Part shown: piece after piece, positions 1 through 64,000 of the stretch
Position numbering within the stretch: position 1 is the stretch's first letter
Layout of the letters: each line of letters begins with the position of its first letter
NCBI GenBank assembly: GCA_002269645.1
Contig: NIVC01003239.1
Location: 45,470 to 109,469, forward strand
Length of the DNA: 64,000 nt
Direction: 5' to 3'
Origin: Macrostomum lignano
Lineage: Eukaryota
The notes under the pieces: model-generated
Told to the model about the DNA's origin: nothing
Databases searched by the model: none
Seen by the model: the letters and a program-made list of their open reading frames with translations, nothing else
Position numbers and translations under genes: made by a program

Positions 1-3000
1 CTCGGAGATTCCTGGCTCAGATTATCGTCTAGAAGTGCTGTGGAGTAGCTGGTCCACCTAACCTACAGACACAACTCGAACAGATTTCTCTGTCTGTTTG
101 AGGCTCTGGCTCTTAGGTGGTCCACATAACCTACAGACACAACTGAAGCAGCTCTCTCAGTCTGTTTGAGGCTTTGGCTCTCAGAAGGTGGTCCACATAA
201 CCTACAGACACAACTCGAACAGATTTCTCTGTCTGTTTAGGCTCTGGCTCTCAGAGCCGCCGAGAAAGTTTAGTGCAGGAAATGCTTCAGTTTGTTAGAA
301 TGCAATCAGAACAGATTCTTAGAAAGTGAGCTAGTCCAGCATCAAGGCAGAACATCTGGATGTGTAACGAGAGGCTCTCGGAGATTCCTGGCTCAGATTA
401 TCGCCTAGAAGTGCTGTGGAGTAGCTGGTCCACCTAACCTACAGACACAACTCGAACAGATTTCTCTGTCTGTTTGAGGCTCTGGCTCTTAGGTGGTCCA
501 CATAACCTACAGACACAACTGAAGCAGCTCTCTCAGTCTGTTTGAGGCTTTGGCTCTCAGAAGGTGGTCCACATAACCTACAGACACAACTCGAACAGAT
601 TTCTCTGTCTGTTTAGGGCTCTGGCTCTCAGAGCCGCCGAGAAAGTTTAGTGCAGAAAATGCTTCAGTTTGTTAGAATGCAATCAGAACAGATTCCTAGA
701 AAGTGAGCTAGTCCAGCATCAAGGCAGAACATCTGGATGTGTAACGAAAGTCTCTTGGAGACTCCTGGCTCAGATTATCGCCTAGAAGTGCTGTGGAGTA
801 GCTGGTCCACCTAACCTACAGACACAACTCGAACAGATTTCTCTGTCTGTTTGAGGCTCTGGCTCTCAGAGCCGCCGAGAAGGTTTAGTGCAGAAAATGC
901 TTCAGTTTGTTAGAATGCAATCAGAACAGATTCCTAGAAAGTGAGCTAGTCCAGCATTAAGGCAGAACATCTGGATGTGTAACGAGAGGCTCTCGGAGAT
1001 TCCTGGCTCAGATTATCGTCTAGAAGTGCTGTGGAGTAGCTGGTCCACCTAACCTACAGACACAACTCGAACAGATTTCTCTGTCTGTTTGAGGCTCTGG
1101 CTCTTAGGTGGTCCACATAACCTACAGACACAACTGAAGCAGCTCTCTCAGTCTGTTTGAGGCTTTGGCTCTCAGAAGGTGGTCCACATAACCTACAGAC
1201 ACAACTCGAACAGATTTCTCTGTCTGTTTGAGGCTCTGGCTCTCAGAGCCGCCGAGAAAGTTTAGTGCAGAAAATGCTTCAGTTTGTTAGAATGCAATCA
1301 GTACAGATTCTTAGAAAGTGAGCTAGTCCAGCATCAAGGCAGAACATCTGGATGTGTAACGAGAGGCTCTCGGAGATTCCTGGCTCAGATTATCGCCTAG
1401 AAGTGCTGTGGAGTAGCTGGTCCACCTAACCTACAGACACAACTCGAACAGATTTCTCTGTCTGTTTGAGGCTCTGGCTCTCAGAGCCGCCGAGAAAGTT
1501 TAGTGCCGAGAATGCTTCAGTTTGTTAGAATACAATCAGAACAGATTCCTAGAAAGTGAGCTAGTCCAGCATCAAGGCAGAACATCTGGATGTGTAACGA
1601 GAGGCTTTTGGAGATTCCTGGCTCAGATTATCGTCTAGAAGTGCTGTGGAGTAGCTGGTCCACCTAACCTACAGACACAACTCGAACAGATTTCTCTGTC
1701 TGTTTAGGCTCTGGCTCTCAGAGCCGCCGAGAAAGTTTAGTGCCGAGAATGCTTCAGTTTGTTAGAATGCAATCAGAACAGAATCTTAGAAAGTGAGCTA
1801 GTCCAGCATCAAGGCAGAACATCTGGATGTGTAACGAGAGGCTCTCGGAGATTCCTGGCTCAGATTATCGCCTAGAAGTGCTGTGGAGTAGCTGGTCCAC
1901 CTAACCTACAGACACAACTCGAACAGATTTCTCTGTCTGTTTGAGGCTCTGGCTCTTAGGTGGTCCACATAACCTACAGACACAACTGAAGCAGCTCTCT
2001 CAGTCTGTTTGAGGCTTTGGCTCTCAGAAGGTGGTCCACATAACCTACAGACACAACTCGAACAGATTTCTCTGTCTGTTTAGGGCTCTGGCTCTCAGAG
2101 CCGCCGAGAAAGTTTAGTGCAGAAAATGCTTCAGTTTGTTAGAATGCAATCAGAACAGATTCCTAGAAAGTGAGCTAGTCCAGCATCAAGGCAGAACATC
2201 TGGATGTGTAACGAAAGTCTCTCGGAGATTCCTGGCTCAGATTATCGCCTAGAAGTGCTGTGGAGTAGCTGGTCCACCTAACCTACAGACACAACTCGAA
2301 CAGATTTCTCTGTCTGTTTGAGTCTCTGGCTCTCAGAGCCGCCGAGAAAGTTTAGTGCAGAAAATGCTTCAGTTTGTTAGAATGCAATCAGAACAGATTC
2401 CTAGAAAGTGAGCTAGTCCAGCATCAAGGCAGAACATCTGGATGTGTAACGAGAGGCTTTTGGAGATTCCTGGCTCAGATTATCGCCTAGAAGTGCTGTG
2501 GAGTAGCTGGTCCACCTAACCTACAGACACAACTCGAACAGATTTCTCTGTCTGTTTGAGGCTCTGGCTCTCAGAGCCGCCGAGAAAGTTTAGTGCCGAG
2601 AATGCTTCAGTTTGTTAGAATGCAATCAGAACAGATTCTTAGAAAGTGAGCTAGTCCAGCATCAAGTCAGAACATCTGGATGCGTAACGAGAGGCTCTCG
2701 GAGATTCCTGGCTCAGATTATCGCCTAGAAGTGCTGTGGAGTAGCTGGTCCACCTAACCTACAGACACAACTCGAACAGATTTCTCTGTCTGTTTGAGGC
2801 TCTGGCTCTCAGAGCCGCCGAGAAAGTTTAGTGCCGAGAATGCTTCAGTTTGTTAGAATACAATCAGAACAGATTCCTAGAAAGTGAGCTAGTCCAGCAT
2901 CAAGGCAGAACATCTGGATGTGTAACGAGAGGCTTTTGGAGATTCCTGGCTCAGATTATCGTCTAGAAGTGCTGTGGAGTAGCTGGTCCACCTAACCTAC

Positions 3001-3415
3001 AGACACAACTCGAACAGATTTCTCTGTCTGTTTGAGGCTCTGGCTCTTAGAGCCGCCGAGAAAGTTTAGTGCCGAGAATGCTTCAGTTTGTTAGAATACA
3101 ATCAGAACAGATTCCTAGAAAGTGAGCTAGTCCAGCATTAAGGCAGAACATCTGGATGTGTAACGAGAGGCTCTCGGAGATTCCTGGCTCAGATTATCGC
3201 CTAGAAGTGCTGTGGAGTAGCTGGTCCACCTAACCTACAGACACAACTCGAACAGATTTCTCTGTCTGTTTGAGGCTCTGGCTCTTAGGTGGTCCACATA
3301 ACCTACAGACACAACTGAAGCAGCTCTCTCAGTCTGTTTGAGGCTTTTGCTCTCGGAAGGTGGTCCACCTAACCTACAGACACAACTGGAACAGATTTCT
3401 GTGTCTGTTTGATTG
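1..3415. repeat. Satellite array with two unit lengths (~238 bp and ~376-377 bp); runs off the left edge
   Basis: Unit marker ctcggagattcctggctcag recurs at about 1, 377, 754, 992, 1369, 1607, 1845, 2222, 2460, 2698, 2936 and 3174. Long units carry two extra ~69-bp subunits (ggtccacataacctacagacacaact...). Confidence 0.95.
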
Positions 3416-4485
3416 TCAGTTAATTTTATTTTCTACCTTTGTAGGAGCCTGTGGTTGATTTTGTTCGCCTGAGCTCGACGAGACTGACTGCGTTTCACCG
3501 AGATGAAGGTTAAAACGAACTGTAAAAGAAGATTCAAACCACTAATTGACGAGAAATATAGAAAGGTTCATCATAGAGCTGAGCTGACGAAAGCGGATTC
3601 GATGGCTGAGTAAGCTGAAATTCGTGAGAGAGGCAATGACAGATCAATAACAGAAGCGGTCTCGGACCACGGAGGCAGGGAAGGTCCAGGAGAATATTTC
3701 GTAGAAAAAATAAGAAGATTAAGCCATCATCTGCGTGAACGAAAAGATGAAAGTCGGTAAAATGATTGGCTTATCATATGATTGCTCACCAACTCATTCA
3801 GTATAATAGGACTGGTGTAGTCAAATCAATTTAATTTCAGTTTCAGTAACTTTTGTCGTTATTAAAAATGCCCTTCAACTTCTTGTAGGCTCGTACTCGG
3901 ATGACCTTTTTTAACTAATGGAATCTTACGTTTGTTAACATGTATTTGAAGCATACATTTTGACCTAAATTAGTTTTAATGAGTTTACAGTTAGTATTTG
4001 ATATGATTCGGTATTTTTTTTCAAAATGCTTTATTTTCATTCACCTTCTTGTATTCACGCGACGCAACTAACTAATGCGATCGTACATTTGTTTAACCCG
4101 ATTAACCTGATTAGTAATGCTAAATAAATTGGTTTGAATTTGGGATATTTTCATTAAATGACGTCGTAACGCTTTTATCTGTTCTTTTTGAGAATTTCTG
4201 TTTTAATTAGTTCAAAAGAACAGTTTAAAGCAATAAATTTTCTACAACGAAAGAGGTCTAACTAAACCAACTGTTTTTTTGCGGTCCACCTAACCCGGTC
4301 CCCAAAACGTAGTTAGTGAACCACCACAGTTTCCCCGAACTGGCTATTCCGTCAAGTTAACAAAAAGATAACCCTAGCTAGCCTTTCGCGTTGTCAAAAC
4401 AGACTCTATTTTTTAACCGGAATTGCGTGGTCCACATAACGCATTAACATAACTCAGGTCCCGCTAAACACACAGACAGTCGTAA

Positions 4486-4488
4486 GAG

Positions 4489-4525
<37 letters not shown>
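4486..4525. repeat. (GTCT)n microsatellite
   Basis: About 10 direct copies just upstream of the acceptor at 4551. Confidence 0.9.
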
Positions 4526-4526
<1 letters not shown>

Positions 4527-4551
4527 ACCCTCTACCTTTCTACCTCCCCAG

Positions 4552-8169
<3,618 letters not shown>

Positions 8170-8982
8170 TCATCTAAAGTACACCGCGTACTATAGTCAT
8201 TAGGACAGCCAGGGGTACAGTAAATTTGGTGTAACACATTTACGTTGAATTCTATTGATAAACATGCATATATGTATTACATACTCGGATTACCATACTG
8301 TACGCATGTGTTTTTGAGATCTGAAATCCGCCGTATTTCTTTTGTTTATTTTCATTGATTGAGCGCTTTTAAATTTGCGGTGAAAATTAACGTGCTGTCT
8401 GTTATGATAAGACGTCACGAAATTATGATTTCTTGCTAAGACTTACATGTACGAGTGTATATATATTCAATGCAATGTAATTATTTTAGGGAGATAAACT
8501 TTTTAGCCATATAATGATTTTTATTATCGTGTTTGAAAAATGACTTTGACAGCTAAATTTATAGTACGTTTACAATTATGATGCGTCTCAATGTACTACA
8601 TAATTACATCAGATTTTATTTCCGGCAAATGAAACAAAAATTGGCACAATTTTTATATCATTTGAAATTATTTGGCAAAATGGCGAGAAAAAGCTGCTAT
8701 TTAGCACATGTTCATGCAGAGTCTTTAAAGCCTATGGATAATGAAAGGTACGTTAGGTAGCGTCTAGAGCACTATATATAGAATTTTTATCTAAATTGCA
8801 TTTTTTATTTTGTCAGAGCGCGGTAATTTTTTGTACGTTGTAAGGGCAAATCCGGGCAGTCACCATGTATTGAAAACTTTCCACTTGATGATTGTTCAGT
8901 TTTTATAATATACATGTAGATGTAATGCTTGATATCTAGTGTTACTATTCATGTCGAGTCCATGTACATCATCCGCTTAAGG

Positions 8983-9292
8983 CAGGTCGGCAAACTCCGG
9001 CCTGCTGCCAGCGAAGCTAATTCTCTATCCGGCTCTCGGGTCCTTTGAAACTTAACAATTAGCAATCAGGCCTGCTCAATGTTTGTGTCTCTTCTTCTCT
9101 CCTCTCTTCCTTCTCTCCTCTCTCCCTCTCCTCTCTCCTCTCTCCATCTATTCCCTCGCTTCTACTTTCTCTTATCTATCTTCAGCTATTTTCTCTTTTC
9201 CCTCTCAGCTCTCTCTTTTTCTTTGGCTCGCAGTCATGCGCTAGGTTCTCTTTCTGGCCCCCGAGGTAAAAAAATTGCCATCCCGGCCCCCG
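8983..9292. mobile_element. Degenerate hAT (Charlie-like) MITE containing a CT-rich tract
   Basis: Left end CAGGTCGGCAAACT; right end degenerate (attgccatccc...). Flanked by gcttaagg (8975-8982) and gcttaaag (9293-9300), a 7/8 TSD. CT-rich tract at about 9085-9230. Confidence 0.45.
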
Positions 9293-9473
9293 GCTTAAAG
9301 GTTTCGAATCAGCAGAACTTCGTACAGAAAAGAAGCAAAAAATATTTCTGTAAGTTTATTACCTATCTATTTAGAACGTAATATTTGAATACCGGTATAA
9401 GAACTGAGTGTACAAAAATTATTCAATGACTTACTTTGAAATTGCTTACGTCTGTTGAGTGTCGAGTGTCGAG

Positions 9474-9747
9474 TAGGGGCCTTTTCATATTGCTTGTTCT
9501 GGTTCCAGAACCAGAACCAATTTGTGAAGTATAACTTTTTGTCTCCATAACTAGAGGGAAATACGTGCTATAAAGTTTTTATTTTTGAATGACAATCGCC
9601 AAGAAGAAAGTGAAAAATTGTGCTAAGTGAGGTTGTTAAGGCAGTCAAACATACAACAGAATTAAATAGTTATACTGCTGCTTTTCTTGGAAGATCCGAA
9701 CCGATTCTGGATTCTGATTCTGGAATTGGTAATATGAAAAGCCTCTA
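9474..9747. mobile_element. Putative MITE with imperfect TAG-starting TIRs
   Basis: taggggccttttcatattgc at the left versus gtaatatgaaaagcctcta at the right (inverted). No TSD recognisable. Confidence 0.4.
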
Positions 9748-11315
9748 GTAGCCAGTCCGGCCGTATCTAAGAGCCCATTATAACATTCAGTACTTTGCGA
9801 GTTGTCAAAGCGGAAGTAAATATGATTTTATTTTAGTTTTTGCTAGCTTTTATAAAATCAAGAATTTTAGAGGCAAAATGTTTTAGGATTCAGGAGTTTT
9901 TGATATACGGTTCAAATATTATGCAGATTTCAATCTTCAGATTTTATAGGAAATGCTGCAAGTAGATCGATCAATAAGCAGATCAATAAATTGCACAATT
10001 TTTCAGCACGTTCAGTTAACTGAAAATATATTCATCTGGGGGCACTTTTTATCTCTATTCCACCGTGACTATTTCATTGAGTCTAAACCGTACGATTCTT
10101 TAAAATACAGGTGTACAGCCAGTACAGGTACAGGTATAGATAATAAAATTAAAATACAGTTATAGTAGATCTGTCATATATATATTAGATGATGAAAAAA
10201 GATAGGCCTAAGACAAAATTCCCTTCATTTATCTGTGACTCAGCATATGTGGCTCCATTTCCATTGTATTGAATATTAAACCCTTAGGCCCTACTCAGAA
10301 CAGCTTAGGAAGCTAAAAATTGAGTTGAGGTCAATCTCTTTAGTATAATTCTAGCTAGTGCTTGTGGTCTGTTGTTGTTAGATTTTTAGATTTGTGTTAG
10401 GTTTACTGGTATCTGAATCTGATAAACTGATTTTTGCTCTATTGTGCCTCTTTTTATCATAATCTTGTGTATTCCATTCAATAAATACCTAACATACACC
10501 AAAATTCTCTCTATTTAATTGGTGTGTATCACATGTATTATCAGATATCTTTTCTGCTCAAAAGATTTGGTATAATTATAAGAAGCTTCTAAACTTATAG
10601 AATGAGACTTATAGAATGTCTTAAAAGTTACTATTAGCCTATTAAATTTTAAAATACTAATTAATAAGTACAATAGTATTTAGTATTATATAAATTGTAG
10701 TATATAATAACAAATTGAGCAATTGTTATCTTTTTTGAATTACCCATCTAACATAATTTTAAGTTTATATTTCTAATAATAGCTAAAATAGTTAAAAAAT
10801 AGTTTATATCATCAATATAACAGTACAACTTAAATTAAATTAGGTAGGTTGATCCTATAGGTCAAATTTCAATGAGAGTGCTAGAGACTTTGTATGTATC
10901 TTGGCAAAATAGTTTGGCACCTTTTATCATTTTTAGCAGTATCTTCTTCTCTCTAAGTTAAAGGCAACTGTTCAGCACCCATTCCTTGTGTCACTATTAT
11001 TATACTTTATTTTTTACCTTATTCAATTATTTCTTGAATCATTAGGAACCTCATCATAGACTGGAATGAATGGAGATTCATTAATTCTCAATTTCTGATA
11101 CCAATTTATTGCTGCTATGCTTGTAAGCTTTGTTTTCCTGCTGTGCTGGAATGAACAAATTTGCTTTTACTTGCATGCAGTTTGTTTGCAGCTCGCAAGT
11201 TGCGGGAGTTGCTAGCCGAGCAGCAATTCAACTAGCCACATTTACCATCGCCACTGCTGTGTCGGCCTCCGCCTTCTCTTCGACCTCGACTCCAGTCAGC
11301 TGCTTCGACTCCGCC

Positions 11316-13431
11316 ATGCTGGTGTCGCCTGACAAGGCTTTGCCGGGCCGCGCAACCCCCATGCGCGTCTCTAACGTCCACGCCGTGCTGAAGGGCAACA
11401 GCGCTGTGCCGCCGTTTCCGCCTGACACACTCAGCATCGTGTTCGGCCTCGGCTGCTACTGGGGCGCAGAGCGCCTGTTCTGGCGCATGAAGGGCGTTTA
11501 TTCTACGCAGGTGATTGACAGAATCCAATAATTCAATAGCAATATTACAATATTGTTAACCGGGAAGCCCGCGTGAATGCTTGCCCTGTTTATTTCAATG
11601 TCCTTTCCGCAGTCTTTGTGCTTATCAACAGGTAGTTGTACCAATCAGTGCACCCTCTCTCTGCCTCCAAGATCTTTGTGTCTGTCAGCTGGCCCTGCAC
11701 ACCGCAGCCTCTCCTGGGTCTTTGTGTCTGTCAGCTGGCCCTGCACACCACAGCCTCTCCTGGGTCTTTGTGTCTGTCAGCTGGCCCTGCACACCACAGC
11801 CTCTCCTGGGTCTTTGTGTCTGTCAGCTGGCCCAGCACACCGCAGCCACTCCTGGGTCTTTGTGTCTGTCAGCTGGCCCAGCACACCGCAGCTTCTCCTG
11901 GGTCTTTGTGTCTGTCAGCTGGCCCAGCACACCGCAGCTTCTCCTGGGTCTTTGTGTGTCAGCTGGCCCAGCACACCGCAGCTTCTCCTGGGTCTTTGTG
12001 TGTCAGCTGGCCCAGCACACCGCAGCCTCTCCTGGGTCTTTGTGTCTGTCAGCTGGCCCAGCACACCGCAGCCACTCCTGGGTCTTTGTGTCTGTCAGCT
12101 GGCCCAGCACACCGCAGCTTCTCCTGGGTCTTTGTGTGTCAGCTGGCCCAGCACACCGCAGCCTCTCCTGGGTCTTTGTGTGTCAGCTGGCCCAGCACAC
12201 CGCAGCTTCTCCTGGGTCTTTGTGTGTCAGCTGGCCCAGCACACCGCAGCCTCTTCTGGGTCTTTGTGTCTGTCAGCTGGCGTAGCACACCGCAGCTTCT
12301 CCTGGGTCTTTGTGTCTGTCAGCTGGCCCAGCACACCGCAGCCTCTCCTGGGTCTTTGTGTCTGTCAGCTGGCCCAGCACACCGCAGCCTCTCCTGGGTC
12401 TTTGTGTCGGGCGTCTGGCCTAGCACACTATGTTCACAACTCTTTCCTGAGTCTATCAGTCACTGAGTCTTCACTTCTCTGCTCGCGCCCCCTCACAACT
12501 CCGCAGGTGGGATTCGCTGGCGGCTTCACTCCCAATCCCACTTATAAGGAGGTGTGCAGCGGCCGCACCGGCCACGCCGAAGTGGTTCGAGTTGTGTACC
12601 GGCCCGCCGAGCTTCCGCTGACTGGCCTGCTCAAGGCCTTCTGGGAGAGCCACGATCCAACTCAGGTGAGCAGCTAATGGGAACGGCGCTGTTTGCTGGT
12701 AATTACCTGCTCATGCACTAATGAAGGAAGAAGGATATATGAAGGATATATGAAGTGTCGGAGATATGAAGTGTCGGAGATATGAAGTGTCGGAGATATG
12801 AAGTGTCGGAGATATGAACTGTCGGAGGTATGAAATGTCGAATATATGAAGTGTCGGAGATGTGAAGTGTCGGAGATATGATATGTCGAAGATATGAAGT
12901 GTCGGAGATATGAAGTGTCGGAGATATGAAGTGTCGGAGATATGGAGTGTCGGAGATGTGAAGTGTCGGAGATGTGAAGTGTCGGAGATATGAAGTGTCG
13001 GAGATATGGAGTGTCGGAGATATGAAGTTTCGGATATATGGAGTGTCGGTTGGAGTTGGGAAGGATGTTGGGACAGAACTATATTGTCGCGAGAGTCAGA
13101 CACGTCAACGCTGAGCTGCTCTGCCCCTCCCCCCAACCAGGGCATGCGGCAGGGCAACGATGTCGGCACGCAATACCGGTCCGCCATCTACTACTCGGCA
13201 TCGGATTCGGCCGAGGCGCAGCTGGTTGCTGAGTCGGCCAGAGCTTACTCCGAGGCTTTGGTAGCCAAGGCTAAACTGCCGCCCGGCGGCTCTGTGACCA
13301 CCGAGATTGCGCCGCTGAAGGAGTTCTATTATGCCGAGGACGAGCACCAGCAGTACCTGCACAAGCATCCCGACGGCTACTGCGGACTGCGAGGCACCGG
13401 GGTGGCCTGCCCAGCGCTGCCCGGAAAATAG
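11316..13431 (+). CDS. MSRA: Peptide methionine sulfoxide reductase A
   Basis: Exons 11316-11510, 12507-12665 and 13141-13431, all phase 0. The true start may be upstream, since the frame is open from 11130. Motifs: [83 protein letters not shown]. Confidence 0.97.
11673..12408. repeat. 46-bp (44-bp variant) minisatellite in MsrA intron 1
   Basis: Unit gtctttgtgtctgtcagctggcccagcacaccgcagcttctcctgg, about 16 copies. Confidence 0.95.
12739..13046. repeat. 16-bp minisatellite in MsrA intron 2
   Basis: Unit gagatatgaagtgtcg, about 19 copies. Confidence 0.95.
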
Positions 13432-13589
13432 AACTGACTGGTTACTCTTGGCTGCGGCCTGATATTCAGAATTGAACCATATGAGTAATTAGGAGTCCTG
13501 ATCTTGCTGATTTTATCTTGTTGGGAAGGAAGAACTTGATGACTGCCAACAAATTCTACGTGATCTATAATCCCATTCTCGAATAATCT

Positions 13590-14520
13590 GAATCCCATCC
13601 TCAGATATCTAGAATCCCATCCTCAGATATCTAGAATCCCATCCTCAGATATCTAGAATCCCATCCTCAGATATCTAGAATCCCATCCTCAGATATCTAG
13701 AATCCCGTGCTCAGATATCTAGAATCCCATCCTCAGATATCTAGAATCCCATCCTCAGATATCTAGAATCCCATCCTCAGATATCTAGAATCCCATCCTC
13801 AGATATCTAGAATCCCATCCTCAGCTATCTAGAATCCCATCCTCAGATATCCAGAATCCGGTGCTCAGATATCTAGAATCCTGTGCTCAGATATCTAGAA
13901 TCCCGTGCTCAGATATCTAGAATCCTATCCTCAAATATCTGAAATACCATCCTCAGATGTCTAGACTCCCATTTTCAGATATCTAGAATCCCGTCCTCAG
14001 ATATCTAGAATCCCATCCTCAGATATCTAGAATCCCATCCTCAGATATCTAGAATCCCATCCTCAGATATCTAGAATCCCGTGCTGAGATATCTAGAATC
14101 CCGTGCTCAGATATCTAGAATTCCATCCTCAAATATCTAGAATCCCATCCTCAGATATCTAGAATTCCATCCTCAGATATCTAGAATCCCATCCTCAGAT
14201 ATCTAGAATCCCGTGCTGAGATATCTAGAATCCCGTGCTCAGATATCTAGAATTCCATCCTCAAATATCTAGAATCCCATCCTCAGATATCTAAAATCCC
14301 ATCCTCAGATATCTAGAATCCCATCCTCAGATATCTAAAATCCCGTGCTCAGATATCTAGAATCCCATCCTCAGATATCTAGAATCCCATCCTCAAATAT
14401 CTAGAATCCCATTTTCAGATATCTCGAATCCCATCCTAAAAATCTAGAATCTCATCCTCAGATATCTAGAATCCCATTTTCAGATGTCTTGAATCCCATC
14501 CTAGAACGACTAGAATCCCA
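13590..14520. repeat. 22-bp minisatellite 3' of MsrA
   Basis: Unit aatcccatcctcagatatctag, about 42 copies with a cccgtgctc variant. Confidence 0.95.
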
Positions 14521-14989
14521 ACCCCGATTTCGCTACATCACAATGATGATCTCTAACAATCGTGATCGATACTCTTAAACTTTTTTGATCAGAAGGACGA
14601 ATTAATTATTTATTGGAACATATTTTTCGCGCTCTAAATCTGTTAATTGTTTTAACTATAAATTTTATTGGGTTCAAATATACGCGAATCCAGTACTAAC
14701 TAGTAGTATTGACAAATTTCTCACACAGCACACTGCGTCATGGCATGCTTGATTATCTATTGTCCATTTTTTTTATATTTTCACGCTTTCACCTTCAGCT
14801 GTGTTTTTAATGCAACAAAATAATAGAAAAGCAAAGTTGAATTCAATTAAACTGTAGGGTACTGAAGTTAAGTTCATGTGGCTAAGGCACGGAGTTAGTG
14901 CGCGTGCACTTAATATTTATAGATGCATATACATATGCATGTACGAGTATGACTTGTGCGAGCAGAGTGGCTATGCAAAAAATCTCACA

Positions 14990-15200
14990 AATCTCATCAT
15001 AATCTCATAAATCTCAAAATAATCTCACGAACCTCATTGTAATCTCATCATAACCTCACAAATCTCAGTATAATCTTACAAATCTCATCATAATCTCACA
15101 AATCTCATCATAATTTAACAAATTTCATCTTAATCTCAAATCTATCTATAATTTCACAAAACTCATGAAAATCTCAGGAATCTCACCACAATCTCAAGAA
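14990..15200. repeat. Degenerate (aatctca)-based repeat
   Basis: Repeated aatctcacaaatctcatcat-like units, highly diverged. Confidence 0.7.
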
Positions 15201-15263
15201 TCACATTAAGATTTGACTATTCTCTTTGAGTACAATCTCAACAGACTCCTCTCATCCCCATCG

Positions 15264-17737
15264 CTAGTCCCTGGTCTTCTTGCCGGTGGAGCCGGCAGTC
15301 CTCAGGCGGCCCCTCAGCCGCTCGTTCTCCTCGCGCAGCGCCGCCACCTCCCGTTTGACGGCGACGAATTCGCGAAAATTCGCGTCGCCAGACTCGCGCG
15401 CCGTTGCCGCCTGCTGCTTTGGCGCCTGCGCCAGCGGCGCCGGCTGTTGTTGGCGCTTTGCGGCCAGCCGCAGCGCCTCAATTTCGGCCTCCAGTGCCCC
15501 GTTCTCCGCAGCCAGGCGCGATTCTTGGGCGCGTGCCTCTGCCAGCCGGCGCTCCGAGTCGGCCAGCCGGAGTTCCAGCCGCTCGGCTCGCTGGCGCAGC
15601 TCCTCCAGCTCGCGCTGGCAGTCCTCCAGCTGGCGCTGCCGCTCCGCCTCAGCCTGGCTGTCGGCGTCGCGGTCGCGCGCCAGCTGGTCGAGCCGAAGGC
15701 GCAGCTCGGCGCATTTCTGGCGCTCCGCGCTGAGCTCGTGTTGAGCGGCCTGTTTTTTGGGGCACAGTGGGTGTGCTATGGATTGCTTTGTTAAGCCTTT
15801 TAGCGCCACAGGACCTAGGTTCGAATCCGCGACCCTAGTGCTGGCGCCCCTGGTGCTGGCGCCCCTGGTGCTGGCGCCCCTGGTGCTGGCGCCCCTGGTG
15901 CTGGCGCCCCTGGTGCTGGCGCCCCTGGTGCTGGCGCCCCTGGTGCTGGCGCCCCTGGTGCTGGCGCCCCTGGTGCTGGCGCCCCTGGTGCTGGCGCCCC
16001 TGGTGCTGGCGCCCCTGGTGCTGGCGCCCCTGGTGCTGGCGCCCCTGGTGCTGGCGCCCCTGGTGCTGGCGCCCCTGGTGCTGGCGCCCCTGGTGCTGGC
16101 GCCCCTGGTGCTGGCGCCCCTGGTGCTGGCGCCCCTGGTGCTGGCGCCCCTGGTGCTGGCGCCCCTGGTGCTGACGCCCCTGGTGCTGACGCCCCTGGTG
16201 CTGGCGCCCCTGGTGCTAAAGCCCCTGGTGCTAAAGCCCCTGGTGCTAAAGCCCCTGGTGCTAAAGCCCCTGGTGCTAAAGCTCCTGCGGGTGCTAAAGC
16301 CCCTGGTGCTAAATCCCCTGGTGCTAAAGCTCCTGCAGGTGCTAAAGCCCCTGGTGCTAAATCCCCTGGTGCTAAAGCTCCTTCAGGTGCTAAAGCTCCT
16401 GGTGCTAAATCCCCTGGTGCTAAAGCTCCTGCAGGTGCTAAAGCCCCTGGTGCTAAAGCCCCTGGTGCTAAAGCTCCTGGTGCTAAATCCCCTGGTGCTA
16501 AATCCCCTGGTGCTAAATCCCCTGGTGCTTAAGCTCCTGCGGGTGCTAAAGCCCCTGGTGCTAAATCCCCTGGTGCTAAATCCCCTGGTGCTAAAGCTCC
16601 TGCAGGTGCTAAATCCCCTGGTGCTAAAGCTCCTGCAGGTGCTAAAGCCCTTGGTGCTAAATCCATAACAGGGTTAGAAAACACTCATTGGGGGAGTCAG
16701 GGCTCGAGTGTATCCGATTGAGTGTGCGCACTCAGGCGTCAGCGGAATAGGCCTGACTGCATGTGTACATGTGAAAATTAATTACAGACTGATTGATTTG
16801 CAGTCTCTCACCTCCTCCTCGCGTCGGCGCTCCTCTGCCGCCGTCAGCGACCGCCTGGCTGCGTCCCGCTCCTTGACTGCCGCAGCCACTGCCGCCTCCA
16901 GCGACGTCGCTCGCTCCGCCTCCGCTGTCAGCGCCTCGGCCTGTTGACCAACCCGAGCCTCCAGCTGGGCCGCCAGCTCGTCCCGGTCGCGCAACGCCAT
17001 CTGCAACTTGAGCAGCTCGGCCTGCTCCTGCTGCCTGGCCGAGTACCAGGTCCGCTCCGCCTCCGCCCGATCGTGCAGCAGCGCCGCCACCTCGCGCTCG
17101 TGCTGCTTGGCCAGTCGCTTGGCCACCTCGTCCACTCGCTGGTTGCACAGATCCTGTCGGGAGGGTTCGAGAGGACAGCTCAGAGTATGAGTAGGGAGTG
17201 GTGATGCCTGAGTGATGTTCGATTGCTGCCCAATCTAACCATCAGAAACCTCCTTGAAACAATGAGAACCCTCCGGACCCTGAGAACCGTCCGGACTCTG
17301 AGAACCCTCCGGACCCTGGGAACCCTCCGGACCCTGAGAACCTTCCAGACCCTGAGAACCCTCCGGACTCTGAGAACCCTTCAGACCCTGAGAACCCTCC
17401 AGACCCTGAGACCCCTTTGAGAACTTTAAAACCTTGAGACCTGCATTTTCACCTGCATTTCCTTAAGCCGCTGCTGCGTTTCGTCCTCCATCTGCTGGCT
17501 GCTTTTGTGCTGTGCGCCTCCGCCAGCCGCTTCTTCCGTCTTAGTCGCCGCCAGCAGCTGCTCTTCGAGTGTCTGCACCGCCGCCTTCAGCTCGCGATTC
17601 TGCCGCACAATCTCCTGAGCAAACTCCAGCGTCTCCAGGTGTCGCCTTGTCAGTCGCTCGTCGATGTCTGAGGCGGCGGCGGCCTCCGCTGCTGGTCTGC
17701 GACCGCCGCGCGCGTCCGTGTTGTAGCAGTTCTGCAT
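15264..17737 (-). CDS. Coiled-coil protein (~370 aa), family not recognised; possibly ciliary
   Basis: Phase-0 exons 17737-17453, 17153-16812 and 15749-15264 (stop) with canonical CAG/GT sites. Heptad-rich E/Q/R/L/A sequence. An acceptor (gacag) just before the ATG implies a further upstream exon. Confidence 0.8.
15833..16666. repeat. 15-bp minisatellite with a polar sequence gradient (intron)
   Basis: ctggcgcccctggtg (about 24 copies) changes to ctaaagcccctggtg and then to ctaaatccc/ctaaagctcc mixtures. Confidence 0.95.
17261..17440. repeat. 18-bp minisatellite (intron)
   Basis: Unit gaccctgagaaccctccg, about 9 copies. Confidence 0.9.
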
Positions 17738-18224
17738 CCTGTCAGGCCGCGACCGCCCCCGCCTGCCTCAACTTTCTCCCTTCTTTTCCTCCCTAATCCT
17801 TAGATGAGGGGATCAGCGGACTGGGGAGTTGCGAGGCGATTTGTCCGCCAAGTCTGTCTGCTGATCCGCTGGGCTCTCCTCCTTCCACTTGACTGGAGCG
17901 GCGAGACAAAAAAGCCCAGAGGAGACGCCGTCGGGGTGGAGAGTCAGACAGACAGACAGAGCCTGACATAAGGCGTGTCAGCCCCCACCCACCAACCACC
18001 GCAGGGAGACATTGTGTTTAGATGGACGCACAAGTATGCTTGCAGGGGTGGTCTCATGGAATTGAGCAAAACAGATGAAGCCAGAAGTCTAACCTGGAGT
18101 CTCTCAGGTGCGCAGCCTTATCTGCGTACACCGCTGTCTGGGGTAGCGGGGGGAGGAGGGTGAGGTGTGTAGCAGAGTAGAAGAAGAGAGTGAGAGAGTA
18201 CTGCGCCCCAGCGCGCATTGCACT

Positions 18225-18239
18225 GTTGCTATGAGCAAC
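18225..18239. promoter_or_regulatory. Candidate RFX X-box in a divergent promoter
   Basis: GTTGCT-ATG-AGCAAC, a perfect palindrome fitting GTNRCY(N0-3)RGYAAC, 151 bp upstream of the CCDC83 ATG. Confidence 0.6.
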
Positions 18240-18389
18240 CGGAGAGGGGAGGCGGCTGTTAGAAAGAGAGCGCCGACTTCATTCTCCAGTAGAGCAGTCT
18301 CAGATCGGTTTAAGCATTGTCTCAATAAAGTTTTTCCAGCTAAAATATCCCACTATTAGCTATAGCCGCATTTGCCAACGAGCTCAGCC

Positions 18390-21300
18390 ATGCCTAAAGG
18401 CAAAAAAGGCGGCGGCAAGAAGGGAAAGAAGGGCGGCAAAAAGTCCAAGAAGGCCAAGGAACCCGGCATGACGCCAGCTGAGGCCATCTGGGACTACAAG
18501 ATCAAGCTGCAGGAGCGGGAGCTGGAGGAGATCGCGTTTCAGGTGAGACCTGGCTTGTCTCCGGCAACTCCACTTGGTGCAGAGCACTAATCTAGTGACA
18601 GTGACTAGACACTAACCTAGTGACAGTGACTAGACACTAACCTAGTGACAGTGACTAGACACTAATCTAGTGACAGTGACTAGACACTAACCTAGTGACA
18701 GTGACTAGACACTAATCTAGTGACAGTGAGTAGACACTAACCTAGTGACAGTGACTAAACACTAACCTAGTGACAGTGACTAGACACTAACCTAGTGACA
18801 GTGACTAGACACTAATCTAGTGACAGTGACAAGACACTAATCTAGTGACAGTGACTAGACACTAATCTAGTGACAGTGACTAGCCACTAATCTAGTGACA
18901 GTGACTAGCCACTAATCTAGTGACAGTGACTTGCCACTAACCTAGTGACAGTGACTAGACACTAACCTAGTGACAGTGACTAGCCACTAATCTACTGACA
19001 GTGACTAGTATAGCCACTAATCTACTGACAGTGACTAGTATAGCCACTAATCTACTGACAGTGACTAGTATAGCCACTAATCTAGTGACAGTGACTAGTA
19101 TAGCCACTAATCTACTGACAGTGACTAGTATAGCCACTAATCTACTGACAGTGACTAGTATAGCCACTAATCTACTGACAGTGACTAGTATAGCCACTAA
19201 TCTAGTGACAGCGTACTCACATTAACAGTAATCAATCCCGCATTCAAAACGCAAAGGTAAAAGGCCAGCTGGAGATGAAGGAGCGGAACCAGGAACGGAA
19301 CAAGCGTCTGGCTGAGGAGCGCGAGGCGTACATGAATATGCTGCTGAAGCGGCTGCAAGAGCAGGAGAAAAAGGACTCGGAGCACTTTACTGACCGGCCC
19401 AAGGTGGTGGCGGCTATGCAAGAGAACTGGCGACTGGAGCAGCAGGTGATCAGTGGCCAGATTGTTAGCCAGATTATCACACATCATTAGCCAGATTATC
19501 ACACATCATTAGCCAGATTATCACACATCATTAGCCAGATTATCACACATCATTAGCCAGATTATCACACATCATCAGCCAGATTATCACACATCATTAG
19601 CCAGATTATCACCCATCATTAGCCAGACAATCAGGCTCAATTAGCCAGGCAACCAGGCTCAATTAGCCAGACAACCAGGCTCAATTAGCCAGACAACCGG
19701 CTCAATTAGCCAGACAACCAGGCTCAATTAGCCAGACAACCAGGCTCAATTAGCCAGACAACCAGGCTCAATTAGCCAGACAACCGGCTCAATCAGCCTC
19801 GCCCGGCTTTCCCAGGAGCGGGAGGAGATCCGCAGCCTCCGCCAGGAGATCGAGCAGACCATAGCGGACACGGCAGCCACCAGGTCCGAGATTGAAACCT
19901 GGCGAGAGTTTCGCGACCGCGGCCAGCTGGAGCAGCAGACCAGCATCCGGCTGCTGCGCCAGGAGGTGCGCGACATCGACGAGACGTTTAAGTCCATGTG
20001 CGAGTACTTGGACAGGAAGACACGGCAGGACCGGGACCGCATCCAGACCACCACTGACACGGCGCTGGAGGAACAGAAGAGTCGGGCCACGGATACTGCG
20101 GTGCAGCAGCTGGACAAGAATACTAAGCAGGTCAGATTAGCAATCCATTCTATTCCTTAATAATCCTTGTTGGTCAGATTAGCAATCCATTCTATTCCTT
20201 AATAATCCATGTTGGCTAGATTAGCAATCCATTCTATTCCTTAATAATCCATGTTGGCTAGATTAGCCATCCATTCTATTCCTTAATAATCCATGTTGGC
20301 TAGATTAGCCATCCATTCTATTCCTTAATAATTCATGTTGGCTAGATTAGCAATCCATTCTATTCCTTAATAATCCTTGTTGGCTAGATTAGCCATCCAT
20401 TCTATTCCTTAATAATCCTTGTTGGCTAGATTAGCCATCCATTCTATTCCTTAATAATCCATGTTGGCTAGATTAGCAATCCATTCTATTCCTTAATAAT
20501 CCATGTTGGCTAGATTAGCAATCCATTCTATTCCTTAATAATCCATGTTGGCTAGATTAGCAATCCATTCTATTCCTTAATAATCCATGTTGGCTAGATT
20601 AGCAATCCATTCTATTCCTTAATAATCCATGTTGGCTAGATTAGCAATCCATTCTATTCCTTAATAATCCATGTTGGCTAGATTAGCAATCCATTCTATT
20701 CCTTAATAATCCTTGTTGGCTAGATTAGCCATCCATTCTATTCCTTAATAATCCTTGTTGGCTAGATTAGCCATCCATTCTATTCCTTAATAATCCATGT
20801 TGGCTAGATTAGCAATCCATTCTATTCCTTAATAATCCATGTTGGCTAGATTAGCAATCCATTCTATTCCTTAATAATCCTTGTTGGCTAGATTAGCCAT
20901 CCATTCTATTCCTTAATAATCCATGTTGGCTAGATTAGCAATCCATTCTATTCCTTAATAATCCATGTTGGCTAGATTAGCAATCCATTCTATTCCTTAA
21001 TAATCCATGTTGGCTAGATTAGCAATCCACTTATCTGCTAAGTGTAAAGCTACACGGGCTAGAGCTGCAGTGAATTAAAAAATACTCGGAACCATCACTG
21101 ATGCGATCCGCTGAACTCCACCGCACTCGCTGACCCCCGCCCGTCGGCATCACCCAGGAGCTTGTGGACAACAGCTGGTTGAAAGAAGAGGCTGAGACCC
21201 ACCGGGCCGAGATGGAACGGGTGCTGGCCCAGGTGGAGGACCTGGAGCGTCGCAATCTGCGAATCATGGCCGACCTGTTTGAGTGCCGGGTCCAGGACCT

Positions 21301-22548
21301 GCGCTTCTCCAGGGACTTCTTCCTCACGCAGTTCCGGGATGGGGACAGCCTGGCTGAGCCGGGCCTGCTGGAGCTCGACCTGGACCAGGTGGGCAAAGCT
21401 CTGTGGGATTATTTGATGGGAATTCTGACAATGTGTCTATGAGGATCCTGGGGATGTTTCATGGGGATCATGGGGATGTTTTTTGAGGATCCTGGGGATG
21501 TTTCATGAGGATCCTGGGATGTTTCATGAGGATCCTGGGGATGTTTCATGAAGATCCTGGGGATGTTTCATGAGAATCCTGGGGATGTTTCATGAGAATC
21601 CTGGGGATGTTTCTATGAGGATCCTGGGGATTTGTCTATGAGGATCCTGCGGATGCGTCTATGGGAATCTCAGGGTGTGTCAAAGGTAATCTCAGGGTGT
21701 GTCAAAGGTAATCTCAGGGTGTGTCTATGGTAATCTCAGGGTGTGTCTATGGTAATCTCAGGATGTGTCTATGGTAATCTCAGGGTGTGTCTATTGTAAT
21801 CTCAGGGTGCGTCTATGGGAATCTCAGGGTGTGTCTATGGTAATCTCAGGATGTGTCTATGGTAATCTCAGGATGTGTCTATGGTAATCTCAGGGTGTGT
21901 CTATGGGAATCTCAGGGTGTGTCTATGGTAATCTCAGGGTGTGTCTATGGGAATCTCAGGGTGTGTCTATGGTAATCTCAGGGTGTGTCTATGGGAATCT
22001 CAGGGTGTGTCTCAGAGTGTGGAACGTTGCAGGATCTAGTTCGAGCTCAGCACCTCAGTACATCTCTCCCTCACATTTTTCCTCTCCCTTAGGTCCTGGC
22101 CTCCAAAGGCGCCATCGGCGGCGCCGGCGATTCAGAGGACGGCGCCTCGCGCCAGCCTCGAAGCGCCTCGGAGAAGGCTCTGGAGGACCGGTTCCTGGCG
22201 CTGACCACCCGTCTGCAGTCCGCCTCGGAGCGGGGCTCCGGCGTCGGCGACAGGGACGACGACGCAGCTGACAGCGACGCTGAGGACGACATCGAGGCAG
22301 GCGACGAGGAGCTCCGCCAGCTGCTACGCGAGCTGGGCGATGACGGCCGCTCGCTAGGAGAGCTGATGAATGTCGGACCGCTGGAGGTGAAGCTGCTGGG
22401 CGTGGCTGGCAGCGCGGTGCGGCTGCACACGCCCTACGTGCCAACTGCCGAGGAGCTGGAGGCCAAGCAGTGGAACCCCGATGTGTGGCCGGTGAACCGC
22501 CGTATGCTGCACAGCTACCGGGCTGGCGGCGGCGGTGACACCGGCTGA
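18390..22548 (+). CDS. CCDC83: Coiled-coil domain-containing protein 83
   Basis: Phase-0 exons 18390-18542, 19257-19445 (an acceptor at 19269 is also possible), 19816-20130, 21158-21388 and 22093-22548. EAIWDYKIKLQERELEEIAFQ, DNSWLKEEAETHR and NVGPLEVKLLGV match my recollection of vertebrate CCDC83 (EALLDYQ, ENDWLKKEVAIHR, NLGPLGVKLMSV). Confidence 0.82.
18585..19211. repeat. 25-bp array grading into a related 30-bp array (CCDC83 intron 1)
   Basis: actaacctagtgacagtgactagac units, then gtgactagtatagccactaatctactgaca units. Confidence 0.95.
19456..19795. repeat. Two adjacent 22-bp arrays sharing ttagccaga (CCDC83 intron 2)
   Basis: agccagattatcacacatcatt to about 19625, then aattagccagacaaccaggctc. 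Confidence 0.93.
20131..21029. repeat. 42-bp minisatellite (CCDC83 intron 3)
   Basis: Unit gattagcaatccattctattccttaataatccatgttggcta, about 21 copies, starting at the donor GT. Confidence 0.96.
21437..22015. repeat. Two adjacent 22-bp arrays (CCDC83 intron 4)
   Basis: atgaggatcctggggatgtttc to about 21660, then atggtaatctcagggtgtgtct. Confidence 0.92.
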
Positions 22549-23307
22549 ATGCCATGGACATGCGTGCACGGATGCACGAACTGGCAGATCATTCGAATTT
22601 TGCGCTGTAGGCTTGAGAGATAGGAACAGAAATTTCACCAGAAACTTTGCAATTGCTTTCCTGGTCTTCGGGTCAGCATGCCGTGAAAAAATAACATGAG
22701 AAACTTTTTAGAGCGACTCAGAAAAAGCAAATGCCTGCAGAATGAAAGCTTCCACATTTTGCCTCCAGTGAAATTCGCAAGATTTCGAGTGCAAAGTCCT
22801 GCTTTAGCTCGCCAGCTCGTAGTTTGTTTTACTTTTATGCTCCCAATTTACAGCAAGCATCACTGGGGGATTCTCAATTCAAATCCATGGATGATCAGAC
22901 AATATTTTAGTGCTATTGATATTGCATAGTATACGAGCGTATATATAGCGCTTTTTGTTTTAATGTGATTTGTACAAACATTTACGCTCCTACATGTACA
23001 TGCGTGCAAGGTTTATAAGAAAGTCGAGGATAAGCGCCTTGTACTTTAGGTTTCGACATTAACACGCGAATATTTTTTCCTATTTTATAATATTGAAATA
23101 TGCATGATTTGCATATGCTATGTCTAGCTTTTTAAGCCTGCGATTACACGCACAGATTGCTACTGTTAGTAGGATATTATTTGAAATAATATGAGCGTAA
23201 TTCTTTTTCAGTGAATCATCTCTAACCGGTTTGTTCACAATCCAAATGCATCCTGTTATAACGATTGCTTTACATGTAGCTTGCATCATACAGCCTTTCA
23301 CCAAGGA

Positions 23308-23690
23308 CCACTGTATAGTAAAACAGGACGTAAAACTTGTAGATCGTGTAATTTTTTAGGAGGCCGATTTCCTGCAAAAAATACACTGCGGAGATAGGAA
23401 AAATTAATTTTTTTATCACAGAATCAATAGAGGGTCAGTGAAGATTACCAATACTTTAATTTAGCGTGCACATGTTAACTCTGTTGTATTTTACATTTTA
23501 TATTTATATTTTAAAGTTAGTGAAAGTATTATTTTCATTAACATGTTGTGCATGCTAAATTGAAGGAATGGAAATCTTCACTCCCCAGATCTAACGCAAT
23601 GATTAATTTTGTGATGAAAAATAATTAATTATTCCTAACTTCGCAGTGTATTTTATTCAGGAGTTTTACGTCCTGCTATGTTAACAGTGG
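23308..23690. mobile_element. Putative MITE with CACTG-type termini
   Basis: ccactgtatagtaaaacaggacgtaaaact at the left versus agttttacgtcctgctatgttaacagtgg at the right (inverted, 14-bp perfect core). No TSD seen. Confidence 0.5.
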
Positions 23691-24104
23691 CCATTGCCTT
23701 TCACTTGCTCTTACTAATCCCGCGTAATCTGCATTCACTCAAAACACTGTCAATAAACCTGCTAGACTTTGGATTTGAACTCACCAGAGTCTTTTGCAAC
23801 ATAATATTGAAAATTAATGCATGAAGCAAAACTAGCGCTTTCTCATGAATTCGTTTTACCGTATGCCAAGCTAGTGACGTCACTACTGCAAATTAAGGGT
23901 CAGCTGTTCCCGAAAATCCTATCAGTAGATTTCGCGTGCAAGTTCAGCCAGCCGAAGGGATCGGGTGACGGGTACAGAAATGCAGACGAACTTTTTTAAA
24001 AGTACACAGCGGGTCCCGTGATTTCCCCAAAAATAGAGCCGATAGTCTGCACCGATCTATCCAGACAGTTATAAGAAAAATAAGCTACAGGGGTTGTAGC
24101 TGAT

Positions 24105-24364
24105 GGGGCTGTAGCCTGGTGGTTAGAGCGTCGGGGGTTCGATTCTCGGTCCCGCTAGAACAGTTTGTGTCATTTGAGCAAGACACTCTCAACTCTGCAT
24201 TGCTTCAGTTCACCCAGCTGTAAAATGGGTGCCAGCATTAGCTGGGGTAATTGAGGCTGTGTGTGGTGACCCCAGTGTCTTTAGACTAAACAGCAATAGC
24301 TGCGGCTGAGCTGTCCGGTTGCACATCTGCCCATTAGAGCAGTTGTAATCAATTATTATTATTA
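24105..24364 (+). mobile_element. tRNA-derived SINE (CORE-like central domain), copy 1
   Basis: A box (tagcctggtggttagagcg) and B box (ggttcgattc) with the spacer deleted. Body ttgagcaagacactc...cacccagctgtaaaatggg; (ATT)n tail. Nearly colinear with the copy at 44829. Confidence 0.85.
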
Positions 24365-25510
24365 CGAGTATTAATTAATAAAAAAACTAGTTTGCTCCTT
24401 TAATGAACAACTTGCTACGTCTAAACTTCTAAACTTCTAGATTTCAAATCCAGATTAATTACCATACAGTTAAGATTGCCTACTAAGCATACCTTTCCAG
24501 AGAAAATAATCAAGGACAAAACTTAAAAAAGCATATTTTAAGTGTTTTTAGTCAGTCACACAATGATTCGGATAATGATGATTATTATTATTATTAAGAA
24601 TAATAGTAAACAGTTTTAACTTTTTTGGGGGCGTTTAGTAGTATTTTATCAGCAAGAGGCGCTTGCAAAGCAAATATATCCGACTGTAAACACTTAGGCT
24701 AAGCTGCTACACACAGAGAGAAAGTTAGAGAGCTGTTCTATTGCAGCAGGTCTTGAGACAGCCAGGCGCTGCTGTGCTGTCACGTGCTATCTCGACTGCT
24801 TAGAACTTTGCCCTCCAGCTGGCCCCTCTCTCTCTCTCTCTCTAGACTTTTTTCAAGGAAATCTCCGGTAATTTTCCAATCTTAACCACAGTCCAAAGTT
24901 GAAAATATTATGTTTGCAACACAGAGCGCCAGGTAAAACTGAACTGAACCAAAGAAAAATAAGTTAGAGATAGATATAGATTGCAACGGCGAAGGAATAA
25001 GAATGAAAAAAAATATGATAGCTTAAAAATTAACCAGTCAGACACACAATATGCGAGCTTTTTTGTTCGAGTATTTTTTTTCAATTGATCAAACAGAATC
25101 GAAGCGAGTAGAGCTGGATAAACATTTGGGGACAGAGTTTATGGAATTAGATACGTATTTACACTCTTTTCAGGTGCAAATCTAACAGGAGTTACTAACT
25201 AGTAATGTGTTAAAAATAAACTGGTGCTGGGAGTCAGGCTGAAGCAAGTTAAAAATTAACTGATTTGAATAATAGGAGGGAAAATATTGATTATTGATGC
25301 GAGACAGAGTTTATTAAAGAAAAAAGACGAACAACACGACCTGCCCTCACTGAACAACTTTGCTTTTGCTTTGTTCTCAATTCTGCGTGCGCCCTGCCAA
25401 ACTGAGCGCCCCTAGAGAGCTGGGAGCTGACTGGAGCCAGGCAGACAGAGAGCAAACAGAATTGAAAACAATGCCCAAGCAATAATTGATTTTAAAACAC
25501 AACTGGTCAC

Positions 25511-26857
25511 TCAGTCCGCAATCTGATAAACCATGTAAGCGAAGTCGCCTGCCTCGATGCCCTGCCGCTCCTCCGGCCGGGGGTTGTAGCCGGCGAAGCC
25601 GAGGAAAAGAAGCGTCTTGAGCAGAGCGTCTGCAATTCCGGTTATATAGCTCTGGTGCTCAACTACTGTTAGAGGCTTAATCCGATCATTTAAGTGGTAG
25701 CTTAGAGATTAAGTAATCTTCTAATCCCTGTAGCATAGAGATCAGGTAATCTGCTAATCCTTGTAGCTTAGAGATTAAGTAATCTTCTAATCCTTGTAGC
25801 ATAGAGATTAGGTAATCTGCTAATCCTTGTAGCTTAGAGATTAAGTAATCTTCTAATCCTTGTAGCATAGAGATTAGGTAATCTGCTAATCCTTGTAGCT
25901 TAGAGATTAAGTAATCTTCTAATCCTTGTAGCTTAGAGATTAGGTAATCTGCTAATCCTTGTAGCTTAGAGATTAAGTAATCTTCTAATCCTTGTAGCTT
26001 AGAGATTAGGTAATCTGCTAATCATTGTAGCTTAGAGATTAAGTAATCTTCTAATCCTTGTAGCTTAGAGATTAGGTAATCTGCTAATCCTTGTAGCTTA
26101 GAGACTAAGTAATCTTCTAATCCTTGTAGCTTAGAGATTAGGTAATCTGCTAATCTTTGTGGCTTAGAGATTAGGTAATTTCCTAATCCTTGTAGCTTAG
26201 AGATTAGGTAATTTCCTAATCCTTGTAGCTTAGACATTAGGTAATCTGCTAATCTTTGTGGCTTATAGATTGATATATCTGCTAATCCCTGTAATTCAAA
26301 TATGACACATGCCAATCTCTGTGATAGCTTGGAAGCTCTGAATCCCGCTAATTTTCCAGCTTCGTACGAGTAGTTATTCGATTTTATGGTGTCTGAGAGC
26401 TGTTTGATGTTAGATTTGAAATGTGAAAACCGAAGCTGCATATAATAGATGCTGACTGACTCACCTTTATCCTGCCTTCGCCGACTTACACCCAGCAGCA
26501 CACGGTCGCACTGGAGCTCCTCTTCAGCAAACTCCAGCATGTCCGTCAGCTGCTGCTTCAGCCGCTCGCCCAGCTGGTCGCCCTCGGTGACGAACAGCGC
26601 CATTGTCTGGCGCTGGCCAGCACCGGGTAGCAACGTGTAAGCGAGTGGCTGACCGCCCACCCCGACCGCAAATCCAGATTGACGGCCGGCATAAGCAGAC
26701 GACTCTTGGCTAACATGGGTGACAGGGGGCTTGTCGAGTGCCCCCAGGCCGCTGCCCTCTGTCAACTGTGCGCTGACTGTGGCGGCCCGGGGAGCATCAA
26801 AAACCCTGCGAAGGCCCGGCAGGCGGACGGGAGCAAAAATCGCTCAGTTCACTATTC
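25511..26857 (-). CDS. OAZ: Ornithine decarboxylase antizyme, decoded by +1 ribosomal frameshift; first exon uncertain
   Basis: Exon 26857-26465 carries the ORF1 end (NSELSDFCSRPPAGPSQGF, TTT TGA at 26802-26797) and ORF2 in the +1 frame (DAPRAA...DMLEFAEEELQCDRVLL). Exon 25629-25511 encodes DALLKTLLFLGF...AYMVYQIAD*. Splice phases agree. Candidate AATAAA at 25315-25310. Confidence 0.93.
25700..26290. repeat. 33-bp minisatellite (antizyme last intron)
   Basis: Unit gcttagagattaggtaatctgctaatccttgta; two variants alternate in part of the array. Confidence 0.94.
26720..26802 (-). promoter_or_regulatory. Antizyme +1 frameshift site (UUU-UGA) with predicted 3' RNA pseudoknot
   Basis: Stem 1: 26795-26782 pairs with 26752-26740 (13 bp, 2 GU, 1 bulge). 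Stem 2: 26764-26754 pairs with 26730-26720 (10 of 11 bp). Pairings read by eye. Confidence 0.8.
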
Positions 26858-27189
26858 CTGCGGGTTGGATATTTGAGATGCACTATTTGTTATAACTTAT
26901 TAGATAATAAGTGCATTGGATTATACAGTCTACTAATAGTCTTATCTATGGCGTTTGAGAAAGTCCTTACAAAGGCAGTACCTAATGTACCTAATGTAAT
27001 AACTTTAAATTTAAAAACATTTCATTTTTGCGGATGCACTTAAGAAAATCATTTTTAGTATTGTGGATGGATAATTATCAAATATGCCTGCATTACAAAA
27101 TTCGATATTGGCAATCATATTTGACACTATCTTTTGGTTTTTTATTTTAGAAGCGTCAAATGAATGAAGCATAATGTCGAACATAAAGG

Positions 27190-27597
27190 ACTCATTGGGG
27201 AATTTGCTAAGATGTCTAGGCTTGGGTGGGGGAATTGCTGAGATGTCAAAGCTTATTGGATTGGGAGAGTTTTTAAGATGTTAAGGCTTGGGGGGGATTG
27301 CTAAGATGTCAAGGCTTTGTGGGAATTGCTGAGATGTCAAGGCTTGGGGGGATTGCTGAGATGTCAAGGCCTTTTGGGAATTGCTGAGATGTCAAGGCTT
27401 GGGGGGGGGATTGCTGAGATGTCAAGGCCTTTTGGGAATTGCTGAGATGGCAAGGCTTGGGGGGATTGCTGAGATGTCAAGGCCTTTTGGGAATTGCTGA
27501 GATGTCAAGGCTTGGGGGGGGGGATTGCTGAGATGGCAAGGCTTTGTGGGAATTGCTGAGATGGCAAGGCTTGGGGGGATTGCTAAGATGTCAAAGC
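27190..27597. repeat. ~30-bp minisatellite with variable G run
   Basis: Unit gggaattgctgagatgtcaaggctt(g)n, about 13 copies. Confidence 0.9.
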
Positions 27598-30378
27598 TGA
27601 GGTCAGAAGCTATATGCAGTTTATTGAAAACAAATTTTTTTACATTTTTATTGGCTCCCTGATGGGGGATGCTGATTGCTATTCAATAATATTTGTATGC
27701 ACTGTTAGATCAATAAGGTTGACAAAGTGCAAGGTAGAGTTAAAATTAGCATTGTTTAATAGTAGAGGTCATACAAGATTTCAATCTCAGCATTATTTGA
27801 GATTTAGACCTTTTTCTTGATCAAATCTTGATTTAAAAAGTGCCAAGAATCTAAGATACAAAAAAGTAAACTAAAACCCCTAGGCTAGATACCAATATAT
27901 TGAATAAAGTAAAAACATATATCTACTAGACACCAATATAAACACATTGACTTTTAACTGATTCAAACTAGTGCCAAAAATCCAATCCATTTTAGTATCA
28001 CCAATATTAAGGGATTTAGCCATACTTTGGAAAAATGGGCATATTCTAAAAACTTCTATACTTTTTTAACAAGTTTAAGGTTTTGCTATTTAACAGAAAT
28101 GTACAAAGTTTATTTTTATTTTCAAATATAAAATGTTGTATAAATACAACTGTTATTTTTATTTTTTAGCTTTGAATTATTTAAATTAAATATCTGAATT
28201 ACTATAGTCTAGCAGTAAAATTTCAAAATTGATAATGCAAAGTGGAAAAAATGAAGCTAAATATTTAATTCATATTTGGTATAAATTGGCATATACCAAA
28301 ATAGTTTTTTCTCTAGGGTACTTTGTCCTTGGTCCTTTGAACTATTGGGTTTATACAAGTTGCAAAATAATAAAGTCTAAAATCTTGAAGTCTCAATTGT
28401 ATTGCATTGTCAAACAATATTGAATCTTGAAACTCTCAAAAATTTTACTTTGTCAGATCCCTATTTAATATTTGGCTATAAATTGCCTACTATTCTAAGG
28501 ATATGCTGCTTAATGATTGGCAAGAGCTTAGAGCTTTGCAATACTAAAAAATAAAAAATAAAAAAGATAGAAATAATGGCATTAAGAAAATAAAATAGAA
28601 AAAGCAAAACTAAATAAGAAACTAAAGGAGAATAAAAATAATATACATAGTAAAAGGAACAAACTAAGTTACAAAAAACATCAGATAAGCTGTAAAACTA
28701 AGTTGCACAGATGCTAATATTATAATTTTAGAGGCTATATATATGGGTGCTAATAGAGATTCACTATAGATAATTTTGCCAAAGGTTAATTCAATATCAA
28801 TCTAGTCAAACTCAGTCACAATAAAGGAAGACCTGTGCATAATCTTATCAATTCTTTTAATATAATGATATTAGTCAATATACTAGCTAATTAGAGCTGG
28901 CTGCCAGCATCCAGAATAATTTTATTGCTCCCCCTTTAAGTGGGGCCCAGTGAGTTTTCTTATCAGTTGGCTCTGGTACAATAATTGAAATTGGCTGTGA
29001 AGTTTCTCCCTAATAAAATTTGCATTGAAAAAGCCCATTTTAAACAGTTTTTCAAATATTTAATCCTTTTAGCATTGAAGCAGATACAAGAAATTTTAAC
29101 CATCTTCTTTCCAGAGGATTTTGCATTTTTTGGCGAAAATATGATCAAAATCAGCCACGAATTGCAATCTGTAAAGTGTTATGGACAAATATACGAACCT
29201 TAAAAGATTTAGTATATTTAGATTTATTAAATTTTTCTTTTAGGCTTTTAATTGAGTTTGTTCTATCGATTATTTATCATGTACTTGATCCAAATGGCTA
29301 TCTAAGAAATGTGTTCTTTCTTGAAGGTCAGCATAAAAATTTATTTTGATTGAATGCATTTTTTCTATCAAAGGTCATGAGCTTTAGTATAAAGAGGTTT
29401 AGTTATATAGAGATTACTTCATTTCTTTCATACTTCTTTTGCTAAGCATTTGCTTTGCTAATAAGCATTCTAAAAAACTTTACATGTAATTTGCTTTAAC
29501 TTGTAAAGATTCCAAAAGTGCCAAAAGTGCATTCCAAAAGTGCATTTTCTGTCAAAATTGAAATTTGGTACTTTCCAAAATTAAAATTTTCCTTAATTGA
29601 AATTCAGAAAAACCTTTTTTAGTATGACTAACACTCACTTTTTCACTTTTGATTTACAGCTCATGCAAAACAAAAAATGTACTAATATATATAACATAAC
29701 TTCATATATTTTAGCCACTACATAAATTCCTCATTGCCATTGAATTCAAATACTTTTTTCTATAAAATCCAGTTATTCCTTGCTATTAGATAGAAGCATA
29801 CCTATAATGTGGTATAGTAAGGTACTAAATAATAGGATAAGGCAAGGACTATATAAAGAATAGACATTTAACTCTCTTTTCTATACATGACATTTTCTTT
29901 TGCTCTCAATTGCTTCTACATATATTATCACTTGATGTATGGTAATGTACACTAAATAGCAATAATTGCAATTGTGTAAACCATACATGCATCTTTGTAC
30001 TATAATATGAGCAAAATATGCAATATATTAGGCAAACACTTTTATAGCTCTTTCAAGTTTTGCAAAATTTACAAAAATTTACAGTTCCACAAACATGCTA
30101 TAAACATTTTTATCAAATTCATAATATTCATAAGACAGTAATAAAGTTCTAAGAATATAAAAATTACATGAAAAATTTCAGAACTAAACACTTAAATTTG
30201 TTTACATTAAATTTGCTATCAAAATTAATTGTTGCCAAATTTGCCTATATCCATGCCAATCTTGTGGAGGCCCTTTTGAGGAAAATTCCCATGCACAAAG
30301 GCTTTAAAAAAATCTGTGCCATCTACAGAGTGGCACATAGCCATTTTCATCAACATGTAGCTATGCATTTAGTGTGCA

Positions 30379-31042
30379 CCATAGTCAGGAAGGTGGCAGT
30401 TTGGTCGGAAAATTCCGGCGCACACAAGCCCTTTTTGGGCACACAACGGCGCACAACGGCGCACAGCGGCGCGCCACAACAGCGCACAGCGGCGCACTGG
30501 CGCACAGCGGCGCACAACGGCGCACACCAGAGGACACCGGCGCATGGCGGCGCGGCGCGGCGGGCGCCGCGCCACATGCAGCGTTACCCTTGTGGCGATC
30601 CCATGTAACGATGTAAGTCGTTACTTGTTACAGTACACTATTCACTGTTCTATCTAATGTAACACTGCATTCTACCAAAAAATAAAAAATAAAATAAAAT
30701 ATTTTCCTTTTCCTTTTTACCTTTGTTTTTGCCATTTGCTTACTTTTTATGTTTGTTTTGTTTTAAAAATTAGAAATTAAATTAAAAATTCTTTAAATTT
30801 CTATTTTCGGTTTAACGATCTCAATTTCTCATAATATAATATAGATAGCCCGTAACCGTCCCGTATATTGGCGCACAAAAATTGTTGCTATGTTGTAAAA
30901 AAAGGTCTTTTATTGTCGCAAGGCAGGTAGTGGCGGGCGCACAACGGCGCACACGAGGGTTTTTGTGTCGGCGCACGGCGCACAATTTTGGGAGAGGCCA
31001 AAATTTGTTCCGGCGCACACTCTGCCACCTTCCTGACTATGG
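30379..31042. mobile_element. 664-bp MITE with 21-bp perfect TIRs and 8-bp TSD (hAT- or P-like)
   Basis: TIR CCATAGTCAGGAAGGTGGCAG at 30379-30399 and inverted at 31022-31042. TSD AGTGTGCA at 30371-30378 and 31043-31050. GC-rich subterminal ggcgcacaac repeats on both sides. Confidence 0.93.
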
Positions 31043-31770
31043 AGTGTGCATAGCAAATTGCATGCTGCTATGCAATGCAAGATAATATAGCTTATATTTT
31101 TGTTTTGCTCTACAACATGGCAGCATAATTTAAAATTTAATTTAGAATATGCTAATTTAAAAAAATTAGCATATGGCGAAATCCAAAAACGTGGGATAAA
31201 ACGGTAAAACAAATCTGCGGACATTCGATGGAAAGTAATGTATCTAAAAAGGTTTTTGAAAGATAGATAGGTCTTTAGAAAATAGTTCTGGATAAAAACT
31301 ATTGTTTTCATGCTTTATATTGTTGAATAAATAAGAAAAAACCACAAAAAAGCATTTTGAAAGTCCGAGTTGACCGATTTGCAATTTTTTGTTTCACTTT
31401 TTTTCATTATTAAACAATTAATTTTAAGACTTGTAGGCCTTAGAGAAGGCTAATTTTTTTACTACTTACAAAACAGAAAGTAATCTGTGTTTTACTTTTT
31501 ATTCAATTCAAAAAGATGAAGTATTTCTAAGGATTTCAAAGTTTTTCTAAAACCATATAAACTCGCAAAAATTCATACTAATATAAAGTGCAAAGTTTGC
31601 CAGCAAACATCTTTTTCTAAAAGTAAATATATCGCTAATTCCTTGTTGCAAAATAATCTTTAAGTTGTTTTCTTTCATTTAAATATCAACTTGCATAGTA
31701 TTAGTATTTGTAATATGCCTATATTTAGACTTAAAAATTTTGGGTAAAAAATGGTACCACAAAATGTGAA

Positions 31771-32650
31771 CCCGGCATCCAAATCAGATGCTTACTGTAT
31801 GCTCATTAAGCGACGAAGAACAATGAAATTACACTAAAACATGTATCATCGCGGCGTGTATGCAGGAAAAAAAGAATTTTCCAAATCGCTTCAGTAGAAG
31901 CTGAGTAAAATGCAATTTTCCAATCCTTATGGGAATTCCAATGTGTTACCCGGCTTCCAAATCAGATGCTTACTGTATGCTTATTAAGCGACGAAGAACA
32001 ATGAAATTACACTAAAACATGTATCATCGCGGCGTGTATGCAGGAAAAAAAGAATTTTCCAAATCGCTTCAGTAGAAGCTGAGTAAAATGCAATTTTCCA
32101 ATCCTTATGGGAATTCCAATGTGTTACCCGGCTTCCAAATCAGATGCTTACTGTATGCTTATTAAGCGACGAAGAACAATGAAATTACACTAAAACATGT
32201 ATCATCGCGGCGTGTATGCAGGAAAAAAAGAATTTTCCAAATCGCTTTAGTAGAAGCTGAGTAAAATGCAATTTTCCGATCCTTATGGGAATTCCAATGT
32301 GTTACCCGGCTTCCAAATCAGATGCTTACTGTATGCTTATTAAGCGACGAAGAACAATGAAATTACACTAAAACATGTATCATCGCGGCGTGTATGCAGG
32401 AAAAAAAGAATTTTCCAAATCGCTTTAGTAGAAGCTGAGTAAAATGCAATTTTCCGATCCTTATGGGAATTCCAATGTGTTACCCGGCTTCCAAATCAGA
32501 TGCTTACTGTATGCTTATTAAGCGACGAAGAACAATGAAATTACACTAAAACATGTATCATCGCGGCGTGTATGCAGGAAAAAAAGAATTTTCCAAATCG
32601 CTTTAGTAGAAGCTGAGTAAAATGCAATTTTCCGATCCTTACGGGAATTT
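31771..32650. repeat. 178-bp tandem repeat, about 5 copies
   Basis: cccggc marker at 31771, 31949, 32127 and onward; copies nearly identical. Confidence 0.96.
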
Positions 32651-33826
32651 GTATGTTTAAATAATAAACTTACGTTGAATACAATTTATTGCAAACGAAC
32701 TCTACAAAATACACGTTGTCAAGAGTAACGAAAGTGATAAACAAATAAAACCTTAAAATAATGTTAAATATGTTGTAGAATTATAGAGTGTAACATTATA
32801 AGATAGTTAAAGTTAATAAAATACATTATTATAGCTTTTCAATCATTTTCATTAGACTCATTTTAGGTCGTAATTAAACTTACCGTTTTAACAAATCATT
32901 TTATTAAAAATAAAGCTATACGAAAATAATTTGTGCTTTAATAGACTTTTTTACTTTTTAAAAACTTGAATAAATTTATTTTATAGCTTTATTGCTTTCA
33001 AATTGCCAAAAAACGAATTTTCATAAAACTTGCCCCCGATTTTTGGATTTCCCCATATTCTTTTTTTATCAAGGTACAGAATATTGAAAAAAGCTAGGCC
33101 TATTTTTAATTTAGCCTTTAGGTGATAAATATATAGGCCTACATTGATTTACACAAACTTCATAAGATCATTTTGAATAGAATATGCAAACTTCAATATT
33201 TGTTGCCACTTCTGCCTGCATTACTTAGTCTTAGATTGGAATATATTATAAGCAGGTTTACATATCTACAGACTAGACTAGCCTACAGTACAGTGACAAT
33301 ACAAGGTCATTTGTGAAAAGATAGTCATAATGGTTGCTTAAAAGCTATATAAGCTTATAAACTATATAGTATATAATCTACTATAATCTATACTATATAA
33401 TCTATATAGCTATACAATGGGAAAAGCTATAATCTTTCATAATTGACTTCTTTGCAGCAGATACAACTTAGTTTTCGTATAGGCTAGATAGGCCTAATCG
33501 TAGCTTCGAATTAATATAACATATATAATAAGCCATCAAAGAATAGACAATTATCACTGCTCACCGTATCGATAATTTCGCCATAGTCGATGCAGCAATG
33601 TGTAATCAACGTGTAGCAATTAAGTTTCACCAGAAAACGGTGCGAATAATGCAGTCAGGCTCAAGAATGTTTTGTCTGAAAATGCGAAAATTGGAATTGC
33701 GCTTTTACTTACTCATAATTTAGTAATACATTAAAACAAATTATACAGGTATCGAGACTATCTAGTTCGTCACAACAAAATTCAAGTATTAAAACTATAC
33801 AATGCTATTTAAAAAGTTAAGGCTGA

Positions 33827-35133
33827 GCGCCGCCACGCCGTCAACTACCTCGCCATCACGCCGCTGACTCTGCGGTACGATAATCGCGGCTCCTCGTCGA
33901 TCTGCGACCTGCGTGTGCGCGATCCGCCCTACCTCCACCGAAGCGACTATCGCAGCGCTACTACTGTGCGCTCAATGACATCCAGGCGCGTCGCCATTTC
34001 GCTAGTGCTTTCGCCAGAGCTCTAGGTAGAGTTGCGGGCGCACAAAGGGCGCACACGGAGGCACACGGAGCACACGGAGGCACTTTACCTCCGAGCACGG
34101 AGCCGCGGTGGAGAAAGTAGTCTTGCTGATGCGACCGGCCCAACGTAGGCAGCCAGGCTGGCAAGAAGACCCTGTGATTCGGCAAGCGAGGGCAGAGCGC
34201 TCCGTCTGGGCAGGCGTCCAACTCGGAGGGAAGCTCTGGGCGGCTGTCTAAACCTATTCTATAGCTGCAGCGGCAACAGGCCGCTGTTAATGACGCCATC
34301 CAGGCCGTCACCGTAGCTAGAAACGACGCTAAAGCGCGCGCGGCCTTGTCTGCCATCAACGCTCTGACGGGGCGGAAGCGGCGCATTCCGCTCAATCTGG
34401 CTGGCGACACTGCCGATGGGAGCAGAAACGATCAGCTGTGCGAGTTCTTCACCGCCATCGTCAACACAACGCGCCTCCGCCCCCGATGTGAGGCTGCCGC
34501 CGGGGACGCCGCTGCTGGCAGAGGAGAACTTCAATGTAGTCCCTGACTTTGTGATGCTTGGGCGGCAAAGCTGCAGGTCCGGACGAGGTTCCCATTATTG
34601 ATGCGCTGCGACTCCACTGTATGCCAGCGAGGTCGCCAGTATATGATGAACCGCGTGCTTTTCGATGAGGTGGCGCCAACGAATGGCCCACGGCGCACAT
34701 CGTCGCTATTCCATAGAAGCCGGGCACCACACGGCTTGAGGAGCACCGAGGTATCTGCGGCCTGTCGTCCTTGCGCTATGAGTAGCTGTTCAACCGGATT
34801 CATTTACGCTAGTATATCGCGGTTGCAGCACGTGCTGGATCCGTATTTGAGGGAGGCCTGAGCAGCGCGGGTTCCGGCCCTAGTGCGACACAGTGGCGCA
34901 GATCCTGGCTCTTCGCCGAGTCATCGAGAAAGCGCGAACCGCCAGTCGAGCTTGATTGATCTCTTTATTGACTTCAGGAAGGCTTTTTAATTGAGCTCGG
35001 TCGTGAGGGCCGTGCTCCAATGGTGCTTCGTGCGTACAACGTGCCTGTGAAGCTGATTTCCGCCGTCATGTCGCAGTATCATGGCACGTGCGCTGCTGTG
35101 CTGACACTGGACGGCCTGTCGGATTCCTTTGAG
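33827..35133 (+). pseudogene. Decayed non-LTR retrotransposon fragment A (end of APE domain to mid-RT), RTE/RTEX-like
   Basis: Frameshifted peptides DLRVRDPPY, AINALTGRKRRIPLNLAGDT, QRGFRP..QILALRRVIEKAR..LFIDFRKAF and VLRAYNVPVKLISAV, homologous to copy B. Confidence 0.8.
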
Positions 35134-35319
35134 ACATCCTCTTGGGTGCCATTAGTTGCAGTCTATTTAAAGTTATTGTATTGTAGTATAGCGTTTAAAT
35201 AGCGCGGCCTCCTGGTACCGCCGCCAAGCATGCTAGCGGTGCGTTCCAAGACCTCAACGGAGAGTCGCGCTTCTGTTCCAGCTGACAAGAGCGGCACACC
35301 ATCCACATAAAGAACGGCG

Positions 35320-37660
35320 CCGTGAGCGAAATCGCCATGGTCGACTTGGCGGACGCGAGGGGACGCGAGCGACGGGCCGCAAAGACAGGCCCCTCCCCAC
35401 TTGTTGGTGCGGATCCGCTGGATGGCGCCACGGACCATGAGGTTCAAAATCACAGGACCCCAGCCGAACCAAAATGCGCACAACAACAGCTCAGAATTGC
35501 TACATGGAACTGCTGAACTCTGCGACCAAAATGGAGACACATCTTAGGGGACCTACAACTTAACATAATTATGCAGGAGCTCTCCATCACGGCCGAGCCT
35601 GGGCTACACCAGGAGCACTTAGGCGGCGGCTGGCTCCTGCAATACACATCAGCAGACTCGAAAGGACGGGGAGGAATTGGCGTTCTAACAGGGCCAAAGC
35701 TTCAGCAAAGTACACGTTTTGAAAGCCTGTAAGAGCTATTGCGCGTCGATACGGAGGCGTAACATGCGGCTCTTCTGTGCCTATGCGCCCACGGCTGCGC
35801 ACCCAGTTGAGCACCGGCAGTTTCTGGAGTTCCTGTCAGCACAGCTGGATAAGACCGCTCAACATGACACTTTACTGGGACTCGGAGACCTCAACGCCGT
35901 TATGCGAAGGTCCGAGCGCGCCCGCTTTGAAACGCCACGCGAAAACAACAATACTAATGCCCTAGTGGCTTTCATGGACCGCCACGATCTGTTCGCTGTT
36001 CAGGAAGCCGCTTCACAGATTGGAAACGTTTGCTGGATGTAAACGGCGACGTCGGAAAGCGTGTGGAAAATTGGTTAAAAAGCGACTCGCACAGCTTGAC
36101 CACGTGCTTCTTCGCAAGCGAGAACGACGACAAGTGACAAACTGCGACGCGGTGGCTCCGCTGGCAGTGCGGTCAGACCACAGGCTGCTCTCCTACGACC
36201 TGCGCCTGAGGGACCCGTTATATCGACCACCGAAAAAACAGCCAAAGCGCTACTTCCGCACCCTACGCTACACGGTTTCAAGTGGCCGCTTCTGCCTGGC
36301 CTTTGCCGAGGCGCTGGAAGGACGATCAGACACAACAACCCCAGCCGAGTACCTGAACATCAGTGCCGCCATCCAAGCCGCCGCTACCAAAACTCTGCCG
36401 GTGGTGATCGAAGCCAGTAGAAAAGAGTCGGCCAGTGTGGCAGGACGACGAAGTGCTGCGGCAGGCCCGGCTGACAGTGAAGAGACTGCAGAGGAGCGGT
36501 CAGCCTGTGGAGAAGGAAGAGGAGACTCTGATGGAGACATTTAAAGCCCGGCAAAGCGCCGCGTAGAGACCGCTATTCAGGAGTTTACAGACGTCGGTCC
36601 CGACAAGAAATCGTGTGCCGTCTGGTCGGTCGTCAATCAGCTGATAGGCTGCAAGAGACGCAACGCTCTGAACTTGGCGGGTGACACGCCCGAAGAGAGG
36701 TGAAACGAGCTGCGGACCTTCTTCTCTGGTATCGTCAACGCACCTCCGCCGCCGCAAAGGGATGACATGTCATTGCCCACGGAGACTGCGATGCCAGAGA
36801 GCTCCTTTAACACCAGCCCCATCACCATCGCGGCACAGCGCCGCATTTTGGAGAGGCCCGCATCTACCAGTCGACCATCATCTGCATCTTCGTGGACTTC
36901 CTGAAGGCCTTTGACTTGGTGTCGAGGCGGGTCATCACGAACATCCTGCGCGCGTACGAGTATCACGTACCTGAGCAGCTGGTGACGGCTGTGATGGCCC
37001 TGTACCAGAAGACTAGGGTGGCAGTTGTAACGCCTTTCTGAGTTTTTCGAAACGTCCTCCGGCGTTCTTTAAGGACACCTTGGCTCCATTTCTGTTCGTC
37101 CTGCTCCTGGACTGGGTACTGCGCACTGGCCTCTCTGACGACTCCAACGGATTTTTGCTCTGTCTCAGAACAAGCAGGCGACACCCCGAGAAGCGACTCT
37201 CCGTCCTTGCGTACGCGGATGACCTAGCGCTGCTAGGCAGTCATACGAGCGTATAAACCGTCCTCCTTTACAATGCTAAAATGTGCCCACTGACCGGCCC
37301 GCAAAAGCGGCAACTCTACACCGCTCACGTTGGACTTCTACGAGCCGCTCTCGGTGTCCACTACTCGCCGACCGCCACCACCAACACCAGCAATGATGAG
37401 CTAACCGTCGGGCCCAGCTCTCCCGACCTAGCCAGCTGCTGCGCATCCGGCGCCTACAGCTGACTGGCCACGTCATCCGAGCAGAGAAGTACTGCCCTGA
37501 ACCACTGCAGGATGTGCTGCTGCTATCCCTTCAAGGGCCGTTGTGGCTTGGTCAGGGTCAGGCGAGAAGTCTGCGTTTTGTCGACCTGCTTTTAAGAGAC
37601 GCTGAGACTTTTGATCTGAGCCCCATTCTAGTCGAAAAAACGATTTCGAGAGCCATGCAG
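35320..37660 (+). mobile_element. Decayed non-LTR retrotransposon B (APE endonuclease + reverse transcriptase), RTE/RTEX-like
   Basis: APE motifs LRIATWN, RLFCAYAPT, GLGDLNA, QLDHVL and VRSDHRLL. RT motifs IFVDFLKAFD, TLAPFLFVLLLDWVL and RRHPEKRLSVLAYADDLALL. Many stops, frameshifts and internal deletions. Confidence 0.88.
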
Positions 37661-38255
37661 TGAGCCAGTTCACACGGGTTGGTTGCGTCGGATTATAGCT
37701 TAATCCCCTGATTAGCTGATTTCCACCTTCCAAATTCTCCACGAAAATTGTGCCCGAAAAATATACCGATGTTGTTGTGCGATTCACACCCTTAAAAGCC
37801 AACCTCGAAGGCCCAGTGAAGTGTACATGCCTATCGATAAATACAGATAGGGCCGCTGTACACTCCTGTGTGTGTGCCTGTGTGTATGACTGCGTATGTA
37901 TCCGCGCACTATAGTGAACCTGCTTAGGGGAATAGGTGGAATGGGCAGTAATGCCTCTCGCCGGTTGTGTGACAATGTCGCCTAAAGTGCACCAGAGTCC
38001 CCACAGCCCCCCTGCCACTACAAAAACATGCCTGATGATTAGAAATCCTGGGTCGCTATACACTCTGTGTGAGCGTTTGTATGAGTGCATTTTCGCACTT
38101 GTATGTTGCTCATGAGTCAGCAGGATTGTCTCAGATCAGCGCTAGTTGGGGACGATGTCACCGAAGGTGTTGCACCAGGGTGCCCATAAGCCTCCAACAA
38201 GAGATTCTGTTTCTACTTTAATAATTATTATAATGCCATATCAACGTTTCCATTT

Positions 38256-39003
38256 AATTTAAATTTATTTGCATCTACATGTAGATCAGCTACTCCGAAC
38301 GTGATGATGATGAATTTCACGTCAACAAATAATTTAAATTTATTTGCATCTACATGTAGATCAGCTACTCCGAACGTGGTGATGATGAATTTCACGTCAA
38401 CAAATAATTTAAATTTATTTGCATCTACATGTAGATCAGCTACTCTGAACGTGATGATGATGAATTTCACGTCAACAAATAATTTAAATTTATTTGCATC
38501 TACATGTAGATCAGCTACTCCGAACGTGATGATGATGAATTTCACGTCAACAAATAATTTAAATTTATTTGCATCTACATGTAGATCAGCTACTCTGAAC
38601 GTGATGATGATGAATTTCACGTCAACAAAAAATTTAAATTTATTTGCATCTACATGTAGATCAGCTACTCCGAACGTGATGATGATGAATTTCACGTCAA
38701 CAAATAATTTAAATTTATTTGCATCTACATGTAGATCAGCTACTCTGAACGTGATGATGATGAATTTCACGTCAACAAATAATTTAAATTTATTTGCATC
38801 TACATGTAGATCAGCTACTCTGAACGTGATGATGATGAATTTCACGTCAACAAAAAATTTAAATTTATTTGCATCTACATGTAGATCAGCTACTCCGAAC
38901 TTGATGATGATGAATTTCACGTCAACAAATAATTTAAATTTATTTGCATCTACATGTAGATCAGCTACTCCGAACGTGATGATGAAGAATTTCACGTCAA
39001 CAA
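38256..39003. repeat. 75-bp tandem repeat, about 10 copies, palindrome-rich
   Basis: gtagatcagc marker spaced 75 bp apart; each unit contains ATCTACATGTAGAT. Confidence 0.96.
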
Positions 39004-41534
39004 AATACTAGAACAGTTGCAAGACAAATGGAGGCAATTTTGAGCTTGAAATACAGACATCATAATGTATCTGATACCTATGCGCATTAACTCGGTGTTA
39101 GCTACAAATAAAGCAACTAATAAAGCGAACTTCTATTTAGTGAGTCTAGAACTCAGCAATATGGTTATGGAATCAGGCAAAACACAAGGGATATGGCAGA
39201 TAATTATAAAAACATTGCTATCAGTGCATTACAATGTTGACGCGTGGTTTTAATAAGGATCCAACATGCAGACATCGTGCTGATTAGCATTGGGCGTAGC
39301 TGAAATTCACGCGTTAAGTAAGCCAGCAAAACTGCCTATCAGACAAGTGGTTCACTAAAATACAATTTTTATTAGTGCGTATTAATTTTCAATAACTATA
39401 TTTTAAAGCGGTAGTTTATGAAAGTTAACTGCATAATTAACCATAGATAATATAATTATGAATCTTGAATAAGCAATTATATTGGCGTGATCAGGCAGCA
39501 TACGAGCTACAGGTGCGATGGCATTTCATAAATTGACAAAAAGACTACAATGGAACATATTTCTACGATATTCATAATTCGTCTAGAATATTATGCACAA
39601 TATTAACATCCATTATTTCTATAACGGAACTTGTTAGAATTCAGAAAACAGCTAGCTACGGCACCCGGCATTGGGGTGAGAGATCGACATTCATGAGGTG
39701 GGTTTGCTGAAATTTGACAAAACTATATGAGGCATCAAGGTTTGAATGGATGCTTTTATTTTGAAAATATCAACTTCCTATTTTTAGCCGGATTGAATAG
39801 ATAGTTTTCATAATTTACTAAGAATTGGAAAAGTTTCAGAGCAAGATATATAGCTACACAAAGCACTGTAAAGTTTATAAGTTTGTCTCAGTTTTACACA
39901 GTAATTAAAGTCCAATAAGACAAAATATAAAAAATATACTGTAGATCACTATATGACAACGAACATATTATAATTTTGAGAAAGCGGGTCAAAAATGTGA
40001 ACGAAACGAAATGCACGTGAGACAGTGATAATCTCGGTACGTGATACAGCTAAATGCATATAATGAGCCATCTACATGTATATTGATAAAGCGATGTGGC
40101 ATTGAGCCCGACACCCCACACCAAATTCACTGCAACAACGTCAGCGTTCAATCAGTAGATATCAGAACAACTGTGACCACTAGGGAACACTTACGCGTAG
40201 TTACCAAAAAGTAGACATTTAGTAATTACGCTCGTATATCACTGTCTGGACCGCGATGAGCGAAATTCAACATAAAAATAGCAAATGAAATTCCTATGCA
40301 GCTTATAAAAACTTATTTTACAATTTCTAAGCCAATTTGAGAGCATAAAGCGCACGGAGAGAATCGCCTAATTAAACTGTGGAATGAAAGCTAAAAAACG
40401 GGATTATAGAATCATTAAAAAATTGTTTAAATTTTGTATTTAATTACGACAACTAGTTTTAACAAACAGAAAACTAATATTTTTGCAGACTTTAAACAGT
40501 CAATCAGCCTTTCCGACAATAAATGGTAAAAGAGTTGAAGTCGGTTCTGCACCTCCAGAGAGCAAGACAAAAGGAACTGTGTAAGTAAACATAAAATTTT
40601 GAACAAACCTAAACGACAAAAATATAATTATAGTTTTGTCAATGCAGTGGCAATTTGAAAATGAACTATGAAAACGCAAAAAGCCTATATAGACTGATTT
40701 GACTCGATCAGGTGTCAAATTGAATTTGTATCAGGATGTATCCAAAACAATTAATTTTTAAGATAGAAAAAATTCAATAACAGCTTATCAAAGCTAACTA
40801 TGCTTATCGCGGCCCTCACGTGCATCACATAAAACCGTAAAGCGAACGGATAAAAAAATAATCATAGCCACATCAATAACTCGAAAAATTTGCGTATGAG
40901 AAACAGCTAAATATGGCTAAAAATGGGAAATTTTCTTAAAAATACATACTATAGTAGATAAGCTTTTTAAAGCTATTAAAAACATCTAAAATGAAATTTA
41001 TCAAATTTATTTAGAACAGAAATCTGGTGTCACAATTTAGCAATGTATTGGCGTGAAAGACGACAGTGCAAAATCCAATCAATGTTCCGGCAAATCCCGC
41101 GTTTGCAGCTACGAGCGCACGACGACTACTAGTAGTAGCCAATTTCCAAAATAATTGCCCCGCTTTGAACGAGTAGCTTTCATACTAATGTAACACAATC
41201 TCTAAAAGTAAAAACATTTTTACTTGCAGTAGAACTTTAGCAGGCATCTTAGTTGTACCTGACATGCTTGCCAATGAGCTCTACAATCGTGTTAAAAATC
41301 GCATAACATTTCGGTAGTTTAACCAGCAGTAAAAGGAACTCAAACAATAATTTAGGCTTTGCCGCTTCGTAAGAGTTCCTGTTTAATGAATTTTATGAGA
41401 TTTGCTCAGGTACTTGGAGCACACTACTAATAAAAATGTTTTAATGACGATTAAGCATGAATGGAAGGGGAGTAAGACGGATCTAATCGAAGTGCGAGCA
41501 GTGAAATAACAACAAACCCGCCACTATCAATCCA

Positions 41535-44500
41535 TCATTCCACTGACGGATCCTTCTTAGTCTCGGCAGCCTCAGCAGCCTCCGCAGCTTCCTCCCGGTC
41601 GTCTCTAGCGAAGCTAAACTGCGAGCCCTGTTGGTCACCGGCTTCTGGCGCAGCTAGGTTCGGCGTCACATCGCCGGACGTCTCCTCCACCGTGGCCAAG
41701 CTGCTGACGAAGCCCAGACTGTCGGCGCTGCCAACGTGGCTCACGCTGGAGCCGCCGGTCGAGACGCTGCAGCTCGCGACGTCCGACGATGTAGAAGAAG
41801 CGCCTGACGTTGGAGCCGCTTGTGCTGCGGCAGCGGCCGGTTCTGCAGTGGATTCTGGGGGCTGCAACGGCTCTTGGTGTTGAGCCTGCGCCTGCGTCTG
41901 CGGCTGCTGTTGTTGCAGGCCAACTCCAGGCAGTTGCATTGTCAGCTGTTTTGGTGAGGATGATTAGGATCAATGCAGTATGCAGTAGTGAGATAAACGA
42001 AGCGGTATTTTGCATTCGACCCACATTTCATGTTTTTTCATGGATTCATGTTTTTTGTCTGGGTCGTAAGCGATTCGCGCTAATGAGGGAGTTAACCCTA
42101 AAATTCCAGAAGCCAATCCCAAGCGTTGCACCTGGGAAAGATGCACGTAAATTAGATTTACAGCAATGTGTAAATGCATGTAGAAAGTTTATTCAGATCA
42201 TACGTTCGTATTTACCTGCTGCACAGATTGCAGATGGCTGTGTAGCCGCTGTTTGAGCTCTTCAAGCTCACCGGGCGAGCAGCGGCTCAGATCACCAGTC
42301 GAATGCTCAGCGATGCTTGAGATGTCGCGCAGCTGGGCTCGAACAGCTTCCAGCTGCTGTTGGGCCTCGTCCCGCTCTTTCTGGGCACGCTGCATCGCGT
42401 CCCGCATTCGCTTGGCCTCGTCGCGAGCCCTGTCAATCTCGTGCTGGAATTGCAGCCGTTCCAAATCCATGCCGGGATTGGCGAACGGACTGTTGGACAT
42501 CAGGATGGGACTCTGCGCGTACGTTGACGAGGCCGCCGATGAACGGTCGCCGCCGCTGTTAACTCGGCCGCGAGTGACGGCGCCCGACTGAAGGTCGAGA
42601 GTGGGAGTATAGAAGAATTTCAGGGGACGCAGACGGGGAATAGCAATGGACTTTAAGCTGGACTTGTTAGCTGGCTTAGCACTTGTTTTTTTGCGGTTTT
42701 CTCCCAGCCGGAGTCAGCTCCGGTGTGGAACTCAAGCCCTAAGTTGATTGGCTGGTTGGAGCCAACTATACAGGGGTGAAGGCGAGAAGCGGACTGAGAA
42801 ACAGTGGTCTGGTGAATGAGCTGATCAGGCTCGGATTCTAGGCCTGCGCTGATCGATGGATGGGACAGTTCTCATTAGACCTTCATAACAAGCATGCCTC
42901 TCAGCAGGGGATTGAGCACCGGAACCCTTTCGCTTAGTTACTGGCGGATCAACCGTACGCCGCGCGGCTGTACTTGGTGCTAGCCTAGTAACAGTCAGAG
43001 ACCGTCAGCTAACTTCGTATAGCTCGGATATCCGATATGGGTCAGGTCGAATGATCAAAGCCACACCAAAATCTAAAGAAAGGCCCGGCTACAGAGGGGG
43101 CAACAGCTACAGAGTGGATGCCAGCTACAGAGGAGATGCCAGCTACAGAGAGGATGCCAGCTACAGAGGGGATGCCAGCTACAGAGAGGATTCCAGCTAC
43201 AGAGGGGGCGCCAGCTACAGAGGGGATGCCAGCTACAGAGGGGATGCCAGCTACAGAGGGGGCAACAGCTACAGAGAGGATGCCAGCTACAGAGGGGATG
43301 CCAGCTACAGAGGGGATGCCAGCTACAGAGGGGATGCCAGCTACAGAGGGGGCAACAGCTACAGAGAGAATGACAGCTACAGAGGGGATGCCAGCTACAG
43401 AGAGGATGCCAGCTACAGAGAGGATGCCAGCTACAGAGAGGATGCCAGCTACAGAGGGGATGCCAGCTACAGAGAGGATGCCAGCTACAGAGGGGATGCC
43501 AGCTACAGAGAGGATTCCAGCTACAGAGGGGGCGCCAGCTACAGAGGGGATGCCAGCTACAGAGGGGATGCCAGCTACAGAGGGGATGCCAGCTACAGAG
43601 AGGATGCCAGCTACAGAGAGGATGCCAGCTACAGAGGGGATGCCAGCTACAGAGAGGATGCCAGCTACAGAGGGGATGCCAGCTACAGAGGGGATGCCAG
43701 CTACAGAGTGGGCGCCAGCTACAGAGTGGGCGCCAGCTAAAGAGAGGATGCCAGCTACAGAGGGGATGCCAGCTACAGAGGGGATGTCAGCTTCAGAGTG
43801 GGCGCCAGCTACAGAGGGGATGCCAGCTACAGAGGGGGCAACAGCTACAGAGAGAATGACAGCTACAGAGGGGATGCCAGCTACAGAGAGGATGCCAGCT
43901 ACAGAGAGGATGCCAGCTACAGAGAGGATGCCAGCTACAGAGGGGATGCCAGCTACAGAGAGGATGCCAGCTACAGAGGGGATGCCAGCTACAGAGAGGA
44001 TTCCAGCTACAGAGGGGGCGCCAGCTACAGAGGGGATGCCAGCTACAGAGGGGATGCCAGCTACAGAGGGGATGCCAGCTACAGAGGGGATGCCAGCTAC
44101 AGAGGGGATGCCAGCTACAGAGGGGATGCCAGCTACAGAGGGGATGCCAGCTACAGAGGGGGCAACAGCTACAGAGGGGGCAACAGCTACAGAGGGGATG
44201 CCAGCTACAGAGGGGGCAACAGCTACAGAGGGGATGCCAGCTACAGAGGGGAAGCCAGCTAAAGAGAGGCTTCTCATGCTCCCCAGAAAACTCACGTCAA
44301 AGAGCGTCTGGAACGGCAGCGAGCCAACGGGCGGTGGCCCCTCCGCAGAACTCTGCATCGCTGACTGCTGATCGGCGGCCACGTAAGTCAGCGGATTGAA
44401 ACCGGGGCTATGGCGGGTTGCCGCGGCCGCGGCTGCCCCGACAGCCGATGATGACGAGGATGAGGAGTGCACTTTGGCGCCGGGGATTCCAATTGGGCCG

Positions 44501-47500
44501 CTGCTGCTGCTCGGGAAGCCAGGCAACGGGCTGAACGAATCGCTGCCCTGGGACGAGCTCGCGTGGCCGGGACCGGCGCCGCCAAAGCTAGCGCTGCTGC
44601 TGGCGCCGACGAAGCCGACGCTGTCGTGCTCGGAGAGGTCAAGGTCATCCAGCTCTGGTAGCATGGCGCTGCTAGGAGACGCCAGCTGGTTCTGCTGTTG
44701 GCCAGCTCTGTGCAGACCGCTGGCTGCAGTGAAAAACGAATAGAGGCGCAGAATGTACCAAAGTCAAGAGTCAGAATCCTACTTGCTGCTTTTTTATGGA
44801 ATTTATCGATTTTTCTCGCCTGTAGTGAGGGGATTGTAGCCTAGTGGTTAGAGCGTTGGACTCACGACTCAAAAGTCGGGGGTTCGATTTTCGACCCACT
44901 CGGAACAATTTGTGTCTAGGGATTGCAAAATCCCGGTTTTTAGCGATCCCGGGATCAGAAAAACACAGATTTTTCAGCTTTTGGGTTGAAATTTCAAGGC
45001 AAAATATGCTCTAAATGTATTTTTGCTTCCATTTTTTATTGTAATAGACATAATGATCTTTTCGTAGATGAAAAACAGCATTATCTTGTGACGTATTTAA
45101 GAAAGTAGTATAAAAGCACTAATTAGTAGTAAAGAAGCAAATCATATATCAATATTTCACATTTAAATCTGTGATGCGGGGTTTAAAAAGGCGCCACGCG
45201 ACGTGAGGCAATTAACGGAAATTAGCGCAGTATAATAAACTTGTTGTGGGCCCAATTATGTTCATATTACAACACTTTTTGTAAAAATAATAACAAAAAT
45301 TAGTCCCGGGATTTGGGCCCAATCCCGGAATTTCGGGATCATGGGATCCCGGGATTGCAATCCCTATTTGTGTCCTTGAGCAAGGCACTTAACTCTGCAT
45401 TGCTTCAGTTCACCCAGCTGTAAAATGGGTGCCAGCATTAGCTGGGGTAGTTGAGGCTGTGTGTGGCGACCCCCAGTCCCCAGTGTCTTTAAACTAACAG
45501 CCGTACGCAGCCTTCAGATGCGCCGCGCAATAGCTGCGGCTGAGCTGTCGGTTGCACATCTGTCCATTATAGAAGGTGTAACCAATTTTTTTGTTTCATT
45601 ATCGCTTGTATGTTGTAACTAATGGGTGCAACCTATTTATCAAAACCACTTGTCCGCGTTATTTCACTCCCTAGTAGGTGGTTAGTGCATTGACATCCGG
45701 TCCGAACTTGTCCCCGTCACGTCCCCGAGACCTGTCTACGTGTAGCATTGAAACCCGTGAGCCGTACGTGGAAGCTTAGAAATCTGGATAGTTTGATGGG
45801 TGGCTAAACAGCTACTTGCACCGAATAGAAATTTACTCTACTAGGAGCAGCAATTAAGCAATTGAAGCCAAACCTCGATTGCCGCCAACCGCTGCGGATT
45901 GCTCCCACACGCTCGGGCTGATGAGACGGCCCAGTGTCAGAGGTGCAGGTCCCGTCGCCTGCTGTTGCTGCTGCTGCTGCGGCTGCTGCTGCTGCTGCAG
46001 ATGAAGCTGCGGCAGCTGCGGTGATTGTTGCTGCTGCACAGCGCCCAGCATCAGCAGGCCCATGTCCTGCATAAAGTTCCGCCCGAAGTTCATCTCCGAC
46101 TCCTCGTGGGCGAAGGCGCAGAACGGACCCCTTGGACAGTAGTTCTGCTGCATGACATCGTTGCACTTTGTCGACTTATAAATCTGCGCGAGGGTACGTT
46201 GGCAAGAAAATTCGCGTCTATCTACTGACAGTAGAATAAAAAACGTGTGTATTTCATTAACAATCACAAGTAAAATCAGCGCCGTCAAGTCAGCTGACGA
46301 GATACAGTCACGTGATTTATTGCTTTCGCCCTTAAACGCTAAATGGAAGAACACGGATCTGCGGCGCTCACCTCTGGGTGGAACTGCTGCTCGGTGCGGG
46401 TGTGGCAATACTGACAGTCGTCGGCCTGCTCGCAGAGGCTGCTGTCAAGCCATTCGTCCGAGCTCTTCACTGCCGGACAGGGAGTTGATCTGCGATTTGG
46501 AATAAGAAGGGAGAGGTAATTGTCCAGGCTGAAGTCAATTGTCTGCGGACTGAACTGCGCGACTGGAACTAGTTTGACTGGGCCTTTGTGTATTTACTGG
46601 GTGGAAGAGTGAGAGATTGAGTAGCTAAGCGTGGATGGCGAGAATGGAGAAAGGGCAATCGATTTTTCGAAATACAGAGCCCCATCAATCGATACCATTT
46701 CGTTGACTAAATTCATCTCGAATAGTGCCATACCGATGCAAGGTAAGGACATCCATCTAGCCTGTTAATAATATCAACAAGGAAGTGCAGGTCAATTTGA
46801 TGAATTCCCTGCCGGAACAAATGGAACATACTCGTGCCTCCAATTAAACTGTGAATCGTGTCAGCTGCCTTGCACTTTATCAGGTCGCTACGTATATCTC
46901 TATTTATTAAGCCACACCATGCGCGCATGCATCTTGTTAAGTTTGAAGTGCAGCTAATGGGGGAGCTGACAGCACACTGAATCAAGCAGTGGATATCGCA
47001 CTTCACTACACTGTACAGTTTGATAAGAGTACAGCTTTGGAAGGGGGAAGAAGGAGCAGGGGAGAGAGGGCTTAGCAGCTTTAGATTCGTAAGTTAGAGC
47101 CGGGCAAACCCGGACAGTCGCTCTGTGGCTAGTATTTATTGATTTTTCCGCCGCTGGCTGCGCAAGCCTCGCCTCCCCCCTCTGCCCGGTCGGACCGAAC
47201 CAGCCCCCCCCCCAGTGCTCATCGATCCGCGCTGCATTTGGGGTTGCTGTATACGGGGCTCTAAAAATAGATTTTCGTAAAGCAGGGCGACGGAAAGAGC
47301 GTCAGTTCGTATTTGGGGCTGGGGGAGGGGGCAAGGGCTGAAGCGGCGAGAGAGGAAAGACAGTTCAATAAGCTGTCAGACCTGTACAGCCCCGCTCACT
47401 GCGTTCAACAACAACCAACCAGCTGTACGTCCGCGTTCTGCACCCCCTTTCTCCGTCCTCTCATTCGGCTCTTGTAGTTCCAACCAAGTATTCATTTCTT

Positions 47501-49298
47501 TGCCATATAATCTCTCACCCTCCCCTCTGTTCGCATGCTCAAGGCCTAAGCCAGGGAGGCCTCCTCCTTCGCGAAATGAAAACAGAAAAAGCTTTTGAAG
47601 GGGGGAGAGGTAGGGGATGAAGATGAATCGAAAGAGCTTTGCTGACGGAAGCATCTTTTCCGGCTTCCCGCCCGAATATGCATTTGGCCGTACTGCATGC
47701 GCCTTATAGATAAGACTGCTTCGGATTGCACTCAAAATCCAAATTCCTATAGTGCAAGCTACCTAGGAAATTGCATGCAAGGGGTACGGACACCCTGATT
47801 CCACCGCCTCTGCTGGACAACAGGATTAGTATTGACCGAGATTTTTCTAGTAAAAGCACAGCAGGACGACAATGCTATTCGCAAAAAATTAGAAATTAAA
47901 AAAACCGTTTAAAGAAGACAAACTTATAGTTTAGCTTGTGTTGCCGATGGTCATCTAAGCTGAGAAAGTTATGCGCCAATCGCTAATCAAACAAGCGTCA
48001 AACTGGGTGGACAAGGAAGATATATTTAACAAAGTCTTTGTTTTGATTCGTTACTTCCGTGTTCTATCAGTGGTGCTAGGCTCACAGGCTACGTACACGG
48101 GCACAGCACTCACGCAGAGTTTATAGACTTCCATGACACACGTACACTTCTAGTGTGCCTTTATAATATGCACCTCACTGGACCTTGATCACACTCACCT
48201 GTACTTGTGCACGTGCGGTCCCCGACGCTTGTCCTTGGCGTTGTGATAGAATGGACAGGCGTAGCCCTGACGGCACATTCGCGGCGGCTTGCGGCACTGC
48301 TCGGTTTTGTAGTTGGCCAGCACATAGCCCATGTCGTTCCATTTGGGATCTTCGGACAGGACACGCTCTTTCTCCAGGCTGGCCGGCAAGTTCACAGGAC
48401 AGTCGGCGGCCTCTTGAACTTCGCGGATGTCGTAAACAGGCACGCGCAGATCGTTGGCGCCGTGAGCAAAGGCGCAGTGGGCACCATTTCGTGAGCAGTG
48501 ACCTCGGGCGTCCGTGTCGTGAATGCAGGTGCCGGTTTTAAAGTAGCGCAGATGGTAGCGCCTCTCAGTGTCGCCGGCATTTCGGTGCAGGTAGGGACAA
48601 GCGTCGGCGTTGGGGCACTCCCCTCGGGTCTCGTCGTACTTGTCGCAATACACATCAGGCGAATAAGTGAAAGTTCCGTCCGCTTTGCGCAATGGGCGAC
48701 GCCGGCGCTGATTTGGAAAATGCCAATGAAAGCAGGTGAACGGCTTATGCTGCGTGCACTTATGATTCGCAAACAGTGGGCACTGCTGAGTGCGGAAGTC
48801 GCGGAGATAACTGCAATTTGTCAGAAAAAATAAAAAATTAGTAAAGATCCACATATTGGTATGCATGATACAACATTTACAAAGGTTTGGAACAATTGGA
48901 ACTGCACATTGCAAAAAGTAGTGCAAAAATTTGTTAAAACAAAACGAAAAGTCTCTATGGTAATAAAAATAAATTTATAGCATTTTGTCTCTCAATTATT
49001 TTTTAAAACTACTATCAAAATACTTTTAACAGAAACTATTCTGCCCCTGACAAATATATGAAAAAGTTAAAAAAAATGTGAATTAATTTTTGTTTCAATG
49101 TAGCTTAAACATTTGTTTATATTCTTTATCTAATTTTACTCACAAAACTAATTAAAATGTTAAATGTTAAAACAATATAAAAGCTCAGCCATTAAATCAG
49201 AAAGTAAATCCATAATTATAGATAAGCAAAACAGCAAAATAATGAATTTAAACTGAGACTTACTTTAAATGTTGTGGTTTTACAAAAACAGTTGGCAT
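41535..49298 (-). CDS. UNK: Unkempt CCCH zinc-finger RNA-binding protein
   Basis: Phase-consistent exons 49298-49264, 48810-48199, 46489-46372, 46183-45874, 44723-44296, 42587-42216 and 41945-41535. Motifs KPQHLNYLRDFRTQQC, FTCFHWHFPNQRRRRP, YHLRYFKTGTC, YKTEQCRKPPRMCRQGYACPFYHN and CHTRTEQQFHPEIYKSTKCND, followed by a poly-Q linker and coiled coil. Confidence 0.96.
43086..44262. repeat. 18-bp minisatellite (unkempt intron 5)
   Basis: Unit gatgccagctacagaggg, about 65 copies with an internal block duplication. Confidence 0.96.
44829..45592 (+). mobile_element. tRNA-derived SINE copy 2, interrupted by a MITE
   Basis: Full tRNA-like head (A box, ttggactcacgactcaa arm, B box ggttcgatt). Body resumes at 45367 and matches copy 1. 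Confidence 0.87.
44917..45366. mobile_element. 450-bp hAT-type MITE
   Basis: 12-bp perfect TIR TAGGGATTGCAA. 8-bp TSD TTTGTGTC at 44909-44916 and 45367-45374. Subterminal atcccgg repeats. Confidence 0.93.
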
Positions 49299-50460
49299 AC
49301 CTATTCCTTGTGTTGCTAAATCTAACTCTGGGGGAGTGGTACACTGCCTGTCAAGTTCTGAGGCGACGCTTGAGATGACATCATTGGTAGACTTGTAGAG
49401 AGAATAACATTAGATAAAGTTGCTAAAGAAGAATTCTGTGCTATGGGAGATAGTGATGACATATTCTAATGTCAAACGGAACATTAGACAGCTTTTTACT
49501 TTGAAAAGCCTATTTGTTTGTTGCTGTAAAAGCTGTCTGAAATTCCTGCTGTTGATAGTACGGAAATCATTGTATCTAATGTAAATACTAATAATGTAGT
49601 TTTTTCAAAGCATCCTGCTTATTTTTTTAAATATATATTTCGTAAATATAAACTTTTAGTAAGAGTTGTACTTTTATTAGGTATGTAAAGCTCTTTTTGT
49701 TAATCTGCTACCGTCGCAAGGTACCTTTAAACTGAAAAAAAAGTTTCTAACATAAAAGACGCTAACTACGAACTTCATCGACCCGACATCAATGATGTTA
49801 CTACTCTGATTGCATTGTGTTTGTCTGAGTTCACAGAGAGACAGTAGTCTTGTAGTTTGCTAGTTCACTTCTTCGTCTGAAGCGAACAAATTGTAGGACG
49901 CTTAAATTTAACTTAAGCTAATTAACTTTTCTGGCAGTAAACAGGGTGAATTTTAACATAAGTGCCTAGGTGCTAGGCGTAGGCCTAGATATATTATGCT
50001 TAATGCTTAGAAAAAGGTTAAATACCTTTTGTTTGCGTAAAGCAATTTGATATATATATACATTTGGACTTGTATGCATATGTATACATTTGTATACATT
50101 TGGACAAAAATGATCAGTGTCTAATACTATTAGGCGGCATAGGCCTAAAGCAAAATAGACTGCAAAAGCATTAGGCCTAGAAATTTAATTTTAAGATAGG
50201 GGCCTACAAATTTTTTTTCAATTTTTTGATTAATTTTCAAAAGTATGGTTTATTTTTATTTAAGCAACTTAGATTTATCAAATAAAATAAAAATACAAGG
50301 TTATTAATATACTACTACTACTAGGTGAAATTCAAAAATTAGGGGCAAGTTCTGTCAAAATTGTTTTTGGCAATTCAGAAGTAACATGCACAACCTTGGG
50401 AATCACTTGGCCATTTCTATTGGCAACACACACACATACAAATTGCTATTGGCTAAGAGC

Positions 50461-50472
50461 AGTCACGTGACT
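50461..50472. promoter_or_regulatory. Palindromic E-box AGTCACGTGACT with neighbouring CCAAT boxes
   Basis: Perfect 12-bp palindrome. ATTGG at about 50419 and 50448, CCAAT at about 50517. Lies between the divergent UNK and RhoGDI coding starts. Confidence 0.35.
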
Positions 50473-50530
50473 AGGCCCTATTATTCTGTCTAATAGTAAT
50501 TTATATGTGTATGTTGCCAATAGAAATGGC

Positions 50531-51608
50531 TGGGTGAATTCTGTCAAAATGGCCACACAACAAAATGGCCACACTGTCAAAATGGCCACACAACAAAATG
50601 GCCACATAAAACAAAATGTTACACTTACAGATGTCTATCACATTTACTACTATTAGGACTTTATTAATGTAGTTTCGAGTGACATTTAGCTCCAATACTA
50701 TAGTGCACTACAAAAATCCAAAAGCATGCAAGTACCTTTGTGATTATTTCTACTTTTGTGATCAATTTAACTTGGGTTTTTTTGCCAGAGACAAGGTGTG
50801 AAATCGCACCTTGTGCCAAATTTCAAGGTGCGATTTTAAGGCTTAGAGTGCAATTTCTCTTGAGTCTTGTTTCAGACAACTAGGAATGTATATTTTAATA
50901 TCTTACATAAGGCTATAGCCATAGGCTATATCGCCTATATGACTTAATAGGATTTAAAGAGTTATTTTGTTTCATATTTTAAAGCAGTGCATGAAAAATA
51001 GCTTAAGCATGGTTAAGCCTTTAAAAAATGGTTATAAGACCGCACCTAAACCGCACCTACTTTTTTAATTTTAGTGTGCAATTTTAAAATTTAAGGTATA
51101 TACGCATACTCTGTGCACAAAAAAACCCTGCATTTAACTTTTGTGGTAAATTTTGCTTTGTGATTCATTGTACCTCTATTACTCTATGATGCATTTAACA
51201 TTTCATTTCAACAATTACTTAACTAATTGTTGGTCACTCTATAAAATACAATTTTGTCTTCGCTTCTTTGATGCATTCTTTTTGGATGCATGTTGCCTGC
51301 ATAAATTTCATAATATCTCAATGCATTCACTTCTTTTGCATTTTGATGCAAAATGATGCAAGTACCAAAGTTAAAATTAATTAAGAACATGAAGTATACT
51401 CAATTACATCAATGTATTACTTTAAGAATAACAAGAGTTTAGAATATTCATAGTAGAGGCTGTGTTTATCATACAATATTAAGAATGAAACAAGTGGGAT
51501 ACCTGCAATACTTTTTGTTTTATGTAGGCATTTGGTTTTGTAGCCATTTTGATAGTGTGGCTGTTTTTTATGTGGCTGTTCTGCATGTGGCCATTTTGAT
51601 AGCACCCT
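50531..51608. mobile_element. Possible non-autonomous DNA element with inverted (tcaaaatggccac) subterminal repeats
   Basis: gggtg...tcaaaatggccac repeats at 50531-50610 and inverted gtggccattttgatagcaccc ending at about 51608. No TSD. Confidence 0.4.
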
Positions 51609-52075
51609 ATAAATCCCTAGGTTGCACCCAAGCATGAAAGGCAAAAAGCTTTAAAAAATATAATTTAGTTTAAAAAATAGAAATATATCTATAAAAGCAC
51701 AAATTATCTATGTGTAATCTTATTAATTATAAAATGATTTGGTAAAATATTAAATTTACTTATGTCATATGACTAAAATAACTCTTATAGAAATGATAGA
51801 AAAGGTCTTACAGCATATTTATTAATGGTAGAATGGTAGAATGGTAAATGGCAGTGCACGGGGATGGCTCACAACACAGACAAACCATTTTTATTATATG
51901 GGATTATAGACATATATCCAGGGGTCCCTAATATAGTTGGCATACAATTTCTGTCATTTTAAAGATATAATTATTTATTTGTCCAACTTATATTTTTTAA
52001 ATTTTTATTCCTGTATATCTATGTAGTTTCTATTTATTAAGACATAAATAATTAATACTACATAGAAATACATAG

Positions 52076-52861
52076 GGCTCATTCCATATAAGCATGGTCG
52101 TAACATGACAGGCTATTTTTACTTATAAAATGAAATATAATAATAGAATATACTAAACCAATATTTTAAATGAAAGATAATTTTGTCAAAAATATTTTTA
52201 TAGAGTTTCATGTAGATATCATCATTAGTATAGATGCTATTAAACCTTGAATGGCACTTATGGTCGTAACAACAGGATTTTTGACATATAGAAACTAAAA
52301 GGTAAAAGTCTTATAACATTTTTATTTTTGATATTTTGCAATACATTTTTTAAAATTTGACTAAGAACATCTTTAGTAATCATACTCTTTTATTAGAATA
52401 TATAAACTCAAAAAGGCAACAAAGATACAAAAGAAAAGGCAGCCTTATGGTCGTAACATTATGGTCGTAACATATTTTTTTCTGTCAATTCAGTAACTTT
52501 GAGGTACCAATATATTAAAAATATAATAGATTATTTGGTCACCAATACTTTTATCTGATGATGCAAGTACTATACTTTTATCTATAGTTTGTTTCAACCT
52601 TCCAAAGCTTTCTATTTGTTTTTAAAAGGTACACAAACTTAATGATGTCTTTTGCTTAGAAAAATGTTTAAATTTTTACAAAAATGACTTTTTGCCACTT
52701 GATAGCATACTAATCTAACATTTTATCATTCATTTATTCTTAGATTGTAGATATTACACATAAAAAACATTTGGTAAAAAAATGGCTGATAAGACAATGG
52801 CAAGCAAAAATATTGACTTTTTTCTATTTTCCAAAAATGTCCATCTTATATGGAATGAGCC
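52076..52861. mobile_element. 786-bp MITE with 17-bp perfect TIRs and 4-bp TSD (superfamily unresolved)
   Basis: TIR GGCTCATTCCATATAAG at 52076-52092 and inverted at 52845-52861. ATAG directly flanks both ends. Internal tggtcgtaaca motif occurs 4 times. Confidence 0.85.
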
Positions 52862-53226
52862 ATAGATAGTGTATAGATTGTCTTTTTAAAATTTATTCTA
52901 CTATATATTCTGCCACTTTTTTAATTATAGATAGCATCTAGTGCATGCTAAAAGTGCTATATGCTAAATGACTAGCAAGCCGTGCACTGTCTCCTTATTA
53001 TAAAATACAAACAAGCCAACCATTTTTAGGCTTACAAGCAACATACAATGTCTGCAGTTATATTAATATCTAAGAATTTGAGAATAAAAATGCAATATAT
53101 TTTAGCTTTTAATATAGAAAGGACTTGCTAGAGCATAGTACCCCTTGTCCTAATTTGTAGCTTCAAAAAGATAAAAACAACAAACTTTGATGCAAAAGCT
53201 TTAATCACACTAAATTGAAAAAAAAA

Positions 53227-56200
53227 ATGGCTGAAAAAGGCGACAATGATGATCTGGTCCCGGAGGACACTGGCTTCAAGCCGCCGGCGCCAAAGTCTCT
53301 GGACGAGATTCTCAACGCCGACAAGGACGATCCGTCCCTTGAGAATTATAAAAAGCAACTGCTCGGCAACACTGTGCCGCCTGTGTTTCCTGACAATCCT
53401 AGAAATGTGATTGTGCAGAAAATACAGATTGAATTCCTAGGCGAAAGCCGCGAGCCAGCCAACATCCAACTGATGGATGCGGATCTGTCAGTGCTTAAAA
53501 AGTCACCAATCGTGATCAAAGAAGGGGTAAATTATCGGGTGAAAGTGTTTTTCTATGTGCAACGTGAGATCGTGGCCGGTTTGCGGTACATCAACTGTTC
53601 GTACAAGATGGGCATACGAGGTGAGTTGCCCATAATGTTAGTGTGAATGCGAGTATCTAATCTAAGAAGATTCCTATCAATAAGCTGCCCCTAATCCCCC
53701 AGAAAAGTTGCCATTTGACTGCCACTAATCCTTCAGAAGTGTTGCTACTAGACTGCCACTTATCCTCCAGAAGAGTTCCCATTGGACTGGCACAAATCCT
53801 CAAGAATATTAGCCATTAGACTGGCACTAATACCCCATAAGAGTCGTCTATAGACTGGCACTAATACCCCATAAGAGTCGTCATTAGACTGGCACTAATA
53901 CCCCATAAGAGTCATCATTAGACTGGCACTAATACCCCATAAGAGTCGTCATTAGACTGGCACTAATACCCCATAAGAGTCGTCATTAGACTGGCACTAA
54001 TACCCCATAAGAGTCGTCATTAGACTGGCACTAATACCCCATAAGAGTCGTCATTAGACTGGCACTAATACCCCATAAGAGTCGTCATTAGACTGGCACT
54101 AATACCCCATAAGAGTCGTCATTAGACTGGCACTAATACCCCATAAGAGTCGTCATTAGACTGGCACTAATACCCCATAGAGTCGTCATTAGACTGGCAC
54201 TAATACCCCATAGAGTCGTCATTAGACTGGCACTAATACCCCATAAGAGTCGTCATTAGACTGGCACTAATACCCCATAAGAGTCGTCATTAGACTGGCA
54301 CTAATACCCCATAGAGTCGTCATTAGACTGGCACTAATACCCCATAGAGTCGTCATTAGACTGGCACTAATACCCCATAGAGTCGTCATTAGACTGGCAC
54401 TAATACCCCATAAGAGTCGTCATTAGACTGGCACTAATACCCCATAAGAGTCGTCATTAGACTGGCACTAATACCCCATAAGAGTCGTCATTAGACTGGC
54501 ACTAATACCCCATAAGAGTCGTCATTAGACTGGCACTAATACCCCATAGAGTCGTCATTAGACTGGCACTAATACCCCATAGAGTCGTCATTAGACTGGC
54601 ACTAATACCCCATAAGAGTCGTCATTAGACTGGCACTAATACCCCATAAGAGTCGTCATTAGACTGGCACTAATACCCCATAAGAGTCGTCATTAGACTG
54701 GCACTAATCCTCTAAAAGAGAGCCATTAGACTGGCACTAATCCTCTCAACGAGAGCCATTATACTGGCACTAATCCTCTAAAAGAGAGCCATTATACTGG
54801 CACTAATCCTCTAAAAGAGAGCCATTAGGCTGGCACTAATCCTCTAAAAGAGAGCCATTATACTGGCACTAATCCTCTAAAAGAGAGCCATTAGGCTGGC
54901 ACTAATACCCCATAAGAGTCGACATTAGACTGGCACTAATCCTCTCAAAGAGAGCCATTAGACTGGCACTAATCCTCTAAAAGAGAGCCATTATACTGGC
55001 ACTAATCATCTAAAAGAGAGCCATTAGGCTGGCACTAATCCTCTAAAAGAGAGCCATTAGACTGGCACTAATACCCCATAAGAGTCGTCATTAGACTGGC
55101 ACTAATACCCCATAAGAGTCGTCATTAGACTGGCACTAATACCCCATAAGAGTCGTCATTAGACTGGCACTAATACCCCATAAGAGTCGTCATTAGACTG
55201 GCATCCTCTCAAAGAGAGCCATTAGACTGGCATAGAAATTCTAAGCCATAGAAAAGTGCTTATTAAACGCAGCTGAAAGGAGAACGCAAAAAAGAAGTGT
55301 GTGCACAGAGTAGAAAATTTTGTATAATACTCGTAAAAAACCAACGTAACACTACAGCAATGCACATTTGGCATGACTCAAGTTCGTGTTCAGGTTGGCA
55401 ATATAGCAGAGTGTTAAGTGTGAAGCCTTAGTGTGAAGTGCTTGGGCTGTACAATGTGTAGAGTTATATGTAGTGTCCTGTGACCAGTTTAGATATTCTC
55501 TGAGCGTTTACGTGTATGGCAAATTTAGTAATCTGGCATATAATATAGCTTCAATGCGCAGTGTTTGCTTAGCAGCTGGCACAGTGGCATTATCTGTCCC
55601 AACTTTAATAGGCACAAATGAACAACTGCCGCGTCAAGTTGTATGCAATGCATTGACTTATTAAGTATGTTAACGTTTTAGTAAAGTACGTAGATTCTAA
55701 TAAATAGAGTCCCAGCCTTGACCAGCTAGCTAGCTCACTCACTGCTCAGCACCACAGCTACATAAACCCTAGATTAGTTCACCCTGGTTCCGATAGTTAT
55801 GCTTATTCCAAGGGCAGAAATAGAGGAGCTGTTTTTAGAACAATATTGCCAGAAACAAACTAAAAAAACATTTAGTAGATGATCAAATAAAGACAATAGA
55901 CAAAAAATTTAGAACAAACACAAAATTACCTATGAGTTAATGCAGAGTGACCTATCATTTAATATTGCTTTTGTCATGCTAAGTCAGCAAACAGACATTC
56001 AAAGTTGAAAGCCTACATAACAAACTCAGGTGGGGCCATAGACAACACACAAACTTGCAATTTAGCACTGACGTTAATCAACTCATTTACTGTGAAATAT
56101 AAACTGCAAGTTTATGTGCTGTCTATGGCCCAACCTGTGTTTGATCTGTAGGCTTTCAACTTTCGATGACCGTAGATGACCTTGACATGACAAATTTTGG

Positions 56201-56452
56201 ATGACCTGTGCTCGGCGCACCCCTAGCAATGACTCACTTAACTGTCCCTCAGTTGCCAAGGACGACCTGATGGTTGGCAGCTACCCCCCGAAGGCCGAGC
56301 CGCACGTGTACAGCAGCCCGGCACAAGAGGCTCCCAGCGGCATGATGGCCCGCGGCACTTACACTATAAAGTCGCGCTTTACCGACGATGACAGGAACGA
56401 CTTCTTGTCCTGGGAGTGGGCCATCAAGATCAAGGACTCGTGGAAGGACTGA
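53227..56452 (+). CDS. ARHGDI: Rho GDP-dissociation inhibitor
   Basis: Exons 53227-53620 and 56253-56452 (phase 1). Motifs FKPPAPKSLDEILNADKDDPSLENYKKQLLG, IKEGVNYRVK, EIVAGLRY, MVGSYPPK, EAPSGMMARGTY and WEWAIKIKDSW. Confidence 0.97.
53690..55222. repeat. 34-bp (33-bp variant) minisatellite in the RhoGDI intron
   Basis: Unit cattagactggcactaataccccataagagtcgt, about 45 copies, with degenerate flanks and a second variant at about 54710-55060. Confidence 0.96.
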
Positions 56453-56604
56453 TCAATTAAGCAACTCTCTTTAATTCTAATTAGACCGATTTGAGACATG
56501 GAAAATAAAAATTACCTTTTTTATCGTTCGCTTATCCCGTGAATCCACAGGCCCCTGGTTACCTGGAATGGAAACGGACCCGCGCATCACCCCAAGATCT
56601 TACC

Positions 56605-56920
56605 TCCCATCCCAGCTCCCCAATCCCGGCTCCCCAAATCCCAGCTCCCCAATCCCATTTCCCCAACCCCAGCTCCACAATCCCGGCTCTCCAAATCCCA
56701 GCTGCCCAACCCCAGCTCCCTAATCCCGGCTCCCAATCCCAGCTGCCCAACCCCAGCTGCCCAACCCCAGCTCTCCAATCCCGGCTCCACAATCCCGGCT
56801 CCCCAAATCCCAGCTGCCCAACCCCAGCTGCCCAACCCCAGCTCCCTAATCCCGGCTCCCCAAATCCCAGCTGCCCAACCCCAGCTCCCCAACCCCAGCT
56901 CCCCAAATCCCAGCTCCCTA
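56605..56920. repeat. Irregular C-rich repeat (cccagct / cccaat) 3' of RhoGDI
   Basis: Dense CCC runs on +, so GGG tracts on the minus strand. Confidence 0.85.
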
Positions 56921-57771
56921 TCTAAGGTGTTCTACTTGTTCTTCCCATCGCTTGCGTGTTGCCACTCATGGATAGGATTCTGTGGCAGGTGCGGGTCCTC
57001 TTCCAGTCCATGTAACCAGTAGTCCTTGGCCTCTATATATTTCATTGCCTGGATAGGCCACAATCGGTGCTTAGCCTTCATTGATTTATAACAATATATT
57101 CAAGCGATTTTTTATCTTGCTCTTCCAAAGCTGATGAGTCTATCCGGATATTATCGAAATGACATTAATTTCCATTAAATAATTAGTTAACCCGAGTTTT
57201 CTACACGTATTTTTATTTTTTATTTTATATCTATCGGTGTGCTATGTTTTAATTATCGAACATTCGATTTTTAATTGTTTGTTTTTAGTATATGTATTGA
57301 ACCAATACTCGCCTGATCAACCTGTTCGGACCCCCGCCTCCGCAGGCCCCTGTCTGACTAGAGAGACCTCCCATCCTTATACTCCAGCCAACCTACTGAC
57401 AGTAGTGTACCGGCATCAAACTATAACTGCGTAAAAATGTTATTCAAGTTTATGGGGACCGCTTTCTCCTCCTGGCCTCCAGCGCGGGGCCTTAACTCCG
57501 TTTATAATTGAGTGTTTTTTAATATGATAATTGGCCAAAAATCATTATCAATTGTTGCGTGCGCGAAATTTTACTGATCTGTGTGTGTGTTTTATTAATA
57601 ACAAAAATATATACTTAAATACAAGATAACGGTCTTGTAAGCGTTAGAACTTTTCTTAACAATAAAAAACACTAAGTTTGTCTGCTGGCTTATTAATTTA
57701 TCATCCTTGATCACTTATAATTTAGTGATATCTCATTGTTTCTCTCTTACTTTGCCTTTCAGCGCATCTAA

Positions 57772-59024
57772 ATGGGGAAATGGAAAGGTAAGCCGTTTCA
57801 TTCGTTTTTTGGGTAAATGTCACTCAGGGATCTTTTTCGCTACTAGGAGTCACATTAAAAGTACTTTTGCGTGTACTTTTCCAGACTGTTCTAGACTTGC
57901 CTGCGTGCCGGCCCTGTTCTGCATCTACACTGCCTACCTGTACACCCTCGCCACTGTCTACAGGCCAGCCATTGCTGAGAATCAGTTAAAAGGCAGCAAA
58001 AAGTGAGTTAGGCTGTTTTGTTCAGTTTTTTGCACTTCTTCAGATTTACTAAATAGTTTGTTTATTGGGGTTAACCAGTGTGCTTCCAGTGTGCTTCAGC
58101 CACTTCCCATCAGCTTCCAGTGTGCTGCAGCCACTTCCCATCAGCTTCCAGTGTGCTGCAGCCACTTCCTATCAGCTTCCAGTGTGCTGCAGCCACCCCA
58201 TCAGCTTCCAGTGTGCTGCAGCCACTTCCTATCAGCTTCCAGTGTGCTTCAGCCACTTCCCATCAGCTTCCAGTGTGCTTCAGCCACTTCCCATCAGCTT
58301 CCAGTGTGCTTCAGCCACTTCCCATCAGCTTCCAGTGTGCTGCAGCCACTTCCTATCAGCTTCCAGTGTGCTGCAGTCACTTCCCATCAGCTTCCAGTGT
58401 GCTGCAGCCACTTCCCATCAGCTTCCAGTGTGCTGCAGCCACTTCCCATCAGCTTCCAGTGTGCTGCAGCCACTTTCCATCAGCTTCCAGTGTGCTGCAG
58501 CCACTTCCCATCAGCTTCCAGTGTGCTTCAGCCACTTCCCATCAGCTTTCAGTGTGCTGCAGCCACTTCCCATCAGCTTCCAGTGTGCTGCAGCCACTTC
58601 CCATCAGCTTCCAGTGTGCTGCAGCCACTTCCCATCAGCTTCCAGTGTGCTGCAGCCACTTCCCATCAGCTTCCAGTGTGCAGCAGCCAGTGGACAGAGT
58701 GTACGCTATCACTGCCTGAGAAAGAGATAGTGATGCTCCACTGTACACACAGTACACTAGCTGGACTGAAAAGACGCAAGCATACACCTTCCTATCTCCT
58801 AGAGCCGCCTCAATTGCAGCCAGAGTTATCAGACTCAAAACTGGCTTCTCTATGCTCAAATTTGCAGTGCCGAAATGAGATTTCCAACCAGCCTGGCCGA
58901 TCTCAACCAGTTAGCCAGCTTATTGAAGGCATTCAAAGACGACCATCCCGGCTATGTGTTTGTGCTATTCTGCAGTGCCTACGTCTATAAACAGTGCTTC
59001 GCCATTCCTGGCTCCGTTTTTATG
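57772..59024 (+). CDS. TMEM41A: TMEM41A (VTT/DedA family) 5' exons; remainder not in window
   Basis: Phase-consistent exons 57772-57787, 57885-58002 and 58868-59024. MRFPTSLADLNQLASLLKAFKDDHPGYVFVLFCSAYVYKQCFAIPGSVFM matches my recollection of TMEM41A (FPSDLAEL...[21 protein letters not shown]). Confidence 0.85.
58078..58686. repeat. 31-bp minisatellite (TMEM41A intron 2)
   Basis: Unit cagccacttcccatcagcttccagtgtgctg, about 19 copies. Confidence 0.95.
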
Positions 59025-59212
59025 GTTAGAGCTGCTGCTGCAGTGCTCGCGTTACTGTGACTTCCCCTGCTTCTTAGTCCCAAATTTTCTAAGCTTGAAT
59101 CCCTCAGTCTGTCAATCTCGCTCATCAATTGTCGGTTTTCAACTTGTCTTCAATTTTTAAAAATCTTACTTAGATTCTCATCAATATTTTATTAAACCAC
59201 TAAATGTCGTCT

Positions 59213-59847
59213 AGATTCCCAACAATCTCACCCAGATTCCCAACAATCTCACCCAGATTCCCAACAATCTCACCCAGATTCCCAACAATCTCACCCAGAT
59301 TCCCAACAATCTCACCCAGATTCCCAACAATCTCACCCAGATTCCCAACAATCTCACCCAGATTCCCAACAATCTCATCCAGATTCCCAACAATCTCACC
59401 CAGATTCCCAACAATCTCACCCAGATTCCCAACAATCTCACCCAGATTCTCAACAATCTCACCCAGATTCCCAACAATCTCACCCAGATTCTCAACAATC
59501 TCACCCAGATTCCCAAAAATCTCAGCTAGATTCCGAACAAGCTCACCCAGATTCCCAACAAGCTCACCCAGATTCCCAAAAATCTCACCCAGATTCTCAA
59601 CAACCTCACCCAGATTCCCAAAAATCTCACCCAGATTCTCAACAACCTCACCCAGATTCCCAAAAATCTCACCCAGATTCCCACAAATCTCACCCAGATT
59701 CCCAAAAATCTCACCCAGATTCCCACAAATCTCACCCAGATTCTCAACAATCTCATCCAGATTCCCAACAATCTCACCCAGATTCCCAACAATCTCACCC
59801 AGATTCCCAACAATCTCACCCAGATTCTCAACAATCTCACCCAGATT
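59213..59847. repeat. 21-bp minisatellite (TMEM41A intron 3), cut off by the Polinton end
   Basis: Unit agattcccaacaatctcaccc, about 30 copies. The last unit stops at ...ccagatt, directly before AGTAGT. Confidence 0.95.
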
Positions 59848-60526
59848 AGTAGTATAGAAAAAGACGCTTCTAGACCCAGAGCACTTTTTTAATGACCGTT
59901 TTAAGGGTCTAGAGGGGGGACACGGGGGGTAAATAAAAAAACACATCTAAACACCCTTAACACATCTAATCACCCATAATCACCCCTGACAATAAAAATC
60001 ATTCCCAACACTTCCAAACACTCCCCAACACTCCCTCGCGTCCCCCCTCTTAAGACCTTACAAACGGTCATTAAAATAAGGTCTGATCTAGAAGCGTCTT
60101 TTTATATACTACTACTCTATAACCCCTTGCCCGCGCCGCAGGCGCGAAGGGTCACAAAAGAGTTTAAACTGAGTCATGGTAATAGTAACACTCAACAAAA
60201 AATTACTCTCATAGCCACTATTGGCTAGCTTGCAAAATCTTGCCGTAGCAGGAATTGAACGCCCACTCAGCCATCCAACTCTATAAAAACCACAGCCATC
60301 AACCCAGTTCTAGCTCATCTCTCAGGAAGAAGAAGACAGGCTCCGCGCGTCACAAGTAAAATGGGGTGCCCACCATCAATGAATAAGTTTTTAACAAATC
60401 GTCCAGAAAAATTCTGGACGTCCAGAAAAAAATGACTCAATGCAGTATATACACCATCTTGGGTTGAAAAATATTCTTTTGTGTGTTCTCGTATTCTTTT
60501 TTTCTGTTACTAAAAATAGAACAAAA

Positions 60527-60925
60527 ATGACACACGTTACACATGTGCAAAATATAAATGAGTATCAGGTAGGAGATCCAATTGAATACCGAGGTGAGGG
60601 ACTTTTTGATTTGGTTGGAACAGCAGCAAATTTTGTTAAAGACAATATGGGGCTTATAGGGCAAGCTGGCTCTGCAGCAGGCTCTATAACAAATGCTGTA
60701 AAAGGAGGAATTGAAGCAGCTAGAGCGGCAGAAGAACTAAAGAAATTGAGAGATTTTAACGACACCCTCTCACAAATAAATGCAATAAAAGATTTAAAGC
60801 TGGCACAAGCCGCACAACCAACAGAAACCCCCACGAAAACCACGCCAATAAGTAATAAAGATATTCAGGATTTTAATAAAATGTTAAATACTATTAAAGG
60901 TGGAAAAGGATTAAAGAAATTTTAA
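60527..60925 (+). CDS. Putative virion core/membrane-lytic precursor (pVI-like by analogy)
   Basis: 132 aa from the AAAAATG at 60527. YRGEG followed by the amphipathic-looking LFDLVGTAANFVKDN; C-terminal IKGGKGLKKF resembles adenain-type cleavage motifs. Confidence 0.55.
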   Translation: MTHVTHVQNINEYQVGDPIEYRGEGLFDLVGTAANFVKDNMGLIGQAGSAAGSITNAVKGGIEAARAAEELKKLRDFNDTLSQINAIKDLKLAQAAQPTETPTKTTPISNKDIQDFNKMLNTIKGGKGLKKF

Positions 60926-60935
60926 CAATATAAAA

Positions 60936-61929
60936 ATGGACTCAGTTAATGATGATGAAAACCGGTTATATTTTATAGGAGAAATTGTAGATACCTTAAA
61001 TCTTGATGATAATAAGCAAACCCACACAATGTTAAAAAGATTGGATCGATTAGGTAAAAAGTTTGACTACGACATCGATACATTTAAACTCGCAGCAAAA
61101 TATGCACAAGAAGGAAGGCCAATATCCTTTAAGAATCGCGGCAGAAATTATAGGTTGACAGACTCCGATGTGAAATTTTTAATGGAGACTCACACTAAAA
61201 AGGACGGCGGATTACTACCCATTCTACCGCTTCTTTTAGGACTTGGCGCAGCTGGAGCAGTCGGTTTAGCCGGAAAAAGAATTCATGATAATGTAAAACA
61301 GCTAGGAGAGTTAAGAGCGAAACAGGGGGGAATCTTGCCCCTTGCAGCTTTGCTCCCAATAATTTTTGCAGGAATTGGAGCAGCTGGAGGAGTTGCTGGC
61401 GGAGCAGCTGGAATTGCAAAAGCAGTAAATGACAAAAAAGCTGCGGACGAAAAAGCTAAAAGAGAGGCCGAATTTCAAAGACAGCAAATAACGCAGGACG
61501 CACAATTCAAACAGAAACTTATTGATACCATTAATAGTAGTTCAGCAACAGCAGAGCAAAAAAGAAATGCAGAAGCTAGGTTAGCAGCCGGAAAAGGTTT
61601 ACTCTTGCAAGGAACAAATCACGGAATGGTTTGGTACTAAAAGGAACAACCCAAGGAAGTGGAGTTGTCGCAGATAAACTACATGAATTTGGCCAAACTT
61701 TAGAAAAAACGGGTGAGAAAGCTAAAGGATTTTTGACAATATTGGATCCAATTTTAGGCCAGCAGTTCAGAAGATTTTTACTAAGTTAGGAAAAGATTTT
61801 AACATCATTGAAAAACACGACGGAAGCGGATTATATCTCGAAATGCGACCAAAAGCAGGTTCAGGAATTTTCTTAAATTCAAATGTTATGGGCAATGGAT
61901 TGCTATTACCAAAAGCAGATCTCGAATAG
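60936..61929 (+). CDS. Adenovirus pX-like core protein with GxGLxL repeats (two -1 frameshifts in this sequence)
   Basis: The ORF to 61640 has KDGGLLPILPLLLG and KQGGILPLAALLPIIFAGIGAAGGVAGGAAGIAKAVND. Shifts at about 61625 and 61732 continue into HGNGLVL, DGSGLYL, AGSGIFL and MGNGLLL, ending at a stop at 61929. Confidence 0.75.
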
Positions 61930-62009
61930 ACTCCGGGGGTGGGTCAAGACACCAAAAACGCAAATTAAAAATCAATAATTCAAACATTATATAAATTTTA
62001 TTCTATAAA

Positions 62010-64000
62010 ATGGAAGCAATTTTAGCTCAAATCGACAACCCTGAACTTAGAGCACAATTAATAGCTCAAATCGATGCACAACGAATTGCCGATAGGGCTG
62101 AAATAGAAGCAAGAATTAGGGCAGAAAATGAGATACGTTTAGAAAGACAATTAAATGATATTAATAACCCCAACCACAAGGACAAAATGGAGCTGAAGTA
62201 ATATATATAGATATAGATATAAATACAAATTATAAAGAATATTTTAAACAAATGAAAGATAAATTAAAGACTATATTAAACAATTATACTATAAGGCCAA
62301 ATAACAAACGACAGCCAATTAAGTATAAAATAGAAGTTGAAACAGAATTTAAAAAACCAAATATTCTTAATGCAAATTCAGAAATTGAAGTAATAAATAA
62401 CTTTTCACAAGAATCATATAAAACATTATTATCAATGGGAAATTACAACAATCAATTCGATCAAATAGAAGCTGAGTTTGATGAATGGATAGATAAGATG
62501 ACAGAAAACGGATCTGGGTTTATATTTGTATCTTGTAATTCAGCAATAGTAAAGATTGCACCTATAGAAATTCTTAAAGGACGATCACATATGAAGCTCA
62601 AATTTAAATCACCTATGATTATAAATCCAGACAATAAAGATAATAAATGTTTATTATGGTGTTTATTAATTCATAAATATCACAATCAAGTAGAATCACA
62701 CATTAATAAAATATATAATTATAGACAATATGAGGATGAAATAATAATGAAAAACATATCATACCCAGTAGCAATAGATGATATATATAAGATTGAAAAA
62801 ATGAATGGTTTAAATATTAATGTTTTTACAATTGAAGAACCAGAAGATCTAGAAGAAATTCAGCAGGTCGATCCAGAATGGTATAAGAAAAGGTGTTATC
62901 TTGTTAAGCCAGCAACTGATATAACAGCACCAGATCAAATCGATCTTTTGTACATGCAGCGCGAAAATGAAACACATTATATATACATAAAAGATATTAG
63001 TTCTTTTTTAAGAGAAAATAGAAATAGATATCCACTATGTAGAAATTGTTTTACATTTAAAAAGGATGAAACAGCTCTTAAAAACCACCAACGATTTTGT
63101 TTAGATCACAAATTTACTAATGCTATAATGCCAGCATCTTCAGATGCAACCCTAAAGTTCCAACAACATTATATGGCAGTTAAAAAACCAATAGTAATAT
63201 ATGCTGATTTTGAAGCAACAAATGTTCCTTAAAAGAATCACAGACGGCATCTGATGACGGTCATGCAAAGCATGCGACCCTACGGGACGGTGAATGCACA
63301 AAAAAATTAGCACAACAGTTTCCTAATAGTTATTGTTTATATGTACACTCGTAGCTGATCATATATTTAAATCAAGGATGATTACTTACCACGGTAATGA
63401 TGCAGCTAAGCACATGGCAGAATCATTAGTAAATGTATTTGAATATATTCAAAATCAATATGATAAATTATCAAAAAATATTAATATGACAAATAAGGAT
63501 AGAGACAATTATAAAAATGCAACAAATTGTTTTATGTGCAAAAGATATTTAAGTAAGAAAATAAGATACGAGAACATTGTCATCTAACGGGAAAATATCG
63601 AGGGGCAGCATGTAGATCATGTAATGCAAAAGAAGGAAAAGGATGTAAGGAAATACCAGTATTTTTTCATAATGGTTCCGGATATGATTTTCATTTCTTA
63701 GTTCGAGAATTGCTTCATTTAGGAAAGGATGAATATGAAATAAATATATTACCTAAAACATCAGAAAATTACATATCAATAACATATGGTAAGAAATACT
63801 CCCATCTAGTTTTTCTAGATTCCTTGAGATTCTTATCAACATCTTTAGCAAATGTTGTTTCATCATTAGTTCCAAAACCATGGATTTAGAAATAGTAAAG
63901 AAAAACTTTCCAATACTATTGAATCGTTTCAAAAAGGAAAAACTATCCGAGGAAGAACTAATGCTATTAACTCGTAAGGGCATCTACCCATATGAATATG
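62010..64000 (+). CDS. Protein-primed family-B DNA polymerase (N-terminal region, exonuclease, inserted EndoVII-like Zn module); five -1 frameshifts
   Basis: ENGSGF, NKDNKCLLWC, YPV..DDI.KIEK.N.LNINVF, THYIYIKD, IYADFE (ExoI), HCHLTGKYRGAACRSCN, PVFFHNGSGYDFHF (ExoII), FLDSLRFL and LLTRKGIYPYEY, read across shifts at about 62170, 63229, 63348, 63570 and 63875. Confidence 0.9.

Follow-up and report, generated by a model that had tools for sequence, protein, structure and literature searches.

The question raised by this locus was whether a minus-strand segment of the window, that is, the whole 64,000-nt stretch of DNA that was analysed, belongs to an ornithine decarboxylase antizyme gene expressed through a +1 frameshift at UUU-UGA, and whether the RNA that follows the stop codon forms a pseudoknot. 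Antizyme frameshifting is the classic cellular case of regulated recoding, and a correct call therefore matters chiefly for annotation. The window contains a genuine ornithine decarboxylase antizyme gene, from a Macrostomum-like flatworm, whose +1 shift site is UUU-UGA with an RNA pseudoknot adjoining it. The parts of the gene and of its shift region were as follows.

26465..26857, minus strand: antizyme exon with the ORF1 end, the shift site, the pseudoknot and ORF2 codons 1-111; splice acceptor cag/G at 26858/26857, splice donor AAAG/GTGAGT at 26465/26464
26797..26857, minus strand: 3′ part of ORF1, peptide ..NSELSDFCSRPPAGPSQGF*
26812..26817, minus strand: 5′ motif GGGCCU, -18..-13 from the stop
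26797..26802, minus strand: shift site UUU-UGA (P-site UUU, 26802-26800; stop UGA, 26799-26797)
25630..26464, minus strand: intron, GT..AG
25511..25629, minus strand: last antizyme exon, peptide ..DALLKTLLFLGFAGYNPRPEERQGIEAGDFAYMVYQIAD*, with stop TGA at 25513-25511

The spliced ORF2 matched Pfam PF02100 (ODC_AZ) with 51.2 bits (cut-off 24.2), covering positions 24-113 of the 114 in the profile, and the shift-site exon by itself matched ODC_AZ with 27 bits. Sequence matches of the product in PDB were antizyme 1/OAZ1 (4ZGZ, 1ZO0 and others; E = 3e-7), and the nearest protein was the antizyme of M. lignano. ORF1 was short and its stop codon overlapped ORF2, which lay in the +1 frame, was open from 5′ of the shift site, had no separate start near the junction and stayed open up to the exon end. 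The intron (25630..26464) held a 33-nt tandem repeat present in 18 copies at 25697-26293. From the acceptor at 26857 to the shift site, ORF1 has no in-frame AUG; thus, it must start on an upstream exon. The exon carrying this AUG was not found among the right-phase ATG..GT candidates within 13 kb upstream, all of which were compared with M. lignano without yielding a credible pair. A spliced leader is another conceivable donor of an AUG to ORF1; it was rejected here, since no AG acceptor in the window would bring an AUG carried by a leader into frame with ORF1.

At the junction, the minus strand reads GCC GGG CCU UCG CAG GGU UUU UGA U GCU CCC, with five T residues at 26803-26799. When one U is skipped, the frame becomes GAU GCU CCC, encoding D-A-P, and ORF2 runs on as DAPRAA...; U26799 is either the base passed over or, through re-pairing, position three of the UUU in the +1 frame. 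The original prediction of an antizyme +1 shift at this UUU-UGA, leading into DAP, was borne out, the sequence being as stated and the domain matches, gene structure and orthologues being in agreement. The ORF1 stop occurred at the homologous place in all 66 relatives examined, and a +1 shift at the homologous stop was needed in 62 of the 62 metagenome or metatranscriptome antizyme loci with a recognisable site. A homopolymer run exactly at a change of frame might also be expected from an artefact or a non-ribosomal event, namely an assembly error that added a T, a pseudogene, or transcriptional slippage on the T5 run. Such an origin is scarcely credible here: three separate M. lignano loci carry the T5 run as well, relatives whose UGA is preceded by UCC, GUU, AUU or CUU lack a homopolymer but still require the +1 shift at the same place, and the gene has canonical splice sites and an intact ORF2 that matches ODC_AZ in full.

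Directly after the shift-site stop, the RNA was predicted to fold into an H-type pseudoknot with a total span of 76 nt, made up of the following elements.

26782..26795, minus strand: stem 1 5′ arm, GCUCCCCGGGCCGC
26765..26781, minus strand: loop 1, 17 nt, including the inner-hairpin 5′ strand GUCAGC at 26777-26772
26754..26764, minus strand: stem 2 5′ arm, UGACAGAGGGC, whose first 4 nt are shared with the inner-hairpin 3′ strand
26753, minus strand: hinge, a single A joining the 5′ arm of stem 2 to the 3′ arm of stem 1
26740..26752, minus strand: stem 1 3′ arm, GCGGCCUGGGGGC
26731..26739, minus strand: loop 3, 9 nt
26720..26730, minus strand: stem 2 3′ arm, GCCCCCUGUCA

These coordinates reproduced the previously proposed loops of 17, 1 and 9 nt, the span, and the pairing of stem 2 at 10 of 11 positions, with one mismatch (A26758/C26726). 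The stem 1 of 13 bp in that proposal is present, its length being approximate: 12 pairs are contiguous (U26793-C26782 with G26752-G26741), and a further one to three outer pairs need a bulge, so that the stem begins 1 nt after UGA in the bulged variant or otherwise 3 nt after it. Crude duplex energies, which are not pseudoknot-aware, were -26.6 kcal/mol for stem 1, -16.0 kcal/mol for stem 2 and about -8 kcal/mol for an inner hairpin, GUCAGC (26777-26772) with GUUGAC (26766-26761), that was present in the nested minimum-free-energy fold. The z-score of the nested fold was -2.4 relative to dinucleotide shuffles.

Loosely defined pseudoknot-like arrangements were found by the dozen elsewhere in the repeat-rich window, in tandem and inverted repeats, and three or four others were left at the stringency met by the antizyme element. 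Because such geometry is common in its repeats, the window alone gives no useful chance statistic; what sets the element apart from chance is that it follows the shift-site stop directly and is conserved in relatives. An Rfam scan of 26000-27500 at E <= 10 returned chance-level matches and no antizyme family. The Rfam family Antizyme_FSE (RF00381) represents the class I pseudoknot of vertebrate antizymes 1 and 2.

Conservation was assessed at close range with the M. lignano antizyme (UniProt A0A1I8HZZ7) and its loci in NIVC01001635.1, NIVC01000082.1 and NIVC01000083.1 of assembly GCA_002269645.1. These loci resembled the window in the hinge, the exon boundaries and phases, a 5′ GCCGGGCCU block and the shift site GUUUUUGAU, which was identical in all three; the sequences of stem 1 and stem 2 were also identical, the inner loop-1 hairpin was again present, and the ORF1-frame peptide, ..STELENFCSRTSAGPGWRF, was similar to the ..NSELSDFCSRPPAGPSQGF of the window. 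Outside these elements the two diverged. The proteins shared 53% identity, with about 60 residues absent from the middle of that encoded by the window; loop 1 measured 17 nt in the window versus 23 nt in M. lignano; loop 3 differed at 6 of 10 positions; and, away from the stems, one synonymous codon in two was different. Whole-locus blastn against M. lignano recovered the two antizyme exons and one common repeat and nothing else, with no synteny seen, and alpha-adaptin, the neighbouring gene in the M. lignano loci, had no blastn match in the window. The level of identity, the differences in loops and codons, and the lack of an alpha-adaptin match indicate that the window represents a different species or a deep paralogue, at another locus.

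At wider range, the same architecture was observed in 41 further antizyme sequences (31 distinct), giving 43 carriers (33 distinct) when the window and M. lignano are included; P-site codons among the 41 mRNAs include UCC, GUU, AUU and CUU. All 43 carriers shared one register, in which the 5′ arm of stem 1 ends 15 nt after the stop, and the 3′ arm of stem 2 begins 22 nt past the start of the stem 1 3′ arm. The hinge was 1 nt in every one of the 33 distinct carriers (A in 32 and G in 1), and the CCC/GGG block of stem 1 was invariant. A 7-bp core of stem 2 was likewise retained in 33/33, whereas the distal three pairs of this stem form in only 13-16 of the 33. Loop 1 ranged from 8 to 41 nt in relatives, and the loops between conserved blocks varied freely in length and sequence.

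For the covariation alignment (A3), sequences were anchored on AGAGGG, at least 8 of 10 stem-1 pairs were required and loop 1 was excised. In this alignment 83% of cells pair, versus 39-53% with slid partners, a percentage that is inflated by the anchor, the pair filter and the excision; the compensatory changes are not inflated in this way. Two-sided changes were found at 13 pairs, 9 of 12 in stem 1 and 4 of 11 in stem 2, and the observed covariation values were reached in none of 500 shuffles. The covariation across relatives that had been proposed as a check was thus found in both stems, and the orthologue comparison and covariation together upheld the prediction of an H-type pseudoknot after the stop. 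On these comparative grounds the pseudoknot is judged to be real.

Since the stems are themselves protein-coding and relatives keep the peptide motifs, a conserved peptide (DAPRAA..LTEGSGLG..PPVT) might be what selection preserves, either as protein or as a nascent chain, with the RNA pairing being incidental; PMC4505036 describes a nascent-peptide stimulator in fungal antizymes. Paired positions, however, change together, as in CCGGGCCGC/GCGGCCUGG versus CCAAACUGC/GUGGUUUGG and CGCGCAAG/CUUGCGCG, and these joint changes alter the amino acids too. In addition, among codons for residues shared by the window and M. lignano, 15/15 were identical among those with their third base inside a stem, compared with 35/71 elsewhere (Fisher p = 1e-4), so that synonymous positions are frozen in the stems, and the freedom of the loops also speaks against this alternative. 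Conservation of the peptide with incidental pairing is accordingly a highly improbable explanation.

The distribution of the covariation bears on a second alternative, in which stimulation at this locus needs only stem 1 and could do without stem 2. Most of the compensatory pairs and most of the duplex stability lie in stem 1, and stem-1-only lineages have been reported (PMC1874602); such a stimulator has been suggested for Priapulus caudatus and Rhodnius prolixus, both of which have retained stem 1 but not stem 2. In the window, by contrast, stem 2 is intact and is identical in M. lignano even at synonymous positions; its core persists in all distinct carriers, four of its pairs show compensatory changes, and in oyster its disruption abolishes stimulation, an effect equal to deletion of the pseudoknot (PMC1874602). 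That stem 2 is dispensable at this locus is therefore very unlikely, and a complete pseudoknot with both stems is the preferred structure. This structure next had to be placed among the known antizyme pseudoknots.

The class IIa invertebrate pseudoknot reportedly goes back to Ivanov, Anderson, Gesteland and Atkins (J Mol Biol, 2004). Its type example is that of Crassostrea gigas (oyster). According to Ivanov & Atkins 2007 (PMC1874602), who cite 29 sequences for the invertebrate pseudoknot, class II occurs in five phyla, Platyhelminthes among them, loop 1 may reach more than 35 nt and the span more than 90 nt, the hinge is a single nucleotide in class IIa and 4-14 nt in class IIb, and the identity of stem 1 is important in class II but not in class I. 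The element in the window resembles class IIa in lying directly 3′ of the ORF1 stop and in having a long G+C-rich stem 1, a 1-nt hinge, a big variable loop 1 (17 nt) and a span (76 nt) above the approximately 60 nt of class I; membership in class IIa rests on this published description and on the relatives. It differs in the P-site codon, UUU instead of UCC, and in the proximal 5′ hexamer, CAGGGU in place of UGGUGY. Conserved 5′ modules A, B and D would be expected alongside a class IIa knot, and GGGCCU is retained in the window at -18..-13. Of 43 pseudoknot carriers, 38 had this motif at the equivalent register, as did 17 of 24 non-carriers; it probably belongs to the 5′ stimulatory modules already known, its assignment to a module being deduced from PMC1874602. 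The class I vertebrate knot, an H-type structure that has a one-nt hinge, lies a few nt past UGA and stimulates a polyamine-dependent +1 shift (PMC1874602), is similar to the window in type, position and hinge, but spans about 60 nt, has short loops and an unrelated stem sequence, and gave no Rfam match here.

The combination of a UUU P-site codon with UGA is shared with antizymes of Caenorhabditis-clade nematodes. Those nematodes are without 5′ module B and have a 5′ module E of their own (PMC1874602), whereas the window keeps GGGCCU, which is taken to be part of module B. The original prediction had regarded UUU-UGA outside nematodes as a separate or little-studied case. This did not hold, since UUU-UGA is listed for the flatworm M. 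lignano, Priapulida, fungi and protists (PMC1874602, Table 1 and text), with UUU shift sites judged to be independent in origin among phyla (PMC1874602). Both UUU-UGA and the class II knot are thus already on record in Platyhelminthes, and the case is neither separate nor undescribed: UUU-UGA in M. lignano and the invertebrate pseudoknot class had both been described by 2007, and the window is a further example.

The inner hairpin GUCAGC/GUUGAC had also been predicted; it exists and overlaps the 5′ arm of stem 2. By sequestering the first 4-6 nt of that strand, it could create a two-state element in which the RNA toggles between the full pseudoknot and a form with stem 1, the inner hairpin and a stem 2 core of at most 5 bp, which would tune frameshift stimulation, perhaps in response to polyamines. 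Besides its place in the nested fold, to which it adds about -8 kcal/mol, the hairpin has an equivalent of 5-9 bp, abutting or overlapping the stem 2 5′ strand, in 29 of 33 distinct relatives, a count that is circular in that the hairpin 5′ strand was picked as the best match in each sequence. Shuffling of loop 1 gave p = 0.004 (window), 0.009 (M. lignano) and 0.006 (the relative L004), and in several lineages both strands change together (UGUCG/CGACA in L019, UGCCA/UGGCA in L033, CUGUG/CACAG in L053 and UUGGG/CCCAG in the GUU-UGA group); the sparse occurrence of the distal three stem-2 pairs points the same way. However, when the peptide was fixed and synonymous codons were resampled, the hairpin was not above expectation (combined p = 0.07; window p = 0.22) and is therefore inseparable from conservation of the peptide (..VS..LTEG..). 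Its geometry varies among lineages, and it is absent in two of them, L025 and L018. The proposed switch thus gained from the recurrence of the hairpin in relatives and lost with the peptide fixed, and toggling of this kind is unlikely. It is more doubtful still that the loop-1 hairpin is a selected two-conformer feature of class IIa knots from flatworms to crustacean-like lineages, the balance of which would set or polyamine-sense the +1 level. On that view the hairpin would draw on a short sequence identical to that of the distal stem 2 3′ arm.

Taken as a whole, the preferred reading, with a probability of roughly 0.9, is an antizyme gene with a +1 shift at UUU-UGA and a class II(a) H-type pseudoknot as 3′ stimulator. 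With tRNA-Phe on the P-site UUU and a slowly decoded UGA in the A site, some ribosomes would advance one base, and the five-U run would allow the tRNA to re-pair perfectly with the +1-frame UUU. Ribosomes so shifted would read GAU GCU CCC... (DAP...) and produce functional antizyme from ORF2, and by analogy with other antizymes the shifted fraction would increase with the polyamine level. The pseudoknot, 1-3 nt past the stop, with a G+C-rich stem 1 of 12-14 bp and a stem 2 pairing at 10 of 11 positions, would serve as the stimulator; its stimulatory role, the polyamine dependence and the re-pairing of the tRNA are all inferred from the antizyme family.

The known frameshift mechanism is unchanged by the window, and something new would come only from the recurrent hairpin in loop 1, provided that selection on it were shown. 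Antizyme frameshift genes are overlooked by gene finders, an example being the M. lignano antizyme gene, which is annotated as an 88-residue fragment. The set of sequences surveyed here for the invertebrate pseudoknot is larger than the 29 of Ivanov & Atkins 2007, and the window provides a second macrostomid antizyme sequence, showing stems that stay fixed down to their synonymous sites alongside drifting loops.

The minus strand around the predicted shift site read ...GCC GGG CCU UCG CAG GGU UUU UGA U GCU CCC CGG..., and direct inspection of the window placed all the motifs named in the original prediction where they had been reported. The frame ending at the UGA (ORF1) encoded a peptide terminating in ..NSELSDFCSRPPAGPSQGF*, and the +1 frame (ORF2) encoded DAPRAATVSAQLTEGSGLGALDKPPVTHV..., open as far as a GTGAGT donor at 26464. 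ORF1 is terminated by UGA and the functional protein is encoded by ORF2, which is the arrangement of every antizyme gene. When the P site holds UUU and the A site UGA, the run of five U would allow tRNA-Phe to form a perfect new pairing with UUU in the +1 frame, and decoding would resume at GAU, as judged from the sequence and from what is generally known of +1 shifting. The conserved GGGCCU at -18 to -13 is probably one element of the 5′ stimulatory modules already described, and the 3′ stimulator would be a pseudoknot beginning 1–3 nt past the stop. By analogy with the antizyme family, the predicted pseudoknot may stimulate frameshifting here and the shift may depend on polyamines.

Features of the antizyme gene in the window
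26803-26799, minus strand, five T of the shift-site run
26799-26797, minus strand, UGA stop of ORF1
26795-26782 with 26752-26740, minus strand, stem 1
26764-26754 with 26730-26720, minus strand, stem 2
26753, minus strand, hinge A
25697-26293, 33-nt tandem repeat (18 copies, 89% matches) filling most of the antizyme intron
25629-25511, minus strand, last antizyme exon, joined to the shift-site exon

The shift-site exon by itself matched Pfam ODC_AZ. Joined to the last exon (donor AAAG/GTGAGT, acceptor ttgcag/AC, with boundaries and phase identical in M. lignano), the ORF2 product scored 51.2 bits against ODC_AZ over profile positions 24–113 of 114 and matched solved antizyme 1 structures. From the acceptor at 26857 to the shift site ORF1 contained no AUG, and none of the phase-compatible ATG..GT candidates for a first exon, all of which were compared with the M. 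lignano upstream region, was credible. A tandem repeat at 27276-27598, some 420 nt upstream of the antizyme exon, had nested periods of 28, 55 and 113 nt. The antizyme gene is flanked by ordinary animal genes, seen as exon-sized ORFs with a peptide methionine sulfoxide reductase domain (11577-12677, plus strand) and three unkempt-type CCCH zinc fingers (48195-48926, minus strand), and the stretch is therefore animal nuclear DNA.

The sole close protein was the M. lignano antizyme, with 53% identity. In blastn comparison with three M. lignano loci, the window shared two antizyme exons (81% and 74% identity) and a repeat family of about 77% (75–79%) identity, probably a transposon or MITE, with copies in both orientations, at 23291-23662 of the window and at 3079-3262 and 4232-4444 of the M. 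lignano locus L001. This shared family supports a macrostomid origin for the window. Synonymous codons outside the stems differed in half of the cases, and these comparisons suggest that the window comes from another, related flatworm or carries a deep paralogue. M. lignano had GUUUUUGAU followed by stem 1, stem 2 and hinge identical to those of the window, whereas its loop 1 was 23 nt instead of 17 nt and largely different in sequence, and its loop 3 differed at 6/10 positions. The public annotation of these M. lignano loci (gene 6001-6911 or 6001-7300) contains only an 88-residue C-terminal antizyme fragment, labelled "hypothetical protein", and lacks ORF1, the shift and the greater part of ORF2.

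The pseudoknot spanned 76 nt, with loops of 17 and 9 nt, and 10 of the 11 stem 2 positions were paired, with a single A/C mismatch. Stem 1 lay where originally predicted, but its proposed 13 bp was approximate, there being 12 uninterrupted pairs plus 1–3 outer ones that need a bulged base. The nested minimum-free-energy fold (-39.1 kcal/mol; z = -2.4 relative to dinucleotide-shuffled sequences) contained the predicted inner hairpin GUCAGC/GUUGAC. The geometry by itself was not statistically special within the window, because loose pseudoknot-like arrangements also occur in its many repeats. In structure scans, the ~25-nt tandem repeat at 18590-19000 (GATTAGTGGCTAGTCACTGTCACTA...), which has internal inverted symmetry, gave rise to many spurious hits resembling stems and pseudoknots.

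The M. lignano comparison, the synonymous sites and a wider survey all argue that the pseudoknot is real. Among residues identical in the window and M. lignano, codons were identical in 15/15 cases where the third base lay in a stem and in 35/71 outside the stems (Fisher p = 1e-4), indicating selection on the RNA beyond that on the protein. Profile searches and one metagenome scan yielded 71 antizyme-encoding contigs and several transcripts. Among the 62 metagenome loci whose shift site was recognisable, 38 had the pseudoknot; adding the window, M. lignano and three further loci brought the carriers to 43, of which 33 were distinct. Their register was fixed: the stem 1 5′ arm ended 15 nt past the stop, the stem 2 5′ arm ended in ..CAGAGGGC followed by one hinge base, and the stem 2 3′ arm started 22 nt past the start of the stem 1 3′ arm, with one exception lacking a codon. 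In the carrier alignment with loop 1 excised, 83% of cells were paired, versus 39–53% with partners slid by 1–3 columns, and both-sided changes occurred at 13 pairs, including nine of the twelve in stem 1; 0/500 shuffles reached the observed values. Because the alignment was anchored on AGAGGG and limited to sequences in which 8 or more of 10 stem-1 pairs form, the paired percentage is inflated, but compensatory changes cannot arise in this way. Stem 1 variants included CCCCGGGCCGC/GCGGCCUGGGG, CCCCACGCCGU/GCGGUGUGGGG, CCCGCGCAAG/CUUGCGCGGG and CCCCCAAACUGC/GUGGUUUGGGG.

All NUU-UGA antizymes in the sample possessed the pseudoknot (GUU 19, AUU 5, CUU 2, UUU 2), and UCC-UGA antizymes were divided into 15 with and 23 without it. 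This split may reflect phylogeny or a sampling bias introduced by the LLEFAEEEL search pattern, or NUU sites may truly depend on the knot. The CUU-UGA site was observed in two unrelated antizyme mRNAs, each followed by the same pseudoknot, and a literature text search found no later report of such a site.

CUU-UGA shift sites
L004:160-260, also L005-L009, Logan transcripts, UGU CUU UGA G
L082:290-400, JGI Ga0314685_10014366, GGG CUU UGA U

The invertebrate pseudoknot of class II, of which Ivanov et al. 2004 gave the first description, is distinct from vertebrate class I; its loop 1 sometimes exceeds 35 nt and its span 90 nt, the class IIa hinge is a single nucleotide, and in oyster disruption of stem 2 equals deletion of the knot (PMC1874602). 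Measured against the published description, every class IIa feature tested was found in the window element, and the vertebrate Rfam antizyme model gave no match to it. Platyhelminthes are listed with UUU and AUU, not UCC, in Table 1 of Ivanov & Atkins 2007 (PMC1874602). UUU-UGA, at first regarded as a nematode peculiarity, was thus already in the literature for M. lignano ("sister species"), as was the knot, whose earlier description had been doubted, for the phylum Platyhelminthes (PMC1874602). The finding is correct as annotation and as structure prediction: the gene, from a Macrostomum-like flatworm, is an antizyme in which UUU-UGA is followed by a class IIa pseudoknot, and the mechanism is known.

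The inner hairpin and stem 2 compete for the first four bases of the stem 2 5′ strand, and a comparable hairpin of 5–9 bp, adjoining or overlapping that strand, was present in 29 of the 33 distinct relatives. In loop-1 shuffles the p values were 0.004 (window), 0.009 (M. lignano) and 0.006 (transcript L004), and the hairpin strands, the 5′ one chosen as the best match in each sequence, co-changed in several lineages. The three distal stem-2 pairs were formed in less than half of the carrier sequences. In the window (26761-26777, minus strand) and in most relatives, a short segment of loop 1 (e.g. UGUCA, CUGUG, CUUCU) repeated the distal part of the stem 2 3′ arm, so that the segment and the arm can each pair with the same stem 2 5′-arm bases. 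The two-state switch originally proposed is unproven: a competing hairpin exists and recurs, but its signal was lost when synonymous codons were resampled with the peptide fixed (combined p = 0.07, window p = 0.22). Crude energies of -16.0 kcal/mol for the stem 2 duplex, -6.9 for its core and about -8 added by the hairpin do not decide between the conformers. The loop-1 hairpin thus recurs, with uncertain meaning, and its conserved competition with distal stem 2 might be the sole part that is new.

Follow-up and report, generated by a model that had tools for sequence, protein, structure and literature searches.

The 64,000-nucleotide stretch of Macrostomum lignano DNA analysed here (the window) appears to end inside a young Polinton that sits in an intron of a host gene. 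The frame breaks of this element are best read as errors, and its family carries, in a gene lying outside the window, an intron that is likely removed from the RNA by splicing. We give this whole account a probability of about 0.7. That the window contains the left end of a Polinton is almost certain. The features are given below by position in the window.

58915..59024 (start approximate), + strand: exon of a host gene for a VTT-domain membrane protein (TMEM41-like), with a donor GT at 59025
59213..59847, no strand: 21-bp tandem repeat, the insertion site in the host intron; the repeat resumes beyond the right end of the element
59842..59847, + strand: left copy of the 6-bp target-site duplication, found again directly after the right terminus
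59848..60153, + strand: 306-bp inverted repeat at the left terminus; the genome has 119 exact 34-bp termini
60154..60498, + strand: variable stretch of 345 bp on the interior side of the left repeat; other copies have a different stretch of about 150 bp
60527..60925, + strand: ORF1, 132 aa, unbroken, no Pfam family
60936..61929, + strand: pX-like gene with breaks at about 61622 and 61729; Adeno_PX at E 0.003, under the cut-off
62010..64000, + strand: 5' half of the gene for a protein-primed DNA polymerase B into which an HNH/EndoVII domain is inserted; truncated by the contig end

The host gene, named TMEM41A in the sequence-only reading and probably TMEM41-like, has two other copies, 97% identical, in which the 600-bp intron is empty. 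Placement of the element within this intron, as suspected from the sequence alone, is borne out by host exons flanking both ends; the exon past the right end, on another contig, matches VTT_dom at E 2.9e-5, which is under the cut-off. The contig of the window stops at position 64000, that is, 4,153 bp into the element, and the right terminus followed by the matching 6 bp, the only such match in the genome, is found on a separate contig, C4308. Across the family, 13 of 31 left 6-mers find a match among 24 right ones, the expectation being 0.18. The left terminal repeat contains a hairpin with arms at 59843-59874 and 60087-60118. The 345-bp stretch next to it is present in 36 loci and absent from 21 (duplicates counted), and the joint 60153-60499 is seen in the short-read contigs of all four runs; an intron at this place is ruled out, since the skip is present in DNA copies.

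The product of ORF1 is likely a small core or membrane-active protein. In the family, the pX-like frame measures 324 aa and the natural full-length polymerase frame 1,327 aa; unbroken frames are found in at least 23 of 30 copies for ORF1, 9 of 30 for the pX-like gene and 1 of 29 for the polymerase, these counts being minima, since indels that compensate each other within variable stretches were scored as breaks. The pN/pS ratio is 0.22 for ORF1 and 0.11 for the pX-like frame. The sequence-only reading had proposed a full polymerase and a pX-like protein of about 330 aa: intact natural frames do exist in the family, but this does not extend to the intactness of the window copy itself. In Pfam, the piece of the polymerase gene at 63557-63886 matches DNA_pol_B_2 (PF03175, over the cut-off) and Endonuclease_7, while Endonuclease_7 is the sole match of the full-length frame, which has no match in the PDB. 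The Alpha- and Beta-type adintoviruses are told apart by their PolB class (an OTU domain; a PF03175-like or a divergent polymerase), and PF03175 is seen here on a fragment. At least 5,188 relatives of the polymerase are found at E<=1e-30, one of them named as a DNA-directed DNA polymerase; the closest share 50-53% identity, the best 53%, and those of spider, sea anemone and mussel 40-43%. No second intron was found in the part of the element that lies in the window.

In the window, each ORF fragment overlaps the next, and from one break to the following one the frame contains no stop. For the classing of the breaks, the window was aligned column by column to 19 other copies over 4,153 bp, which revealed nine one-base gaps, two two-base gaps and no one-base insertion in the window. 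Coding sequence contains seven of these gaps, two in the pX-like gene (about 61622 and 61729) and five in the polymerase gene (about 62167, 63226, 63350, 63557 and 63881), and four are non-coding (about 60031, 60522, 61934 and 61964). All seven coding gaps are of a single base, as the sequence-only reading had claimed; five of its positions are close to the observed ones, and two differ more, 63570 by 13 bases and 63875 by 6. Its remarks on homopolymers and on the lack of nonsense changes also held, as a same-letter run adjoins six of the seven gaps and the window copy carries no stop allele. Five coding gaps occur only in the window, one in 2 of the 20 copies and the one at 62167 in 4 of 20.

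The breaks are read as errors because a second assembly of the locus, contig C5098, differs by gaps only (28 gap bases and no substitution over 19.7 kb), and because, in 14 genes and 39 copies, one-base deletions exceed one-base insertions by 524 to 53 while stop alleles number 6 against 169 expected. In addition, the gaps of each duplicate contig cluster toward that contig's own end, and in short-read contigs, which lose rare variants and are blind to a variant carried by a single one of 60 copies, the missing base is present at six sites in 4/4 runs and at the seventh in 3/4. The one-sided deletions thus look like the long-read consensus errors suspected from the start, and such errors, or errors of assembly, very probably explain the frame breaks of the window. 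It is improbable that some or all of them are genuine, in an insertion that is decaying or in an internally deleted non-autonomous copy. In favour of genuine breaks, the gap at 62167 is present in both assemblies of the locus and in two other copies, and the short-read contigs would miss a variant private to this copy; however, the other six breaks are absent from C5098, and in 12-21% of copies the long runs of the class found at 62167 lack one base. C5098 also runs on into an element lacking about 7 kb, capsid genes included, but its right end lies in a foreign flank without a duplication, and its right part is therefore taken as another locus. At the matching right end, the capsid, ATPase and integrase frames are unbroken, with the limit that the right half on C4308 has breaks of its own and that its interior may derive from other copies. 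For method, the lesson is that Polinton genes that appear in fragments in a long-read assembly can be erroneous, as a comparison of duplicate contigs reveals.

The 119 exact termini correspond to about 60 insertions of the family in the genome. Two-ended stretches measure 17.3-19.0 kb, which gives a capsid-encoding element of about 18 kb. Two-ended contigs were rejected as whole elements, as the flanks agree in only one of the six in which both are visible; the assembler joins halves of different copies. The search beyond the contig that the sequence-only reading had called for found the integrase, ATPase, protease and capsid genes, the right repeat and the 6-bp duplication. The packaging ATPase matches Pox_A32 (A32/FtsK) over the cut-off. 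The rve integrase (PF00665, E 1e-7) falls 0.2-0.3 bit short of the cut-off, and the family profile of the integrase matches the foamy-virus integrase at E 2e-11. The predicted structure of the major capsid protein (pLDDT 59) is a double jelly-roll fold, its top Foldseek matches in the PDB being the capsids of iridovirus, PBCV-1 and virophage (E to 6e-14), to which it has about 10% sequence identity; a word search gives three sequence relatives, at 42-49%. The protease scores 0.95 in the atlas to Peptidase_C5 clusters, with a recognition value slightly below the guide value, and has no match in Pfam or the PDB; its His and Cys motifs, presumably the signature of an adenain-like protease, lie within one frame in 19 of 21 copies. 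A 261-aa gene adjoining the ATPase is a candidate for a single jelly-roll minor capsid protein (model pLDDT 34). With a pN/pS of 0.16 for the family and 0.12 for the capsid, the copies are, as judged from their sequences, young insertions under purifying selection. The claim of a young virus-like element is thereby upheld: decay would have been suggested by stops or by missing capsid and integrase genes, whereas both genes are in place and stops are at 6 against the 169 expected.

In all 18 loci of 18, the phospholipase–integrase gene, which joins a phospholipase A2 of the parvovirus type to the integrase, is interrupted by a group I-type intron; the intron falls in the calcium-binding loop of the phospholipase. 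An HNH-like gene fused to the phospholipase exon was seen in 1 of the 18 loci only and is taken as a frame error. Three types of intron occupy one and the same codon: type A, which is the main type, type B, and a homing-endonuclease intron of a second Polinton family. With high confidence, on the strength of its pairings, the intron is group I-derived. Specifically, the U·G pair of P1 and an internal guide sequence are present, with five pairs in all three types, and the guide shifts with the exon end from type to type; P7 forms a perfect helix of 5 bp, with four different sequences, in 33 of 35 parsed introns; P3 is maintained by compensatory and wobble changes, and the core helices covary. 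The last intron base is set by the P9.0 pairing. In type A this base is an A at 50 places and a G at none, so that the terminal G (omega-G) is missing, while the guanosine-binding G-C pair in the P3-P7 core is present; type A is classed, from these sequence features, as group I-derived with an atypical end and not as a canonical member. Type A reaches 38.3 bits against Rfam RF00028 (cut-off 50; E 1e-6, a partial match) and folds weakly better than shuffles (z -1.95). At E<=0.1, Rfam detected neither type B nor the divergent copy of type A nor either metagenome intron, and the exact core motif of type A was not found in viral contigs. In type B, the likeliest 3' site would add one residue to the loop. 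The intron of the second family, on the other hand, exceeds the Rfam cut-off in 28 of 28 scored matches, could be parsed in 16 of 17 cases, at 836-895 nt with a terminal G, and encodes an Eco47II-like endonuclease (PF09553, over the cut-off).

Splicing appears likely because the core helices covary and both halves of the phospholipase are conserved, and the phospholipase would need it because exon 1 alone is a stub of 42-53 aa. Accounting for the sequence evidence as a whole, type A is probably spliced in vivo. In the strongest competing reading, which is unlikely, the family is young and its breaks are errors, but the ribozyme of the A-ending intron is dead or almost so; translation of the integrase would begin at an internal Met, and the phospholipase would be dispensable or supplied by other families. 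The missing terminal G at all 50 places, the Rfam score under the cut-off, the 325 codons that the downstream frame has after its first Met and the presence of a second family with a canonical intron in the same genome all fit a dead intron. However, exon 1 and the 57 codons between the intron and that first Met have pN/pS values of 0.11 and 0.09, a selection as strong as on the capsid genes; the guide, P4, P6 and P7 show no substitution among 14 loci; and a type A copy 10% diverged keeps both the terminal A and the paired core. The phospholipase catalytic motif is intact in 10 of 10 scored, and its conservation could partly predate a loss of splicing. That the intron is removed at another 3' site, or by the host spliceosome, is very improbable: an in-frame G lies nine bases before the predicted end and type B seems to add a residue at the junction, but that G is within the P9 stem, P9.0 pairing indicates the A, the intron ends are not GT..AG, and relatives lack extra loop residues. 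Specifically, of the 35 metagenome relatives in which the phospholipase helix is visible, 34 have an uninterrupted loop (25 judged by pattern and 9 by eye).

The integrase, the capsid and the introns have environmental or giant-virus sequences as nearest relatives, as would be the case if the intron-bearing elements came from a co-sequenced protist or a free virus and not from animal chromosomes. Such an origin, to which we give hardly any credence, is largely refuted by the insertion junctions, since the element and its target duplication lie in one copy of a host gene and are missing from the others. The host, with 86 Wnt matches in the genome, is an animal; contig C393 contains an A-ending intron together with a Wnt exon, and contig C67 a second-family intron together with a Wnt exon, and 66-75% of the words are found in 20 runs from 7 studies under one organism label.

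The Polinton part of the finding is an already known kind of element, and the intron is the new part. As in the Polintons/Mavericks and adintoviruses portrayed in parts of PMC8502044, terminal inverted repeats, a 6-bp duplication, pPolB, an rve integrase, a packaging ATPase, an adenain-like protease, a double jelly-roll capsid and pX-like and PLA2-like genes are found together; in contrast to those described there, the capsid is far removed and the PLA2 domain is fused to the integrase and not to pX, a fusion shared by 39 of 120 relatives among the matches listed, none of which bears an informative name. The main text of that paper makes no mention of self-splicing introns. By domain, the polymerase with an inserted HNH nuclease (Endonuclease_7) resembles the pPolB2 Polintons of nematodes and oomycetes, as far as passages of PMC10748475 describe them. 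For the polinton-like viruses of protists, which are likewise integrated virus-like elements, sections of PMC12220804 report protein genes that contain group I introns of about 300-380 nt, limited to a cryptophyte, a green alga and Paulinella and placed in a short gene beside the capsid gene, whereas here the host is an animal, the gene a phospholipase-integrase, and one codon holds three types, one of them with a homing endonuclease. An animal group I intron without a terminal G is known from the mitochondrial ND5-717 of hexacorals, which, according to excerpts of PMC6545197, yields ligated exons in vivo at reduced efficiency; that intron is obligatory and vertically inherited, unlike the present one, which is nuclear-resident, part of a mobile element and exchanged between copies. 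The core is the same as in nuclear rDNA introns, whose endonuclease genes lie in peripheral loops such as P2; nuclear group I introns are, according to portions of PMC3679873, limited to the rRNA genes that microbial eukaryotes have. The endonuclease here differs, being Eco47II-like (PF09553). In a search of mostly open-access literature, no report of group I introns in animal Polintons or chromosomes was found.

Judging from its genes, the element would copy itself by means of its own polymerase, insert through its integrase and perhaps pass through particles. The first step of splicing would use free guanosine at the intact P7 site, and the second would have to accept the terminal A, a step that is probably slow or helped by a protein. 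The related full intron of the second family, with its restriction-enzyme-like homing endonuclease, would explain three types at one codon. A possibility, which could equally prove right or wrong, is that active Polintons brought self-splicing group I introns, in dozens of copies, into protein genes on animal chromosomes, that the two families trade them at the one phospholipase codon via the endonuclease and that the A-ending form works, possibly throttling the phospholipase-integrase polyprotein. Being young, under selection and capsid-encoding, the family is a clean example of a Polinton with which to ask whether such elements form particles. If true, the presence of these introns in mobile protein genes (50 plus 28 as a minimum) would widen the range of group I introns to animal chromatin, and would represent a natural test of a ribozyme intron on an animal transcript and of the tolerance of a terminal A.

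The window is the final 64 kb of contig C3239, which ends 4,153 bp inside a Polinton element. Specifically, the following features were placed in it.

59848: start of the Polinton element, immediately after a 21-bp tandem repeat
306 bp from 59848: left terminal repeat, with three genes downstream
60527-60925: ORF1, after the terminal repeat
60936-61929: pX-like gene, after the terminal repeat
from 62010: 5′ half of the DNA polymerase B gene, after the terminal repeat
26025-26843, minus strand: host gene, ornithine decarboxylase antizyme
45857-48974, minus strand: host gene, unkempt-like zinc fingers
56186-56449, plus strand: host gene, Rho GDP-dissociation inhibitor

Host genes are present in the genome as 2-4 near-identical copies. 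Minisatellites are very dense in 1-59847 (70 Tandem Repeats Finder rows), and many of them apparently lie within introns.

The sequence-only reading had described seven frame breaks in the element as single missing bases, with no nonsense between them and with the look of consensus deletion errors, and this finding is correct. When 20 copies were aligned over the element stretch and each was scored against the commonest state per column, the window copy showed nine one-base and two two-base gaps; one-base insertions were absent from it. The seven coding breaks are one-base gaps (about 61622, 61729, 62167, 63226, 63350, 63557 and 63881), and the ORF pieces overlap at every break with no stop in between. 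The locus was assembled a second time as contig C5098, which differs by 0 substitutions and 28 gap bases over 19,666 columns and lacks six of the seven breaks. Gaps cluster near each contig's own end, ten in the last 4 kb of the window and eight in the first 3.3 kb of C5098. The break at 62167 is common to the window, C5098 and two other copies, but in long runs of the class to which it belongs, 12-21% of copies lack one base. In addition, four runs drawn from four studies gave short-read contigs with the extra base at six sites in 4/4 runs and at 63349, around which many of these contigs are clipped, in 3/4; such contigs lose rare variants and thus report the family state rather than that of the window copy.

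The same bias is found across 14 genes in 39 copies (346 kb compared, a 10%-diverged copy excluded), with 524 one-base deletions against 53 one-base insertions, 601 synonymous and 349 non-synonymous alleles (pN/pS 0.16), and 6 stop alleles against 169 expected at the synonymous rate. The deletion excess, the stop deficit and the low pN/pS together argue for consensus error on functional copies and not for neutral decay.

The rest of the insertion was recovered elsewhere in the assembly. A right terminus with the window's 6-bp duplication after it is found at a single place in the genome, on contig C4308, and beyond it come the same 21-bp repeat and then the next host exon. The intron is empty in two host-gene copies of 97% identity, and the insertion is therefore recent. 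The genome holds 119 exact termini, corresponding to about 60 insertions, among them some duplicates. Left 6-mers were matched among 24 right ones in 13 of 31 cases (0.18 expected by chance), and the assembler often fuses halves from separate insertions: of six two-ended stretches with both flanks visible, one has matching flanks, and C5098 terminates in a foreign flank. Facing termini about 270 bp apart (C1307:52497-52765 and C3750:62471-62739) are solo terminal hairpins or miniature derivatives. At C4508:3060-3157 a left end follows 98 bp of the window's 21-bp repeat with a different outer flank, which is either another insertion into that repeat or else a mis-join.

The integrase, ATPase, adenain and capsid genes that the sequence-only reading proposed to seek beyond the contig end are present in the right half of the element, which comprises:

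rest of the polymerase
682-aa gene, inferred to be fibre-like
adenain-like protease
261-aa gene, putative minor capsid with a candidate single jelly-roll fold
A32 ATPase
490-aa protein, double jelly-roll capsid by predicted fold
HNH-like gene
rve integrase

At its start the integrase frame encodes the latter half of a parvovirus-type phospholipase A2. This fusion occurs in 39 of 120 relatives among the matches listed, none informatively named. Relatives have an uninterrupted calcium-binding loop: of 81 metagenome loci examined, 35 show the helix, and 34 of these run through the loop without a break (25 judged by pattern, 9 by eye). In the insertion that begins in the window, the loop is interrupted, outside the window, by 303 bp. 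Exon 1 can encode only 42-53 residues. pN/pS is 0.11 over its last 38 codons and 0.09 over the 57 codons that follow the intron, upstream of the first Met of the frame, and the catalytic motif is intact in 10/10 scored copies (four of 14 were dropped for local frame breaks). Selected codons on either side would be relevant only in a spliced message, and splicing is proposed because conserved codons flank the intron, the downstream ones preceding the first Met.

Each of the 18 loci covering the phospholipase site is interrupted, by type A (300-333 nt) in 14 and by a different type B in four. Related introns and a neighbouring gene were placed as follows.

C67:350600-369400 and 27 further places: second Polinton family, group I intron of 0.84-0.9 kb, same codon
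L013:5790-6114 and three other loci: type B, with exon flanks peculiar to it
L131 and L187: group I-type metagenome introns in this phospholipase codon, each with a terminal G; they add two more P7 states
L069:563-1060: HNH-like gene, free-standing, just upstream of the intron-bearing gene

The 303-bp insert matches RF00028 at E 1e-6, under the curated cut-off, and neither type B nor either metagenome intron was detected by Rfam. In the genome, the Rfam search scored 28 candidates, all over the cut-off; the 17 examined lie at the phospholipase codon of the second Polinton family, and 16 of these 17 were parsed, at 836-895 nt with a terminal G. Their internal gene matches RE_Eco47II, encodes an Eco47II-like endonuclease and sits in a loop before P3. 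The second family is 55-60% identical to the window's in integrase and about 25% in capsid, with a different gene order, and its intron shares 25 identical bases around P9 with type A. P7 pairs without mismatch in four distinct sequence versions (33/35 parsed introns), P3 is preserved through compensatory and wobble changes, and the guide sequence tracks the exon end in each intron type. Against splicing stand the Rfam results for type A, type B and the metagenome introns, a type A fold only modestly better than shuffles, and a type B junction that may add a residue. Splicing of type A is likely, as judged from position, paired core and selection.

The first splicing step would be expected to be normal, because the guanosine-binding pair is intact. 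The second would have to accept a terminal A: the last base is set by the P9.0 pairing, and in type A it is A at 50 places and G at none. Hexacoral ND5-717 lacks the terminal G and is reported to splice in vivo at lower efficiency (PMC6545197). The spliced product would be one polyprotein of phospholipase and integrase, probably cleaved by the protease at glycine-rich sites, its predicted cleavage motif.

As for the origin of the introns, the exons of type B show fixed differences from those of type A in no more than the 46 nt before and the 36 nt after the intron, a pattern resembling homing in which a diverged donor left a co-conversion tract. The homing endonuclease could be the gene in the second family's intron or the adjacent HNH-like gene. 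Relatives of the latter (29-36% identity) adjoin related introns in two viral contigs (L214, L216), which suggests collaborative homing. In six IMG/VR contigs (L214-L219), two of them labelled as giant-virus MAGs, introns match the central intron domain at 72-84% identity, and one of the six holds a tandem pair of complete group I introns; these contigs are a possible source of the introns.

The host is an animal, given 86 Wnt matches in the genome, and on two contigs an intron and a Wnt exon occur together; the introns are therefore within the animal's own sequence. Hedberg and Johansen 2013 (PMC3679873) restrict group I introns of the nucleus to microbial rRNA genes, and Bulzu 2025 (PMC12220804) reports them only from polinton-like viruses in three groups of protists. 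Starrett 2021 (PMC8502044) defines adintoviruses by such a gene set, its main text being silent on such introns. None in animal Polintons is reported in the accessible portions of Jeong 2023 (PMC10748475), PMC11296320 and bioRxiv 2025.04.19.649669, nor was any report found in a literature search with limited coverage of subscription literature. Apart from the intron, the element is another Polinton of described type, with a divergent capsid; it is the intron in the window's insertion that goes beyond this.

Follow-up and report, generated by a model that had tools for sequence, protein, structure and literature searches.

Parvoviruses carry hairpin termini and replicate by a rolling-hairpin mechanism, in which terminal resolution gives flip and flop orientations. 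Polintons (Mavericks, adintoviruses) end in the motif 5'-(AGT)2//(ACT)2-3', with reported terminal inverted repeats (TIRs) of 46–1447 bp, and the (AGT)2 ends are used for jumping-back during protein priming (PMC8097293); their protein-primed family B polymerases (pPolBs) carry a terminal-protein (TP) domain (bioRxiv 2024.03.18.585575). Panhandles formed by TIRs are described as origins on single strands for pPolB replicons (PMC4046053), and the current model of Polinton replication in the available literature is an inferred long-range panhandle between the two TIRs. The main text of PMC8097293 contains neither 'palindrom' nor 'hairpin', and pPolB Polinton ends with a terminal fold-back are not mentioned in the available portions of that paper or of bioRxiv 2023.08.22.554363, PMC8502044, bioRxiv 2024.01.15.575659, bioRxiv 2025.02.07.637071, and PMC6431247. 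Nor did the listings of a wider literature search describe such a structure, although Kapitonov and Jurka 2006, Pritham 2007, Repbase entries, or supplements may do so.

Fold-back termini have been described in other systems, as far as the accessible parts of the cited texts go. The endogenous virophages of Halocafeteria seosinensis and PLV subtype 4 have terminal palindromes beside the target site duplication (TSD), for which hairpin priming was proposed (bioRxiv 10.64898/2026.07.28.741278); these palindromes are short, with a length of 52 nt in subtype 5, came from a search with a gap limit of 10 nt, and mostly accompany non-pPolB replication genes. Casposons are also self-synthesising elements, with internal palindromes in some TIRs and a panhandle model, but unlike the element described here they are prokaryotic and use a Cas1 integrase (PMC4046053). 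At the TP-capped telomeres of Streptomyces, the terminal sequence is complementary to an inner copy and GCA-loop hairpins occur; there, ends are patched by the bacterial Tap/Tpg system and repaired via a 13-nt terminal hairpin (PMC4513846, PMC5449611). In this fold-back repair, the short Palindrome I hairpin acts, whereas the long-range 'Rabbit Ears' pairing does not repair (PMC5449611).

The window, that is, the whole 64-kb stretch of DNA analysed here, contains the left part of an element that is a Polinton, with a polymerase gene that is broken in this copy. The host is a eukaryote rich in repeats and is probably an animal. Like the described Polinton/Maverick ends, its left end has the terminal motif, a pPolB nearby, multicopy insertion, and a 306-bp block within the reported TIR range; unlike them, as far as the available descriptions go, it has an inner inverted copy of the tip, which creates a 266-nt fold-back, and a GCA hairpin. 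Like the Halocafeteria palindromes, it belongs to an integrated Polisuviricotina element and folds back from the terminal base onwards, but its arms are ~81 nt long and imperfect (83%), its loop has 104 nt, and a pPolB is present. The complementarity of the terminal sequence to an inner copy and the GCA loop recall Streptomyces telomeres, although the loop lies on the 5'-end strand here, unlike in the available descriptions of Streptomyces. The features discussed below are as follows.

59213–59847, no strand: 21-bp satellite array of 30.2 units (TRF), host DNA in which the element is inserted
59848–59928, plus strand: outer arm, whose opening AGTAGTATAG starts with (AGT)2, the end motif of Polintons; the true left terminus
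59929–60032, plus strand: A/C-rich loop (minus strand G/T-rich, with G runs) containing short direct repeats
60033–60118, minus strand: inner arm, which repeats the tip in inverted orientation, with the register kept up to 60113 and extra ACT and CT beyond it
60117–60153, plus strand: small hairpin at the inner edge of the family-wide terminal block, from the fold and the depth step
60154–60496, no strand: minority segment, with summed depth 7–18x below that of the ORFs; skipped or replaced in other copies
60440–60925, plus strand: ORF1, 161 aa, without family match
60936–61640, plus strand: ORF2 (234 aa), one stretch of which weakly resembles adenovirus pX; candidate adintovirus-type core protein
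62168–64000, plus strand: broken protein-primed polymerase B gene of the Polinton, with an endonuclease VII-like domain

The left tip of a Polinton and its fold-back

The polymerase gene starts 2.3 kb inward of the left tip and is broken by a stop at 63230–63232, with further pieces at 63330–63587, 63557–63889, and from 63793 to the end of the window. Its N-terminal piece had 26 homologues of 597–1409 aa and nothing better than E 0.016 among solved structures, and the polymerase aligned with P0001 at 27% identity over 339 aa. The stretch 63557–63886 matched PF02945 (Endonuclease_7; E 1.6e-6) and PF03175 (DNA_pol_B_2; E 3e-6, above the cut-off); PF03175 and the 26 long homologues identify the protein-primed family B polymerase that characterises Polintons. 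Other hallmarks of Polintons are genes for an rve integrase, a packaging ATPase, a protease, and a capsid, an (AGT)2 or (AG)3 end motif, and TIRs at both ends with a 6-bp TSD. The match of ORF2 to PF05829 (E 0.0029) fell under the curated cut-off, and its ESM Atlas matches of 0.91–0.92 to Preplasmiviricota-type clusters correspond to recognition under the reliable level. No Rep/NS1 HUH nickase was found in the nine ORF pieces scanned between 60440 and 64000, the window ending inside the polymerase gene.

BLASTN of the fold-back unit against the window aligned 59843–59928 with 60033–60118 over 88 columns at 83% identity (E 2.5e-18), and no second copy of the unit was present in the 64 kb. The original prediction had described a 269-bp fold-back left end with arms at 59848–59920 and 60041–60116; the imperfect inverted copies proved real, but the arms reach further inward, and the spacer, put at ~120 bp, is a loop of 104 nt. 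The mirror base of 59848 is 60113, in exact register, and the fold-back is therefore 59848–60113, or 266 nt, in length, with an inner arm that is longer by ACT and CT at 60114–60118. Its first base being 59848, the palindrome stands at the terminus and adjoins the host junction. The outermost 27 columns of the arms are matched at 26 positions, the next ~13 contain indels, and the inner half is well paired, for an arm divergence of 17%. The inner tip is not a free end in either the integrated or the linear element.

Single-strand folding, which had been suggested as a check, gave −60.96 kcal/mol for 59848–60116 (z −13.7), a value reached by none of 200 shuffles, and −70.85 kcal/mol for the minus strand of 59848–60160 (z −13.5), reached by none of 100. 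In the predicted minus-strand fold, the 3'-terminal base would be paired, with template ahead of it. At 60068, most of the summed contig depth in the sequencing runs described below carries a different letter, which disrupts a pair present in the window copy.

The loop has a plus-strand composition of A46 C36 T20 G2, and the short direct repeats claimed for the spacer are indeed there: ACACATCTAA at 59941 and 59960, CCCAACAC at 60004 and 60024, and CCAAACAC at 60014. On the minus strand, which carries the 3' tip, the loop is G/T-rich with several G runs. Derivation of the satellite from the loop was considered and rejected, as 195 of 1000 shuffles scored equally well. An Rfam search of the window returned no family.

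The terminal block in other copies

Part of 59848–62200 was present in 16 of the 20 listed sequencing runs, from six studies. Four runs from four studies (X2, X12, X15, and X5), one of which may be the window's own source, were mapped on 59806–61305; runs with small word shares (X9, X10, and X17–X20) were left out of the copy comparison. Since every piece is a contig, depth is a sum rather than a copy number, and the positions of its steps were mainly used. The listings covered 24 of the 242 loose ends, 40 of the 165 differences, and 32 of the ~1960 pieces.

Satellite sequence goes on past 59847 in contigs from X2, X15, and X5, which represent the empty satellite site, and in 10 X5 contigs the loose letters before 59848 agreed at 0.53. 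The varied flanks and the empty site indicate that 59848 is the true end of an element inserted at many sites; AGTAGT at 59848 places the (AGT)2 motif at a true insertion boundary, as in Polintons. The predicted left TSD is CAGATT, the last six satellite bases (59842–59847), the right end lying outside the window. An extension of the arm pairing by five bases into the flank (AGATT vs AGAGT) was not accepted as part of the arm and is read as chance or target preference, because the loose ends start at 59848.

Next to the inner arm lies a small hairpin with a stem at 60124–60151 and the core CGCGCC-GCA-GGCGCG at 60132–60146, GCA being the loop (−11.2 kcal/mol; equal or better in 3 of 200 shuffles). 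The depth step was located at ~60153, not at 60116, in all four runs. Observed depth in the bin 60106–60155 was 49913, 8299, 2684, and 799 in X2, X12, X15, and X5, respectively, where a block ending at 60116 would give 13370, 3046, 526, and 181, and one ending at 60153 would give 51534, 11186, 1719, and 599. As there is no step at the inner tip, the shared block includes the 37-nt piece with the GCA-loop hairpin (60117–60153), which travels with the fold-back unit and was absent from the original prediction. The 306 bp from 59848 to 60153 are the conserved terminal block of a multicopy endogenous Polinton, and probably all or part of its TIR. To the right of the block, GC drops to 0.33.

Joints from 60153 to 60497 were found in X2, X12, and X15 (three of four runs), and single contigs extended over 60124–60527 (X15) and 60124–60442 (X5); the terminal block is thus tied to the ORF region in other copies as well. 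In each of the four runs, a minority of copies contain the 343-bp segment at 60154–60496; it includes a hairpin at 60400–60427 (z −6.1) and, near 60284, a TATA-like word, and possibly represents an exchangeable promoter module.

These data bear on the proposal of a mini non-autonomous element built from two tips. It is very unlikely that the 266-bp unit exists mostly as a free mini-Polinton, a non-autonomous element (MITE) that abuts the Polinton here by chance. Such a reading accords with the two proper tips of a short, TIR-bearing, non-coding unit, with a unit/ORF summed depth of 3.7 in X12, and with three X12 contigs that diverge behind 60115 (among the 24 of 242 loose ends listed). Against it, the unit/ORF ratio was 1.0–1.3 in the other three runs, the inner-tip step is absent from all four, the three X12 loose ends agree mutually (0.81), unlike host flanks, and the 64 kb hold no second copy. 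Moreover, no TSD was found around the 266-nt unit (CAGATT on the left vs ACTCTA or CTATAA on the right). The original prediction had reported this absence correctly and turned it against a MITE, an argument that is weak alone because a single tip of a long element is never enclosed by a TSD. Depth and loose ends show no common free-standing MITE, and a minority of free copies may occur alongside Polinton tips. The loop/ORF depth ratios (0.84, 2.75, 0.63, and 0.44 over the four runs) did not indicate two copies per element.

It is scarcely credible that the structure is a chimera of the assembly, or that it goes back to a single capture of an end-to-end replication intermediate at this locus. 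No contig bridging 60116 with 31 letters on each side was present among the 32 of ~1960 pieces listed, as a chimera would have it, but the fold-back junction is contained in most of the summed depth of four runs from four studies, and a diverged copy has the same junction. In addition, the 17% divergence and the indels between the arms speak against a fresh junction, in which both arms would be identical. The diverged copy was represented by two X15 contigs, in which an (ACT)3 run and TATAACCCC are kept before the hairpin and the arm is different. In one X2 contig and one X12 contig, other A/C-rich letters are joined before 60116.

Taken together, the varied flanks, the empty site, and the missing depth step at the inner tip identify the fold-back as a standing terminal structure of the family, and it is highly probable that the family inherited it and that it was not made at this locus. 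Among the earlier options, a hairpin-capable Polinton terminus fits what was found: a real left tip of a pPolB element, with a block common to copies in four studies.

Ends of related polymerase loci

A 27-mer of the arm had no match in metagenome contigs; in viral contigs, a 17-mer of the arm had five matches, all unrelated, and the small hairpin had none. Relatives were compared through the polymerase: an alignment of 19 of the 26 homologues led to 80 metagenome loci (the best 80 of 577 confirmed) and 29 viral loci; rve integrase and ATPase genes accompany PolB in relatives among them. With a threshold of 40 bits for each arm, fold-backs within 450 nt were present at 8 of these 109 loci. As background, 74 loci were taken from viral contigs with tip-pair patterns at gaps of 100–130 and 235–265 nt; none encoded a PolB relative, one passed the arm score (low complexity), and 12, from five contigs, had fold-backs, 11 of them belonging to one repeat family. 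Because the background loci were selected for the motif pair, enrichment in the polymerase loci is not claimed either way.

Ten candidate ends, hand-picked by end motif or TIR, were searched for an inverted copy of their first 60 nt within 600 nt. One showed the full layout, two had inner copies lacking the tip, and seven had none. The full layout was found at L047, where a 132-nt fold-back has AGTAGTATAG at both ends and arms otherwise unlike those of the window; the locus carries PolB and then an rve integrase (E 9.5e-9), and the fold-back qualifies as a candidate end solely by its motif and by lying 99 bp from where the contig stops. The spare AGT unit of the window copy is absent from L047. 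The 10-mer AGTAGTATAG also begins the candidate ends of L016 and L077. L078, which carries PolB, ATPase, and integrase, starts with a 249-nt fold-back (3–251) whose inner copy lacks the tip, and three inner copies of a subterminal block, again without the tip, occur in L077 (1032–1345). Inner-copy scores were 79, 96, and 47 for L047, L078, and L077, respectively, against shuffle maxima of 25–27 (26 for L047). The seven ends without an inner copy include L016, with the same 10-mer tip, and L092, L098, L108, and L113, which may not be true tips; the lack of an inner copy at seven of ten ends implies that the structure is dispensable in the group.

The family-wide fold-back tip is thus real, recurs in at least one distant relative, and is absent from most. 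Terminal palindromes, described for protist virophages, are hereby extended to pPolB elements.

Several other structures were observed. The loop of L078 is packed with 12-nt direct repeats and resembles the repeat-filled loop of the window. In the Polinton contig L001, a 184-nt fold-back (4657–4840) separates the integrase region from PolB; its AGTAGT-like motifs are directed to the genes, a polarity opposite to that in the window, and the fold-back is possibly a circle or concatemer junction. Strong hairpins occur slightly inside the candidate end of L011 (134–192) and just upstream of PolB in L045 (5043–5153). The related viral contigs L103 and L104 have dispersed 24-nt perfect palindromes in intergenic positions (e.g., L104 5705–5884). 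Four viral contigs without a PolB relative contain a 211-nt fold-back rich in AGTAGTATA (L117–L119, L133–L134, L139–L141, and L147–L149), which lies in a unit that recurs at a spacing of 1.4–1.8 kb.

Possible roles of the inner tip

Overall, we consider it probable, with moderate confidence, that the locus represents a conserved Polinton terminal block with a family-inherited fold-back, whose likeliest use is local origin rebuilding or tip repair. As to the use itself, we suggest tentatively that a displaced single strand folds locally and either rebuilds a duplex origin or repairs the tip. The TP-pPolB would still start replication by protein priming at the outer (AGT)2 tip. In a single-stranded element, present as an excised or displaced strand, each tip would pair with its inner mirror copy 266 nt away; such local pairing could rebuild the duplex origin with no wait for the far TIR 15–20 kb off, and a shortened 3' tip could be restored on the inner-copy template, with one spare AGT unit. 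The small GCA hairpin would mark the inner edge and might, speculatively, be a binding or pause site. Streptomyces offers a precedent for fold-back repair at TP-capped ends, although the closest geometry there, the 'Rabbit Ears', is not the repairer in the available account. The layout suggests a route of origin rebuilding or repair that is not known for Polintons.

A neutral relic is the less likely but weighty alternative. An ancestral copy-back by template switch, or a two-tip mini-element fused to a truncated Polinton, would have left an inner tip that hitch-hikes because only the outer tip matters. The 83% arms with indels, the lack of the structure at 7 of 10 related ends, and the variation of the loop and inner halves between subfamilies (joints with other letters between) all agree with such an origin, and repeated copy-back errors could yield L047 without selection. 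However, the diverged subfamily retains the inner (ACT)3 beside the hairpin despite its changed arm, the tip-proximal columns are the best kept (26 of 27), and a captured mini-element bears no TSD mark here.

Parvovirus-like self-priming appears improbable. Here, the 3' tip would pair with the inner copy and extend inward, and the EndoVII-like domain would nick the hairpin and regenerate the ends. The likeness to parvovirus termini lies in the predicted fold, in which the 3' end can pair back, facing template; the window element differs by its 104-nt open loop, and neither a Rep/NS1 gene, in the 4 kb covered, nor flip-flop, in the joints listed, was observed. The paired 3'-terminal base of the modelled minus strand, the hairpin priming proposed for the palindromic ends of the Halocafeteria virophages and PLVs (bioRxiv 10.64898/2026.07.28.741278), and the PF02945 match in the window's polymerase would be in line with self-priming. 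Against this, the element retains its pPolB and jumping-back motif, whereas the Halocafeteria palindromes mostly accompany non-pPolB genes in the available text, and nuclease insertions of this kind are ascribed to intein invasion (bioRxiv 2024.03.18.585575, in the part available). Flip-flop inversion was not seen: none of the 11 listed joints changes strand, a weak test given short unitigs, incomplete listings, and tips that are distinct in just 1 of 27 columns. The consensus of the loose ends in front of 59848 does not correspond to the inner flank either.

A tight link between the EndoVII motif and fold-backs was also considered and was not supported: the motif occurs at 65 of the 109 polymerase loci, with fold-backs present or absent, including L092, L103, and L113, whose examined ends have none. 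We likewise doubt that a lineage of pPolB Polintons combines, in a hybrid end, protein priming at the tip with self-priming through a hairpin on the inner mirror tip; the endonuclease VII-like domain of the polymerase would then carry out the resolution, and the two-tip unit could be excised as a mini-element. If such an end were true, Polinton termini would be connected with hairpin replication of the parvovirus type, and the inserted nuclease domain would have a function. A 300-nt tip substrate could separate self-priming, tip repair, and local rebuilding of the origin in vitro.

For annotation, such tips are prone to being miscalled as MITEs or to giving wrong element boundaries. Other short palindromic elements in the window, at 55970–56194, 23370–23662, and 50410–50530, have arms of 69–77% identity and are probably MITEs. 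The window also contains a 2-kb TCTA microsatellite at 4933–6962 and dozens of minisatellite arrays.
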